Shown: piece after piece, positions 1-35,430 of the stretch | Numbering within the stretch: position 1 is the stretch's first letter | How the letters are laid out: every line of letters starts with the position of its first letter | Origin: a virus | DNA length: 35,430 bases | Direction: 5' to 3' (one strand) | UHGV virus genome: UHGV-0309502 | Program-made: the position numbers and the translations under genes | The notes under the pieces: generated by a model | Seen by the model: the letters and a program-made list of their open reading frames with translations, nothing else | Databases searched by the model: none | What the model was told of the DNA's origin: nothing

Positions 1-2
1 TG

Positions 3-137
3 CGCCGCATGGATGAAATCATGGAGGCTCTTGATAATCGTTCGTCAATGGATTGGTGTGTTGCTGTCCATGATATGAATGCAGGGTTTGATGAAAAGAT
101 TTTGTTCCCCTCATCAGTTGAAAGCACAGCAGGATAA
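3..137 (+). CDS. hypothetical protein, 3'-partial (C-terminal 44 codons)
   Basis: Only frame open from the window edge; TAA at 135-137; terminator hairpin follows. Frame is continuous with the 5'-partial ORF at 35304..35430 if the window ends are joined. Confidence 0.4.
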   Translation, partial: RRMDEIMEALDNRSSMDWCVAVHDMNAGFDEKILFPSSVESTAG

Positions 138-172
138 GGACCCAGCAAATATACACAACCTATAAAACACTA

Positions 173-198
173 AAGCGCCTCAGGGGCGCTTTTTGTTT
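173..198 (+). terminator. rho-independent terminator
   Basis: Stem AAGCGCC/GGCGCTT with 5-nt loop, followed by a T-run, about 35 nt after the stop at 137. Confidence 0.55.
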
Positions 199-596
199 GC
201 ACAAAAGTGCACAAATTTGCACAATTTTTTTGAACGACTTTTTACCCTTCCGGCCCGCATGGCGGCTGGATCCGTCAAGGATCCGTGCGTGCACAAAAAA
301 ACGCGCTTTTTCTGCGCGCAGGTGACGGGGGAACAGCCCGCGTTTCAGGGGGTAAATAGCATTCCCTGAACGATGTCGCAGAGACACAACAGAATGGCCA
401 TATTTCTCACGCTGAGCATGAAAAAGGCGTGAGGGCTTTTGATTTGATGGGGTGAAAGGTAAGGCCGTCAAAATCGCACTGAGGCAGCGAGAACATACAG
501 TCAACGCGGTGGAATTGCGTAAGAGTCTGACCGTCGATGGTGGCGATAAACTGGAAGGCGTCGTGAAATTATCTGATTGATACAGGAGCTGGAGAG

Positions 597-623
597 CCGG
601 GGCATAAATTTTTTATGCCCCGG
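597..623. terminator. perfect palindromic hairpin, bidirectional terminator-like
   Basis: CCGGGGCATAAA-ttt-TTTATGCCCCGG, 12-bp perfect arms, A/T-rich on both sides; about 100 bp upstream of the ORF at 724. Confidence 0.4.
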
Positions 624-723
624 CGAAGCAGCAGACAAGCGAAGCGCGTCAGCGATACGGCACCTTGCCGACCATACTTCATAAGTGCAAAATACGAGCA
701 AAGAAATCAATGGAGGCTGTCTT

Positions 724-1248
724 ATGGTCATTAATTACAAGCAGTTAAGAGAAAAACGGGAGCAGGTAAAGGAGAGCTTTCGCCGCAATGAAGATCTGAC
801 CCCGCTTGTACGCCTTGCCCAGGGCATTGTTGATGCTTATGAAATCTCGCTGGAGCTGCCATCACAGACCTGGACAGATAGCGACGGTAATCGCCAGCAT
901 TACGTTTCATGCGGACTGGAAGCAGCCGAAGGATTTCGCAGAATGCCTTTATCCCAGATCCCTGCCGCTACCCCCAAAGCATGGGGCAGCAATGATGAGC
1001 GAAAACTGACTTTTAGTATTGAAACGGTGGTTGACGACACACCTGGCGAAGTCGCGTTCGTACACACTCCTGTTTCGATCGCAATGTATAACGATGAAAT
1101 ACAGGTTCGCGTTAATAATAATATCGTGCCACTTAAAGAAGGTAATTCACCCTACACCACCGTTTGTGAAGCCATTCAATATTACGTTCTCTCTGAAATT
1201 GATAATCTCAAGCCTGACGGCACCCAGAAAATGGTTCAACTCTGGTAA
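724..1248 (+). CDS. hypothetical protein (174 aa), cargo gene beside the portal gene
   Basis: ORF-track frame 685..1248; ATG at 724 is preceded by GGAGG at 7-nt spacing; ends in a hairpin terminator; no family recognised by eye. Confidence 0.55.
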   Translation: MVINYKQLREKREQVKESFRRNEDLTPLVRLAQGIVDAYEISLELPSQTWTDSDGNRQHYVSCGLEAAEGFRRMPLSQIPAATPKAWGSNDERKLTFSIETVVDDTPGEVAFVHTPVSIAMYNDEIQVRVNNNIVPLKEGNSPYTTVCEAIQYYVLSEIDNLKPDGTQKMVQLW

Positions 1249-1253
1249 AAAGG

Positions 1254-1280
1254 ACAGCCCCATCACGGGGCTGTTTTTTC
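1254..1280. terminator. bidirectional terminator hairpin between convergent genes
   Basis: ACAGCCCC-atca-GGGGCTGT followed by TTTTTT; A-run on the other strand; overlaps the 3' end of Q. Confidence 0.5.
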
Positions 1281-2309
1281 ATCAAGAAGAGCATAAGAGT
1301 TAAAACGGATCACCTCTTCGCCAAGCCAGTCATTGATGTGCTTCATAGCCTCCATGACGGGCATCAGCTCGTTAATTGCGTAAACCCGCGCTGCCTTCTC
1401 CACATCGCCAAACGCACTTTTTTCGCCCGGCATCGCCCCCATCAGTTGCGGCGGAACGCGGTGCGCAGCCAGCACATCATCACGGGATGCCGCCTTAACA
1501 TTCATGAATTCATCTTTTGCGGTGATCTGCTGGAACGGCAAAATTTGCACCCCCTCTTTGCCCCCGTTGGGCGCATGAATGAGCACGTTTTTAAACGCAC
1601 CACCACCACGTGCCCCCTGTAGCGTTTCTTTCAGGGAGTCCATGCTTTCGCGGTTTACCTGCGCTGCACCGATGTAGATGATGCACCCGGCGTGGGATCC
1701 GTTGTCGTAGTACAGTTTTCTGAACATGTCCGCCGAATGAGAAAGGCTGGCCGAGAGTAATGCGCCAAGATATTCCGGCATGCCGTAGATTTCCTGGTTA
1801 ATATCCGGATTCATCAGGTGGCACACTTTGCCAGGACGAAACTGAAACGCGTCCTTGCCATCCTGCACATACCACCATGATTCAAGATCGCTTCCGCGTC
1901 GCATGTATTTCGCCAGGGCGTGCCGTAATTTAAGCGGTTCGCCGAGCATATTGCTTCGAAGCTCAAGGAATGCGTTACCGAACACAAACCAGTCCAGCGC
2001 CAGCGCCGAGAAATCCTGCCGGGAAAGCAGCGGGTGCGGGATGTAGCAACCGAGTAATACATTGCGCTTAAAGTAAAGCGCAGACTGATGCCAGGACGTT
2101 TGCCGGGCAGCTCTTGCCAGACCGTACCAGTCCACCGGGGTTTCATACCACCGCCCGTTATCAGCACAGTACATATTGTCCAGCAGGTCATGCCCGGTCA
2201 GGCGATAAGGACCATCAAATGTGAATGCACTGAGCGATGATTCTTTCCTGAGCGCATCAGCGAGATCAATGCGTGAACTCATGCGCACTTTTTTATTTTT
2301 TCTGCTCAT
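1263..2309 (-). CDS. Q: portal (capsid vertex) protein, P2 gpQ family
   Basis: 348-aa ORF; position and orientation paired with the terminase gene as in the P2 PQ operon; sequence resembles recalled gpQ. Confidence 0.85.
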   Translation of the reverse strand: MSRKNKKVRMSSRIDLADALRKESSLSAFTFDGPYRLTGHDLLDNMYCADNGRWYETPVDWYGLARAARQTSWHQSALYFKRNVLLGCYIPHPLLSRQDFSALALDWFVFGNAFLELRSNMLGEPLKLRHALAKYMRRGSDLESWWYVQDGKDAFQFRPGKVCHLMNPDINQEIYGMPEYLGALLSASLSHSADMFRKLYYDNGSHAGCIIYIGAAQVNRESMDSLKETLQGARGGGAFKNVLIHAPNGGKEGVQILPFQQITAKDEFMNVKAASRDDVLAAHRVPPQLMGAMPGEKSAFGDVEKAARVYAINELMPVMEAMKHINDWLGEEVIRFNSYALLDEKTAP

Positions 2310-4060
2310 CAGAACTCCATAACTGTGAAACGCTCGTTTTCTCCTTCGCCGCCAATTGGTTCGTTAATGACAGCAAGCATGGTTGCCCACGCAAGGTCGC
2401 CGTGGCTGATCCCCCTCGCGCGGTCCGTTTCGTAAGTGATAAAGCCGCCCGGTGTTTTCACCTTACGCACGGCGTTAAAGGCTGCGACCAGCTCGCGTTC
2501 GGCGCGATCGTATTCCCACCGCCCGGCACGCATTATTTGCAGCATTTTCAGTACCAGCGACCGTTTTGATGACAGCGTGAAGGTGTACGGAATAGCAGCA
2601 GGGAAAAACCGTTTCACTATCTGATAAACAGCCTCCCCGTTCCCGCCCGTCACATCAATGCCGATGTGTTCCACGTTGTAGCGACACGTGAACTCTTCAA
2701 TGACTCTGGCCTGTTCTTCAAACTCCAGCCCCTGAACGCGTCGCGTCTCCACCGTTCGAAAACGGCCACCAGGAACAGACGGAGGAACCACCACGGACAC
2801 AGCGCCGCTGTCGCCGTTGCCACTGCTGCCGTTTGCGTCATACCCAATCCATACCGGACGATTCCCCATCGGGCGGGGAGCAAAAGGTTTCCAGTCTTTC
2901 CAGTCGTCGTATCCGTCAACACCACAGCCAATCAGGATATTCAGGTTAAATGCCGATTCCCCTTCGCGGACAAACTCACACATATAGAGATTGAGGAACT
3001 CGTCTTCGGTGTTTTCATCACGAATTTCATCAATATCGGTGTGTTTCCAGCCGTGATTAACCACATCTTCCAGCGTGACAATTTGCCGCCACGTCCGGTC
3101 AGGGCAGATAAGCCCGTTATGCAGCGTTTTCCAGTCCACAGAAAAACGCTGGCGTTTATGCGTGGCCTTTTTCTCGTTCCAGCGGTCGCCGTTCCAGTAG
3201 GCGTATGCCTCGTGCGTTTCGGTGGATGGCGTGGAGAAGTAGGTGCGCCGCAGTCCGCTGAGGGTTGCCATAGCGCCAGCCACCTTGCGCAGTTCAGCAA
3301 AGCGACTGACCCAGAAAAATTCATCAAAATAAAAATTGCCCGTATAGGACTGCGCCGACGCAGCAGAAGTGCCGAGAAAATGCAGCTCTGCGCCGTTGGA
3401 GAGGATGATTTTATCGCCCCCTTTCAGCTCCACATCAACTTCAGCCGCGGCCTTCTGAATAATGCTTTTAAACTGGAACGCCTGACGACGCGACGCAGAC
3501 AAAAAAATCTGGTTACGCTGGTAAGGTTGCGCCACATCGTCACGCAGCGCCATCAGCAGTGCTTCCTGTGCAAAATACCAGGTCGCGCCAATCTGTCGGG
3601 ATTTCAGGATCATCCTGTTACGTATCCCGGCTTCCCTGCAAAGGGTCAGGGAGTCAAACCAGCCCCGCTGATGCCACTCCAGCCTGCTGATGATTTTTTC
3701 CCGCAGTGCGACAATCTGTTCCGGCGTGAAATGATTTTTGAGTTTTTTCGCCCGGCCTTTCTTTCCTGTGGCCGTCGCATCCGGCTGGCCATCATGCATT
3801 TTTTTAAGCTGCCGGGTCAGCAGGTCTATTTCCTTAAAGTCACCGCCTGTTTTATTCTGTTTTTCAGTAAGCTGGATGAGGCGCGCATCGATGGACTGCG
3901 TGACACGCTGCACGGGTGGCGTTTCATCCCACTGGTCGCGTTTTTTCCACGCATAAATCGTGTTCGGGTTTATTCCCATCAGACGTGATATTTCTGCGGG
4001 CGGATAACCCTGCCAGTAAAGTTGCCGCGCACGCTGGCGCACAAAAGCGTCCTGAATCAT
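2309..4060 (-). CDS. P: terminase large (ATPase) subunit, P2 gpP family
   Basis: 583-aa ORF; 1-nt overlap with Q; divergent from the O-N-M capsid operon as in P2. Confidence 0.85.
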   Translation of the reverse strand: MIQDAFVRQRARQLYWQGYPPAEISRLMGINPNTIYAWKKRDQWDETPPVQRVTQSIDARLIQLTEKQNKTGGDFKEIDLLTRQLKKMHDGQPDATATGKKGRAKKLKNHFTPEQIVALREKIISRLEWHQRGWFDSLTLCREAGIRNRMILKSRQIGATWYFAQEALLMALRDDVAQPYQRNQIFLSASRRQAFQFKSIIQKAAAEVDVELKGGDKIILSNGAELHFLGTSAASAQSYTGNFYFDEFFWVSRFAELRKVAGAMATLSGLRRTYFSTPSTETHEAYAYWNGDRWNEKKATHKRQRFSVDWKTLHNGLICPDRTWRQIVTLEDVVNHGWKHTDIDEIRDENTEDEFLNLYMCEFVREGESAFNLNILIGCGVDGYDDWKDWKPFAPRPMGNRPVWIGYDANGSSGNGDSGAVSVVVPPSVPGGRFRTVETRRVQGLEFEEQARVIEEFTCRYNVEHIGIDVTGGNGEAVYQIVKRFFPAAIPYTFTLSSKRSLVLKMLQIMRAGRWEYDRAERELVAAFNAVRKVKTPGGFITYETDRARGISHGDLAWATMLAVINEPIGGEGENERFTVMEF

Positions 4061-4214
4061 TGCTCCCCCTGAGTAATTACAGGAAGATTACCCGCGCGCG
4101 AAACCGTTCTCCTTACCCCCCTGTTCTGGCCGTTTTCTTACAACAAAAGCCCTTTGTATCAGCCTGTTACGCTTTGCCATCATGACTGAAGAACCAGTCA
4201 GAGGGGCAAAAACT

Positions 4215-5051
4215 ATGGCTAATGAAAAAAAGACATCCCGCAAAAAGTTTCGCGTGGCTGTCTCCGGATCAACTGTTGATGGCCGCGAAATCAGCCCGGT
4301 ACATCTGCGTGAAGCCGCCGAGAACTTCAACCCGGATGTTTACGCTGCCCGCGTGAACGTTGAGCACTATCTCTCGCCATGCCCGTCAAGCGAATTTTCC
4401 GCAATGGGCGATGTCACCGCGCTGAGTACGGAAGATATTACGGAAGGCCCGCTGGCCGGACGTACTGCGCTGTATGCAGAAATCGAACCGACCGAGCGCA
4501 TGAAGCAGCTTGTCGCTGACGGCAAGAAAATCTATTCCAGTATCGAACTGCACCCGCAGTTCTCCGTTAACGGGCGCGCCTATCTGGTCGGGCTGGCGAT
4601 GACCGACACCCCGGCAAGCCTGGGCACTGAGCGCCTGAAATTCACGGCACAGCAACGTCAGGCGGTGATGACGTTCAACAGTATCCAGGGTGAAGCGCCG
4701 CTTATCTCCGAAGCCATTGAGTCTGAAATCATCGAAATGGCAGAACAACGCCAGGAAGAAGGCACCCAGTGGTTTAACCGCGTAATGGGGATTATTGGCC
4801 GTGGCCGCAAAGCGGATGACGCCAGTTTTTCCCGTATTCAGGAAGCGGTGGAAGGCGTCGCAACGTCACAGGCCGACATTATCGACCGTTTTAATGTGCT
4901 GGAAGCCCGCCATCAGCAGGACCGCCAGAAAATCACGTCACTGACCACAGAGCTGACAGCATTGAAGGAAAAACTGCGCACGCAGGACGGCGATCCGCAG
5001 AACCGCTTCACCGCAACGGGCGCAGCCTCCGACCAGCTGGCTGACTTCTGA
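4215..5051 (+). CDS. O: capsid scaffolding protein, P2 gpO family
   Basis: ORF-track frame 4182..5051; ATG at 4215 has a GAGGGG Shine-Dalgarno 9 nt upstream, ATG 4182 has none; N-terminal basic region then acidic/coiled C-terminus typical of gpO. Confidence 0.8.
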   Translation: MANEKKTSRKKFRVAVSGSTVDGREISPVHLREAAENFNPDVYAARVNVEHYLSPCPSSEFSAMGDVTALSTEDITEGPLAGRTALYAEIEPTERMKQLVADGKKIYSSIELHPQFSVNGRAYLVGLAMTDTPASLGTERLKFTAQQRQAVMTFNSIQGEAPLISEAIESEIIEMAEQRQEEGTQWFNRVMGIIGRGRKADDASFSRIQEAVEGVATSQADIIDRFNVLEARHQQDRQKITSLTTELTALKEKLRTQDGDPQNRFTATGAASDQLADF

Positions 5052-5074
5052 TAAGACAAAGGAGCAAATTTTTT

Positions 5075-6127
5075 ATGAATCTGGTGATGTCAGATATTAC
5101 CCGCAACAAGCTGGGTTGCTATATGGCGAAGCAGGCGTCGCTTAACAATATCCCGGTATCTGCACTGGTATCGCGATTTACCGTGGAACCCGCGGTGCAG
5201 CAGCGTTTTGAAAACGCCTCAAAGGAAAGTACCGAATTTACGAAAAGAATTAACGTGATCGGCGTGACCGACCAGAAAGGCGAAAAAATCCTCCTGGACA
5301 CCACCGGGCCAATTGCGCGCACGAATAGCAGTTATGACGGCATCAAACGCCGTAACCCGAATAACGTGATCGATATGAAGTCTCGTCAGTACCAGTGCGA
5401 ACAGGTGAACTACGATACCTTTATTTCGTACCCACAGCTTGATACCTGGGCGGCCCACAGCGATTTTCAGTCCCGTATCAGTACACAGATCGCCCGGCAG
5501 GTAGCGCTTGATCGCATCATGATTGGCTTTAACGGCACATCCCACGCCTACGAGTCTGATTTTCACACCAACAAGCTGCTTCAGGACGTTAACGTGGGCT
5601 GGCTGGAGCACATCAGAACCGATGCCAGCGAGCGCGTAATGAATGACGTGACGCTGACCTCCCGCAACATGGACAACACTGTGGCGCACGCGGGTAAGTA
5701 TGCGAATGCCGATGCTCTGGTACAGGATGCGCGCTCATCCCTGCTGGATGAATGGCACAAGGAAGCTGACGACCTCGTGGTGATTATGGGGCGCAACCTG
5801 TTTAACTCGCTGCGTCTGCCCGTGCTGAACAGCATCAGCGGCCAGAATCCCAATGCGGAATTACTTGCCGGGCAGCTCATCCTGTCATCGCGCACCATTG
5901 GCGGGCTGGGCGTGTTCCTTGCGCCGTTCTTCCCGGATGCAACGATGCTTATCACCTCGTTCAACAACCTGTCGATTTACTGGCAGAAAGGTTCAATGCG
6001 TCGCCTGATGAAAGACGAGCCGGAATACAACCGCATCGCCACCTACCAGTCCATCAATGACGCTTATGTCGTTGAAGACTATGGCAAGTGCGCGATGGTC
6101 ACTGGCCTGAAGTTCGCCGACAGCTAA
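5075..6127 (+). CDS. N: major capsid protein, P2 gpN family
   Basis: 350-aa ORF directly after O with an AAGGAG Shine-Dalgarno; motif FTVEPAVQQ resembles the recalled gpN N-terminus. Confidence 0.85.
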   Translation: MNLVMSDITRNKLGCYMAKQASLNNIPVSALVSRFTVEPAVQQRFENASKESTEFTKRINVIGVTDQKGEKILLDTTGPIARTNSSYDGIKRRNPNNVIDMKSRQYQCEQVNYDTFISYPQLDTWAAHSDFQSRISTQIARQVALDRIMIGFNGTSHAYESDFHTNKLLQDVNVGWLEHIRTDASERVMNDVTLTSRNMDNTVAHAGKYANADALVQDARSSLLDEWHKEADDLVVIMGRNLFNSLRLPVLNSISGQNPNAELLAGQLILSSRTIGGLGVFLAPFFPDATMLITSFNNLSIYWQKGSMRRLMKDEPEYNRIATYQSINDAYVVEDYGKCAMVTGLKFADS

Positions 6128-6172
6128 TCAACTCACGGCGGGCATCATGCCCGCCTGTAACGGAGAGAAAAA

Positions 6173-6973
6173 ATGATTACTCCTGCACAACAACACTGGC
6201 AGAACGTGATGGCACAGCGCGCAGGCCGGGCGAATGAAGGTGTGGACCACGCCGCGTGTACCGCGCATGAAGAGGTGCTGTATCGTCTGCGTCTGGCACA
6301 GGCCAGGCTAAAGGCCATACAGGCCAGAAGCGCGAAAGCCGCCATCAAAAAAGAGTTGTTGCCGGACTTTTCCGGCTGGATTGAGGGAACGCTGGAGGCT
6401 GACGGCGGGCAACAGGACGAAGTAATTGCCACGCTGATGGTGTGGGCGATTGACTGCGGCGATCTTCCGCTGGCGCTGCGTATTGGTGCATATGTGGTCC
6501 GTCACAACCTCATCATGCCGGATAACTTTGGCCGTACTGCTGCCACGGTACTGACCGAAGAAATCTGCAACCCGGTACTGACGCAGGCCGGGACGGATGC
6601 CGACGCGGATTTATCCGCCTTTATCGAACCACTGGACACACTTTGGGAAATTGTCGCCAACCAGGACATTCCGGACGAAGTGCGCGCCAAATTATGCAAG
6701 GCGTGTGCCTTTGCCCGTCGTGGCCTGACCGATGCAGACAACATGGCCTCATCACTGAAGCTGCTGCGCGAAGCGATGCACCTGAACCCGAACGCAGGTG
6801 TGAAACGCGAGATTGCAACCCTTTCCCGCGCCCTGAAAAAAGCCGATTCCGCAGCCGAACCAGAAGACGCCAGCGCACAGCAGGCGCAGGACGAAAGCAG
6901 CAAAAGTAAAAAGACAACGCGGAAGCCTGCAACACGAAAAACCACCGCGACGCAGAAGGCAAAGCGCGGTTAA
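6173..6973 (+). CDS. M: terminase small/endonuclease subunit, P2 gpM family
   Basis: 266-aa ORF; strong resemblance to recalled gpM (ITPAQQHW..., DEVRAKL, AGVKREI); basic Lys/Arg-rich C-terminus. Confidence 0.8.
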   Translation: MITPAQQHWQNVMAQRAGRANEGVDHAACTAHEEVLYRLRLAQARLKAIQARSAKAAIKKELLPDFSGWIEGTLEADGGQQDEVIATLMVWAIDCGDLPLALRIGAYVVRHNLIMPDNFGRTAATVLTEEICNPVLTQAGTDADADLSAFIEPLDTLWEIVANQDIPDEVRAKLCKACAFARRGLTDADNMASSLKLLREAMHLNPNAGVKREIATLSRALKKADSAAEPEDASAQQAQDESSKSKKTTRKPATRKTTATQKAKRG

Positions 6974-7074
6974 CGACTGACCCCGTCAGCGGGCGGCGTG
7001 CGCGGTGTTCCGGTTTGACTCCGTGACCGTTTACACCGCGCACCCACCGCCCGATTTTTTCAGGAGTGAACCCC

Positions 7075-7569
7075 ATGAGTATGGTTGCCAGAACTAACCC
7101 CGGCCCCGCAGAGGACGACATCACCGATACCGATGATGGCGACACTCGCATTTCAGCGGGTGCATTCTGGCCGGATATTGTGCTGCGTGAGCTGCGTCTG
7201 GCGGTACGACTGCCGGGCCGCGTGACCACCTCCCGCCTGCTGCATACCGCCACCGGGGCCATAGCACACGTTACCCGCGAGCTGGAAGCATGGCAGCAGG
7301 AACAACAGGCGGCTGGCTATCAGACGCTGGCCGATGTTCCGGCCCCTGTAATTAACGGAGAAAGCGTCAATCTCTGGCACTGGCGCAATGCTGTTTATAC
7401 CGCCACACGCGCCCTGATTCTGGAGCGTTACCGCGATGCGGACACAACGGACAAGGGCGACCGCCGGGCGGACGCACTGGATATACAGACATCGGATTTG
7501 TGGCGCGATGTGAGCTGGGCCATCTCTGACATTCTGGGACGACCGCGAATGTTTGCGGAGCTGTGCTGA
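7075..7569 (+). CDS. L: head completion/stabilisation protein, P2 gpL family
   Basis: ORF frame 7066..7569; ATG at 7075 preceded by AGGAG; synteny after M. Confidence 0.75.
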   Translation: MSMVARTNPGPAEDDITDTDDGDTRISAGAFWPDIVLRELRLAVRLPGRVTTSRLLHTATGAIAHVTRELEAWQQEQQAAGYQTLADVPAPVINGESVNLWHWRNAVYTATRALILERYRDADTTDKGDRRADALDIQTSDLWRDVSWAISDILGRPRMFAELC

Positions 7570-7769
7570 TGAAAGTGAAGGCACTGGAAGGCGACACCGT
7601 GGATTCGCTCTGTTTCCGGTACTACGGCACGACACAGGGCGTCACCGAAAAGGTGCTGGATGCCAACCCCGGACTCTGTCAGCAGGTATTTCTGGACGCC
7701 GGGCAGGAAGTGGAGATGCCGGAGCCGGAGAAGAAGAAACGAGAAATGATTCAGTTGTGGGGGGAGTAG
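7569..7769 (+). CDS. X: tail protein X (LysM-like), P2 gpX family
   Basis: ATG at 7569 overlaps the L stop (TGATG); 66-aa product MKVKALEGDTVDSLCFRYYG... matches the recalled gpX pattern. Confidence 0.75.
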   Translation: MKVKALEGDTVDSLCFRYYGTTQGVTEKVLDANPGLCQQVFLDAGQEVEMPEPEKKKREMIQLWGE

Positions 7770-7771
7770 CA

Positions 7772-8095
7772 GTGAGCACCATTCAAACAGGGATCACAGA
7801 GCAGGTTATTGCGTGGCTCTTTGACCACCTGCCAACGGTGTATGCAGTAGGCGCGGCTGTCAGCATTTCCGCGCTGATGAGTCTTTATGACGGACGAACA
7901 CTGGTTCAGACCGTAACGGGATCGCTGGCGTGCGGCGTTCTTGCCATGGCCGTGGCCGGGTCGCTGCGCTTCTTCGGGATCCCTGAGGATGCAGTGACGT
8001 TTTTTGGTGCCTCAATCGGTTTTATGGGCGCAGAGAAAGCACGCGACAAGGTTATTGCAATATTTGATCGCAGGGTGAAGGAGAGGAACGAATGA
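7772..8095 (+). CDS. holin (about 107 aa, three predicted transmembrane segments)
   Basis: GTG start after a GGGGGAG Shine-Dalgarno; hydrophobic segments with charged C-terminus; immediately upstream of and overlapping the endolysin (ATGA). Confidence 0.55.
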   Translation: MSTIQTGITEQVIAWLFDHLPTVYAVGAAVSISALMSLYDGRTLVQTVTGSLACGVLAMAVAGSLRFFGIPEDAVTFFGASIGFMGAEKARDKVIAIFDRRVKERNE

Positions 8096-8484
8096 GCAAC
8101 ACATTTAAATTCAGCAGCCGAAGCGAAAAGAATTTGCAGGGTGTAAATCCTGATCTGGTGAAAGTGACCCGACGGGCGCTGGAAATCTCGGAAGTGGATT
8201 TTGGTATCACCGAAGGATTGCGCAGTCGTTATCGTCAGAAGCAGCTCGTGACCACAGGCAAGAGCCAGACCATGAACAGTCGCCATCTCACAGGGCATGC
8301 CGTGGATGTTGTGGCTTATGTTGGCAGCCAGGTGTCATGGGAATGGCCGCTGTACGAAAAAATCGCAGCAGCATTCAGACAGGCCAGCCAGGAACTGAAT
8401 ATTCCGGTGGAATGGGGCGGCGACTGGAAGACCCTGAAAGACGGACCGCATTTTCAGTTACCACACGGAGCCTATCCGGCATGA
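8092..8484 (+). CDS. endolysin, peptidase M15 (L-alanyl-D-glutamate / VanY-like) family
   Basis: 130 aa; SRHLTGHAVDV zinc-binding-type motif and overall size typical of M15 phage endolysins; sits in the lysis cassette. Confidence 0.65.
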   Translation: MSNTFKFSSRSEKNLQGVNPDLVKVTRRALEISEVDFGITEGLRSRYRQKQLVTTGKSQTMNSRHLTGHAVDVVAYVGSQVSWEWPLYEKIAAAFRQASQELNIPVEWGGDWKTLKDGPHFQLPHGAYPA

Positions 8485-8876
8485 AGCTCTGGCCCACGCT
8501 TGGCGTCGCTTTCCTTCTGATTACATCCATGCGTCTGTCGTGGTCGCTGGGCCGGGAGAACGCCAGAAACGAAGCGCAGGCCAGCACCCTGAAAAGTACC
8601 GTCGACACACTGAATATCATCAGCGCCGGGGTACAGGATATGCAGCAGGTGCTGGCTCAGCTCCGCGCGGAAAATCAGCAACGCAATCAGGACGGAGAGG
8701 TAAGACGTGAACAGCTACGCAACGATATTGCAAAAGATGAATGCGCCCACGCTTTGCCTGACGCTCGTTTTACTGACAGGTTGCGCAGGCACGCAGAACG
8801 CGCCAGGGCCAGCGCCGTCAGTCCGGCTTATACCGCAGACGCTGACCATGCCGGTAACGCCTCCCCCCTTCCCTGA
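8481..8876 (+). CDS. i-spanin (Rz / LysB-like)
   Basis: ATG overlaps the endolysin stop; N-terminal signal-anchor LWPTLGVAFLLITSM followed by a charged coiled region. Confidence 0.55.
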   Translation: MKLWPTLGVAFLLITSMRLSWSLGRENARNEAQASTLKSTVDTLNIISAGVQDMQQVLAQLRAENQQRNQDGEVRREQLRNDIAKDECAHALPDARFTDRLRRHAERARASAVSPAYTADADHAGNASPLP

Positions 8877-9018
8877 CCCACCCACATGGGGAAACCTCGG
8901 AATATGGGGCGACCGCCTTCTGGATGCACTGGAAACCTGTAACGCGGATAAACGGGCCATTGCTGAACTGGATAAGAGAATAGCCGAACTGACACACCAG
9001 ACGGGAGTAACACAATGA
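8707..9018 (+). CDS. o-spanin (Rz1 / LysC-like) lipoprotein, overlapping the i-spanin in another frame
   Basis: Lipobox LLTGC followed by a proline-rich segment; start may instead be the Met of MNAPTL (about 8737); partly embedded in the i-spanin gene. Confidence 0.5.
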   Translation: MNSYATILQKMNAPTLCLTLVLLTGCAGTQNAPGPAPSVRLIPQTLTMPVTPPPFPDPPTWGNLGIWGDRLLDALETCNADKRAIAELDKRIAELTHQTGVTQ

Positions 9019-26480: not shown

Positions 26481-27482
26481 TTACCCTCTATTGTCAAAAG
26501 GGTTCAATTCAACAGCAGCCTCTAAATGACCTGGAGCAAAATGCGCATAACGCATAGTCATTTTTATATCGCTATGCCCCAGTATTTTTTGCAACACAAG
26601 AATATTTCCGCCCCGCATCATAAAATGACTGGCAAACGTGTGACGTAGCACATGAGTTAATTGCCCATCAGGAAGCTCGATCTTCGCTCTCTTAATTGCA
26701 GCGTCAAAAGCCTCATAACATGGTGAAAATAGCGCTCCTCGTTTTTTAGGAAGCATAGCCTGCAATTGAGGTGAAATCGGTACAGTGCGGTTCTTCTTTC
26801 CTTTAGTTTTAACAAATGTGATTCGACCGGGCAGTACTTGAGATTGCTTTAATCCTTCTGCTTCACTCCACCGAGCACCCGTCGCAAGCCCAATACGGAC
26901 AACAACCCCCAAATCTTTATTCCGTGACTCATCACACGCAATCAGAAGGCGTTCAATCTCATCTACATACAGAAACGCCAGTTCCTTTTCTTCCTCACGA
27001 AACTTGCGAATACCAGTCAGGGGGTTTTCACCAGACCACTCCCCAAGGCGCTTCAGTTCGGCAAAAACAGCATGTAGATATGACTGCTCGCGATTAACGG
27101 TTGCTTCACTAAGTTTTTTCTTCCCCTTGGGATTCCATTCTCCTGATAGCCTTCTTTCCCGATAAGTAGCAAACATATTTTTGTCAAACTGAGAAGCAAA
27201 TGGATCTCCCAGCCTGGAACAAATCGCCTCAAGTTTGACTTTGCGCTCTGCACCAGAGGACAAGGTTTTACCGTACATCTCAAACCAACGAGCAATCAAC
27301 TCAGAAAGACGAGGACCAGAACCATCTTGAAACTCGTCTCCAACTCTACTATTCATTAAACGGCGCTCATAAGAGAGCGCCTCACTTTTTGTCGCAAACT
27401 GTTTACGAATGCGTTTTCCCGATGCCCCGTAGGGATAACATTCGCAAAGCCATTTACCTGATGGAATCTTACGAACCGACAT
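26481..27482 (-). CDS. int: tyrosine integrase, P2 Int family
   Basis: 333 aa; GKRIRKQF, GARWSEA, RTVPIS, HVLRHTFASHFMMRGG, MRYAHFAP match the recalled P2 Int pattern; adjacent to the att core. Confidence 0.9.
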   Translation of the reverse strand: MSVRKIPSGKWLCECYPYGASGKRIRKQFATKSEALSYERRLMNSRVGDEFQDGSGPRLSELIARWFEMYGKTLSSGAERKVKLEAICSRLGDPFASQFDKNMFATYRERRLSGEWNPKGKKKLSEATVNREQSYLHAVFAELKRLGEWSGENPLTGIRKFREEEKELAFLYVDEIERLLIACDESRNKDLGVVVRIGLATGARWSEAEGLKQSQVLPGRITFVKTKGKKNRTVPISPQLQAMLPKKRGALFSPCYEAFDAAIKRAKIELPDGQLTHVLRHTFASHFMMRGGNILVLQKILGHSDIKMTMRYAHFAPGHLEAAVELNPFDNRG

Positions 27483-27487
27483 TTTAG

Positions 27488-27835
27488 TTACTTATCACAT
27501 AAATCAAATGCAGCCTTAGTGACATCCCCCAGACTCTTTTTTAACCCTGGGGCGGCATCATTATCTAGCCAAAATGGATTATTGTTATCTAACGGTAACG
27601 CACCAAATGTTTTACCTTTTATTCGAGCCAAACCTGTAAGTGCATATAACTTATTATCGTCAAAATTCATCACATAAGGATTACCATCAAGACACTGTAA
27701 TTGAACCTCATCAGTATTAAATGGCCATACCCCATTGAAACTCTCACGTTCAATAGTTTTAAAAGGCATTGCGACGGCGGAAAAAGAAAACATAGATAAA
27801 AAAGTAACTAATAGTTGAACCTTTTTTACTTTCAT
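27488..27835 (-). CDS. secreted/periplasmic protein of unknown function (115 aa)
   Basis: N-terminal signal peptide MKVKKVQLLVTFLSMFSFSAVA; AT-rich; between repressor and int on the same strand. Confidence 0.5.
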   Translation of the reverse strand: MKVKKVQLLVTFLSMFSFSAVAMPFKTIERESFNGVWPFNTDEVQLQCLDGNPYVMNFDDNKLYALTGLARIKGKTFGALPLDNNNPFWLDNDAAPGLKKSLGDVTKAAFDLCDK

Positions 27836-27864
27836 ATCATTACCTCAATTTAGCTCAAGTAAGA

Positions 27865-28515
27865 TTACAAATTAAAAAATGCCCTAGAAATGACACCACC
27901 TACCAAAACCCCTACGCAGATAAAGAATATTATTTCTTTTGGATAAAGTCGGATTAATTCTGAAGCACGAAGTCGGACTTCTGGTAAGGTCGAACTCTCT
28001 GTGTGGCTTGATGCCGATTGTTGCTCTAACCACGACAATGCAGACTGTAACTGAGAACGAGTAAGATCGTTTAAACGTCCTGTACCGAAATTGATATGGC
28101 AATACCGCAGAAGTTTTTGTCGAAGTCCACAGTCTTCACTGTTACGTAGTAATAAACTTACAAGAGCCTTACAGGCATCATGATCTTTACATCGCTCAAG
28201 CATTGCATGCAGAAAACTCTCCGCTGTTTTATATTGATTTACTGTCATATCATCAATACCAGTTACACCAATCTCCGCATGTACTTTTTGCCAAATAATA
28301 AACGCTTCAGTATTGCTAGCTTCTGCAATAGCAGCAACCAAGCTATTTAGCTCCTTACGCTGAGCCTTAAGCAAAGGGCGATCGTCATCATCATTATTCG
28401 AAGGGATTGCGATATTGACGGTCTGAGAACCATCATATCGCTCTATCTGAATATTCTTTTCGTGAAAATCACGCCCAGCAACGCGATTGTTTGAACCGTT
28501 TGAGTTGACGGCCAT
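27865..28515 (-). CDS. C-terminally membrane-anchored protein of unknown function (216 aa)
   Basis: C-terminal hydrophobic helix EIIFFICVGVLVGGVISRAFF; N-terminal NNRVAGRDF motif repeats the C-terminal motif of the upstream repressor; AT-rich. Confidence 0.5.
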   Translation of the reverse strand: MAVNSNGSNNRVAGRDFHEKNIQIERYDGSQTVNIAIPSNNDDDDRPLLKAQRKELNSLVAAIAEASNTEAFIIWQKVHAEIGVTGIDDMTVNQYKTAESFLHAMLERCKDHDACKALVSLLLRNSEDCGLRQKLLRYCHINFGTGRLNDLTRSQLQSALSWLEQQSASSHTESSTLPEVRLRASELIRLYPKEIIFFICVGVLVGGVISRAFFNL

Positions 28516-28530
28516 GTCACCTCCCTACTA

Positions 28531-28935
28531 TCACCTACCCTTAGTTTCGTTATAGTCACGACCAGCGATACGGTTATTACCACCAGAAATATTTAACTCA
28601 CGTCCTGATGGCTGAGTTTCCTTTTCACTGATCGCACCTTTTAAAGCCCCAATCACCGCATTTTTCACATCTAACGAAGCTGCTCGAAAGCGAGTAATCA
28701 ACTCCTGCTCATCATCGTTATAAGTTTCAGGTGAGTGAATTCCCAACACAACATACTGAACATCAAGGCCAAAACGAGACAGCGCTGCCAAATACGCAGC
28801 ATCAGGAAAGCTATCTCCTTTCTCATATCTAAGCTGAGTTAGCTTTTTGACTCCACCAATGTCGCTCATGGCAACTTGACTAAGTCCCAATCTTTCCCTT
28901 TCCTCACGCAACCGCTGACCAATATCATTTTTCAT
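28531..28935 (-). CDS. XRE-family HTH immunity repressor (C/cI-like) with C-terminal extension
   Basis: 134 aa; N-terminal HTH (QRLREERERLGLSQVAMSDIGGV...); first gene of the leftward operon ending in int; divergent from the early operon. Confidence 0.7.
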   Translation of the reverse strand: MKNDIGQRLREERERLGLSQVAMSDIGGVKKLTQLRYEKGDSFPDAAYLAALSRFGLDVQYVVLGIHSPETYNDDEQELITRFRAASLDVKNAVIGALKGAISEKETQPSGRELNISGGNNRIAGRDYNETKGR

Positions 28936-28950
28936 ACAAAAACCTTGACA

Positions 28951-28968
28951 GGTATCTTTTTTGATACC
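28951..28968. promoter_or_regulatory. candidate operator palindrome in the divergent promoter region
   Basis: GGTATC-tttttt-GATACC perfect 6-bp arms immediately after a TTGACA hexamer (28945-28950), between the repressor and the first early gene. Confidence 0.35.
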
Positions 28969-29010
28969 AAAATGATTTCACGAGCTATTAGATGATCACA
29001 ATATACCACT

Positions 29011-29217
29011 ATGAAACAAGTTCTTCACGATACCAGATCACGCATTCCGCGTAACACCGCCACAGGTCCAAGACTGGCACTTCGGCTGTCCCTCGAGGAG
29101 CGAGCCGTCATTGATGAAATGGCAGCTAAAGAACAACGCTCATCCTCTAACATGGCGCGCATGATCTTCCTTCGCGGCCTAGAGCTAACCCAGAAAGAAC
29201 AAAACAAATCTTCCTGA
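29011..29217 (+). CDS. small early regulatory protein, possibly ribbon-helix-helix type
   Basis: 68 aa; first ORF of the rightward early operon; weak Shine-Dalgarno, so start is uncertain. Confidence 0.4.
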   Translation: MKQVLHDTRSRIPRNTATGPRLALRLSLEERAVIDEMAAKEQRSSSNMARMIFLRGLELTQKEQNKSS

Positions 29218-29233
29218 TCAGGAGGCTAGTGGG

Positions 29234-29437
29234 ATGTCAGGTATAACCATCAATATCAATGTGAATGCCCCCTATGTATCCCTGCAGAAATATGCAGAGA
29301 TAACAGGTATCCCTCTTAATACATGCAAAAAGATGTTGGCTGACGGTCGAATTATTATCCGACCCAAACGCGCCAAAATGGAAAAGCCTGAAGTAAACCT
29401 TGTGGCGATGTTAAAAGACGCTTTGGCTAACAGCTAA
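29234..29437 (+). CDS. Cox/Apl-like small HTH protein (excisionase / early repressor analogue)
   Basis: 67 aa; YVSLQKYAEITGIPLNTCKKMLADGRI resembles the recalled P2 Cox HTH region; GGAGG Shine-Dalgarno. Confidence 0.45.
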   Translation: MSGITININVNAPYVSLQKYAEITGIPLNTCKKMLADGRIIIRPKRAKMEKPEVNLVAMLKDALANS

Positions 29438-29458
29438 AACAATGAACAGAGCACCATC

Positions 29459-29809
29459 ATGAAAAAAAACGCTAATAATCCATACTCCAAATTTCGTAAT
29501 GGCGTAGAACGCCATGTACACCACGTCGCTACCAGTGCATCACGTAGTAACAGTCGCTATAACCTGAACGAGACGCACGCAACACCGGATGGCCACGCTG
29601 TAAAACAAATCGGCGAGCATGCCTGGCTGATTGAGAAAGCTGGAATCGTGGTCCACAAATGCCCACGCAATCCGTTTACCGGAAACCGCATTTTTGCATT
29701 GAACTGCGGCGACAATCACTTCGGGCAGGATTTCACATTATACGAAGCACTTCGCACGGTTGATCGTCTGCTTCGCGGGCAAAGTTTTATTAAACAGGCT
29801 GATTTATAA
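29459..29809 (+). CDS. hypothetical early protein (116 aa)
   Basis: ORF in the early operon; no family recognised. Confidence 0.45.
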   Translation: MKKNANNPYSKFRNGVERHVHHVATSASRSNSRYNLNETHATPDGHAVKQIGEHAWLIEKAGIVVHKCPRNPFTGNRIFALNCGDNHFGQDFTLYEALRTVDRLLRGQSFIKQADL

Positions 29810-29819
29810 CAGGTGCTTT

Positions 29820-30098
29820 ATGACCAAAGAGCATGCACAAGGTGTATTTATCCGTTTTATTGATTTTCGCGGTGAACTGTTATTACGCGCATCAGCCATT
29901 GACGGAGTTGTTCCATCCGAAAAAAACGCAGCTACTTACGTTTATCTGAACGGTACGCGCCTGACTGTGGAGCTTCCGTACCAGACCGTACGAGAAATCA
30001 TTAGCGAAGCTGAAAAGGCACGTCAGGTTAATGGCGATGAACCCTATATCGAAATTATTTGTATGGATTCAGAAGCTGAAATTCAGAAAGCAGATTAA
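29820..30098 (+). CDS. hypothetical early protein (92 aa)
   Basis: ORF frame 29760..30098; first ATG at 29820. Confidence 0.4.
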   Translation: MTKEHAQGVFIRFIDFRGELLLRASAIDGVVPSEKNAATYVYLNGTRLTVELPYQTVREIISEAEKARQVNGDEPYIEIICMDSEAEIQKAD

Positions 30099-30109
30099 AG
30101 GGCGTTGTG

Positions 30110-30352
30110 ATGGGCAAAGAATATAAAACTCTCATTAACAAAGCACTTGAGCGTTTTTATTTTCGCTTAAGTGCATCAGGCGCTCATGCTGAACGTGCGG
30201 CCCGTGACTCATTGACCAGAGCAATCCGAAGTCTGTATGACGTGGCTTTTTACGCTGATGATCTGGATGCACTTAACGAACTTTCCGAGCTGATCTATGC
30301 CGCAGAATGCGGGGAACATATTGAACCGTATAAGCTGGGAAATATCGCATGA
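30110..30352 (+). CDS. hypothetical early protein (80 aa)
   Basis: ORF frame 30107..30352; ATG at 30110. Confidence 0.4.
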   Translation: MGKEYKTLINKALERFYFRLSASGAHAERAARDSLTRAIRSLYDVAFYADDLDALNELSELIYAAECGEHIEPYKLGNIA

Positions 30353-30462
30353 GTATATTTATCTCATGGCTTGTTCTGATTATTTCGGTGGTCTGCGCCA
30401 TTGGGATTATGCGAATTATTAATTCAGTAAAAAAGATTGAACGCTTTTTCACTGAAGAATAA
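30349..30462 (+). CDS. small hydrophobic single-TM peptide (37 aa), translationally coupled
   Basis: ATGA overlap with the preceding stop; MSIFISWLVLIISVVCAIGIMRIINSVKKIERFFTEE; below the ORF-track cutoff. Confidence 0.3.
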   Translation: MSIFISWLVLIISVVCAIGIMRIINSVKKIERFFTEE

Positions 30463-30548
30463 CCGCGCAAATAAGACCCCAGGTTAAATAAGAAAATGTG
30501 AAAACAATCCGCATTCGCGGAGGTATTCGCACACGCCAAGGAGGCGTA

Positions 30549-30752
30549 ATGGCAATTAAGCATTTTCCCGTCGTTCGTTTCACCTCCAAAGGACGTGAAT
30601 ACGAAGTTGACGAACGCCTGATTACCACAATCGACAAACACCGTTCAGAAAAGGATGCACATCACATCTATCTCACTGACGGCACTTACTTTTGCGCCAC
30701 CAACGTGGTGCAGGTAAATCTTATCAGACAGGTACAGGAGTCACGCAGATGA
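30549..30752 (+). CDS. hypothetical early protein (67 aa)
   Basis: ORF frame 30498..30752; ATG at 30549 preceded by AAGGAGG. Confidence 0.45.
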   Translation: MAIKHFPVVRFTSKGREYEVDERLITTIDKHRSEKDAHHIYLTDGTYFCATNVVQVNLIRQVQESRR

Positions 30753-30994
30753 CCATTCTGGACTACATCGCTGCCAATCCGGGTTGTAGCGGTGGAGAAA
30801 TCGCCGCAGCACTGAATACACCAACCACAACCATTAATGCGGAGCTACGCCGTCTCTGGCGCAGCGGTTCAGTCATAAGAAAAGAGCGCAAAACAGGCGG
30901 TCGCTTTTCTTATCAGGTAAACCCGATGCCGTTTGGGTGTAGCAACCCACTAACCCAGATGTTCAACCAGCTACTGAGGGAAATCAGAGCATGA
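30749..30994 (+). CDS. small putative winged-helix DNA-binding protein (81 aa)
   Basis: ORF frame 30692..30994; ATG at 30749 overlaps the previous stop and follows CAGGAG; wHTH-like pattern is a weak call. Confidence 0.4.
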   Translation: MTILDYIAANPGCSGGEIAAALNTPTTTINAELRRLWRSGSVIRKERKTGGRFSYQVNPMPFGCSNPLTQMFNQLLREIRA

Positions 30995-31135
30995 GCACCT
31001 CCAACTGCCGGAAACCACGTCGGGCTTCAGCAGCTCATCCGGCAGCAAAACAAACTCCATTAATTCCTGTTCCGGGTCTTTCCTGCACCTTGTGGCGGGA
31101 GGCCTTCGCACATCTGTAACAAGAGGATTGCCGCA

Positions 31136-31501
31136 ATGATTCTCGCCAACGACTTTCTTGAATACCTGCTCAACACAGAGCGTGATCTTGCCGTTCGCGT
31201 GCGTGAACGTTATGACATGTACCTGAAATCCCAGCTTGTACCGCAGCTCGCTGACGGAAAGATTGTTATTGATGGTCGCTACATGATTGACAGCCACGAG
31301 GGAAATTACAGGCTTTACCGCATTGAAGGTGGCACCCCGTCCGTTATTGGCATTTACCAGCGCCCATCCTCTGCAATCGTCAATGTGATTGCCGACAGCA
31401 TCCGCATCACACATCGCCATGCCGACACAGAAGACACCGTGCTGGAAATTCAGCGGCTGGCTACAGTCTGCCGCGACACCCTGAATGGCATGACGAAGTA
31501 A
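31136..31501 (+). CDS. hypothetical early protein (121 aa)
   Basis: ORF with AAGAGGA Shine-Dalgarno, immediately upstream of A. Confidence 0.45.
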   Translation: MILANDFLEYLLNTERDLAVRVRERYDMYLKSQLVPQLADGKIVIDGRYMIDSHEGNYRLYRIEGGTPSVIGIYQRPSSAIVNVIADSIRITHRHADTEDTVLEIQRLATVCRDTLNGMTK

Positions 31502-31507
31502 ATCACT

Positions 31508-34330
31508 ATGACGGCAGAGTACATCAGGGACTGGCAACAACCGCGCCACGCAGTGGGGCGTGAAGGAACGGGGATCCCCGCTCCTGAATCCGCGCTTTCC
31601 TCCTGGCTGGATGCCTACCGGGCAGAGAACGAGCGCCGCCAGGAAATGGCTGATGCGGCGTTCTCCGCCACGCCGCTGGGCAACCTGATTAATAAAAGCC
31701 TAGACGCACAGGAAAAACAGGACAAAACAATCACACTGGCAGGAGACGCCAGAAAACAGGCACGCGGCGCGGTAGATGAGGCCATGGCCTCACTGCGCCT
31801 GCTGCCGTCCTATCTGCGCGATCCGCTTATTCGCCACCTCTCCTTCCTGCGCAAAAAACAGGAAGCCGATCGTCAGCAAGGAAAAAACGCCAGGCAGGCA
31901 GAACGCTATGCGCGTGGGACCCTGCGCAAAATATTCGAACGTCTGGAGCGCACCGATCACCGCTGGCTGACATCGGGTTATCGCTCCCTTGCCGGACGTG
32001 AACGCCTGGACGATTTGATTTACCTGCCGCAACTCAACAAACACCAGATACAGACGCTGGCCACCATGACGGCGGCGATGTTCAGCAGCACCTTCGAAAA
32101 ACTCTGCGATGGTTTTGGCGCGACTGATGGCGAGCTGACCATGGATGTAACGCTGAAGGCGTATCAGATGCTGGCCCGCATGGCGTTACACTTACACGCC
32201 ATGCCTCCGCATTATGACGCACTGACAACAGACAAAGACCGGAGGCACGAACCGGACACAGAACTGCTGCCGGGCGCAATCCTTCGCCTGACCTGTGCGG
32301 AATGGTGGAAACGCAAACTGTGGCTGTTACGTTGCGAGTGGAGAGAAGAACAACTCCGCGCCGCCTGTCTAGTTTCCAGAAAAACATCGCCCTATCTGAG
32401 CCAGGACGCGTTAAGCGAGTTTCGCGCACAGCGCGAGAAAACACGCGATTTCCTGAAAAGTTTCATGCTGGAAAATGAAGACGGGTTCACGATTGATCTC
32501 GAGACGGTGTATTACGCGGGAGTAAGTAACCCGGTTCACCGTAAGGCAGAAATGATGGCCACCATGAAGGGGCTGGAACTTCTGGCCGAAGCCCGTGGCG
32601 ACAAAGCGGTGTTTCTGACTGTCACCTGCCCGTCAAAATACCACGCCACAACGGAGAACGGTCATCCGAATCCCAAATGGAACGGGGCCACAATGCGCGA
32701 CTCCAGCGATTACCTGGTTAACACGTTTTTTGCGGCGGTCCGCAAAAAACTGAACCGCGACGACCTGCGCTGGTATGGCATCCGCACGGTGGAGCCTCAT
32801 CATGACGGCACCGTGCACTGGCATATGATGGTCTTTGCACATCCGGAAGAAATCGACACCATTGTGTCCCATACCCGCGATATTGCCATTCAGGAAGACC
32901 GCCACGAGCTGGGCAATGATATTACTCCGCGCTTTAAGGTGGAGTATGTCGACGGCTCAAAAGGCACGCCAACCAGCTACATCGCCACCTACATCGGAAA
33001 GAACCTGGACAGCCGCGCCGTGGATGGCATCGACCCGAAAACGGACAAGCCACGCGTGGACCACGAAACCGGAAAATCAATGGCCGAGAGCGTGGAACGC
33101 GCCATCGGCTGGGCGCGTCTTCACCGCGTCCGCCAGTTCCAGTTCTTTGGTATCCCCTCCCGTCAGGTATGGCGTGAACTCCGCCGCCTTGCCAGTCAGA
33201 TGGCCCGCAACCCGGAAGGTCCACAACGTCTGGAAAATGACGCAATGGATGCGGTACTCGCTGCCGCTGATGCCGGGTGTTTTGCCACCTACATTGAGAA
33301 ACAGGGTGGCGTACTTGTTCCACGCAAAGACTACCTGATTCGCACCGCCTACGACCTCGCAGAAGAGCTGAACGATTACGGCGAGCAAAGCGTACAGATT
33401 TACGGGATCTGGTCGCCACAAATCGGGGAATCTTCCCGCGTGTGCACGCACCCGGATAACTGGAAGCTGGTAAGACGTAAACCGGAAGCGGAAGACAGCG
33501 CCCGCGAAAATGGTTTTGACCTTCAGGGCGGCCCTGCCGCCCCTTGGACTCGTGGCAATAACTGTCCCCGTGTACAGGAAACGGACAACAACGGGACAGA
33601 ACAGCCGGAAGAACGGCCAGCACCGTGGCCGCAGCTCCCTGACGGCGTTGAAGTGAACGAATGGATGCGCTCACTGAAACGGCACGAACGCCGGGCGCTG
33701 ATGCGTTCGCTTCGTGACAAACAGGCAAAAAACAGCAGTGATGAAATGCAGAGCTGGACACAGAGCCGCAAACAGCAGCGGCCTTTGCCTGATAACCACG
33801 AATTACTCGCTAAAGAATGGCGGGAGTCTGCTGAATCTCTCGGCCTGCATATCGGTGAACAGCAGATGCAGCACCTGTTACGGGGCGGCAGTCTGTACGT
33901 TGACGGCAGCATCATTGCACCGCAGGGATTTGAAATTGTACGCAAACCGGATACCCGACCGGACAGCCGGATCACGCAGCTCTGGCAGCGCCTGAGCCGT
34001 AACCACGGCGTAAGCAGCACGGAGATCCGCCATAACCCGGTCGCCAGCTATCTGGAACAGCTGGGGGCATCAGACCCCGAAGCCGCCGCACGCCTGGCAT
34101 CCACACTTCAGCAAGACCAGAACACCATGAAAACACCCGTTACCGTGCTTTCTGACATGCTGCGCGCCATCCGCGACGCAGAGCACGCACAGAGAATCAG
34201 TGAAACCACTGAACGCGCCCGCCGCAAAGCAGACCTGCTGCGAGGTGGCCTGACCAGTGGAAACAAAAAACAGACAGAAACGGGATTCACAAATCCCGTA
34301 AATGAGCAAAAAACGCGCCGCGATATATGA
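31508..34330 (+). CDS. A: replication initiation endonuclease, P2 gpA (rolling-circle HUH) family
   Basis: 940 aa; metal-binding HWH in TVHWHMMVFAH and tyrosine pair in SYIATYIGKN typical of gpA-type Rep proteins; position after the early operon. Confidence 0.8.
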   Translation: MTAEYIRDWQQPRHAVGREGTGIPAPESALSSWLDAYRAENERRQEMADAAFSATPLGNLINKSLDAQEKQDKTITLAGDARKQARGAVDEAMASLRLLPSYLRDPLIRHLSFLRKKQEADRQQGKNARQAERYARGTLRKIFERLERTDHRWLTSGYRSLAGRERLDDLIYLPQLNKHQIQTLATMTAAMFSSTFEKLCDGFGATDGELTMDVTLKAYQMLARMALHLHAMPPHYDALTTDKDRRHEPDTELLPGAILRLTCAEWWKRKLWLLRCEWREEQLRAACLVSRKTSPYLSQDALSEFRAQREKTRDFLKSFMLENEDGFTIDLETVYYAGVSNPVHRKAEMMATMKGLELLAEARGDKAVFLTVTCPSKYHATTENGHPNPKWNGATMRDSSDYLVNTFFAAVRKKLNRDDLRWYGIRTVEPHHDGTVHWHMMVFAHPEEIDTIVSHTRDIAIQEDRHELGNDITPRFKVEYVDGSKGTPTSYIATYIGKNLDSRAVDGIDPKTDKPRVDHETGKSMAESVERAIGWARLHRVRQFQFFGIPSRQVWRELRRLASQMARNPEGPQRLENDAMDAVLAAADAGCFATYIEKQGGVLVPRKDYLIRTAYDLAEELNDYGEQSVQIYGIWSPQIGESSRVCTHPDNWKLVRRKPEAEDSARENGFDLQGGPAAPWTRGNNCPRVQETDNNGTEQPEERPAPWPQLPDGVEVNEWMRSLKRHERRALMRSLRDKQAKNSSDEMQSWTQSRKQQRPLPDNHELLAKEWRESAESLGLHIGEQQMQHLLRGGSLYVDGSIIAPQGFEIVRKPDTRPDSRITQLWQRLSRNHGVSSTEIRHNPVASYLEQLGASDPEAAARLASTLQQDQNTMKTPVTVLSDMLRAIRDAEHAQRISETTERARRKADLLRGGLTSGNKKQTETGFTNPVNEQKTRRDI

Positions 34331-34375
34331 AGCGCGCATAAAACAGGCAAAAACGGGATTTCAGAATCCCGTAAA
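34278..34375 (+). repeat. two copies of a 26-bp palindromic element (AAACGGGATT-caca/caga-AATCCCGTAAA)
   Basis: Copies at 34278-34303 (inside the A 3' end) and 34350-34375 (intergenic, upstream of the ParM-like ORF). Confidence 0.6.
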
Positions 34376-34406
34376 CGATTAATTAATCAACATAAGGAAA
34401 AGCGAC

Positions 34407-34808
34407 ATGAAAATTTGTATCGATGACGGCTCCACCAACATCAAGCTGGCATGGACTGAGAACGGCGAACGCCGCAACGCCATCAGCCCGAACAGCTTCA
34501 AGTCGGAATGGTCTGCGCCGTTCGGTGGCACGCAGCCCGCGAACTACATGCTTGATGGCGTGCGCTATGGTTTTGATCCGGTCAGCGATCGCTTTGTCCA
34601 GACAACTGACACGCAATACCAGTACAGCGATGTGAATGTCATTGCCATTCATCACGCGCTGGTCAAATCAGGCATCACGCCACAGGAGGTGGATGTGGTT
34701 GTCACCCTGCCACTGAGCGAGTATTTCGACACAAACGCACAGCCGGACATAGCCAACATCAACCGCAAAAAAAGCCCAGGATTCCCGGGGCGGTTCAGAG
34801 GAGAGTGA
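34407..34808 (+). pseudogene. ParM/StbA-family actin-like ATPase, N-terminal fragment only (133 codons)
   Basis: MKICIDDGSTNIKLAW...ISPNSFK.EW...QYSDVNV.A.HHAL closely parallels the recalled R1 ParM N-terminus; similarity ends after NRKK and the frame stops far short of the ~320 aa of a full ParM. Confidence 0.55.
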
Positions 34809-34810
34809 GA

Positions 34811-35302
34811 ATGCAAATTTCACCGGTTACTCTTCGTGTTGCGAAGGCGTTTATATCCAGACATCACCGACACAATAAACCCCCGGTGGGGCATAAATTC
34901 AGCATTGGTCTGAGAAATGATGCCGGAGAATTGATAGGTGTGGCGACAGCCGGTAGACCTGTTGCACGACATTTGGACGATGGATTAACGCTTGAAGTAA
35001 ATCGCACATGTACCACAGGAGAACGCAACGCTAACAGCGCACTTTATGGTGCTGTCTGGCGGGCAGCAAAGGCTATGGGTTATCAACGTTGTATTACGTA
35101 CACCCAGGCAGATGAATCAGGAGCATCTCTCCGCGCAGCTGGTTTTGTTCGTGTGAAAGAGCTTCCTCCAAGAAAAAGCTGGGCGGAATCAAGCGTCGCC
35201 CTGCGGAGTAAACGCGATCCGGTCGGAAACGGTGGTGTTCCTCGTGTGCTCTGGGAAATCAGGAGAATGAGTACCACTGGCATTCGCATCAAAGGAGAGT
35301 GA
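34811..35302 (+). CDS. hypothetical protein (163 aa)
   Basis: ORF frame 34805..35302; ATG at 34811 after AGAGGAGAG; basic His-rich N-terminus (ISRHHRHNKPP). May belong to the Mom/GNAT-like acyltransferase-fold group sometimes annotated XF1762 family; that is an unverified recollection. Confidence 0.45.
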   Translation: MQISPVTLRVAKAFISRHHRHNKPPVGHKFSIGLRNDAGELIGVATAGRPVARHLDDGLTLEVNRTCTTGERNANSALYGAVWRAAKAMGYQRCITYTQADESGASLRAAGFVRVKELPPRKSWAESSVALRSKRDPVGNGGVPRVLWEIRRMSTTGIRIKGE

Positions 35303-35303
35303 T

Positions 35304-35430: not shown

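What the first reader, a model, noticed from the sequence alone, without database searches (positions are those of the whole stretch)
198..340. Helically phased TGCACAA repeats and a G-rich 19-mer resembling P2/186 cohesive ends
Three TGCACAA copies at 198, 208 and 218 (10-bp spacing) and a fourth at 290 lie just downstream of a terminator. A G-rich sequence GGTGACGGGGGAACAGCCC (321-339) partly matches the P2 cohesive end as I recall it (GGCGAGGCGGGGAAAGCAC). If cos is here, the repeats could be terminase or host-factor binding sites.
Basis: partly seen in the sequence, partly recalled or inferred. Interest (0 to 1): 0.4.

Follow-up and report, generated by a model that had tools for sequence, protein, structure and literature searches.

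The report
P2-family cos site with phased repeats
This is very probably the DNA-packaging (cos) site of a P88-like, P2-family phage, and its TGCACAA repeats are conserved cos elements kept at fixed distances in nearly 200 related phages and their satellites; it is an ordinary kind of feature with a usefully sharp anatomy.

Summary
TGCACAA occurs at 198, 208, 218 and 290, and it is the only phased 7-mer triplet in the window (0 of 300 simulated sequences have one). GGTGACGGGGGAACAGCCC lies at 321-339.

The window is a P88-like (Xuanwuvirus, Peduoviridae) genome. The region sits where P2 has cos, between the variable cargo hotspot and the portal gene.

The 13/19 match to the P2 cohesive end is not significant alone: 12 sites in the window score as well. 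The comparative evidence is strong:
- P2, P4 and 186 have TGCA repeats at the same distances from their mapped nick (-123/-124, -111, -101, -29).
- In 198 distinct cos regions, TGCA occupies positions -72, -82 and about -92 relative to the proximal repeat in 68-86% of sequences. Background is below 1%.
- Satellites with no terminase of their own keep the repeats and the G-rich core at 91-100% identity, while the spacers fall to 50-76%.

My reading is a P2-type cos. It has a distal triplet (R1-R3), a proximal repeat (R4, the edge of the published 55-bp core), a GC dyad and the nicking site. The repeats are most likely terminase recognition elements, but that binding is inferred. The exact ends (319/321 to 337/339) are unmapped.

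This is a new member of a known kind, of moderate interest.

The parts
172..192 (+). Terminator-like hairpin plus T run that ends the upstream cargo (hotspot) gene. It is not part of the conserved cos block in most relatives.
   Evidence: 9-pair stem followed by TTGTTT; homology with most P88-like phages and E. coli prophages starts only at 198.
198..204 (+). R1, the first distal TGCACAA repeat. It marks the left boundary of the conserved cos block.
   Evidence: matches begin exactly at 198. TGCA at -92 from R4 in 76% of 92 distinct TGCAC-type cos regions.
208..214 (+). R2, the second distal repeat (GTGCACAA).
   Evidence: high information content. TGCA at -82 from R4 in 75% of TGCAC-type and 68% of TGCAT-type regions.
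218..224 (+). R3, the third distal repeat (TTGCACAAT). It is the best conserved of the triplet.
   Evidence: TGCA at -72 from R4 in 86% of TGCAC-type and 74% of TGCAT-type regions, against a background of 0.3-0.65%.
225..231 (+). T7 tract after R3. Together with the A/T runs that follow R1 and R2 it gives A/T tracts roughly in helical phase.
   Evidence: sequence; moderately conserved in the TGCAC-type clade but absent from P2/186/P4.
249..288 (.). Central GC-rich spacer with dyad symmetry (GGATCC-N5-GGATCC at 268-284). Its sequence varies between relatives but its length is fixed.
   Evidence: hairpin potential; the R3-to-R4 distance is 72 bp, rarely 71, in both clades, although sequence identity is only 17-76%.
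290..300 (+). R4, the proximal repeat TGCACAAAAAA. It is the counterpart of TGCATTAAAA, which begins the stretch shared by P2 and P4 (my placement of the published 55-bp core).
   Evidence: It is 100% identical between the window and the E. coli satellite.
301..319 (.). GC dyad (ACGCGC-N7-GCGCGC) next to the nicking site. It is the counterpart of the P2 dyad CCGCCC-N6-GGGCGG. Read on the minus strand with the T run of R4, it looks like a terminator.
   Evidence: minus-strand hairpin 319-301 followed by TTTTTTT. GCGCGCA is invariant in the clade.
321..339 (+). G-rich candidate cohesive end (cosN), GGTGACGGGGGAACAGCCC. The predicted 5' overhang starts at 321 by local homology or at 319 by distance from the repeats, and ends at 337-339.
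   Evidence: identical or nearly identical in phages of at least 15 enterobacterial genera; 95-100% identical in satellites; alignment with the mapped P2/P4/186 ends.
340..360 (+). Conserved downstream flank (GCGTTTCAGGGGGTAAATAGC) containing a G run. It marks the right edge of the block shared with the E. coli satellite.
   Evidence: +20..+40 is 90% identical to the satellite, and +41..+80 is at random level (28%)..
596..624 (.). Perfect 13-bp inverted repeat in the position of the P2 terminator tQ, between cos and the portal operon.
   Evidence: repeat I2; tQ lies at the equivalent place in P2. The simple scan did not score it as a terminator.
1263..2309 (-). Portal gene (homologue of P2 gpQ).
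   Evidence: PF04860; 45% identity to P2 gpQ.
2309..4060 (-). Large terminase (homologue of P2 gpP), with an N-terminal helix-turn-helix domain (Terminase_5) in front of the ATPase and nuclease domains.
   Evidence: PF06056, PF03237 and PF17289, plus HTH_23 at residues 8-41.
6173..6973 (+). Small terminase (homologue of P2 gpM). It is one of two candidate binders of the repeats.
   Evidence: PF05944, E = 7e-37.

Best explanation
Window 198-360 is the cos (cohesive-end packaging) site of a P88-like, P2-family phage.

**Layout.** Read on the + strand it contains:
- three TGCACAA repeats at a 10-bp period (R1-R3);
- a spacer of fixed length, with R3 to R4 = 72 bp;
- a proximal repeat, R4;
- a short GC dyad;
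- a G-rich nicking site.

**Proposed mechanism.** The phage terminase recognises the four repeats, which all point the same way on the right-end side of the nicking site. Terminase here means the gpM-like small subunit together with the gpP-like large subunit, which carries an N-terminal helix-turn-helix. Binding sets the position of the nuclease. The nuclease then makes staggered nicks at about 319/321 (top strand) and 337/339 (bottom strand), giving 5' cohesive ends of about 17-19 nt.

**Satellites.** Elements that borrow this terminase must carry the same repeat-plus-core module.

**Shown versus inferred.** Shown here by computation: the location, the conservation pattern, the fixed geometry, and the shared module in satellites. 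Inferred: cleavage at these exact bases, and that terminase rather than a host protein reads the repeats.
For: **Gene context.**
- Gene order matches P2. The A-type replication gene and cargo genes lie upstream. The portal and TerL genes read leftwards downstream, and the scaffold, capsid and TerS genes follow.
- Rousset et al. place the P2 cos between gpA and gpQ, next to a variable hotspot (PMC9122126).

**Same layout in mapped cos sites.**
- In P2, P4 and 186 the ends are annotated or form the record termini. TGCA lies at -123/-124, -111, -101 and -29 from the nick in these three.
- In the window it lies at -123, -113, -103 and -31 from position 321.

**Conservation across relatives.**
- Enterobacter phage phiT5282H is 74% identical across the matched 150 nt. 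It has the identical 19-mer and the same repeats, and homology stops right after the 19-mer.
- In 198 distinct cos regions TGCA occupies -72 and -82 from R4 in 68-86% of sequences. The R1 position is occupied in 76% of TGCAC-type regions (-92). In TGCAT-type regions it is split between -95 (49%), -91 (35%) and -92 (19%). Background at other positions is 0.3-0.65%.
- An alignment of 27 representatives at or below 85% identity shows separate conserved islands at R2, R3, R4, GCGCGCA and the G-rich core.
- The spacer keeps its length while its sequence diverges.

**Satellites as a natural experiment.**
- P4 aligns to P2 at 17% in the spacer. It keeps the TGCA positions and 93-100% of the core.
- A second satellite family encodes a Toprim primase, integrases, an Ogr/Delta protein and a P2-type capsid protein. 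No portal or terminase gene was found in its loci.
- That family carries the P88-type module. Identity to phage cos sites is 97% for R1-R3, 91-100% for R4, 100% for GCGCGCA and 95-100% for the 19-mer. Spacers are 50-76% identical and flanks about 30%.

**Prevalence and experiment.**
- The block is present in 1146 of 5426 complete E. coli genomes, and most matches start exactly at R1.
- A P2 cosmid study found that a packaging signal with longer flanks around cos raised transduction by about 10,000- to 50,000-fold (PMC9594776).
Against: - No virion end has been mapped for any phage of this clade. No public record of a P88-like phage starts at the proposed site, and LR595891 starts at window position about 243 as a plain circular permutation.
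- The 19-mer's similarity to the P2 end is no better than chance.
- The nick position is ambiguous by 2 nt. Local homology gives 321, while distance from the repeats gives 319.
- No protein-DNA data exist for the repeats.
- The sequences compared are related, so part of the conservation is shared ancestry rather than selection.
- In P2 the R1/R2 region also overlaps the -35 region of the old-tin promoter, so the repeats can carry a second role.
- I could not read the primary deletion study (Ziermann and Calendar 1990), so I do not know whether its minimal cos includes R1-R3.
Confidence: 0.68

Rival explanations
1. Cos is here, but the repeats are not read by terminase. They bind a host architectural protein, or simply make a bent or curved segment that helps terminase act at cosN. 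IHF and the intrinsic bend play this role in lambda cosB.
For: In the window the repeats are followed by A/T tracts roughly in helical phase (AAAA, AAATT, AATTTTTTT), which predicts curvature. The same elements work in phages of many enterobacterial genera, which a conserved host protein could explain.
Against: There is no IHF consensus (WATCAANNNNTTR, up to 1 mismatch) on either strand of 150-420. The A/T tracts are absent from the P2/186/P4 versions, while the TGCA cores are kept. The repeat consensus differs between clades that share hosts: TGCAT in P2/186/P4 and TGCACAA in P88-like phages, all from E. coli. That fits phage-specific recognition better than a common host factor.
Confidence: 0.14
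2. The repeats are conserved only because they sit next to cos. They would be a recombination boundary of the cargo hotspot or a hitch-hiking remnant, with no role in packaging.
For: Homology with relatives begins exactly at R1, and everything upstream is variable cargo. Rousset et al. suggest that cos-proximal ends promote exchange of the hotspot (PMC9122126).
Against: Hitch-hiking predicts uniform decay of similarity. Instead the spacers between the repeats and the core diverge to 17-76% identity, while the repeat cores stay at 91-100% and at fixed distances. P2 and P4 are unrelated across the 60-bp spacer yet keep TGCA at the same three positions.
Confidence: 0.08
3. The repeats are transcriptional signals for neighbouring genes and are unrelated to packaging. 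They could be an operator or promoter for cargo genes, or part of a terminator.
For: In P2 the old-tin transcript starts at 33424/33426 on the minus strand, which puts the -35 region over R1/R2. TTGCAC resembles a -35 hexamer. On the minus strand, R4 plus the GC dyad looks like a terminator.
Against: The scan found no sigma-70-like promoter in 198-340. The neighbouring genes differ completely among phages and satellites that keep the repeats. The distance that is conserved is the one to the nicking site, not to any gene.
Confidence: 0.06
4. The phased repeats are a parC-like centromere for the ParM-like gene at the other end of the window.
For: A ParM/StbA N-terminal fragment lies at 34407-34808 in the cargo region that adjoins this site on the circular map. 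ParR centromeres are phased direct repeats, which I state from general knowledge.
Against: The ParM-like ORF is only a 133-aa N-terminal fragment. The repeats are present at the same place in phages and satellites whose upstream cargo is completely different.
Confidence: 0.01

Closest known systems
cos sites of phages P2 and 186 and satellite P4 (19-nt 5' cohesive ends; the '55-bp core' of Ziermann and Calendar 1990, as cited in PMC5694545, PMC3931495 and PMC9594776)
   Same: - It occupies the same genomic position, between the gpA/hotspot side and the portal gene.
- The same terminase families are encoded nearby (PF05944, PF06056, PF03237, PF17289).
- The order of elements is the same: three distal TGCA repeats, a spacer with R3-to-R4 fixed at 72 bp, a proximal TGCA-A-rich repeat, a GC dyad and a G-rich end containing CGGGG.
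- Satellites share the module with their helpers.
   Different: - The repeat consensus is TGCACAA rather than TGCAT.
- P2/186/P4 have an extra TGCA at -35.
- The R1-to-R2 spacing is 10 bp here and 12-13 bp in P2/P4/186.
- The G-rich end is GGTGA-CGGGGGAACAGCCC, which is 13/19 identical to P2 and shorter by 2 nt between GA and CGGGG. Two extra nucleotides in the dyad region compensate, so the distance from the repeats to the G run is unchanged.
- The ends here are not mapped.
Lambda cos (cosQ, cosN, and cosB with the R3, R2, R1 sites for gpNu1 and the IHF site I1)
   Same: It is a composite packaging site. A nicking site is flanked by several copies of a short motif that are presumably read by the small terminase. 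This is a functional analogy drawn from general knowledge of lambda as summarised in PMC7617512.
   Different: - There is no sequence similarity and the terminase family is different.
- The repeats lie on the right-end side of the nicking site, away from the terminase genes. In lambda that side holds cosQ, not cosB.
- No IHF consensus is present.
- All four repeats have the same orientation.
Cos regions of Klebsiella-type P2-like phages (for example CP052639.1)
   Same: They have the same TGCACAA repeats, the same spacing and the same GCGCGCA junction.
   Different: Their G-rich end is GGCGAGGCGGGGGAGCAAG, close to that of P2. The repeat type and the end type therefore combine as separate modules.

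Membership tests
P2-family (Peduoviridae) cos site | Lies between the replication (gpA)/cargo region and the leftward portal-large terminase operon | tested here: met
   gpA homologue at 31508-34330, cargo at 34407-35430 and 1-137, portal at 1263-2309(-), TerL at 2309-4060(-). The P2 layout is given and in PMC9122126.
P2-family (Peduoviridae) cos site | The phage encodes a P2-type terminase (gpM-type small subunit and gpP-type large subunit) | tested here: met
   PF05944 (E = 7e-37), PF06056, PF03237 and PF17289.
P2-family (Peduoviridae) cos site | Conserved core around the ends: a proximal TGCA-A-rich element, a GC dyad, and a G-rich 19-nt end followed by a GC-rich flank (the published '55-bp core') | tested here: met
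   every element is present in the same order and register. Sequence identity to P2 itself is low (19-mer 13/19), but intermediates such as the Klebsiella type link the two.
P2-family (Peduoviridae) cos site | Distal TGCA repeats at about -101, -111 and -123 from the nick. This feature is defined here from P2, P4, 186 and 198 distinct regions. I could not establish whether the literature lists it. | tested here: met
P2-family (Peduoviridae) cos site | Terminase cuts here to give 19-nt 5' cohesive ends on virion DNA | not testable with these tools
   There are no virion-end data for this clade, and no public record starts at the site.
P2-family (Peduoviridae) cos site | The site is sufficient for packaging of a plasmid by the helper (cosmid transduction) | not testable with these tools
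   There is only indirect support: satellites without a terminase carry the same module.
Lambda-type cosB (small-terminase binding repeats plus an IHF site) | Repeats bound by the small terminase subunit | not testable with these tools
   Inference only. A footprint or gel-shift assay is needed.
Lambda-type cosB (small-terminase binding repeats plus an IHF site) | An IHF site among the repeats | tested here: not met
   no WATCAANNNNTTR match with up to 1 mismatch in 150-420.

The most novel reading that the evidence does not exclude
The distal TGCA triplet lies outside the published 55-bp core. Together with the proximal repeat it may be the long-missing terminase-binding part (a cosB equivalent) of all P2-family cos sites. 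Its two sequence classes would then set which helpers can package which satellites. TGCAT occurs in P2/186 and P4-like satellites. TGCACAA occurs in P88-like, Novemvirus-like and Klebsiella-type phages and in a family of satellites that encode their own P2-type capsid protein.
Probability: 0.4. Interest if true: 0.55.

Novelty: new member of a known kind. Interest (0 to 1): 0.33.

Why it matters
P88-like prophages are in about a fifth of complete E. coli genomes, yet nothing is annotated at this site in most of the records I inspected.

Knowing the site and its parts has three uses:
- It fixes the correct genome ends.
- It defines the right-hand boundary of the anti-phage cargo hotspot.
- It gives a compact packaging signal of about 165 bp for cosmid and transducing-particle design.

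The comparative anatomy also turns a vague idea, that terminase must recognise something beyond the 55-bp core, into precise predictions that can be tested. These concern four repeat cores, a 72-bp spacer that tolerates sequence change but not length change, and two specificity classes shared between helpers and satellites.

Tried and rejected
**Arguments and hypotheses rejected**
- **Similarity to the P2 19-mer as evidence for cos.** Rejected as an argument on its own. It scores 13/19, and 12 sites in the window score as well.
- **Promoter reading.** The scan found no sigma-70-like site in 198-340.
- **IHF site.** None was found.
- **Known RNA family.** The only match was a noise-level hit to SprD, 17.7 bits against a threshold of 100.
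- **parC-like centromere for the ParM fragment.** Rejected because the repeats occur in phages and satellites with unrelated cargo.

**Searches that led nowhere**
- **Record termini as a proxy for virion ends.** No P88-like record starts at the site. LR595891 starts at window position about 243, but its end joins seamlessly to its start, so the cut is arbitrary.
- **Literature on the minimal cos.** The library does not hold Ziermann and Calendar 1990, the Christie and Calendar review, or the Lindqvist review. Papers that cite them mention only the 55-bp core. The supplement of PMC9594776 has no cosmid sequences.

**Not pursued or left open**
- **Covariation of repeat type with the terminase subunits.** With two or three classes it would only mirror phylogeny.
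- **A contig that ends 16 nt into the 19-mer.** It is followed by an adapter-like string, and I could not interpret it as a physical end.

Full report
**Observation.** The sequence is as described. TGCACAA lies at 198, 208, 218 and 290 on the + strand, just after a terminator-like hairpin at 172-192. GGTGACGGGGGAACAGCCC lies at 321-339. The 7-mer is not over-represented in the window as a whole: 9 copies against 8.9 expected. The arrangement is unusual, though. It is the only 7-mer triplet with a 9-12 bp period in 35 kb, and none of 300 simulated sequences had one. The 13/19 match is not meaningful alone, because twelve sites in the window do as well and one does better.

**What the window is.** It is a nearly complete genome of a P88-like phage (genus Xuanwuvirus, family Peduoviridae). 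The first 700 bases are 99.9% identical to Escherichia phage PhiR44_2 and 92-99.8% identical to P88 and its relatives.

Gene order is that of P2. The portal gene is at 1263-2309(-) and the large terminase at 2309-4060(-). Scaffold and capsid genes follow, then the small terminase at 6173-6973(+). An A-type replication gene lies at 31508-34330, and cargo genes run off the right end of the window and in again at the left. In P2 the cos site lies exactly in this interval, between the cargo hotspot and the portal gene (PMC9122126).

**Comparison with mapped cos sites.** I joined the record ends of P2, P4 and 186, whose cohesive ends are annotated or form the record termini. All three have the same layout as the window:
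- TGCA lies at -123/-124, -111 and -101 from the top-strand nick.
- A further TGCA lies at -29, with another at -35 in P4 and 186.
- A short GC dyad follows, then the G-rich 19-nt end.

The window has TGCA at -123, -113, -103 and -31 from position 321.

Later papers cite a '55-bp core' from Ziermann and Calendar (PMC5694545, PMC3931495, PMC9594776). The stretch that P2 and P4 share begins at the proximal TGCATTAAAA, and I take that stretch to be the 55-bp core.

**Breadth of the pattern.**
- A portal-based search of viral contigs gave 61 distinct cos regions.
- A pattern scan of one genome per species gave 31 more, almost all from Enterobacterales genera. Two contigs labelled Vagococcus and Bacillota are probably contamination or mis-binning.
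- A scan with the P2-type core gave 99 distinct P2/186/P4-type regions.
- Pooled, there are 198 distinct regions. TGCA occupies -72 and -82 relative to the proximal repeat in 68-86% of them. The R1 position (-92, or -95/-91 in the TGCAT class) is occupied in most. All other positions average 0.3-0.65%.

The R3-to-R4 distance is 72 bp, rarely 71, in every clade, although the spacer sequence is unrelated between P2 and P4 at 17% identity. An alignment of 27 representatives at or below 85% identity shows separate conserved islands at R2, R3, R4, GCGCGCA, the G-rich core and a G run near +32.

Enterobacter phage phiT5282H is 74% identical across the matched region. It has the identical 19-mer, and homology ends right after it. 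In complete E. coli genomes the block occurs in 1146 of 5426, and most matches start exactly at base 198. R1 is therefore the boundary between variable cargo and the conserved packaging block.

**Satellites as a natural experiment.** P4 depends on the P2 terminase. Outside the core it shares with P2 only the TGCA positions.

I found a second case. An island of about 12.7 kb lies between gcd and hpt in E. coli mip270_22. It encodes an integrase, AlpA-like and Icd-like proteins, a Toprim primase, a second integrase, an Ogr/Delta zinc-finger protein and a P2-family capsid protein. No portal or terminase gene is annotated or detected in it. It carries the P88-type site. Relatives occur in Kluyvera, Erwinia, Apirhabdus, Izhakiella and Escherichia.

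Identity between phage and satellite sites, by segment:

| Segment | Identity |
|---|---|
| R1-R3 | 97% |
| Central spacer | 50-76% |
| R4 | 91-100% |
| GCGCGCA | 100% |
| 19-mer | 95-100% |
| +20 to +40 | 67-90% |
| Flanks on either side | about 30% |

This island pattern is what selection on discrete protein-contact sites predicts. Simple hitch-hiking does not predict it.

**Mechanism.** Shown here are the location, the conserved islands, the fixed geometry and the shared module in satellites that lack a terminase. The rest is inferred. The terminase binds the four repeats, which all point the same way on the right-end side. This places its nuclease over the G-rich site, and staggered nicks produce 5' cohesive ends.

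Two candidate readers are encoded in the window: the gpM-type small subunit, and the N-terminal helix-turn-helix (Terminase_5) of the gpP-type large subunit.

The exact nicks are uncertain by 2 nt. Local homology (GCGCGCA|GG) gives 321. The ungapped register that keeps the repeats and the G run aligned with P2 gives 319. Relative to P2 and the Klebsiella type, this clade lacks 2 nt between GA and CGGGG and has 2 extra in the dyad region. The distance from the repeats to the G run is therefore conserved.

One experimental hint fits a requirement for sequence beyond the core. A P2 cosmid study found that a packaging signal with longer flanks around cos raised transduction by about 10,000- to 50,000-fold (PMC9594776). 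I could not check which bases differed.

**Rivals.**
- **Host architectural factor or curvature.** This is possible. However, there is no IHF consensus, the A/T tracts are not conserved outside this clade, and the repeat consensus differs between phage groups that share E. coli as host.
- **Regulatory role.** This is unlikely as the main function. No promoter-like site was found, the neighbouring genes differ completely between carriers, and the conserved distance is to the nick. In P2, though, the old-tin promoter overlaps R1/R2.
- **Centromere for the ParM fragment.** The distribution of the repeats excludes it.
- **Known RNA family.** None matches.

**Limits.** No virion ends are mapped for this clade, and no public record starts at the site. 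LR595891 begins at window position about 243 but is a plain circular permutation. I could not read the primary deletion study, so I cannot say whether R1-R3 have already been shown to be required or described. The sequences compared are related, so occupancy figures overstate the number of independent observations. The spacer divergence and the satellite comparisons are the stronger arguments.

**Verdict.** This is a cos site of the P2 family in a clade where most records leave it unannotated, so it is a new member of a known kind. The added value is a precise anatomy and a testable proposal that the distal triplet and the proximal repeat are the terminase-recognition part of P2-family cos sites, with two specificity classes shared by helpers and their satellites. 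Interest is moderate (0.33). It would be higher (about 0.55) if that proposal is confirmed and proves to be undescribed.

Noticed in passing
L092 5127-17640 (NZ_CM132655.1, about 2,727,200-2,739,800); relatives in L096, L097, L102, L116 and L121: An island of about 12.7 kb between gcd and hpt looks like a P4-style satellite. It encodes an integrase, AlpA-like and Icd-like proteins, an 889-aa Toprim primase, a second integrase, an Ogr/Delta zinc-finger protein, an unknown 236-aa protein, its own P2-family major capsid protein (423 aa) and MazEF. No portal or terminase gene is present, and it carries the P88-type cos. Diverged relatives (42-59% protein identity) occur in Kluyvera, Ca. Erwinia dacicola, Apirhabdus and Izhakiella.
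   Followed up: partly
L107 and L112 (QAKE01000006.1, 12,723 bp): A contig labelled 'Bacillota bacterium MAG' is one of these enterobacterial satellites. It is more than one unit long and carries cos twice. One contig end stops 16 nt into the G-rich 19-mer and is followed by AGATGTGTA, which looks like a Nextera adapter. I could not tell whether this reflects a physical DNA end.
   Followed up: partly
L101 (NZ_JBQPOM010000071.1, Vagococcus sp. WN89Y): A contig assigned to a Gram-positive genus carries a P88-like phage with a portal 98% identical to the window's. The assembly is probably contaminated.
   Followed up: no
window 685-1248 (+): A 187-aa ORF with no Pfam match sits between the cos region and the portal stop codon. 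Most P88-like phages lack it, and their homology to the window ends near 656. It looks like a second cargo insertion point on the left-end side of cos.
   Followed up: partly
window 34407-35302 (+) and 1-137 (+): The cargo next to cos includes a 133-aa N-terminal fragment of a ParM/StbA-type protein, probably a remnant, and a weak Mom-like ORF of 165 aa. The last 44 codons of a gene shared with lambdoid phages at 95-98% DNA identity lie at 3-137.
   Followed up: partly
window 2309-4060 (-), residues 6-63: The large terminase has an N-terminal helix-turn-helix domain (Terminase_5/HTH_23) ahead of the ATPase. In this family the large subunit could therefore itself read DNA sequence.
   Followed up: no
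window 301-319 with 290-300, minus strand: Read on the minus strand, the GC dyad beside the nicking site plus the T run complementary to R4 scores as an intrinsic terminator. The equivalent P2 sequence (GC hairpin followed by TTTTAATGCA) looks the same.
   Followed up: no
L002 1425-1480 (P2 33424-33480): In P2 the annotated start sites of the old-tin transcript put the -35 region of its promoter on top of the distal cos repeats R1/R2, so one sequence may serve two roles there.
   Followed up: no
window 340-596: A stretch of about 250 bp between the cos core and the 13-bp inverted repeat at 596-624 is conserved among P88-like phages but not in the satellites. One related record annotates a 42-codon GTG-start ORF there (window about 448-582). 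Its function is unknown.
   Followed up: no

Follow-up and report, generated by a model that had tools for sequence, protein, structure and literature searches.

The region between cos and the portal gene

The window analyzed here (the whole 35,430-nucleotide stretch of UHGV virus genome UHGV-0309502) is the genome, in circularly permuted form, of a P88-like temperate phage of the P2 family (Xuanwuvirus, Peduoviridae). Over the stretches tested it shares 99–100% identity with E. coli prophages and with phages PhiR44_2, 569R5, and 705R2. It carries terminase gene P (bp 2309–4060) and an integrase gene (26481–27482), both on the minus strand, and replication gene A, which encodes gpA (31508–34330), on the plus strand. 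The portal gene Q (1263–2309) is on the minus strand, and a plus strand gene of 174 codons, here called ORF174 (724–1248), is inserted convergent to it, as the initial annotation described.

A direct blastn comparison of the P2 cos region with the window gave no match, and the site was instead located by way of a short block conserved in another P2-like prophage and a four-way MAFFT alignment. In that alignment the sequence GGTGACGGGGGAACAGCCC (321–339) lines up with the 19-nt P2 cohesive end (the cosL/cosR 19-mer, GGCGAGGCGGGGAAAGCAC) and with the GC hairpin that precedes it; about 13 of the 19 positions match, and the window has a similar GC hairpin just upstream. A 53-bp block that covers this site (290–342) is also present in an unrelated P2-like prophage, at a distance of 183 bp from its portal gene. 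Judged from these alignments, bp 321–339 are probably the cohesive end of P88-like phages. The ends of public P88-like records do not coincide with this position; the start of the P884B11 record (window bp 243), for example, was considered as the cohesive end and rejected. With cos placed at 321–339, ORF174 lies between cos and Q, where it had been put on the strength of a putative cos region. The P2 layout is cosL at 1–19, tQ at 160–181, and Q at 187–1221; its cos–Q interval of 187 bp holds only the terminator tQ, and it is thus correct that P2 has no gene in this position.

The remainder of the interval in the window contains a 42-aa candidate coding region (452–580, plus strand) and, beyond it, a hairpin whose 13-bp stem is perfect and which has a U-tract on neither strand (596–624; –31.6 kcal/mol, z –7.7). 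The 42-aa frame is annotated in PhiR44_2 and P88 and is conserved at the nucleotide level in P88-like phages; it has no Pfam match. No Rfam RNA family was found in window bp 1–1400. Three direct repeats of 10 bp (nnTGCACAAn; 198–228), arranged in tandem, directly follow a bidirectional terminator (172–192) some 100 bp before the inferred cos, and the end of the P884B11 record retains them; they could be a protein-binding array, either a terminase site or a partition site.

Farther upstream, across the ends of the window (34407–35430 and 1–137), a gene for the partition protein ParM breaks off at 133 aa (StbA_N, E = 1.8e-63). Next come a 165-aa frame that weakly resembles the Mom family (E = 1e-4, which does not reach the Pfam cut-off) and an 87-aa frame running across the window end. 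Lambdoid and siphovirus records share the final 140 nt of the latter at 95–98% identity, and the arrangement therefore has the look of a small insertion in parM, a module common to several phage types.

The ORF174 cassette

ORF174 encodes a protein of 174 amino acids (19.8 kDa, pI 4.9; RefSeq WP_000236496). A Shine–Dalgarno sequence, GGAGG (712–716), lies 7 nt 5′ of the ATG at 724, and its GGAG is invariant in the locus alignment; five diverged homologous loci align from GGAG-N7-ATG, with every protein starting MVINY. A GTG at 685 was considered as the start and rejected on the same alignment. Among 22 distinct alleles from IMG/VR, GenBank, and RefSeq loci, dN/dS of ORF174 is 0.095, compared with 0.025 for the adjoining portal gene. 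ORF174 is a genuine, selectively maintained gene and not a chance reading frame; its initial description as well formed is borne out by the ribosome-binding site, this dN/dS value, and a confidently modeled fold (pLDDT 90, see below).

A predicted sigma-70-like promoter (665–693, plus strand) precedes the gene, with a –35 element TTGCCG (665–670), a 17-nt spacer, and a –10 element CAAAAT (688–693). It agrees with the consensus at eight of 12 positions and falls under the promoter-scan threshold. The two hexamers and their 17-nt spacing are nevertheless kept in five loci whose proteins are 60–87% identical, whereas the spacer sequence has diverged; this pattern suggests that the element functions as the ORF174 promoter. 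Downstream lies a bidirectional intrinsic terminator (1249–1279, both strands), a hairpin and T-run with folding energies of –22.2 kcal/mol (z –4.4) on the plus strand and –19.0 kcal/mol (z –3.7) on the minus strand. The Q stop codon TGA (1263–1265) is inside the loop of this hairpin, so that the terminator is truly common to ORF174 and the portal (P–Q) operon, as had been proposed.

The gene and its signals form an inserted cassette of ∼630 bp (653–1287, plus strand). In both the MAFFT and blastn comparisons homology to relatives stops at 652–656 and restarts at 1288; P88, Chuche, 520873, and Citrobacter phage phiSM have ∼18 bp in its place, and both of their flanks are 93–98% identical to the window. 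The GC content of the cassette is 47.1%, compared with 52.7% for the window and 53.0% for the adjoining Q gene. Its right junction falls within the last Q codons, the last five of which are, together with the stop codon, inside the cassette; the portal protein accordingly ends in EKTAP* with the cassette and in TQPTS* in P88, and the first 60-nt window at the 3′-end of Q is 70% identical to P88 compared with 95–100% for the rest of the gene. The left homology anchor is the hairpin at 596–624, which is kept in every P88-like phage examined and divides two variable slots, and it seems to act as a recombination anchor. Because the final five Q codons and a new common terminator come with the cassette, it was probably acquired by homologous recombination between this conserved hairpin and the 3′-end of Q. 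Neither a target-site duplication nor terminal inverted repeats were seen at the cassette ends, and there is no IS-like signature, which also makes homologous exchange in the flanks the likely route. In P88 the hairpin lies ∼28 nt beyond the portal stop codon.

Optional, self-transcribed add-on genes of phages are called morons. The cassette is variably present at one position, has its own terminator, and deviates in base composition; with the gene and its candidate promoter these properties fit the textbook definition. The claim that ORF174 is an accessory gene is supported by its absence from P88 and phiSM, both of which have been shown to be active phages (PMC6456863), and on this comparative evidence the cassette appears to be dispensable for the phage.

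The presence or absence of the cassette in related prophages, a check that the initial annotation had proposed, bears this out. It is present in 397 of 5,426 complete E. coli genomes (∼7%); P88-type flanks occur in about 1,135–1,140 of these genomes, ∼35% of which (397 of about 1,140) carry the cassette. The exact ORF174 protein is found on >600 contigs, 95%-identical copies are present in Yersinia enterocolitica, and the cassette is frequent in clinical E. coli, including ST131-type records. Only two plasmid records contain the gene, and a tblastn search of 50,697 phage records with ORF174 and one distant relative (P0107) matched only four P88-like phages. Truncated copies occur in databases and in two IMG/VR loci. 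At all 41 of 41 IMG/VR loci ORF174 lies ∼21 nt from the Q stop codon. The contents upstream of it vary and include ParM/ParR with a ClpX zinc-finger protein, DUF4760, HTH/M78 peptidase, YafO, and Ead/Ea22 genes, and in the window itself the truncated ParM and weakly Mom-like genes described above. ORF174 is found with so many different upstream contents that it must be a stand-alone unit and not an operon member.

The suggestion that ORF174 lies at the edge of a variation hotspot needs correction, since the hotspot published for P2 is the whole gpA–gpQ interval, cos included (PMC9122126, PMC9519451). ORF174 lies inside it, between gpA (31508–34330) and Q (1263–2309) on the circularly permuted window. 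The exact protein, WP_000236496, is entered in Table S5A of Rousset 2022 as "hypothetical" cargo of the gpA–gpQ hotspot. That table also holds at least 167 entries of WP_000236495, which is likely a sibling, going by the entry and not by its sequence. The available portion of Rousset 2022 gives no sign of the ORF174 protein among the systems cloned. Hotspot #1 of Vassallo 2022 is the same P2 gpA–gpQ hotspot, and none of the systems recovered by the Vassallo selection matches ORF174. A search of the literature by accessions, PHROG identifier, phage names, and Xuanwuvirus found no functional study and no anti-phage report.

The ORF174 protein and its family

ORF174 was at first taken for an orphan to which no family could be assigned. 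It is not, since it is a full-length match to the PHROG 5091 HMM (E = 1.4e-67, 227.5 bits; residues 1–168 on positions 1–164 of the 164-position profile), as do 42 of 42 aligned relatives, and the family occurs across Enterobacterales prophages of two phage types. PHROG 5091 is annotated as of unknown function, has no Pfam or NCBIfam model, and has no solved structure. When 1.84 billion representative proteins were searched exhaustively with an HMM, the yield was 89 cluster representatives, mostly full-length and ∼155–175 aa long, which share the motifs Y..SLxLP...W.D..G....YV and F.I.TVxDDSPxGG. The same search returned a 3,099-aa protein (P0049) with ten partial matches to the β-hairpin motif, which we take to be a TVxDxxGG motif of the repeat-adhesin type and not a domain fusion.

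AlphaFold2 models of ORF174 have a pLDDT of 79 with 11 aligned sequences and 90.1 (pTM 0.80) with 42, and their topology is the same. The protein is predicted to be a soluble α+β protein, with helices at residues 5–22 and 26–42, an antiparallel sheet over residues 49–135, and a C-terminal helix (145–159) packed on the sheet. Its net charge is –7, and all family members are acidic (pI 4.3–6.5). It has no hydrophobic segment (the maximum Kyte–Doolittle value for a 19-residue window is 0.86) and its N-terminus is highly charged, so it should be cytoplasmic; no signal peptide, DNA-binding motif, or enzymatic motif was found. The conserved positions of the family are mainly core hydrophobic and aromatic residues plus the β-hairpin turn, and no catalytic constellation stands out among them.

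The remote-homology and structure searches that had been suggested thus succeeded in part, in that they gave a family and a confident model, but they gave no relative in Pfam, NCBIfam, PADLOC, or the PDB. Pfam and NCBIfam assign no family to ORF174 or to the 42 relatives, and neither of them links it to any of the structural or packaging genes conserved in P2. PADLOC has no family for ORF174, and the 42 relatives give only isolated chance-level matches (E at least 0.009). With the family profile no PDB relative was found, and neither Foldseek nor the sequence profile matched a solved anti-defense structure. A single-sequence PDB search matched designed helical repeat proteins (E = 2.6e-7); these were rejected as compositional, as they vanish with the family profile. 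The FP domain of PI31/Fbxo7 and the actin-capping protein (CapZ) α/β fold were counted among the systems closest to ORF174.

The family has been found only in temperate phages and prophages of Enterobacterales, and these are of two different types, P2-like and lambdoid. Its range includes E. coli, Salmonella, Yersinia, Morganella, Edwardsiella, Xenorhabdus, and Erwinia-like bacteria. Relatives in Salmonella (60–62% identical) and a distant relative in Morganella (23% identical) occupy the same portal-adjacent slot in P2-like prophages as ORF174 does. In a P2-like prophage of Trabulsiella guamensis (locus L012) the family gene instead lies directly after gpA. It is followed there by a HicAB (HicB-containing) pair and Phd/Fic toxin–antitoxin modules (region 6738–8053 of the locus); the gpA-proximal part of this hotspot thus stacks toxin–antitoxin modules beside the family gene.

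More distant relatives (22–30% identical) occur in lambdoid prophages of an Erwinia-like symbiont, Edwardsiella, and Xenorhabdus and on viral contigs; a profile search of genome contigs returned one locus, in Xenorhabdus. Their genes lie either between the Q antiterminator gene and the holin–lysozyme–Rz cassette or between the lysis and terminase genes. Of the lambdoid loci inspected, most have a hairpin resembling an intrinsic terminator on both sides of the family gene and a promoter-like motif upstream of it. The antiterminator-Q-to-holin and Rz-to-cos slots are those of stx and bor, and the Shiga toxin genes of Stx phages sit just downstream of the Q antiterminator gene. The distant ORF174 relatives thus lie in exactly the slots of known lambdoid morons, but the likeness of the family to stx, bor, and other named morons is one of architecture and position, with no sequence or functional link.

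Within the P2 family the closest parallel in arrangement is the ctx gene of Pseudomonas phage phiCTX, whose product is a secreted pore-forming cytotoxin. There the order is cosL, promoter, ctx, terminators, and convergent Q, which is the position and orientation of ORF174; a gene in the slot between cos and Q therefore has a classical precedent in this phage family. Both genes have their own –35 and –10 elements (predicted for ORF174) and their own terminators, and both are non-essential. The proteins (286 aa for ctx; 174 aa and no signal peptide for ORF174) are nevertheless unrelated in sequence (hhalign probability 0.1%). The P2 genes old and tin and the Rousset and Vassallo systems share the hotspot interval with ORF174, vary between close relatives as it does, and are independently transcribed, as is predicted for ORF174. 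However, old and tin are found across cos from ORF174, toward gpA, and are encoded on the other strand, and Tin is unrelated to the ORF174 protein (hhalign probability 0.2%).

Possible roles of ORF174

ORF174 is very probably accessory moron cargo. It would be the cargo of a self-contained promoter–gene–terminator unit in the cos-proximal part of the gpA–gpQ hotspot of a P88-like phage, and would be transcribed in the lysogen from its own weak, constitutive sigma-70 promoter, independently of the late operon. The protein may act stoichiometrically, through binding to another protein, and its sheet might mediate dimerization. Its likeliest role would be in conflict between mobile elements, that is, in the exclusion of competing phages or satellites, as with its hotspot neighbors. 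A role of this kind is suggested by the hotspot itself, by the neighboring toxin–antitoxin and defense cargo, and by how often published tests of hotspot genes of unknown function have succeeded. Against it are the lack of a PADLOC match, a dN/dS value without an arms-race signal, and, as a weak argument, the fact that nothing like ORF174 is among the systems of the Vassallo selection. We consider an exclusion or defense role a real possibility that falls somewhat short of probable, and the whole account (moron cargo, expression in the lysogen, partner binding, and a role in mobile-element conflict) is likewise tentative. The cassette lies in the best-validated phage defense hotspot, yet it is still "hypothetical" everywhere. 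ORF174 is an already catalogued member of a prophage moron family inside a known hotspot, in itself unsurprising, and it is a reasonable but ordinary candidate for a cloning test. The present analysis supplies a clean clonable unit (653–1287), a confident model without a known relative, and a family definition across two phage types, which together make a cheap direct test possible. If exclusion or conversion is its role, ORF174 would be a new non-enzymatic protein of that sort, and if not, it would be non-defense cargo of the hotspot.

Other roles fit parts of the evidence. A cytoplasmic protein expressed by the prophage might alter the stress tolerance, metabolism, regulation, or virulence of the host and leave its susceptibility to phages as it is. 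The moron architecture is as expected for such lysogenic conversion, the slots are classical conversion slots (cos–Q as for ctx in phiCTX, and in lambdoid phages the one that follows the Q antiterminator), the gene is frequent in clinical E. coli including ST131-type records, and the P2 hotspot also carries non-defense cargo, namely partition systems and cytolethal distending toxin. But ORF174 has no signal peptide, DNA-binding motif, or enzymatic motif, is not similar to ctx, and has no link to any host pathway, and we regard this role as unlikely. It is still harder to see ORF174 as a counter-defense protein, a small acidic inhibitor that binds and neutralizes a host immune system on behalf of the phage. 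The restriction of the family to temperate phages and prophages, with the four P88-like matches in the tblastn search above, and its placement in the late region of lambdoid phages, too late for an early role, both argue against this. The predicted promoter is moreover of a constitutive type, terminators insulate the cassette, no solved anti-defense structure was matched, and the net charge (–7) differs greatly from what DNA mimics have; such a function is quite improbable.

A non-essential helper of a late function, which would aid packaging or modulate the portal or lysis, would explain why the family always adjoins cos, portal, terminase, or lysis genes. The gene is portal-adjacent in the 41 IMG/VR P2-like loci and in the Salmonella and Morganella loci, the lambdoid members adjoin the lysis cassette or terminase, and the cassette provides the last five residues of the portal protein. 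The gene is, however, missing from ∼65% of P88-like prophages and from the active phages P88 and phiSM (PMC6456863), and its orientation is not conserved, being convergent in P2-like phages, co-oriented in lambdoid phages, and directly after early gene A in Trabulsiella. For these reasons we disfavor a helper function and give it only a small chance; the positions are just those at which phages commonly accommodate morons, and no known packaging or lysis protein was found to resemble ORF174. Finally, the "hypothetical" annotation and the truncated copies might suggest that ORF174 is a spurious or decaying frame without function. This reading is already refuted by the selection and conservation data and its likelihood is negligible, given the low dN/dS, the 89 diverged and mostly full-length representatives with conserved motifs, the confident fold, and the conservation of both the ribosome-binding site and the candidate promoter.

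The mobile-element conflict reading can be stated more specifically. PHROG 5091 might be a new family of single-protein, non-enzymatic immunity to phages or satellites, expressed by the prophage, in which a CapZ/PI31-like sheet-to-sheet dimer captures a protein of the invader. The dimer would be a heterodimer where paralogs stand in tandem, the invader would be an incoming phage or a satellite that hijacks cos, and the fold would be one without a characterized relative. In this detailed form the proposal is doubtful. Tandem paralogs do occur beside the portal gene: in two P2-like lineages (bp 5354–5857 of locus L020 and 5355–5858 of locus L021) a distant paralog of 167 aa (hhalign probability 98.6%, E = 1.4e-15) lies upstream of the ORF174 homolog. 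No remnant of the paralog was found in bp 1–720 of the window. In both lineages it replaces the 42-aa frame (452–580 in the window) between cos and the hairpin, and the counterpart of that hairpin in L020 has, by reading of the sequence, arms of apparently 21 bp.

What the first reader, a model, noticed from the sequence alone, without database searches (positions are those of the whole stretch)
7772..9018. Lysis cassette differs from P2: M15 peptidase endolysin, overlapped spanins, no recognisable lysA
The endolysin is a zinc peptidase-type enzyme rather than a P2 K-type lysozyme. Holin, endolysin, i-spanin and o-spanin are chained by ATGA overlaps. This indicates module exchange in the lysis region.
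Basis: partly seen in the sequence, partly recalled or inferred. Interest (0 to 1): 0.2.

Follow-up and report, generated by a model that had tools for sequence, protein, structure and literature searches.

The report
P88-type phage lysis cassette, ordinary
This is the standard host-lysis gene set of a common P2-related E. coli prophage (the phage P88 group): it uses a different holin and a zinc peptidase instead of P2's lysozyme, it is already annotated in databases, and it is a tidy but unsurprising case of phages swapping lysis genes.

Summary
The observation largely holds. Window 7772-9018 encodes four lysis genes. They are a lambda-S-family holin (PF05106), a 130-aa M15/LAS zinc peptidase endolysin, an i-spanin and an overlapping lipoprotein o-spanin (PF23793 LysC). 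The endolysin is 61% identical to the solved L-Ala-D-Glu endopeptidase ChiX, with all zinc and catalytic residues conserved. There is no lysA homologue and no room for one.

One detail is wrong. ATGA overlaps join holin/endolysin, endolysin/i-spanin and o-spanin/next gene. The two spanin genes instead overlap out of frame by 140-170 nt, as in P2 lysB/lysC.

Module exchange is supported, but better by close relatives than by P2:
- P2 is only 39-48% identical in the flanking genes L and X.
- Citrobacter phage Shae_phiSM is 93-96% identical on both sides but carries a GH108 endolysin in place of window 8059-8501.
- P88 lacks window 8963-10960, a 2-kb insertion that carries a NanS-p-like esterase and rewrites the o-spanin C-terminus.
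- Salmonella phage SEN5 keeps the holin family but has a lysozyme and embedded spanins.

The cassette occurs in 1008 of 5426 complete E. coli genomes and, nearly identical, in isolated phages (P88, vB_EcoM-705R2). It is already known and of low interest.

The parts
7772..8095 (+). Class I-type holin, 107 aa, lambda S family. GTG start preceded by the SD sequence GGGGGAG. Three hydrophobic segments (about residues 22-39, 46-66, 73-87) and a charged C-terminal tail. No dual-start (Met-Lys-Met) motif.
   Evidence: PF05106 at E 4.4e-19, 69.2 bits against a cutoff of 23.8. phrog_126 at 1.4e-34. TIGR01594 holin_lambda at 51.2 bits, just below its 55.05 cutoff. Hydropathy. Same start as in RefSeq and P88.
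8092..8484 (+). Soluble endolysin, 130 aa, M15/LAS zinc peptidase, predicted L-alanyl-D-glutamate endopeptidase. SxHxxGxAxD motif at S63-D72. Zinc ligands H65, D72, H120; catalytic D117; R44. No signal peptide or SAR (signal-anchor-release) domain.
   Evidence: PF13539 at E 6.6e-12 and phrog_465 at 2.4e-76. PDB 5opz ChiX at E 6.9e-48, 61% identity over 126 aa. 8q2g L-Ala-D-Glu endopeptidase at 2.8e-45 and phage T5 endolysin 2mxz at 6.2e-22. ChiX residues His68, Asp75, His123, Asp120 and Arg47 are from PMC5778951 and map at an offset of +3. Maximum 17-residue hydropathy is 0.81.
8481..8876 (+). i-spanin (Rz/LysB-like), 131 aa. N-terminal membrane anchor, central helical region, Pro-rich C-terminus. 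Lacks 4 aa (AGWG) in the anchor relative to P88.
   Evidence: phrog_214 at E 1.5e-39. DUF2570 at 18.9 bits, below its cutoff. 24% global identity to P2 LysB with shared N-terminal anchor and C-terminal PLP. Hydropathy.
8707..9018 (+). o-spanin (Rz1/LysC-like) outer-membrane lipoprotein, lipobox LLTG-C. The start is either GTG 8707 (SD GGAGAGG 6 nt upstream, 103 aa) or ATG 8737 (93 aa). It overlaps the i-spanin gene out of frame by 170 or 140 nt. The last ~18 aa differ from P88 because of the downstream insertion.
   Evidence: PF23793 LysC at E 1.2e-13. 31% identity to P2 LysC at E 4e-7. Alignment with the conserved lipobox Cys. Sequence.
8059..8501 (+). Exchangeable endolysin slot: the last ~11 holin codons, the whole endolysin gene and the first 7 i-spanin codons. 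Citrobacter phage Shae_phiSM has a GH108 endolysin here.
   Evidence: blastn of the window against L005 gives 96.0% identity over 6900-8058 and 93.4% over 8502-8962, with nothing in between. Annotation.
8963..10960 (+). 2.0-kb segment absent from P88 and Shae_phiSM, where 93 bp stand in its place. It supplies a new o-spanin C-terminus and the 626-aa DUF1737-SASA-DUF6645 (NanS-p-like) esterase gene at 9015-10895, whose ATG overlaps the o-spanin stop (ATGA).
   Evidence: blastn breakpoints. Pfam PF08410, PF03629 and PF20350. 86% nucleotide identity to Stx phages from 9221 onward. 80% aa identity to YYZ-2008 gp42, with a divergent N-terminal domain.

Best explanation
Window 7772-9018 is the late-operon lysis cassette of a P2-like temperate phage of the P88 group (Peduoviridae, genus Xuanwuvirus). 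It sits in the P2 position between tail gene X and tail-completion gene R.

Inferred mechanism:
1. A three-TMD holin of the lambda S family accumulates in the inner membrane and triggers to form large holes.
2. Those holes release a cytoplasmic, signal-less M15/LAS zinc peptidase, which cuts the L-Ala-D-Glu bond of peptidoglycan stem peptides.
3. A two-component spanin then disrupts the outer membrane. It consists of an inner-membrane-anchored i-spanin and an outer-membrane lipoprotein o-spanin, encoded by overlapping genes as in P2 lysB/lysC.

The genes are translationally coupled through ATGA overlaps. There is no LysA-type membrane protein and no lambda-type dual-start antiholin, so timing is presumably set by the holin alone.

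Relative to P2, the holin and endolysin are non-homologous replacements, lysA is missing, and the spanins are distant homologues. Within the genus, the endolysin gene and the region 3' of the o-spanin are recombination hot spots.

What is shown: gene content, family assignments, conserved catalytic residues, breakpoints and prevalence. What is inferred from homology: hole formation, bond specificity, spanin function and timing.
For: - Gene order L-X-holin-endolysin-spanins-(esterase)-R-S-V-W-J-I matches P2 order.
[quoted passage not shown] All five key residues are conserved.
- The endolysin has no hydrophobic N-terminus. The holin has three hydrophobic peaks and a charged C-terminus.
- The o-spanin has a lipobox and a LysC Pfam match.
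- The same cassette, at 92-100% aa identity, occurs in isolated phages. [quoted passage not shown]
- It is present in 1008 of 5426 complete E. coli genomes.
- Exchange is supported by P2, SEN5 and Shae_phiSM.
Against: - Nothing here was tested functionally.
- TIGR01594 (lambda holin equivalog) scores just under its cutoff.
- DUF2570 scores under its gathering cutoff for the i-spanin.
- The i-spanin anchor is 4 aa shorter than in P88, which could weaken membrane anchoring.
- The o-spanin start codon is ambiguous, and its C-terminus has been replaced relative to P88.
- GC content shows no compositional break around the cassette, so the exchanges relative to P2 are old or came from donors of similar composition.
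Confidence: 0.9

Rival explanations
1. The cassette mainly acts as a holin/endopeptidase protein-release system (type 10 secretion-like, as in Serratia chiWXYZ) for the downstream signal-less NanS-p-like esterase, and is not simply a phage lysis module.
For: It has the same four-part composition as chiWXYZ: a lambda-family holin with a single start, a ChiX-like M15 endopeptidase at 61% identity, and two spanins. The esterase ATG overlaps the o-spanin stop. The esterase has no signal peptide; it begins with a DUF1737 domain.
Against: The cassette sits in the canonical lysis position of a P2-type late operon that has all the structural genes. The same cassette occurs without the esterase in the plaque-forming phage P88 and in about 630 E. 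coli genomes. Release of the esterase through ordinary phage lysis needs no special secretion role.
Confidence: 0.05
2. The differences from P2 reflect deep vertical divergence of one ancestral cassette, not gene replacement.
For: The backbone is itself only 39-48% identical to P2 in L and X. The o-spanin (31%) and i-spanin (24% global) fit slow vertical divergence with a retained overlapped layout. There is no GC anomaly.
Against: The holins fall in different Pfam families and show no pairwise similarity. The endolysins have unrelated catalytic types, zinc peptidase against the P2 K endolysin (phrog_90). lysA is missing entirely. Within-genus swaps with sharp breakpoints are observed directly.
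Confidence: 0.03
3. The M15 protein is a D-Ala-D-Ala carboxypeptidase/VanY-like enzyme, as the Pfam family title says, and not an L-Ala-D-Glu endopeptidase.
For: PF13539 is titled 'D-alanyl-D-alanine carboxypeptidase'.
Against: The closest solved and assayed relatives are all L-Ala-D-Glu peptidases: ChiX at E 7e-48, 8q2g at 3e-45, phage T5 endolysin at 6e-22 and Ply500 at 2e-7 (PMC5778951). A carboxypeptidase would not lyse cells.
Confidence: 0.03

Closest known systems
Lysis cassettes of Escherichia phage P88 (KP063541/NC_026014, Xuanwuvirus P88) and Escherichia phages vB_EcoM-705R2 / vB_EcoM-569R5
   Same: Same four genes in the same order and position. Holin, endolysin and i-spanin are 99-100% identical at the aa level to 705R2 and 92-95% to P88. 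Nucleotide identity to P88 is 95% over 7000-8962. 705R2 and 569R5 also carry the segment after 8962 at 99.7% identity.
   Different: P88 lacks window 8963-10960 (the esterase) and has a different o-spanin C-terminus that overlaps gene R. P88's i-spanin has 4 extra residues (AGWG) in its anchor.
Phage P2 lysis region Y-K-lysA-lysB-lysC
   Same: Same location between X and R. The order is holin first, then endolysin, then spanins. The i- and o-spanin genes overlap in the same way (145 nt in P2, 140-170 nt here). The o-spanin is in the same Pfam family, PF23793.
   Different: The holin family differs (PF05106 against PF04550). The endolysin is an M15 peptidase and not K (phrog_90). There is no lysA. 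The i-spanin is in a different PHROG (214 against 89), with only weak cross-matches.
Serratia marcescens chiWXYZ (holin-like ChiW, L-Ala-D-Glu endopeptidase ChiX, spanin-like ChiY/ChiZ)
   Same: It combines a lambda-family, single-start, three-TMD holin with a signal-less M15/LAS endopeptidase and two spanins. The endolysin is 61% identical to ChiX, with identical zinc and catalytic residues.
   Different: chiWXYZ lies in a chromosomal chitin-utilisation locus and serves chitinase secretion (PMC4259817). Here the cassette is in a phage late operon. ChiW, ChiY and ChiZ were not compared by sequence.
Citrobacter phage Shae_phiSM (Xuanwuvirus) and Salmonella phage SEN5 (Senquatrovirus)
   Same: Shae_phiSM has 96% and 93% nucleotide identity on the two sides of the endolysin, with the same holin and spanins. 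SEN5 has the same holin family at 57% aa identity, in line with its L (48%) and X (52%) proteins.
   Different: Shae_phiSM has a 181-aa GH108 endolysin. SEN5 has a 146-aa lysozyme-type endolysin and an embedded Rz/Rz1-type spanin pair.
Phage T5 endolysin (PDB 2mxz) and related L-alanyl-D-glutamate peptidases
   Same: Single-domain M15 peptidase of about 130-140 aa, matched at E 6.2e-22. About 36% identity by tblastn to endolysins of ~105-115-kb Salmonella/Escherichia phage genomes, one of them annotated as 'lys: L-alanyl-D-glutamate peptidase'.
   Different: Much more distant than ChiX or 8q2g. The phage background is different.

Membership tests
Phage_holin_3_1 / lambda S holin family (PF05106) | Full-length profile match above the Pfam gathering score | tested here: met
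   69.2 bits against a cutoff of 23.8; residues 7-101 align to model positions 5-99 of 99.
Phage_holin_3_1 / lambda S holin family (PF05106) | NCBIfam equivalog TIGR01594 (holin_lambda) trusted cutoff | tested here: not met
   51.2 bits against a cutoff of 55.05. It is a family member but not an equivalog of lambda S.
Phage_holin_3_1 / lambda S holin family (PF05106) | Three transmembrane segments and a charged C-terminal tail (class I topology) | tested here: met
   Hydropathy peaks centred near residues 30, 57 and 80. The C-terminus is EKARDKVIAIFDRRVKERNE. This is hydropathy only; no topology predictor was run.
Phage_holin_3_1 / lambda S holin family (PF05106) | Dual-start motif giving holin plus antiholin (typical of lambda S, not required for family membership) | tested here: not met
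   There is a single SD-backed GTG at 7772 and the next Met is residue 36. An in-frame GTG at 7757 has no SD and would add no charged residue.
LAS / M15 L-alanyl-D-glutamate peptidase endolysins (ChiX, T5 Lys, Ply500) | Profile or sequence match to the family | tested here: met
   PF13539 at 46.3 bits against a cutoff of 25. ChiX at E 6.9e-48 and T5 endolysin at 6.2e-22.
LAS / M15 L-alanyl-D-glutamate peptidase endolysins (ChiX, T5 Lys, Ply500) | His-Asp-His zinc ligands, catalytic Asp and substrate Arg | tested here: met
   H65, D72, H120, D117 and R44 align with ChiX His68, Asp75, His123, Asp120 and Arg47.
LAS / M15 L-alanyl-D-glutamate peptidase endolysins (ChiX, T5 Lys, Ply500) | Cleavage of the L-Ala-D-Glu bond in peptidoglycan | not testable with these tools
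   Needs a muropeptide assay. Inferred from 61% identity to ChiX.
Two-component spanin, overlapped type (P2 LysB/LysC) | o-spanin with signal peptide, lipobox Cys and no Asp at +2; LysC profile match | tested here: met
   The lipobox is LLTG-C16 followed by Ala. PF23793 at 51.2 bits against a cutoff of 27. The lipobox Cys aligns with that of P2 LysC.
Two-component spanin, overlapped type (P2 LysB/LysC) | i-spanin with an N-terminal membrane anchor and a periplasmic helical domain | tested here: met
   The only hydrophobic stretch is in residues 1-23. phrog_214 Rz-like spanin at E 1.5e-39. The anchor is 4 aa shorter than in P88. DUF2570 is below its cutoff.
Two-component spanin, overlapped type (P2 LysB/LysC) | o-spanin gene starts inside the i-spanin gene in another frame and extends beyond it | tested here: met
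   8707/8737-9018 against 8481-8876. P2 has 8202-8492 against 7922-8347.
P2-type lysis cassette (Y, K, lysA, lysB, lysC) | Y-type holin (PF04550), K endolysin (phrog_90) and LysA (phrog_162) | tested here: not met
   BLASTP finds no similarity. The families differ. There is no LysA match.
Holin/endopeptidase secretion system (type 10, chiWXYZ-like) | Cassette sits next to secreted cargo outside a functional phage and acts without phage production | tested here: not met
   It is embedded in a complete P2-order phage genome. The same cassette is found in plaque-forming P88. Non-lytic secretion cannot be tested here.

The most novel reading that the evidence does not exclude
The most novel reading not excluded concerns the 2-kb insertion fused to the o-spanin 3' end, not the cassette itself. 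The NanS-p-like esterase may be a deliberately lysis-coupled product: translated by ATGA coupling from the spanin message and released by this ChiWX-like cassette. Alternatively, its strongly diverged DUF1737 N-terminal domain may have been retargeted to decorate a P2-type capsid. That domain was reported in a 2026 preprint to be the capsid-binding part of the phi24B esterase. Either case would extend NanS-p biology from Stx lambdoid phages to P2-like phages, with the esterase insertion present in about 7% of complete E. coli genomes.
Probability: 0.15. Interest if true: 0.4.

Novelty: already known. Interest (0 to 1): 0.1.

Why it matters
It matters little beyond correct annotation. It documents that Peduoviridae lysis cassettes are mosaic at the single-gene level, with unusually clean natural breakpoints. 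Those breakpoints could guide engineering of endolysin swaps. The analysis also flags a probable RefSeq start-site error for lysC, whose model omits the lipobox. Finally, it points to a widespread P2-like carrier of a NanS-p-type esterase, which is the more interesting neighbour.

Tried and rejected
- tblastn of the P2 Y, K, LysA, LysB and LysC proteins against the whole window gave only chance-level hits. It even missed the LysC relationship that pairwise BLASTP and Pfam detect, so the absence of lysA rests also on the lack of any spare ORF and on the hydropathy scan.
- An apparent 226-nt, 69% 'repeat' between the holin gene and gene L was an artefact. The FASTA file also held the SEN5 locus, so the hit was the SEN5 holin.
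- The promoter/terminator scan of 6900-12200 found no more sites than shuffled controls, so there is no evidence for separate transcription of the cassette or the esterase.
- The GC profile shows no compositional island.
- NCBIfam gave no hits for the endolysin, the spanins or the esterase.
- I did not use the large protein databases, structure prediction or fold search, because a 61%-identical solved structure already settles the endolysin fold.

Full report
**What is there.**
ORF listing and the raw sequence show a tight run of + strand genes downstream of the P2-type genes L (7066-7569, PF05926) and X (7569-7769, PF05489):
- a 107-aa ORF at 7772-8095 (GTG start, SD sequence GGGGGAG just upstream);
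- a 130-aa ORF at 8092-8484;
- a 131-aa ORF at 8481-8876;
- an out-of-frame ORF ending at 9018 that starts at GTG 8707 or ATG 8737.

Profile searches assign these as follows:
- Holin: lambda S family. PF05106 at E 4.4e-19, phrog_126 at 1.4e-34, TIGR01594 at 51 bits (just under its cutoff).
- Endolysin: Peptidase_M15_4. PF13539 at E 6.6e-12, phrog_465 'endolysin' at 2.4e-76.
- i-spanin: Rz-like, phrog_214 at 1.5e-39.
- o-spanin: LysC/Rz1-like, PF23793 at 1.2e-13.

ATGA stop/start overlaps exist at 8092-8095 (holin/endolysin), 8481-8484 (endolysin/i-spanin) and 9015-9018 (o-spanin/next gene). The i-spanin and o-spanin are not linked by ATGA. The o-spanin begins 140 nt (ATG 8737) or 170 nt (GTG 8707) inside the i-spanin gene in another frame and runs 142 nt past it. 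This is the 'overlapped' layout of P2 lysB/lysC.

Four-base overlaps are also found elsewhere in the operon, for example V/W. They are ordinary translational coupling.

lysA is genuinely absent. There is no intergenic space. P2 LysA finds only a 22-aa chance match (E 0.02) far away in the window. No other + strand ORF in the late operon has multiple hydrophobic segments.

**The individual proteins.**
The endolysin matches the solved structure of Serratia ChiX (5opz) at E 6.9e-48, with 61% identity over 126 residues. It also matches 8q2g, an L-alanyl-D-glutamate endopeptidase (2.8e-45), and the T5 endolysin 2mxz (6.2e-22).

[quoted passage not shown] Its ligands are His68, Asp75 and His123, with an essential Asp120 and Arg47 (PMC5778951). 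The window protein has H65, D72, H120, D117 and R44 at the aligned positions, and the LAS motif SxHxxGxAxD at residues 63-72. It has no hydrophobic N-terminus, so it should depend on holin holes for export.

The holin has three hydrophobic peaks and a highly charged C-terminus. It lacks a lambda-type Met-Lys-Met dual start. The only upstream in-frame GTG (7757) has no SD and adds no charge.

The o-spanin has the lipobox LLTG-C followed by Ala, and it aligns with P2 LysC through the lipobox (31% identity, E 4e-7).

The i-spanin has a single N-terminal anchor. It aligns globally with LysB at 24% identity, sharing the anchor and a C-terminal PLP.

**Comparison with P2.**
P2 Y is PF04550/phrog_175, K is phrog_90, LysA is phrog_162, LysB is phrog_89 and LysC is PF23793/phrog_456. 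Pairwise BLASTP finds nothing for holin, endolysin or i-spanin.

The holin and endolysin are therefore non-homologous replacements. lysA is missing. The spanins are at best distant homologues with the same architecture.

The flanking proteins are themselves only 39% (L) and 48% (X) identical to P2. This is another genus, not a P2 that recently swapped a module.

**What the element is.**
Megablast places the region in E. coli prophages and in isolated phages of the P88 group. P88 is classified as Peduoviridae, Xuanwuvirus. It carries the same holin, 'endolysin, Peptidase M15' and i-spanin at 95% nucleotide identity. vB_EcoM-705R2 is 99-100% identical at the protein level.

P88 is a working phage. 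[quoted passage not shown]

The cassette covers at least 80% of the query in 1008 of 5426 complete E. coli genomes. RefSeq annotates it as 'phage holin family protein / M15 family metallopeptidase / DUF2570 / LysC'.

The window as a whole has the P2 gene order, including integrase, a C-like repressor and gpA.

**Direct evidence for module exchange.**
Three comparisons with nearer relatives are more telling than P2.

1. Citrobacter phage Shae_phiSM (Xuanwuvirus) is 96.0% identical to the window from 6900 to 8058 and 93.4% identical from 8502 to 8962. In between it carries a 181-aa GH108 endolysin in place of the M15 gene. The breakpoints fall in the last ~11 holin codons and the first 7 i-spanin codons.

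2. P88 and Shae_phiSM both lack window 8963-10960, where 93 bp stand in P88. The inserted segment rewrites the last ~18 residues of the o-spanin. It adds a 626-aa DUF1737-SASA-DUF6645 esterase whose ATG overlaps the o-spanin stop.

3. Salmonella phage SEN5 shares the holin family at 57% identity, in line with its L (48%), X (52%) and R (35%) proteins. However, it has a lysozyme-type endolysin and an embedded Rz/Rz1 pair.

The nearest endolysin relatives outside the genus are in unrelated phages (Yersinia PY100 at 64%, Escherichia phage kaaroe, a 164-kb genome, at about 62%). The nearest holin relatives are in SEN5, Citrobacter phiNP and Pseudomonas phages. The two genes therefore have separate histories.

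GC content shows no island.

**Mechanism and rivals.**
The best-supported reading (confidence 0.9) is a canonical three-step lysis of a Gram-negative host: holin holes, a soluble L-Ala-D-Glu peptidase, then a two-component spanin. No LysA-type or dual-start regulator is present.

The composition is the same as Serratia chiWXYZ: a lambda-family single-start holin, ChiX and two spanins (PMC4259817). A type-10-secretion-like role for releasing the downstream esterase is therefore conceivable. It is unlikely as the primary function, because the cassette sits in an intact late operon and works in esterase-free P88.

Pure vertical divergence from P2 is excluded for the holin and endolysin by their different families. 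A DD-carboxypeptidase activity, suggested by the Pfam title, is unlikely given the assayed close relatives.

**Verdict.**
The feature is ordinary and already annotated and represented in isolated phages, so it is of low interest.

Noticed in passing
window 9015-10895 (+), within the inserted segment 8963-10960: A 626-aa DUF1737 + SASA + DUF6645 carbohydrate esterase (NanS-p-like) sits between the o-spanin and tail gene R, ATGA-coupled to the o-spanin stop. It is 80% identical overall to the esterase of Stx1 phage YYZ-2008. Nucleotide similarity to Stx phages (86%) starts only at 9221, and the N-terminal ~68 aa (DUF1737) are only about 30% identical. A 2026 bioRxiv preprint (10.64898/2026.04.10.717836) reports DUF1737 as the capsid-binding domain of the phi24B esterase, so this divergent copy might be fitted to a P2-type capsid. 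The lysis-plus-esterase arrangement is in 373 of 5426 complete E. coli genomes.
   Followed up: partly
window 8059-8501, compared with L005 1868-2521: There is a clean endolysin-only allelic swap within the genus. Citrobacter phage Shae_phiSM has a GH108 endolysin in an otherwise 93-96% identical context, with breakpoints inside the holin 3' end and the i-spanin 5' end.
   Followed up: yes
window 8830-9018; L001 10331-10519: The RefSeq lysC model (WP_418510551.1, 62 aa) starts at an ATA codon (window 8830). It omits the signal peptide and lipobox Cys, which align with P2 LysC. This is probably a start-site misannotation. P88's GenBank record does not annotate the o-spanin at all.
   Followed up: partly
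window 8520-8525 (i-spanin residues 14-15): The i-spanin lacks four residues (AGWG) in its N-terminal membrane anchor relative to P88. Only about 15 hydrophobic residues remain before Arg18. Both alleles occur in E. coli genomes that have the esterase. Any functional consequence is unknown.
   Followed up: no
window 8694-8739: The o-spanin start is ambiguous. GTG 8707 has a strong SD (GGAGAGG, 6 nt upstream) and would give a Lys-containing n-region. ATG 8737 has a weak SD and no positive charge before the hydrophobic core.
   Followed up: no
window 15512-17800: This looks like an invertible tail-fibre segment. It has 229-nt inverted repeats (15512-15740 and 16906-17134, 90%) inside the tail-fibre coding sequence. 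It also has a reversed alternative fibre C-terminus (16614-17183, Collar domain) and a reversed tail-fibre assembly gene (16000-16614). A + strand ORF (17069-17797) has an internal sequence MQIGYIRVSTNDQ... that resembles Hin/Gin-type serine invertases (from my own knowledge of the family; no profile search was run on it). In the current orientation the fibre gene H (14437-15993) has no assembly gene downstream on its own strand.
   Followed up: partly
whole window: The 35,430-bp window has the complete P2 gene order. It runs from portal/terminase (1263-4060, - strand) through the head, lysis and tail genes to integrase (26481-27482), a C-like HTH repressor (28531-28935) and replication protein gpA (31508-34330). 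It appears to be an entire phage or prophage genome and not a fragment.
   Followed up: partly

What the first reader, a model, noticed from the sequence alone, without database searches (positions are those of the whole stretch)
27488..28935. Two envelope-targeted cargo genes co-transcribed with the immunity repressor and integrase, sharing a peptide motif with the repressor
Between the XRE repressor and int, where P2 has no genes, sit a tail-anchored membrane protein (216 aa) and a signal-peptide protein (115 aa). Both are AT-rich relative to flanking phage genes. The repressor's C-terminal extension (GGNNRIAGRDY) and the membrane protein's N-terminus (GSNNRVAGRDF) carry the same motif at protein level while the DNA has diverged. 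Genes expressed from the lysogenic operon are classic superinfection-exclusion or lysogenic-conversion loci, and I recognise no family for either. This is my top candidate for an undescribed prophage-encoded envelope system.
Basis: partly seen in the sequence, partly recalled or inferred. Interest (0 to 1): 0.6.

Follow-up and report, generated by a model that had tools for sequence, protein, structure and literature searches.

The report
Prophage repressor paired with membrane partner
The repressor that keeps this E. coli prophage silent ends in a short peptide that is repeated at the start of a membrane-anchored protein encoded next to it, and the two copies change together across many phages, which points to an undescribed membrane-linked control of the lysogenic switch; the third gene is ordinary swappable cargo.

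Summary
On the minus strand, an XRE-type repressor (28935-28531), a 216-aa tail-anchored protein (28515-27865), a 115-aa signal-peptide protein (27835-27488) and int (27482-26481) are packed 15, 29 and 5 nt apart. The repressor ends in LNISGGNNRIAGRDYNE and the membrane protein begins with VNSNGSNNRVAGRDFHE.

Both proteins belong to named families of unknown function: Flk_N (PF27202) and DUF2511/YebY. They are not a pair. The DUF2511 gene sits in a cargo slot that holds at least 8 unrelated genes in related prophages.

The conserved unit is the repressor plus the membrane protein. All 80 P2-like viral loci carry it, and it also occurs in Mu-like phages. The shared peptide co-varies: in 80 species sampled from the repressor side, cognate tail/head similarity summed to 1645 against 1154±38 for shuffled pairings (0 of 200,000). 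Most partners are membrane-anchored, some without any Flk_N domain. A tail-less relative has no partner gene.

Best reading: the membrane protein's head mimics the repressor's own tail, as SinI mimics SinR, and couples the switch to the membrane. An amyloid-signalling-type pairing is not excluded. No binding or phenotype has been shown.

The parts
28531..28935 (-). XRE-type repressor gene (134 aa), in the position of P2 C, divergent from the cox-like early operon
   Evidence: ORF. HTH Pfam hits fall just below the gathering cut-offs. The AF2 model shows an HTH at residues 1-64 with pLDDT above 90. Foldseek probability is 1.0 to SinR, P22 C2 and P2 C. The repressor role is inferred from position.
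28618..28716 (-). Repressor helical hairpin (residues 74-106), the likely dimerisation/oligomerisation element
   Evidence: AF2 helices 74-85 and 88-106. The best structural match is full-length SinR in the SinR/SinI complex, 1b0n. The sequence DE.ELL..FR.APLAVKAAALAAL is conserved across the family.
28546..28596 (-). Repressor C-terminal tail motif LNISGGNNRIAGRDYNE (residues 114-130), followed by a basic end, TKGR
   Evidence: The region is disordered in the AF2 monomer, pLDDT 40-45. It is conserved in 80/80 P2-like viral loci even though the repressor as a whole is only 32-100% identical to the window's.
27865..28515 (-). Gene for the 216-aa tail-anchored Flk_N-family protein, the repressor's partner
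   Evidence: ORF. phrog_5825 at E 6e-103. PF27202 Flk_N is precomputed on the 98%-identical cluster representative and on the homologues. Partial NCBIfam Flk hit, 57.9 bits against a cut-off of 353. 28% identity to E. coli K-12 Flk residues 26-146.
28459..28509 (-). N-terminal head motif VNSNGSNNRVAGRDFHE (residues 3-19) of the membrane protein
   Evidence: Conserved in 20/20 aligned homologues. pLDDT is 48-61, and the model does not dock it on the helical domain.
27997..28383 (-). Cytoplasmic helical Flk_N domain (residues 45-173), built from two similar three-helix units
27868..27942 (-). C-terminal membrane anchor (residues 192-216)
   Evidence: AF2 helix 192-215. The hydrophobic stretch IIFFICVGVLVGGVI sits at the very end. 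The anchor is conserved in the family.
27488..27835 (-). Gene for the 115-aa periplasmic DUF2511 (YebY-family) protein: independent cargo in a variable slot
   Evidence: PF10709 at 28.4 bits, above the cut-off of 21. phrog_2950 at E 9e-40. Matches YebY structure 7n0j with both disulfide cysteines aligned. Lowest GC in the interval, 0.353. The slot is occupied by other genes in related prophages.
26481..27482 (-). Tyrosine integrase, last gene of the putative lysogenic operon
   Evidence: Int_N and Phage_integrase Pfam hits.
26256..26277 (-). Terminator-like hairpin downstream of int, the first such site on this strand after the repressor
   Evidence: This is a consensus scan only.
28945..28973 (+). 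Sigma-70-like promoter (TTGACA-17-CAAAAT) facing the early operon, in the repressor/cox intergenic region
   Evidence: This is a consensus scan only. No promoter for the repressor operon itself was called.
29011..29437 (+). Divergent early genes: a 68-aa Arc-like protein (29011-29217) and a 67-aa Cox-like protein (29234-29437)
   Evidence: ORFs. The names come from the annotation of the 98%-identical Escherichia phage 520873. Neither has a Pfam hit.

Best explanation
The 216-aa protein is not free cargo. It is a dedicated, inner-membrane-anchored partner of the prophage repressor.

The repressor consists of an HTH domain, a SinR-like helical hairpin and a flexible C-terminal tail. The partner consists of the same peptide at its N-terminus, a cytoplasmic helical Flk_N domain and a C-terminal membrane anchor. 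I propose that the partner's head mimics the repressor's own tail. Whatever surface the tail engages (another tail, or the repressor core), the head can engage too. The membrane protein can therefore join or cap repressor assemblies and hold part of the repressor pool at the membrane. That would tune or break repression in response to a membrane-proximal cue, making it a SinI-like anti-repressor that is membrane-tethered.

Shown:
- the gene pair is conserved;
- the two peptides co-vary between lineages;
- a repressor tail goes with having such a partner gene;
- most partners are membrane-anchored;
- both peptides are disordered in monomer models.

Inferred: physical binding, the direction of the effect (antagonist rather than stabiliser), the signal, and co-transcription.

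The 115-aa DUF2511 protein is a separate periplasmic moron in a variable slot. Its function is unknown. By position it could be a lysogenic-conversion or exclusion gene like K139 glo.
For: 1. Conserved pair.
- 80/80 P2-like IMG/VR loci have a repressor ending in [IV][ST]G..NR[VIA]AGRD[YF] placed 9-18 nt upstream of the Flk_N gene. The repressor itself is only 32-100% identical to the window's.
- Klebsiella and other E. coli prophages show the same arrangement.
- The pair also occurs in Mu-like phages and in Ralstonia phages.

2. Co-variation. Each lineage has its own flavour, shared by tail and head:
- QQFNGPVGTVTTGDVVN / QQFHGAVEQVAAGDIKN
- IHGDVLGNVIKGNVTM / VNGEVGNVVSGDVTI
- QVINGGSNNVQIGSV / QSITDGNGNVQIGKV (here the two genes are convergent, not tandem)

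For nine pairs, 2 of 100,000 shuffles reached the cognate sum. For 80 species sampled from the repressor side, with 46 tail flavours and no selection on the cognate score, the cognate sum was 1645 against 1154±38 shuffled, 0 of 200,000.

3. Association.
- Among repressors with tails rich in G/N/Q/S/T/V, 30/45 have a matching head downstream. Among repressors with other tails, 2/35 do (Fisher p = 1e-8).
- A Flk_N neighbour is present in 23/45 against 1/35.
- A tail-less E. coli relative in the same kind of prophage has no Flk_N gene.

4. Direct mimicry rather than a pocket in Flk_N. Partners lacking any Flk_N domain still carry matching heads, including a 57-aa protein that is only a head plus a TM segment.

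5. Membrane anchoring. 26/37 distinct partners have a TM segment by a strict test, and 6 more have short C-terminal anchors. Some also have a small periplasmic domain.

6. Protein-level selection. 5 of the 8 identical residues use different codons.

7. Structure.
- Tail and head are disordered in AF2 monomer models.
- The repressor's best structural match is SinR in the SinR/SinI complex.
- The Flk_N unit resembles peptide- and protein-binding three-helix modules such as the Red-beta C-terminal domain, and weakly matches anti-repressor PHROGs.
Against: - No binding, localisation or phenotype data exist, and I could not run a complex prediction.
- The direction of the effect is a guess. The partner could equally stabilise or localise the repressor.
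- About 10-15 of the 45 tail-bearing repressors have no recognisable partner within 3 kb. One Flk_N-like protein with a head is not next to a repressor (L017). Each part can therefore exist alone.
- Within Enterobacterales, the motif is nearly the same across repressors only 32-60% identical to the window's. Specificity between co-resident prophages is therefore not evident.
- The permutation tests treat loci as independent although they are related. Flavour clustering reduces this problem but does not remove it.
- The anti-repressor PHROG, GemA and ORF6C hits are weak, and those families are multi-domain.
- That this XRE protein is the immunity repressor is inferred from position only.
Confidence: 0.5

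Rival explanations
1. Amyloid-signalling-type pair. The tail and head are a bacterial amyloid signalling motif, like BASS motifs or Bab/Agp. On a trigger, the membrane protein's head nucleates a cross-beta assembly that recruits and inactivates the repressor by templated aggregation, which switches the prophage on. This is a special case of the best explanation with a specific structural mechanism.
For: - The genetic signature used to discover such motifs is met: a short motif at the C-end of one protein and the N-end of the next gene's product, with collinear genes a few nt apart or overlapping. The method is described in the preprint read; the pairs are.
- Many flavours are runs of 20-30 residues rich in G/N/Q/V/I.
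- Some contain the RHIM/BASS3-like phi-Q-phi-G core: NVQIG in L018 and VQVG/LQVG in L174. The signature is quoted.
- Both peptides are disordered in monomer models.
- A validated pair of this kind, located in a prophage sequence, exists in E. coli.
Against: - The partners are not an NLR/STAND protein and a pore-forming effector.
- The window's own flavour is short and charged (NRIAGRDYNE), which is atypical for an amyloid core.
- No Pfam amyloid-motif family was hit.
- No fibril, foci or prion-like behaviour has been tested.
- A constitutively co-expressed pair in a stable lysogen would need tight control to avoid spontaneous templating.
Confidence: 0.2
2. The two genes are lysogenic-conversion or superinfection-exclusion cargo acting at the envelope, and the shared motif is incidental to that job (for example co-regulation or co-degradation).
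For: - Their position between the repressor and int matches known exclusion genes: K139 cI-orf2-glo-int, with Glo annotated as a periplasmic exclusion protein.
- Both genes are AT-rich.
- The slot before int is a cargo hotspot.
- One protein is membrane-anchored and the other is periplasmic.
Against: - The two genes do not co-occur as a unit.
- The 216-aa gene is fixed next to the repressor across P2-like and Mu-like phages, whereas cargo varies.
- The bulk of the 216-aa protein is cytoplasmic, which is not what is expected for blocking DNA entry from outside.
- No PADLOC hit. No homology to Glo.
- Co-variation with the repressor tail is left unexplained.
Confidence: 0.12
3. Shared tag for a third party. 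Tail and head are both recognised by one other factor (a protease, adaptor or chaperone), so the two proteins are co-degraded or compete for it. They do not touch each other.
For: - Terminal, disordered peptides are typical degrons or adaptor-binding tags (established knowledge).
- Both peptides sit at chain ends.
- Repressor tails always end in a basic patch.
Against: - Several different flavours occur within one host genus. Pseudomonas has at least three. A host factor could not co-vary with each of them.
- No third conserved phage gene accompanies the pair.
- Partners reduced to a head plus a TM segment argue that the head itself is the functional part.
Confidence: 0.08
4. A phage version of Flk. 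The protein acts on the flagellar type III export gate like chromosomal Flk and alters motility in lysogens. The repressor link only ensures its expression.
For: - The only named relative is Flk: NCBIfam at E 1e-15 and 28% identity over 124 aa.
Against: - The NCBIfam score is far below the Flk cut-off, 57.9 against 353.
- The protein has one copy of the domain where Flk has two, and it carries the head motif that Flk lacks.
- Flk proteins show no head motif and no repressor neighbour, whereas the phage family nearly always has both.
- Homologues occur in Mu-like phages of many hosts, and partners can lack the Flk_N domain altogether.
Confidence: 0.07

Closest known systems
SinR / SinI of Bacillus subtilis (repressor and antagonist that shares its oligomerisation segment)
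   Same: - An XRE-type HTH repressor with a C-terminal helical hairpin. The AF2 model's best PDB match is SinR in the SinR/SinI complex, 1b0n.
- An adjacent gene encodes a protein that repeats a C-terminal segment of the repressor. In SinI, that is how the antagonist forms a heteromer with the repressor (established knowledge).
   Different: - Here the shared segment is a disordered 17-30-residue tail beyond the hairpin, not the helices.
- The partner is membrane-anchored and carries an extra Flk_N domain.
- The system sits in temperate phages of Proteobacteria.
- Heteromer formation is untested.
Amyloid signalling gene pairs (fungal HET-S/NWD2, bacterial BASS pairs, E. coli Bab/Agp with BASS11)
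   Same: - A motif shared by the C-end of one protein and the N-end of the product of the adjacent, collinear, closely spaced gene.
- Many sequence flavours that match within pairs.
- A G/N/Q/V-rich composition in many flavours.
- Bab/Agp also lies in a prophage sequence.
   Different: - The partners are a DNA-binding repressor and a tail-anchored protein, not an NLR/STAND sensor and a pore-forming effector.
- The window's flavour is short and charged.
- No amyloid behaviour has been tested.
Flk (Fluke/RflH), flagellar export-switch inhibitor of Salmonella and E. coli
   Same: A homologous cytoplasmic Flk_N domain and a C-terminal membrane anchor.
   Different: - 216 aa against 331-333 aa, and one domain copy against two.
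- The phage protein has the repressor-matching head. Flk has a proline-rich N-terminus and no such motif.
- It is phage-borne and sits next to a repressor.
- It fails the NCBIfam Flk cut-off.
ICEBs1 immR-immA-int and similar modules (repressor, its anti-repressor and int in one operon)
   Same: The gene order: repressor, then a regulator of that repressor, then int, all divergent from the excision and early genes (established knowledge of ICEBs1).
   Different: ImmA is a soluble HEXXH metalloprotease that cleaves ImmR. The 216-aa protein has no HEXXH motif (read directly) and no protease family hit.
Vibrio phage K139 lysogenic operon cI-orf2-glo-int; also lactococcal sie2009 and S. thermophilus ltp (from memory)
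   Same: - Extra genes between the repressor and int in a P2-like phage, including a periplasmic protein involved in phage exclusion. This is the best analogue for the DUF2511 slot.
- A BRCT-domain gene like K139 orf2 also fills the slot in Klebsiella prophages.
   Different: - Glo is not homologous to the DUF2511 protein.
- K139 CI is 215 aa and its sequence contains no copy of the tail motif.
- K139 has no Flk_N partner.
YebY of the E. coli yobA-yebZ-yebY operon, and MlbQ (DUF2511 family)
   Same: The 115-aa protein passes the Pfam cut-off, has a signal peptide, and has both disulfide cysteines aligned with YebY. The YebY paper already noted DUF2511 genes lying between a recombinase and a CI-type repressor in Enterobacteriaceae.
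   Different: - It is not in a copper (AZY) operon.
- It is only weakly similar to YebY (E 0.003).
- The function of the phage copy is untested.

Membership tests
Flk_N domain family (Pfam PF27202) | Match to the family profile | tested here: met
   PF27202 is precomputed on the 98%-identical cluster representative P0001 and on essentially all listed homologues. It is named Flk_N. The model is absent from the local Pfam copy, so I could not score the window protein itself. The partial NCBIfam Flk hit covers residues 35-166.
Flk (NCBIfam NF007987 equivalog, flagella biosynthesis regulator) | Whole-protein score above the curated cut-off, and Flk architecture (two domain copies, about 330 aa) | tested here: not met
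   57.9 bits against a cut-off of 353. 216 aa. Only residues 45-165 align to Flk 26-146. The head motif is absent from E. coli Flk and from the Flk-like representatives.
Tail-anchored inner-membrane protein | A single hydrophobic helix at the extreme C-terminus, with the rest cytoplasmic and no signal peptide | tested here: met
   AF2 helix 192-215 of 216 residues. The anchor is conserved. The topology is inferred by analogy with Flk and has not been measured.
DUF2511 / YebY family (Pfam PF10709) | Profile score above the gathering cut-off | tested here: met
   28.4 bits against a cut-off of 21, covering profile positions 2-87 of 87.
DUF2511 / YebY family (Pfam PF10709) | Signal peptide and two conserved cysteines that form a disulfide | tested here: met
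   The N-terminal signal-like sequence is read. Both cysteines align with the two cysteines of the YebY chain, which the YebY paper numbers Cys48 and Cys113 of the full-length protein. Actual disulfide formation was not tested.
XRE-family phage immunity repressor | HTH_3-type DNA-binding domain | tested here: met
   The Pfam HTH hits are just under their cut-offs (23.2 against 27; 19.1 against 23). However, the AF2 HTH has pLDDT above 90, and Foldseek gives probability 1.0 to P22 C2, P2 C and SinR.
XRE-family phage immunity repressor | Represses the early promoter and confers immunity | not testable with these tools
   Only position supports this: the gene is divergent from the cox-like operon, in the place of P2 C.
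Amyloid signalling motif pair (BASS-type) | Motif shared by the C-end of one protein and the N-end of the product of an adjacent, collinear, closely spaced gene | tested here: met
   Gaps range from -4 to +38 nt in most pairs. One pair is convergent.
Amyloid signalling motif pair (BASS-type) | Partners are an NLR/STAND-type sensor and a cell-death effector (Bell, HeLo, Bab) | tested here: not met
   The partners are an HTH repressor and a membrane-anchored Flk_N or other small membrane protein.
Amyloid signalling motif pair (BASS-type) | The motif forms cross-beta fibrils or transmissible foci | not testable with these tools
   Only composition and disorder are known. The window's flavour is charged and short.
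SinR/SinI-type antagonism | The antagonist repeats a C-terminal segment of the repressor and is encoded next to it | tested here: met
   Head = tail. The genes are adjacent. The repressor fold is SinR-like.
SinR/SinI-type antagonism | The antagonist forms a heteromer with the repressor and relieves repression | not testable with these tools
   No complex prediction or experiment was available.
ImmA-type anti-repressor protease | HEXXH metalloprotease motif / Peptidase_M78 domain | tested here: not met
   The 216-aa sequence contains no HEXXH and has no protease family hit.
Known anti-phage defence systems (PADLOC) | Match to a defence-system protein model | tested here: not met
   Neither the 216-aa nor the 115-aa protein has a hit. 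The repressor has only weak generic HTH hits.

The most novel reading that the evidence does not exclude
Temperate phages of Proteobacteria control their immunity repressor by a prion-like switch. A membrane-anchored protein carries, at its cytoplasmic N-terminus, a copy of the repressor's C-terminal amyloid-type signalling motif. On a membrane cue, it templates the repressor tails into an assembly that pulls the repressor off the DNA. This would be the first amyloid-signalling pair whose 'effector' is a transcription factor, and a RecA-independent induction route for P2-like and Mu-like prophages.
Probability: 0.2. Interest if true: 0.95.

Novelty: new variant of a known kind. Interest (0 to 1): 0.76.

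Why it matters
- P2-type prophages are the textbook non-inducible case, and what sets their switch is poorly understood. A repressor that is physically wired to a membrane-anchored partner would give such phages a way to read the state of the cell envelope. This prophage type is in roughly one in ten complete E. coli genomes, and relatives occur in Klebsiella, Salmonella, Pseudomonas and others.
- The co-varying tail/head code gives a ready-made set of matched and mismatched pairs. That makes the idea directly testable by swapping peptides.
- It also places the enigmatic flagellar regulator Flk in a wider family whose other members are repressor partners.
- Finally, it extends the 'shared terminal motif in adjacent genes' logic beyond cell-death systems. 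That logic has so far been described for amyloid signalling between immune sensors and cell-death effectors.

Tried and rejected
- PADLOC scan of all four proteins: nothing for either cargo protein.
- PDB sequence search with the Flk_N family profile: no relative with a solved structure. The repressor has no PDB sequence hit either.
I used A1 and the repressor alignment instead.
- tblastn against isolated phage genomes: only Escherichia phage 520873 and three Ralstonia phages carry the gene, so the family is known mainly from prophages.
- Intramolecular docking of the head on the Flk_N domain: not seen in the AF2 model. Partners without that domain also exist. The 'common pocket in Flk_N' idea was therefore dropped.
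- Rosetta-stone fusion of repressor and Flk_N. phrog_17822 is hit by the repressor and by 2 Flk_N members. I found no fusion among the 374 retrieved proteins; the only double hit is the head part of the Flk_N profile matching a repressor tail. The lead is unresolved.
- Homology between the DUF2511 protein and K139 Glo: none.
- A DNA- or RNA-level explanation of the repeat: rejected. Identical residues use different codons, and Rfam finds nothing in 25400-29300.
- Read-through fusion of the two genes: rejected. Three consecutive stop codons separate them, and other loci have 4-nt overlaps in different frames.
- tRNA at the attachment region: none found.
- A known SOS-type anti-repressor among the nine window ORFs I scanned: no Pfam hit. 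The scan was not exhaustive.
- Literature searches for Flk-like prophage proteins or membrane-bound anti-repressors: nothing relevant.
Full report
**1. What is in the window**

The window is a P2-like phage genome (Peduoviridae, genus Xuanwuvirus). The int-repressor region is 98% identical to Escherichia phage 520873. It is at least 99% identical to a prophage beside yecA in 481 complete E. coli genomes. Of 5426 genomes, 599 have a match and 516 cover at least 80% of the region.

On the minus strand lie four genes:
- an XRE-type repressor, 28935-28531, 134 aa;
- a 216-aa protein, 28515-27865;
- a 115-aa protein, 27835-27488;
- int, 27482-26481.

The gaps are 15, 29 and 5 nt. Shine-Dalgarno-like sequences precede the second and third genes. 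The first terminator-like hairpin on that strand comes after int. Co-transcription is therefore plausible but inferred. Their GC content is 0.41 and 0.35, against 0.53 for the window.

**2. The motif is real**

The repressor ends in LNISGGNNRIAGRDYNE-TKGR. The 216-aa protein begins MA-VNSNGSNNRVAGRDFHE.
- In the 11-residue core, 8 residues are identical, and 5 of those 8 use different codons.
- The local score of 62 was never reached in 20,000 composition-preserving shuffles (highest 42).
- The motif occurs nowhere else in the six-frame translation of the 35 kb window.

**3. What the two proteins are**

The 115-aa protein is a DUF2511/YebY-family periplasmic protein. It passes the Pfam cut-off. 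It has a signal peptide, and it aligns with the YebY structure, including both disulfide cysteines. The YebY paper had already noted such genes between a recombinase and a CI-type repressor in Enterobacteriaceae.

The 216-aa protein belongs to the Flk_N family, PF27202.
- It is 28% identical to the first domain of E. coli Flk, but far below the NCBIfam Flk cut-off.
- AF2 shows a disordered N-terminus (residues 1-44, pLDDT 48-61), a confident helical domain (45-173, pLDDT 95-98) and a terminal membrane helix (192-215).
- Family members weakly hit anti-repressor PHROGs, GemA and ORF6C.
- The family is small, with 134 representatives at 50% identity. It splits into phage-type proteins of about 200 aa with an N-terminal head motif, and chromosomal Flk proteins of about 330 aa without one.

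**4. The two extra genes are not a pair**

All 80 P2-like IMG/VR loci that carry the Flk_N gene have a repressor directly upstream (9-18 nt) that ends in the same motif. This holds even though the repressor as a whole is only 32-100% identical to the window's.

The position between the Flk_N gene and int, in contrast, is variable. DUF2511 is present only in the window's lineage and two other loci. Elsewhere the slot holds a BRCT-domain protein, DUF8087, a 298-aa protein (weak TerB hit; its C-terminal part reads like a BRCT domain), a tail-anchored coiled-coil protein, a zinc-ribbon protein, a lipoprotein-like protein and others. The DUF2511 gene is therefore ordinary moron cargo. Its closest analogue by position is K139 glo, in the operon cI-orf2-glo-int, to which it is not homologous.

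**5. The repressor and the membrane protein are a unit, and their shared peptide co-varies**

The same gene pair occurs in Mu-like prophages and in Ralstonia phages. There, both peptides have changed, and they have changed together:

| Locus | Repressor tail | Partner head |
|---|---|---|
| L012 | QQFNGPVGTVTTGDVVN | QQFHGAVEQVAAGDIKN |
| L014 | IHGDVLGNVIKGNVTM | VNGEVGNVVSGDVTI |
| L015 | QVFHGKVGQSIAGNV | QVFREDVGQAVAGDL |
| L016 | VGQYIEGSVNQAG | VGQVAEGDINNFG |
| L103 | GQIAGGNIY | EQIAGRDIY |
| L105 | QIFNGDISGQFAGNQIIN | QEFNGTAQGQFSSRDIIN |
| L019 | PTGDIFGRDLV | PVGDVAGRDII |
| L018 | QVINGGSNNVQIGSV | QSITDGNGNVQIGKV |

In L018 the two genes are convergent rather than tandem. In L019 a third, multi-TM gene also starts with the motif.

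Statistics:
- For nine pairs, the cognate score sum was reached by 2 of 100,000 shuffled pairings.
- I then sampled from the repressor side, taking 80 species from GTDB genomes. With tails clustered into 46 flavours, and no selection on the cognate score, the cognate sum was 1645 against 1154±38 for shuffles, 0 of 200,000.
- Tails rich in G/N/Q/S/T/V have a matching head downstream in 30 of 45 loci, against 2 of 35 for other tails (Fisher p = 1e-8). A Flk_N neighbour is present in 23 of 45 against 1 of 35. The 30 is an undercount, because some true pairs score below the threshold.
- A tail-less member of the repressor family, in the same kind of E. coli prophage, has no Flk_N gene.

**6. What the partners have in common is the head and a membrane anchor**

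Partners that the Flk_N profile misses still begin with the cognate head. They are small membrane proteins, and one is only 57 aa (a head plus one TM segment). Others add a coiled coil, a TM segment and a small cysteine-containing periplasmic domain.

By a strict test, 26 of 37 distinct partners have a TM segment, and 6 more end in a short hydrophobic anchor. This argues against a model in which both peptides bind a pocket in the Flk_N domain. It favours the view that the head itself is the functional element.

**7. The repressor**

AF2 gives an HTH domain (1-64), a helical hairpin (74-106) and a disordered tail (106-134, pLDDT 40-45). The best structural match is full-length SinR in the SinR/SinI complex, followed by P22 C2 and P2 C. 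Tails across the family are very diverse. Nearly all are 20-30 residues rich in G, N, Q, V and I, and they end in a basic patch.

**8. Explanation**

The most economical reading is tail mimicry. The membrane-anchored partner displays a copy of the repressor's own tail, so it can engage whatever the tail engages (another tail or the repressor core). That links repressor assemblies to the inner membrane.

By analogy with SinI/SinR, and with the immR-immA-int layout of ICEBs1, I favour an antagonist (anti-repressor) role that couples the lysogenic switch to a membrane-proximal signal. The partners with periplasmic domains fit a trans-membrane sensor. Binding, direction and signal are all inferred.

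A host third-party factor is unlikely, because several flavours coexist within one host genus and no third phage gene is conserved with the pair.

**9. The more novel possibility**

The genetic signature is exactly the one used to discover amyloid signalling motifs: the C-end of one protein equals the N-end of the product of the next, collinear, nearly abutting gene. A validated pair of that type, Bab/Agp, exists in E. coli, in a prophage sequence. Some flavours here even contain the RHIM/BASS3-like phi-Q-phi-G core: NVQIG and VQVG/LQVG.

Against this reading, the partner proteins are of a different kind, the window's flavour is short and charged, and nothing about fibril formation could be tested. 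I give it about 0.2.

**10. Limits**

- There are no expression, binding or phenotype data.
- Only monomer models could be run.
- The permutation tests assume independence of loci that are related by descent.
- About 10-15 tail-bearing repressors lack a recognisable partner, and one head-bearing Flk_N-like protein lacks a neighbouring repressor.
- The repressor role of the XRE protein rests on position alone.

**11. Verdict**

The 'two-gene envelope cargo system' reading is not supported.

Noticed in passing
L019:1656-3708 (Ralstonia phage YO107_2, ON170188.1): Three consecutive genes carry the same motif flavour: the repressor C-end (PTGDIFGRDLV), the N-end of the 285-aa Flk_N-like protein (PVGDVAGRDII), and the N-end of a multi-TM protein at 3229-3708 (MNRQDFHGPVGQVAGRDIINI). 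One repressor may therefore have more than one membrane partner.
   Followed up: partly
L011:2951-3946 (E. coli K-12 flk) versus window 27865-28515: Chromosomal Flk shares the Flk_N domain (duplicated) and the tail anchor but lacks the head motif. Only 134 representatives exist at 50% identity. Roughly 80 of them are head-type proteins of 160-300 aa, and the ones whose context I checked lie in prophages. flk may therefore be a domesticated copy of this phage gene family.
   Followed up: no
window 25500-25895 (-): An AT-rich ORF (GC about 0.35-0.41) lies on the other side of the attachment region. It is 131 aa from a TTG start, with an internal Met that begins a signal-peptide-like sequence. 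The predicted small protein is secreted and rich in Cys and Gly (GNCACPYNHARNGSRCGGRSAYSRNGG). It has no credible Pfam hit. It is probably another moron.
   Followed up: partly
L003:5647-6513, L093:3551-4447, L188:2194-3099: The cargo slot before int often holds BRCT-domain proteins of about 290 aa. One type is in Klebsiella prophages. Another is a 298-aa protein with a weak TerB hit and a BRCT-like C-terminal part. K139 orf2, in the same position, is also annotated as a BRCT-domain protein. This is a recurrent lysogenic-operon cargo type, and nothing I found assigns it a function.
   Followed up: partly
L100:3357-4132 (E. coli P2-like prophage with a tail-less repressor): Where the repressor lacks the tail, the two genes before int encode a 117-aa zinc-ribbon protein and a 140-aa tail-anchored coiled-coil protein. 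The same two families also turn up as cargo in some Flk_N-carrying prophages (L087, L081).
   Followed up: no
L002 (Escherichia phage 520873, NC_049344.1) 1039-3065: In the only closely related isolated-phage record, int is annotated as two pieces, and the Flk_N gene matches in three pieces with no annotation. This suggests frameshifts or sequencing errors, which would explain why the pair is invisible in phage annotation.
   Followed up: no
window 34407-35302 (+): Near the window's end lie a 133-aa ORF that matches only the N-terminal part of ParM/StbA (E 2e-63) and a 165-aa Mom-like ORF. These are further accessory genes downstream of the replication gene.
   Followed up: no
phrog_17822: One PHROG family of 267 positions is hit by the repressor (positions 5-103) and also by two Flk_N-family members. 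It could be a repressor/Flk_N fusion, or just the shared motif. I found no fusion among the proteins retrieved.
   Followed up: partly
L136 and L138 (both from Lysobacter sp. CA199): One genome carries two repressors of this family, with different G/N-rich tails. Neither has a recognisable head-bearing partner within 3 kb. Tails can therefore exist without partners, which fits the tail having a function of its own in the repressor.
   Followed up: partly
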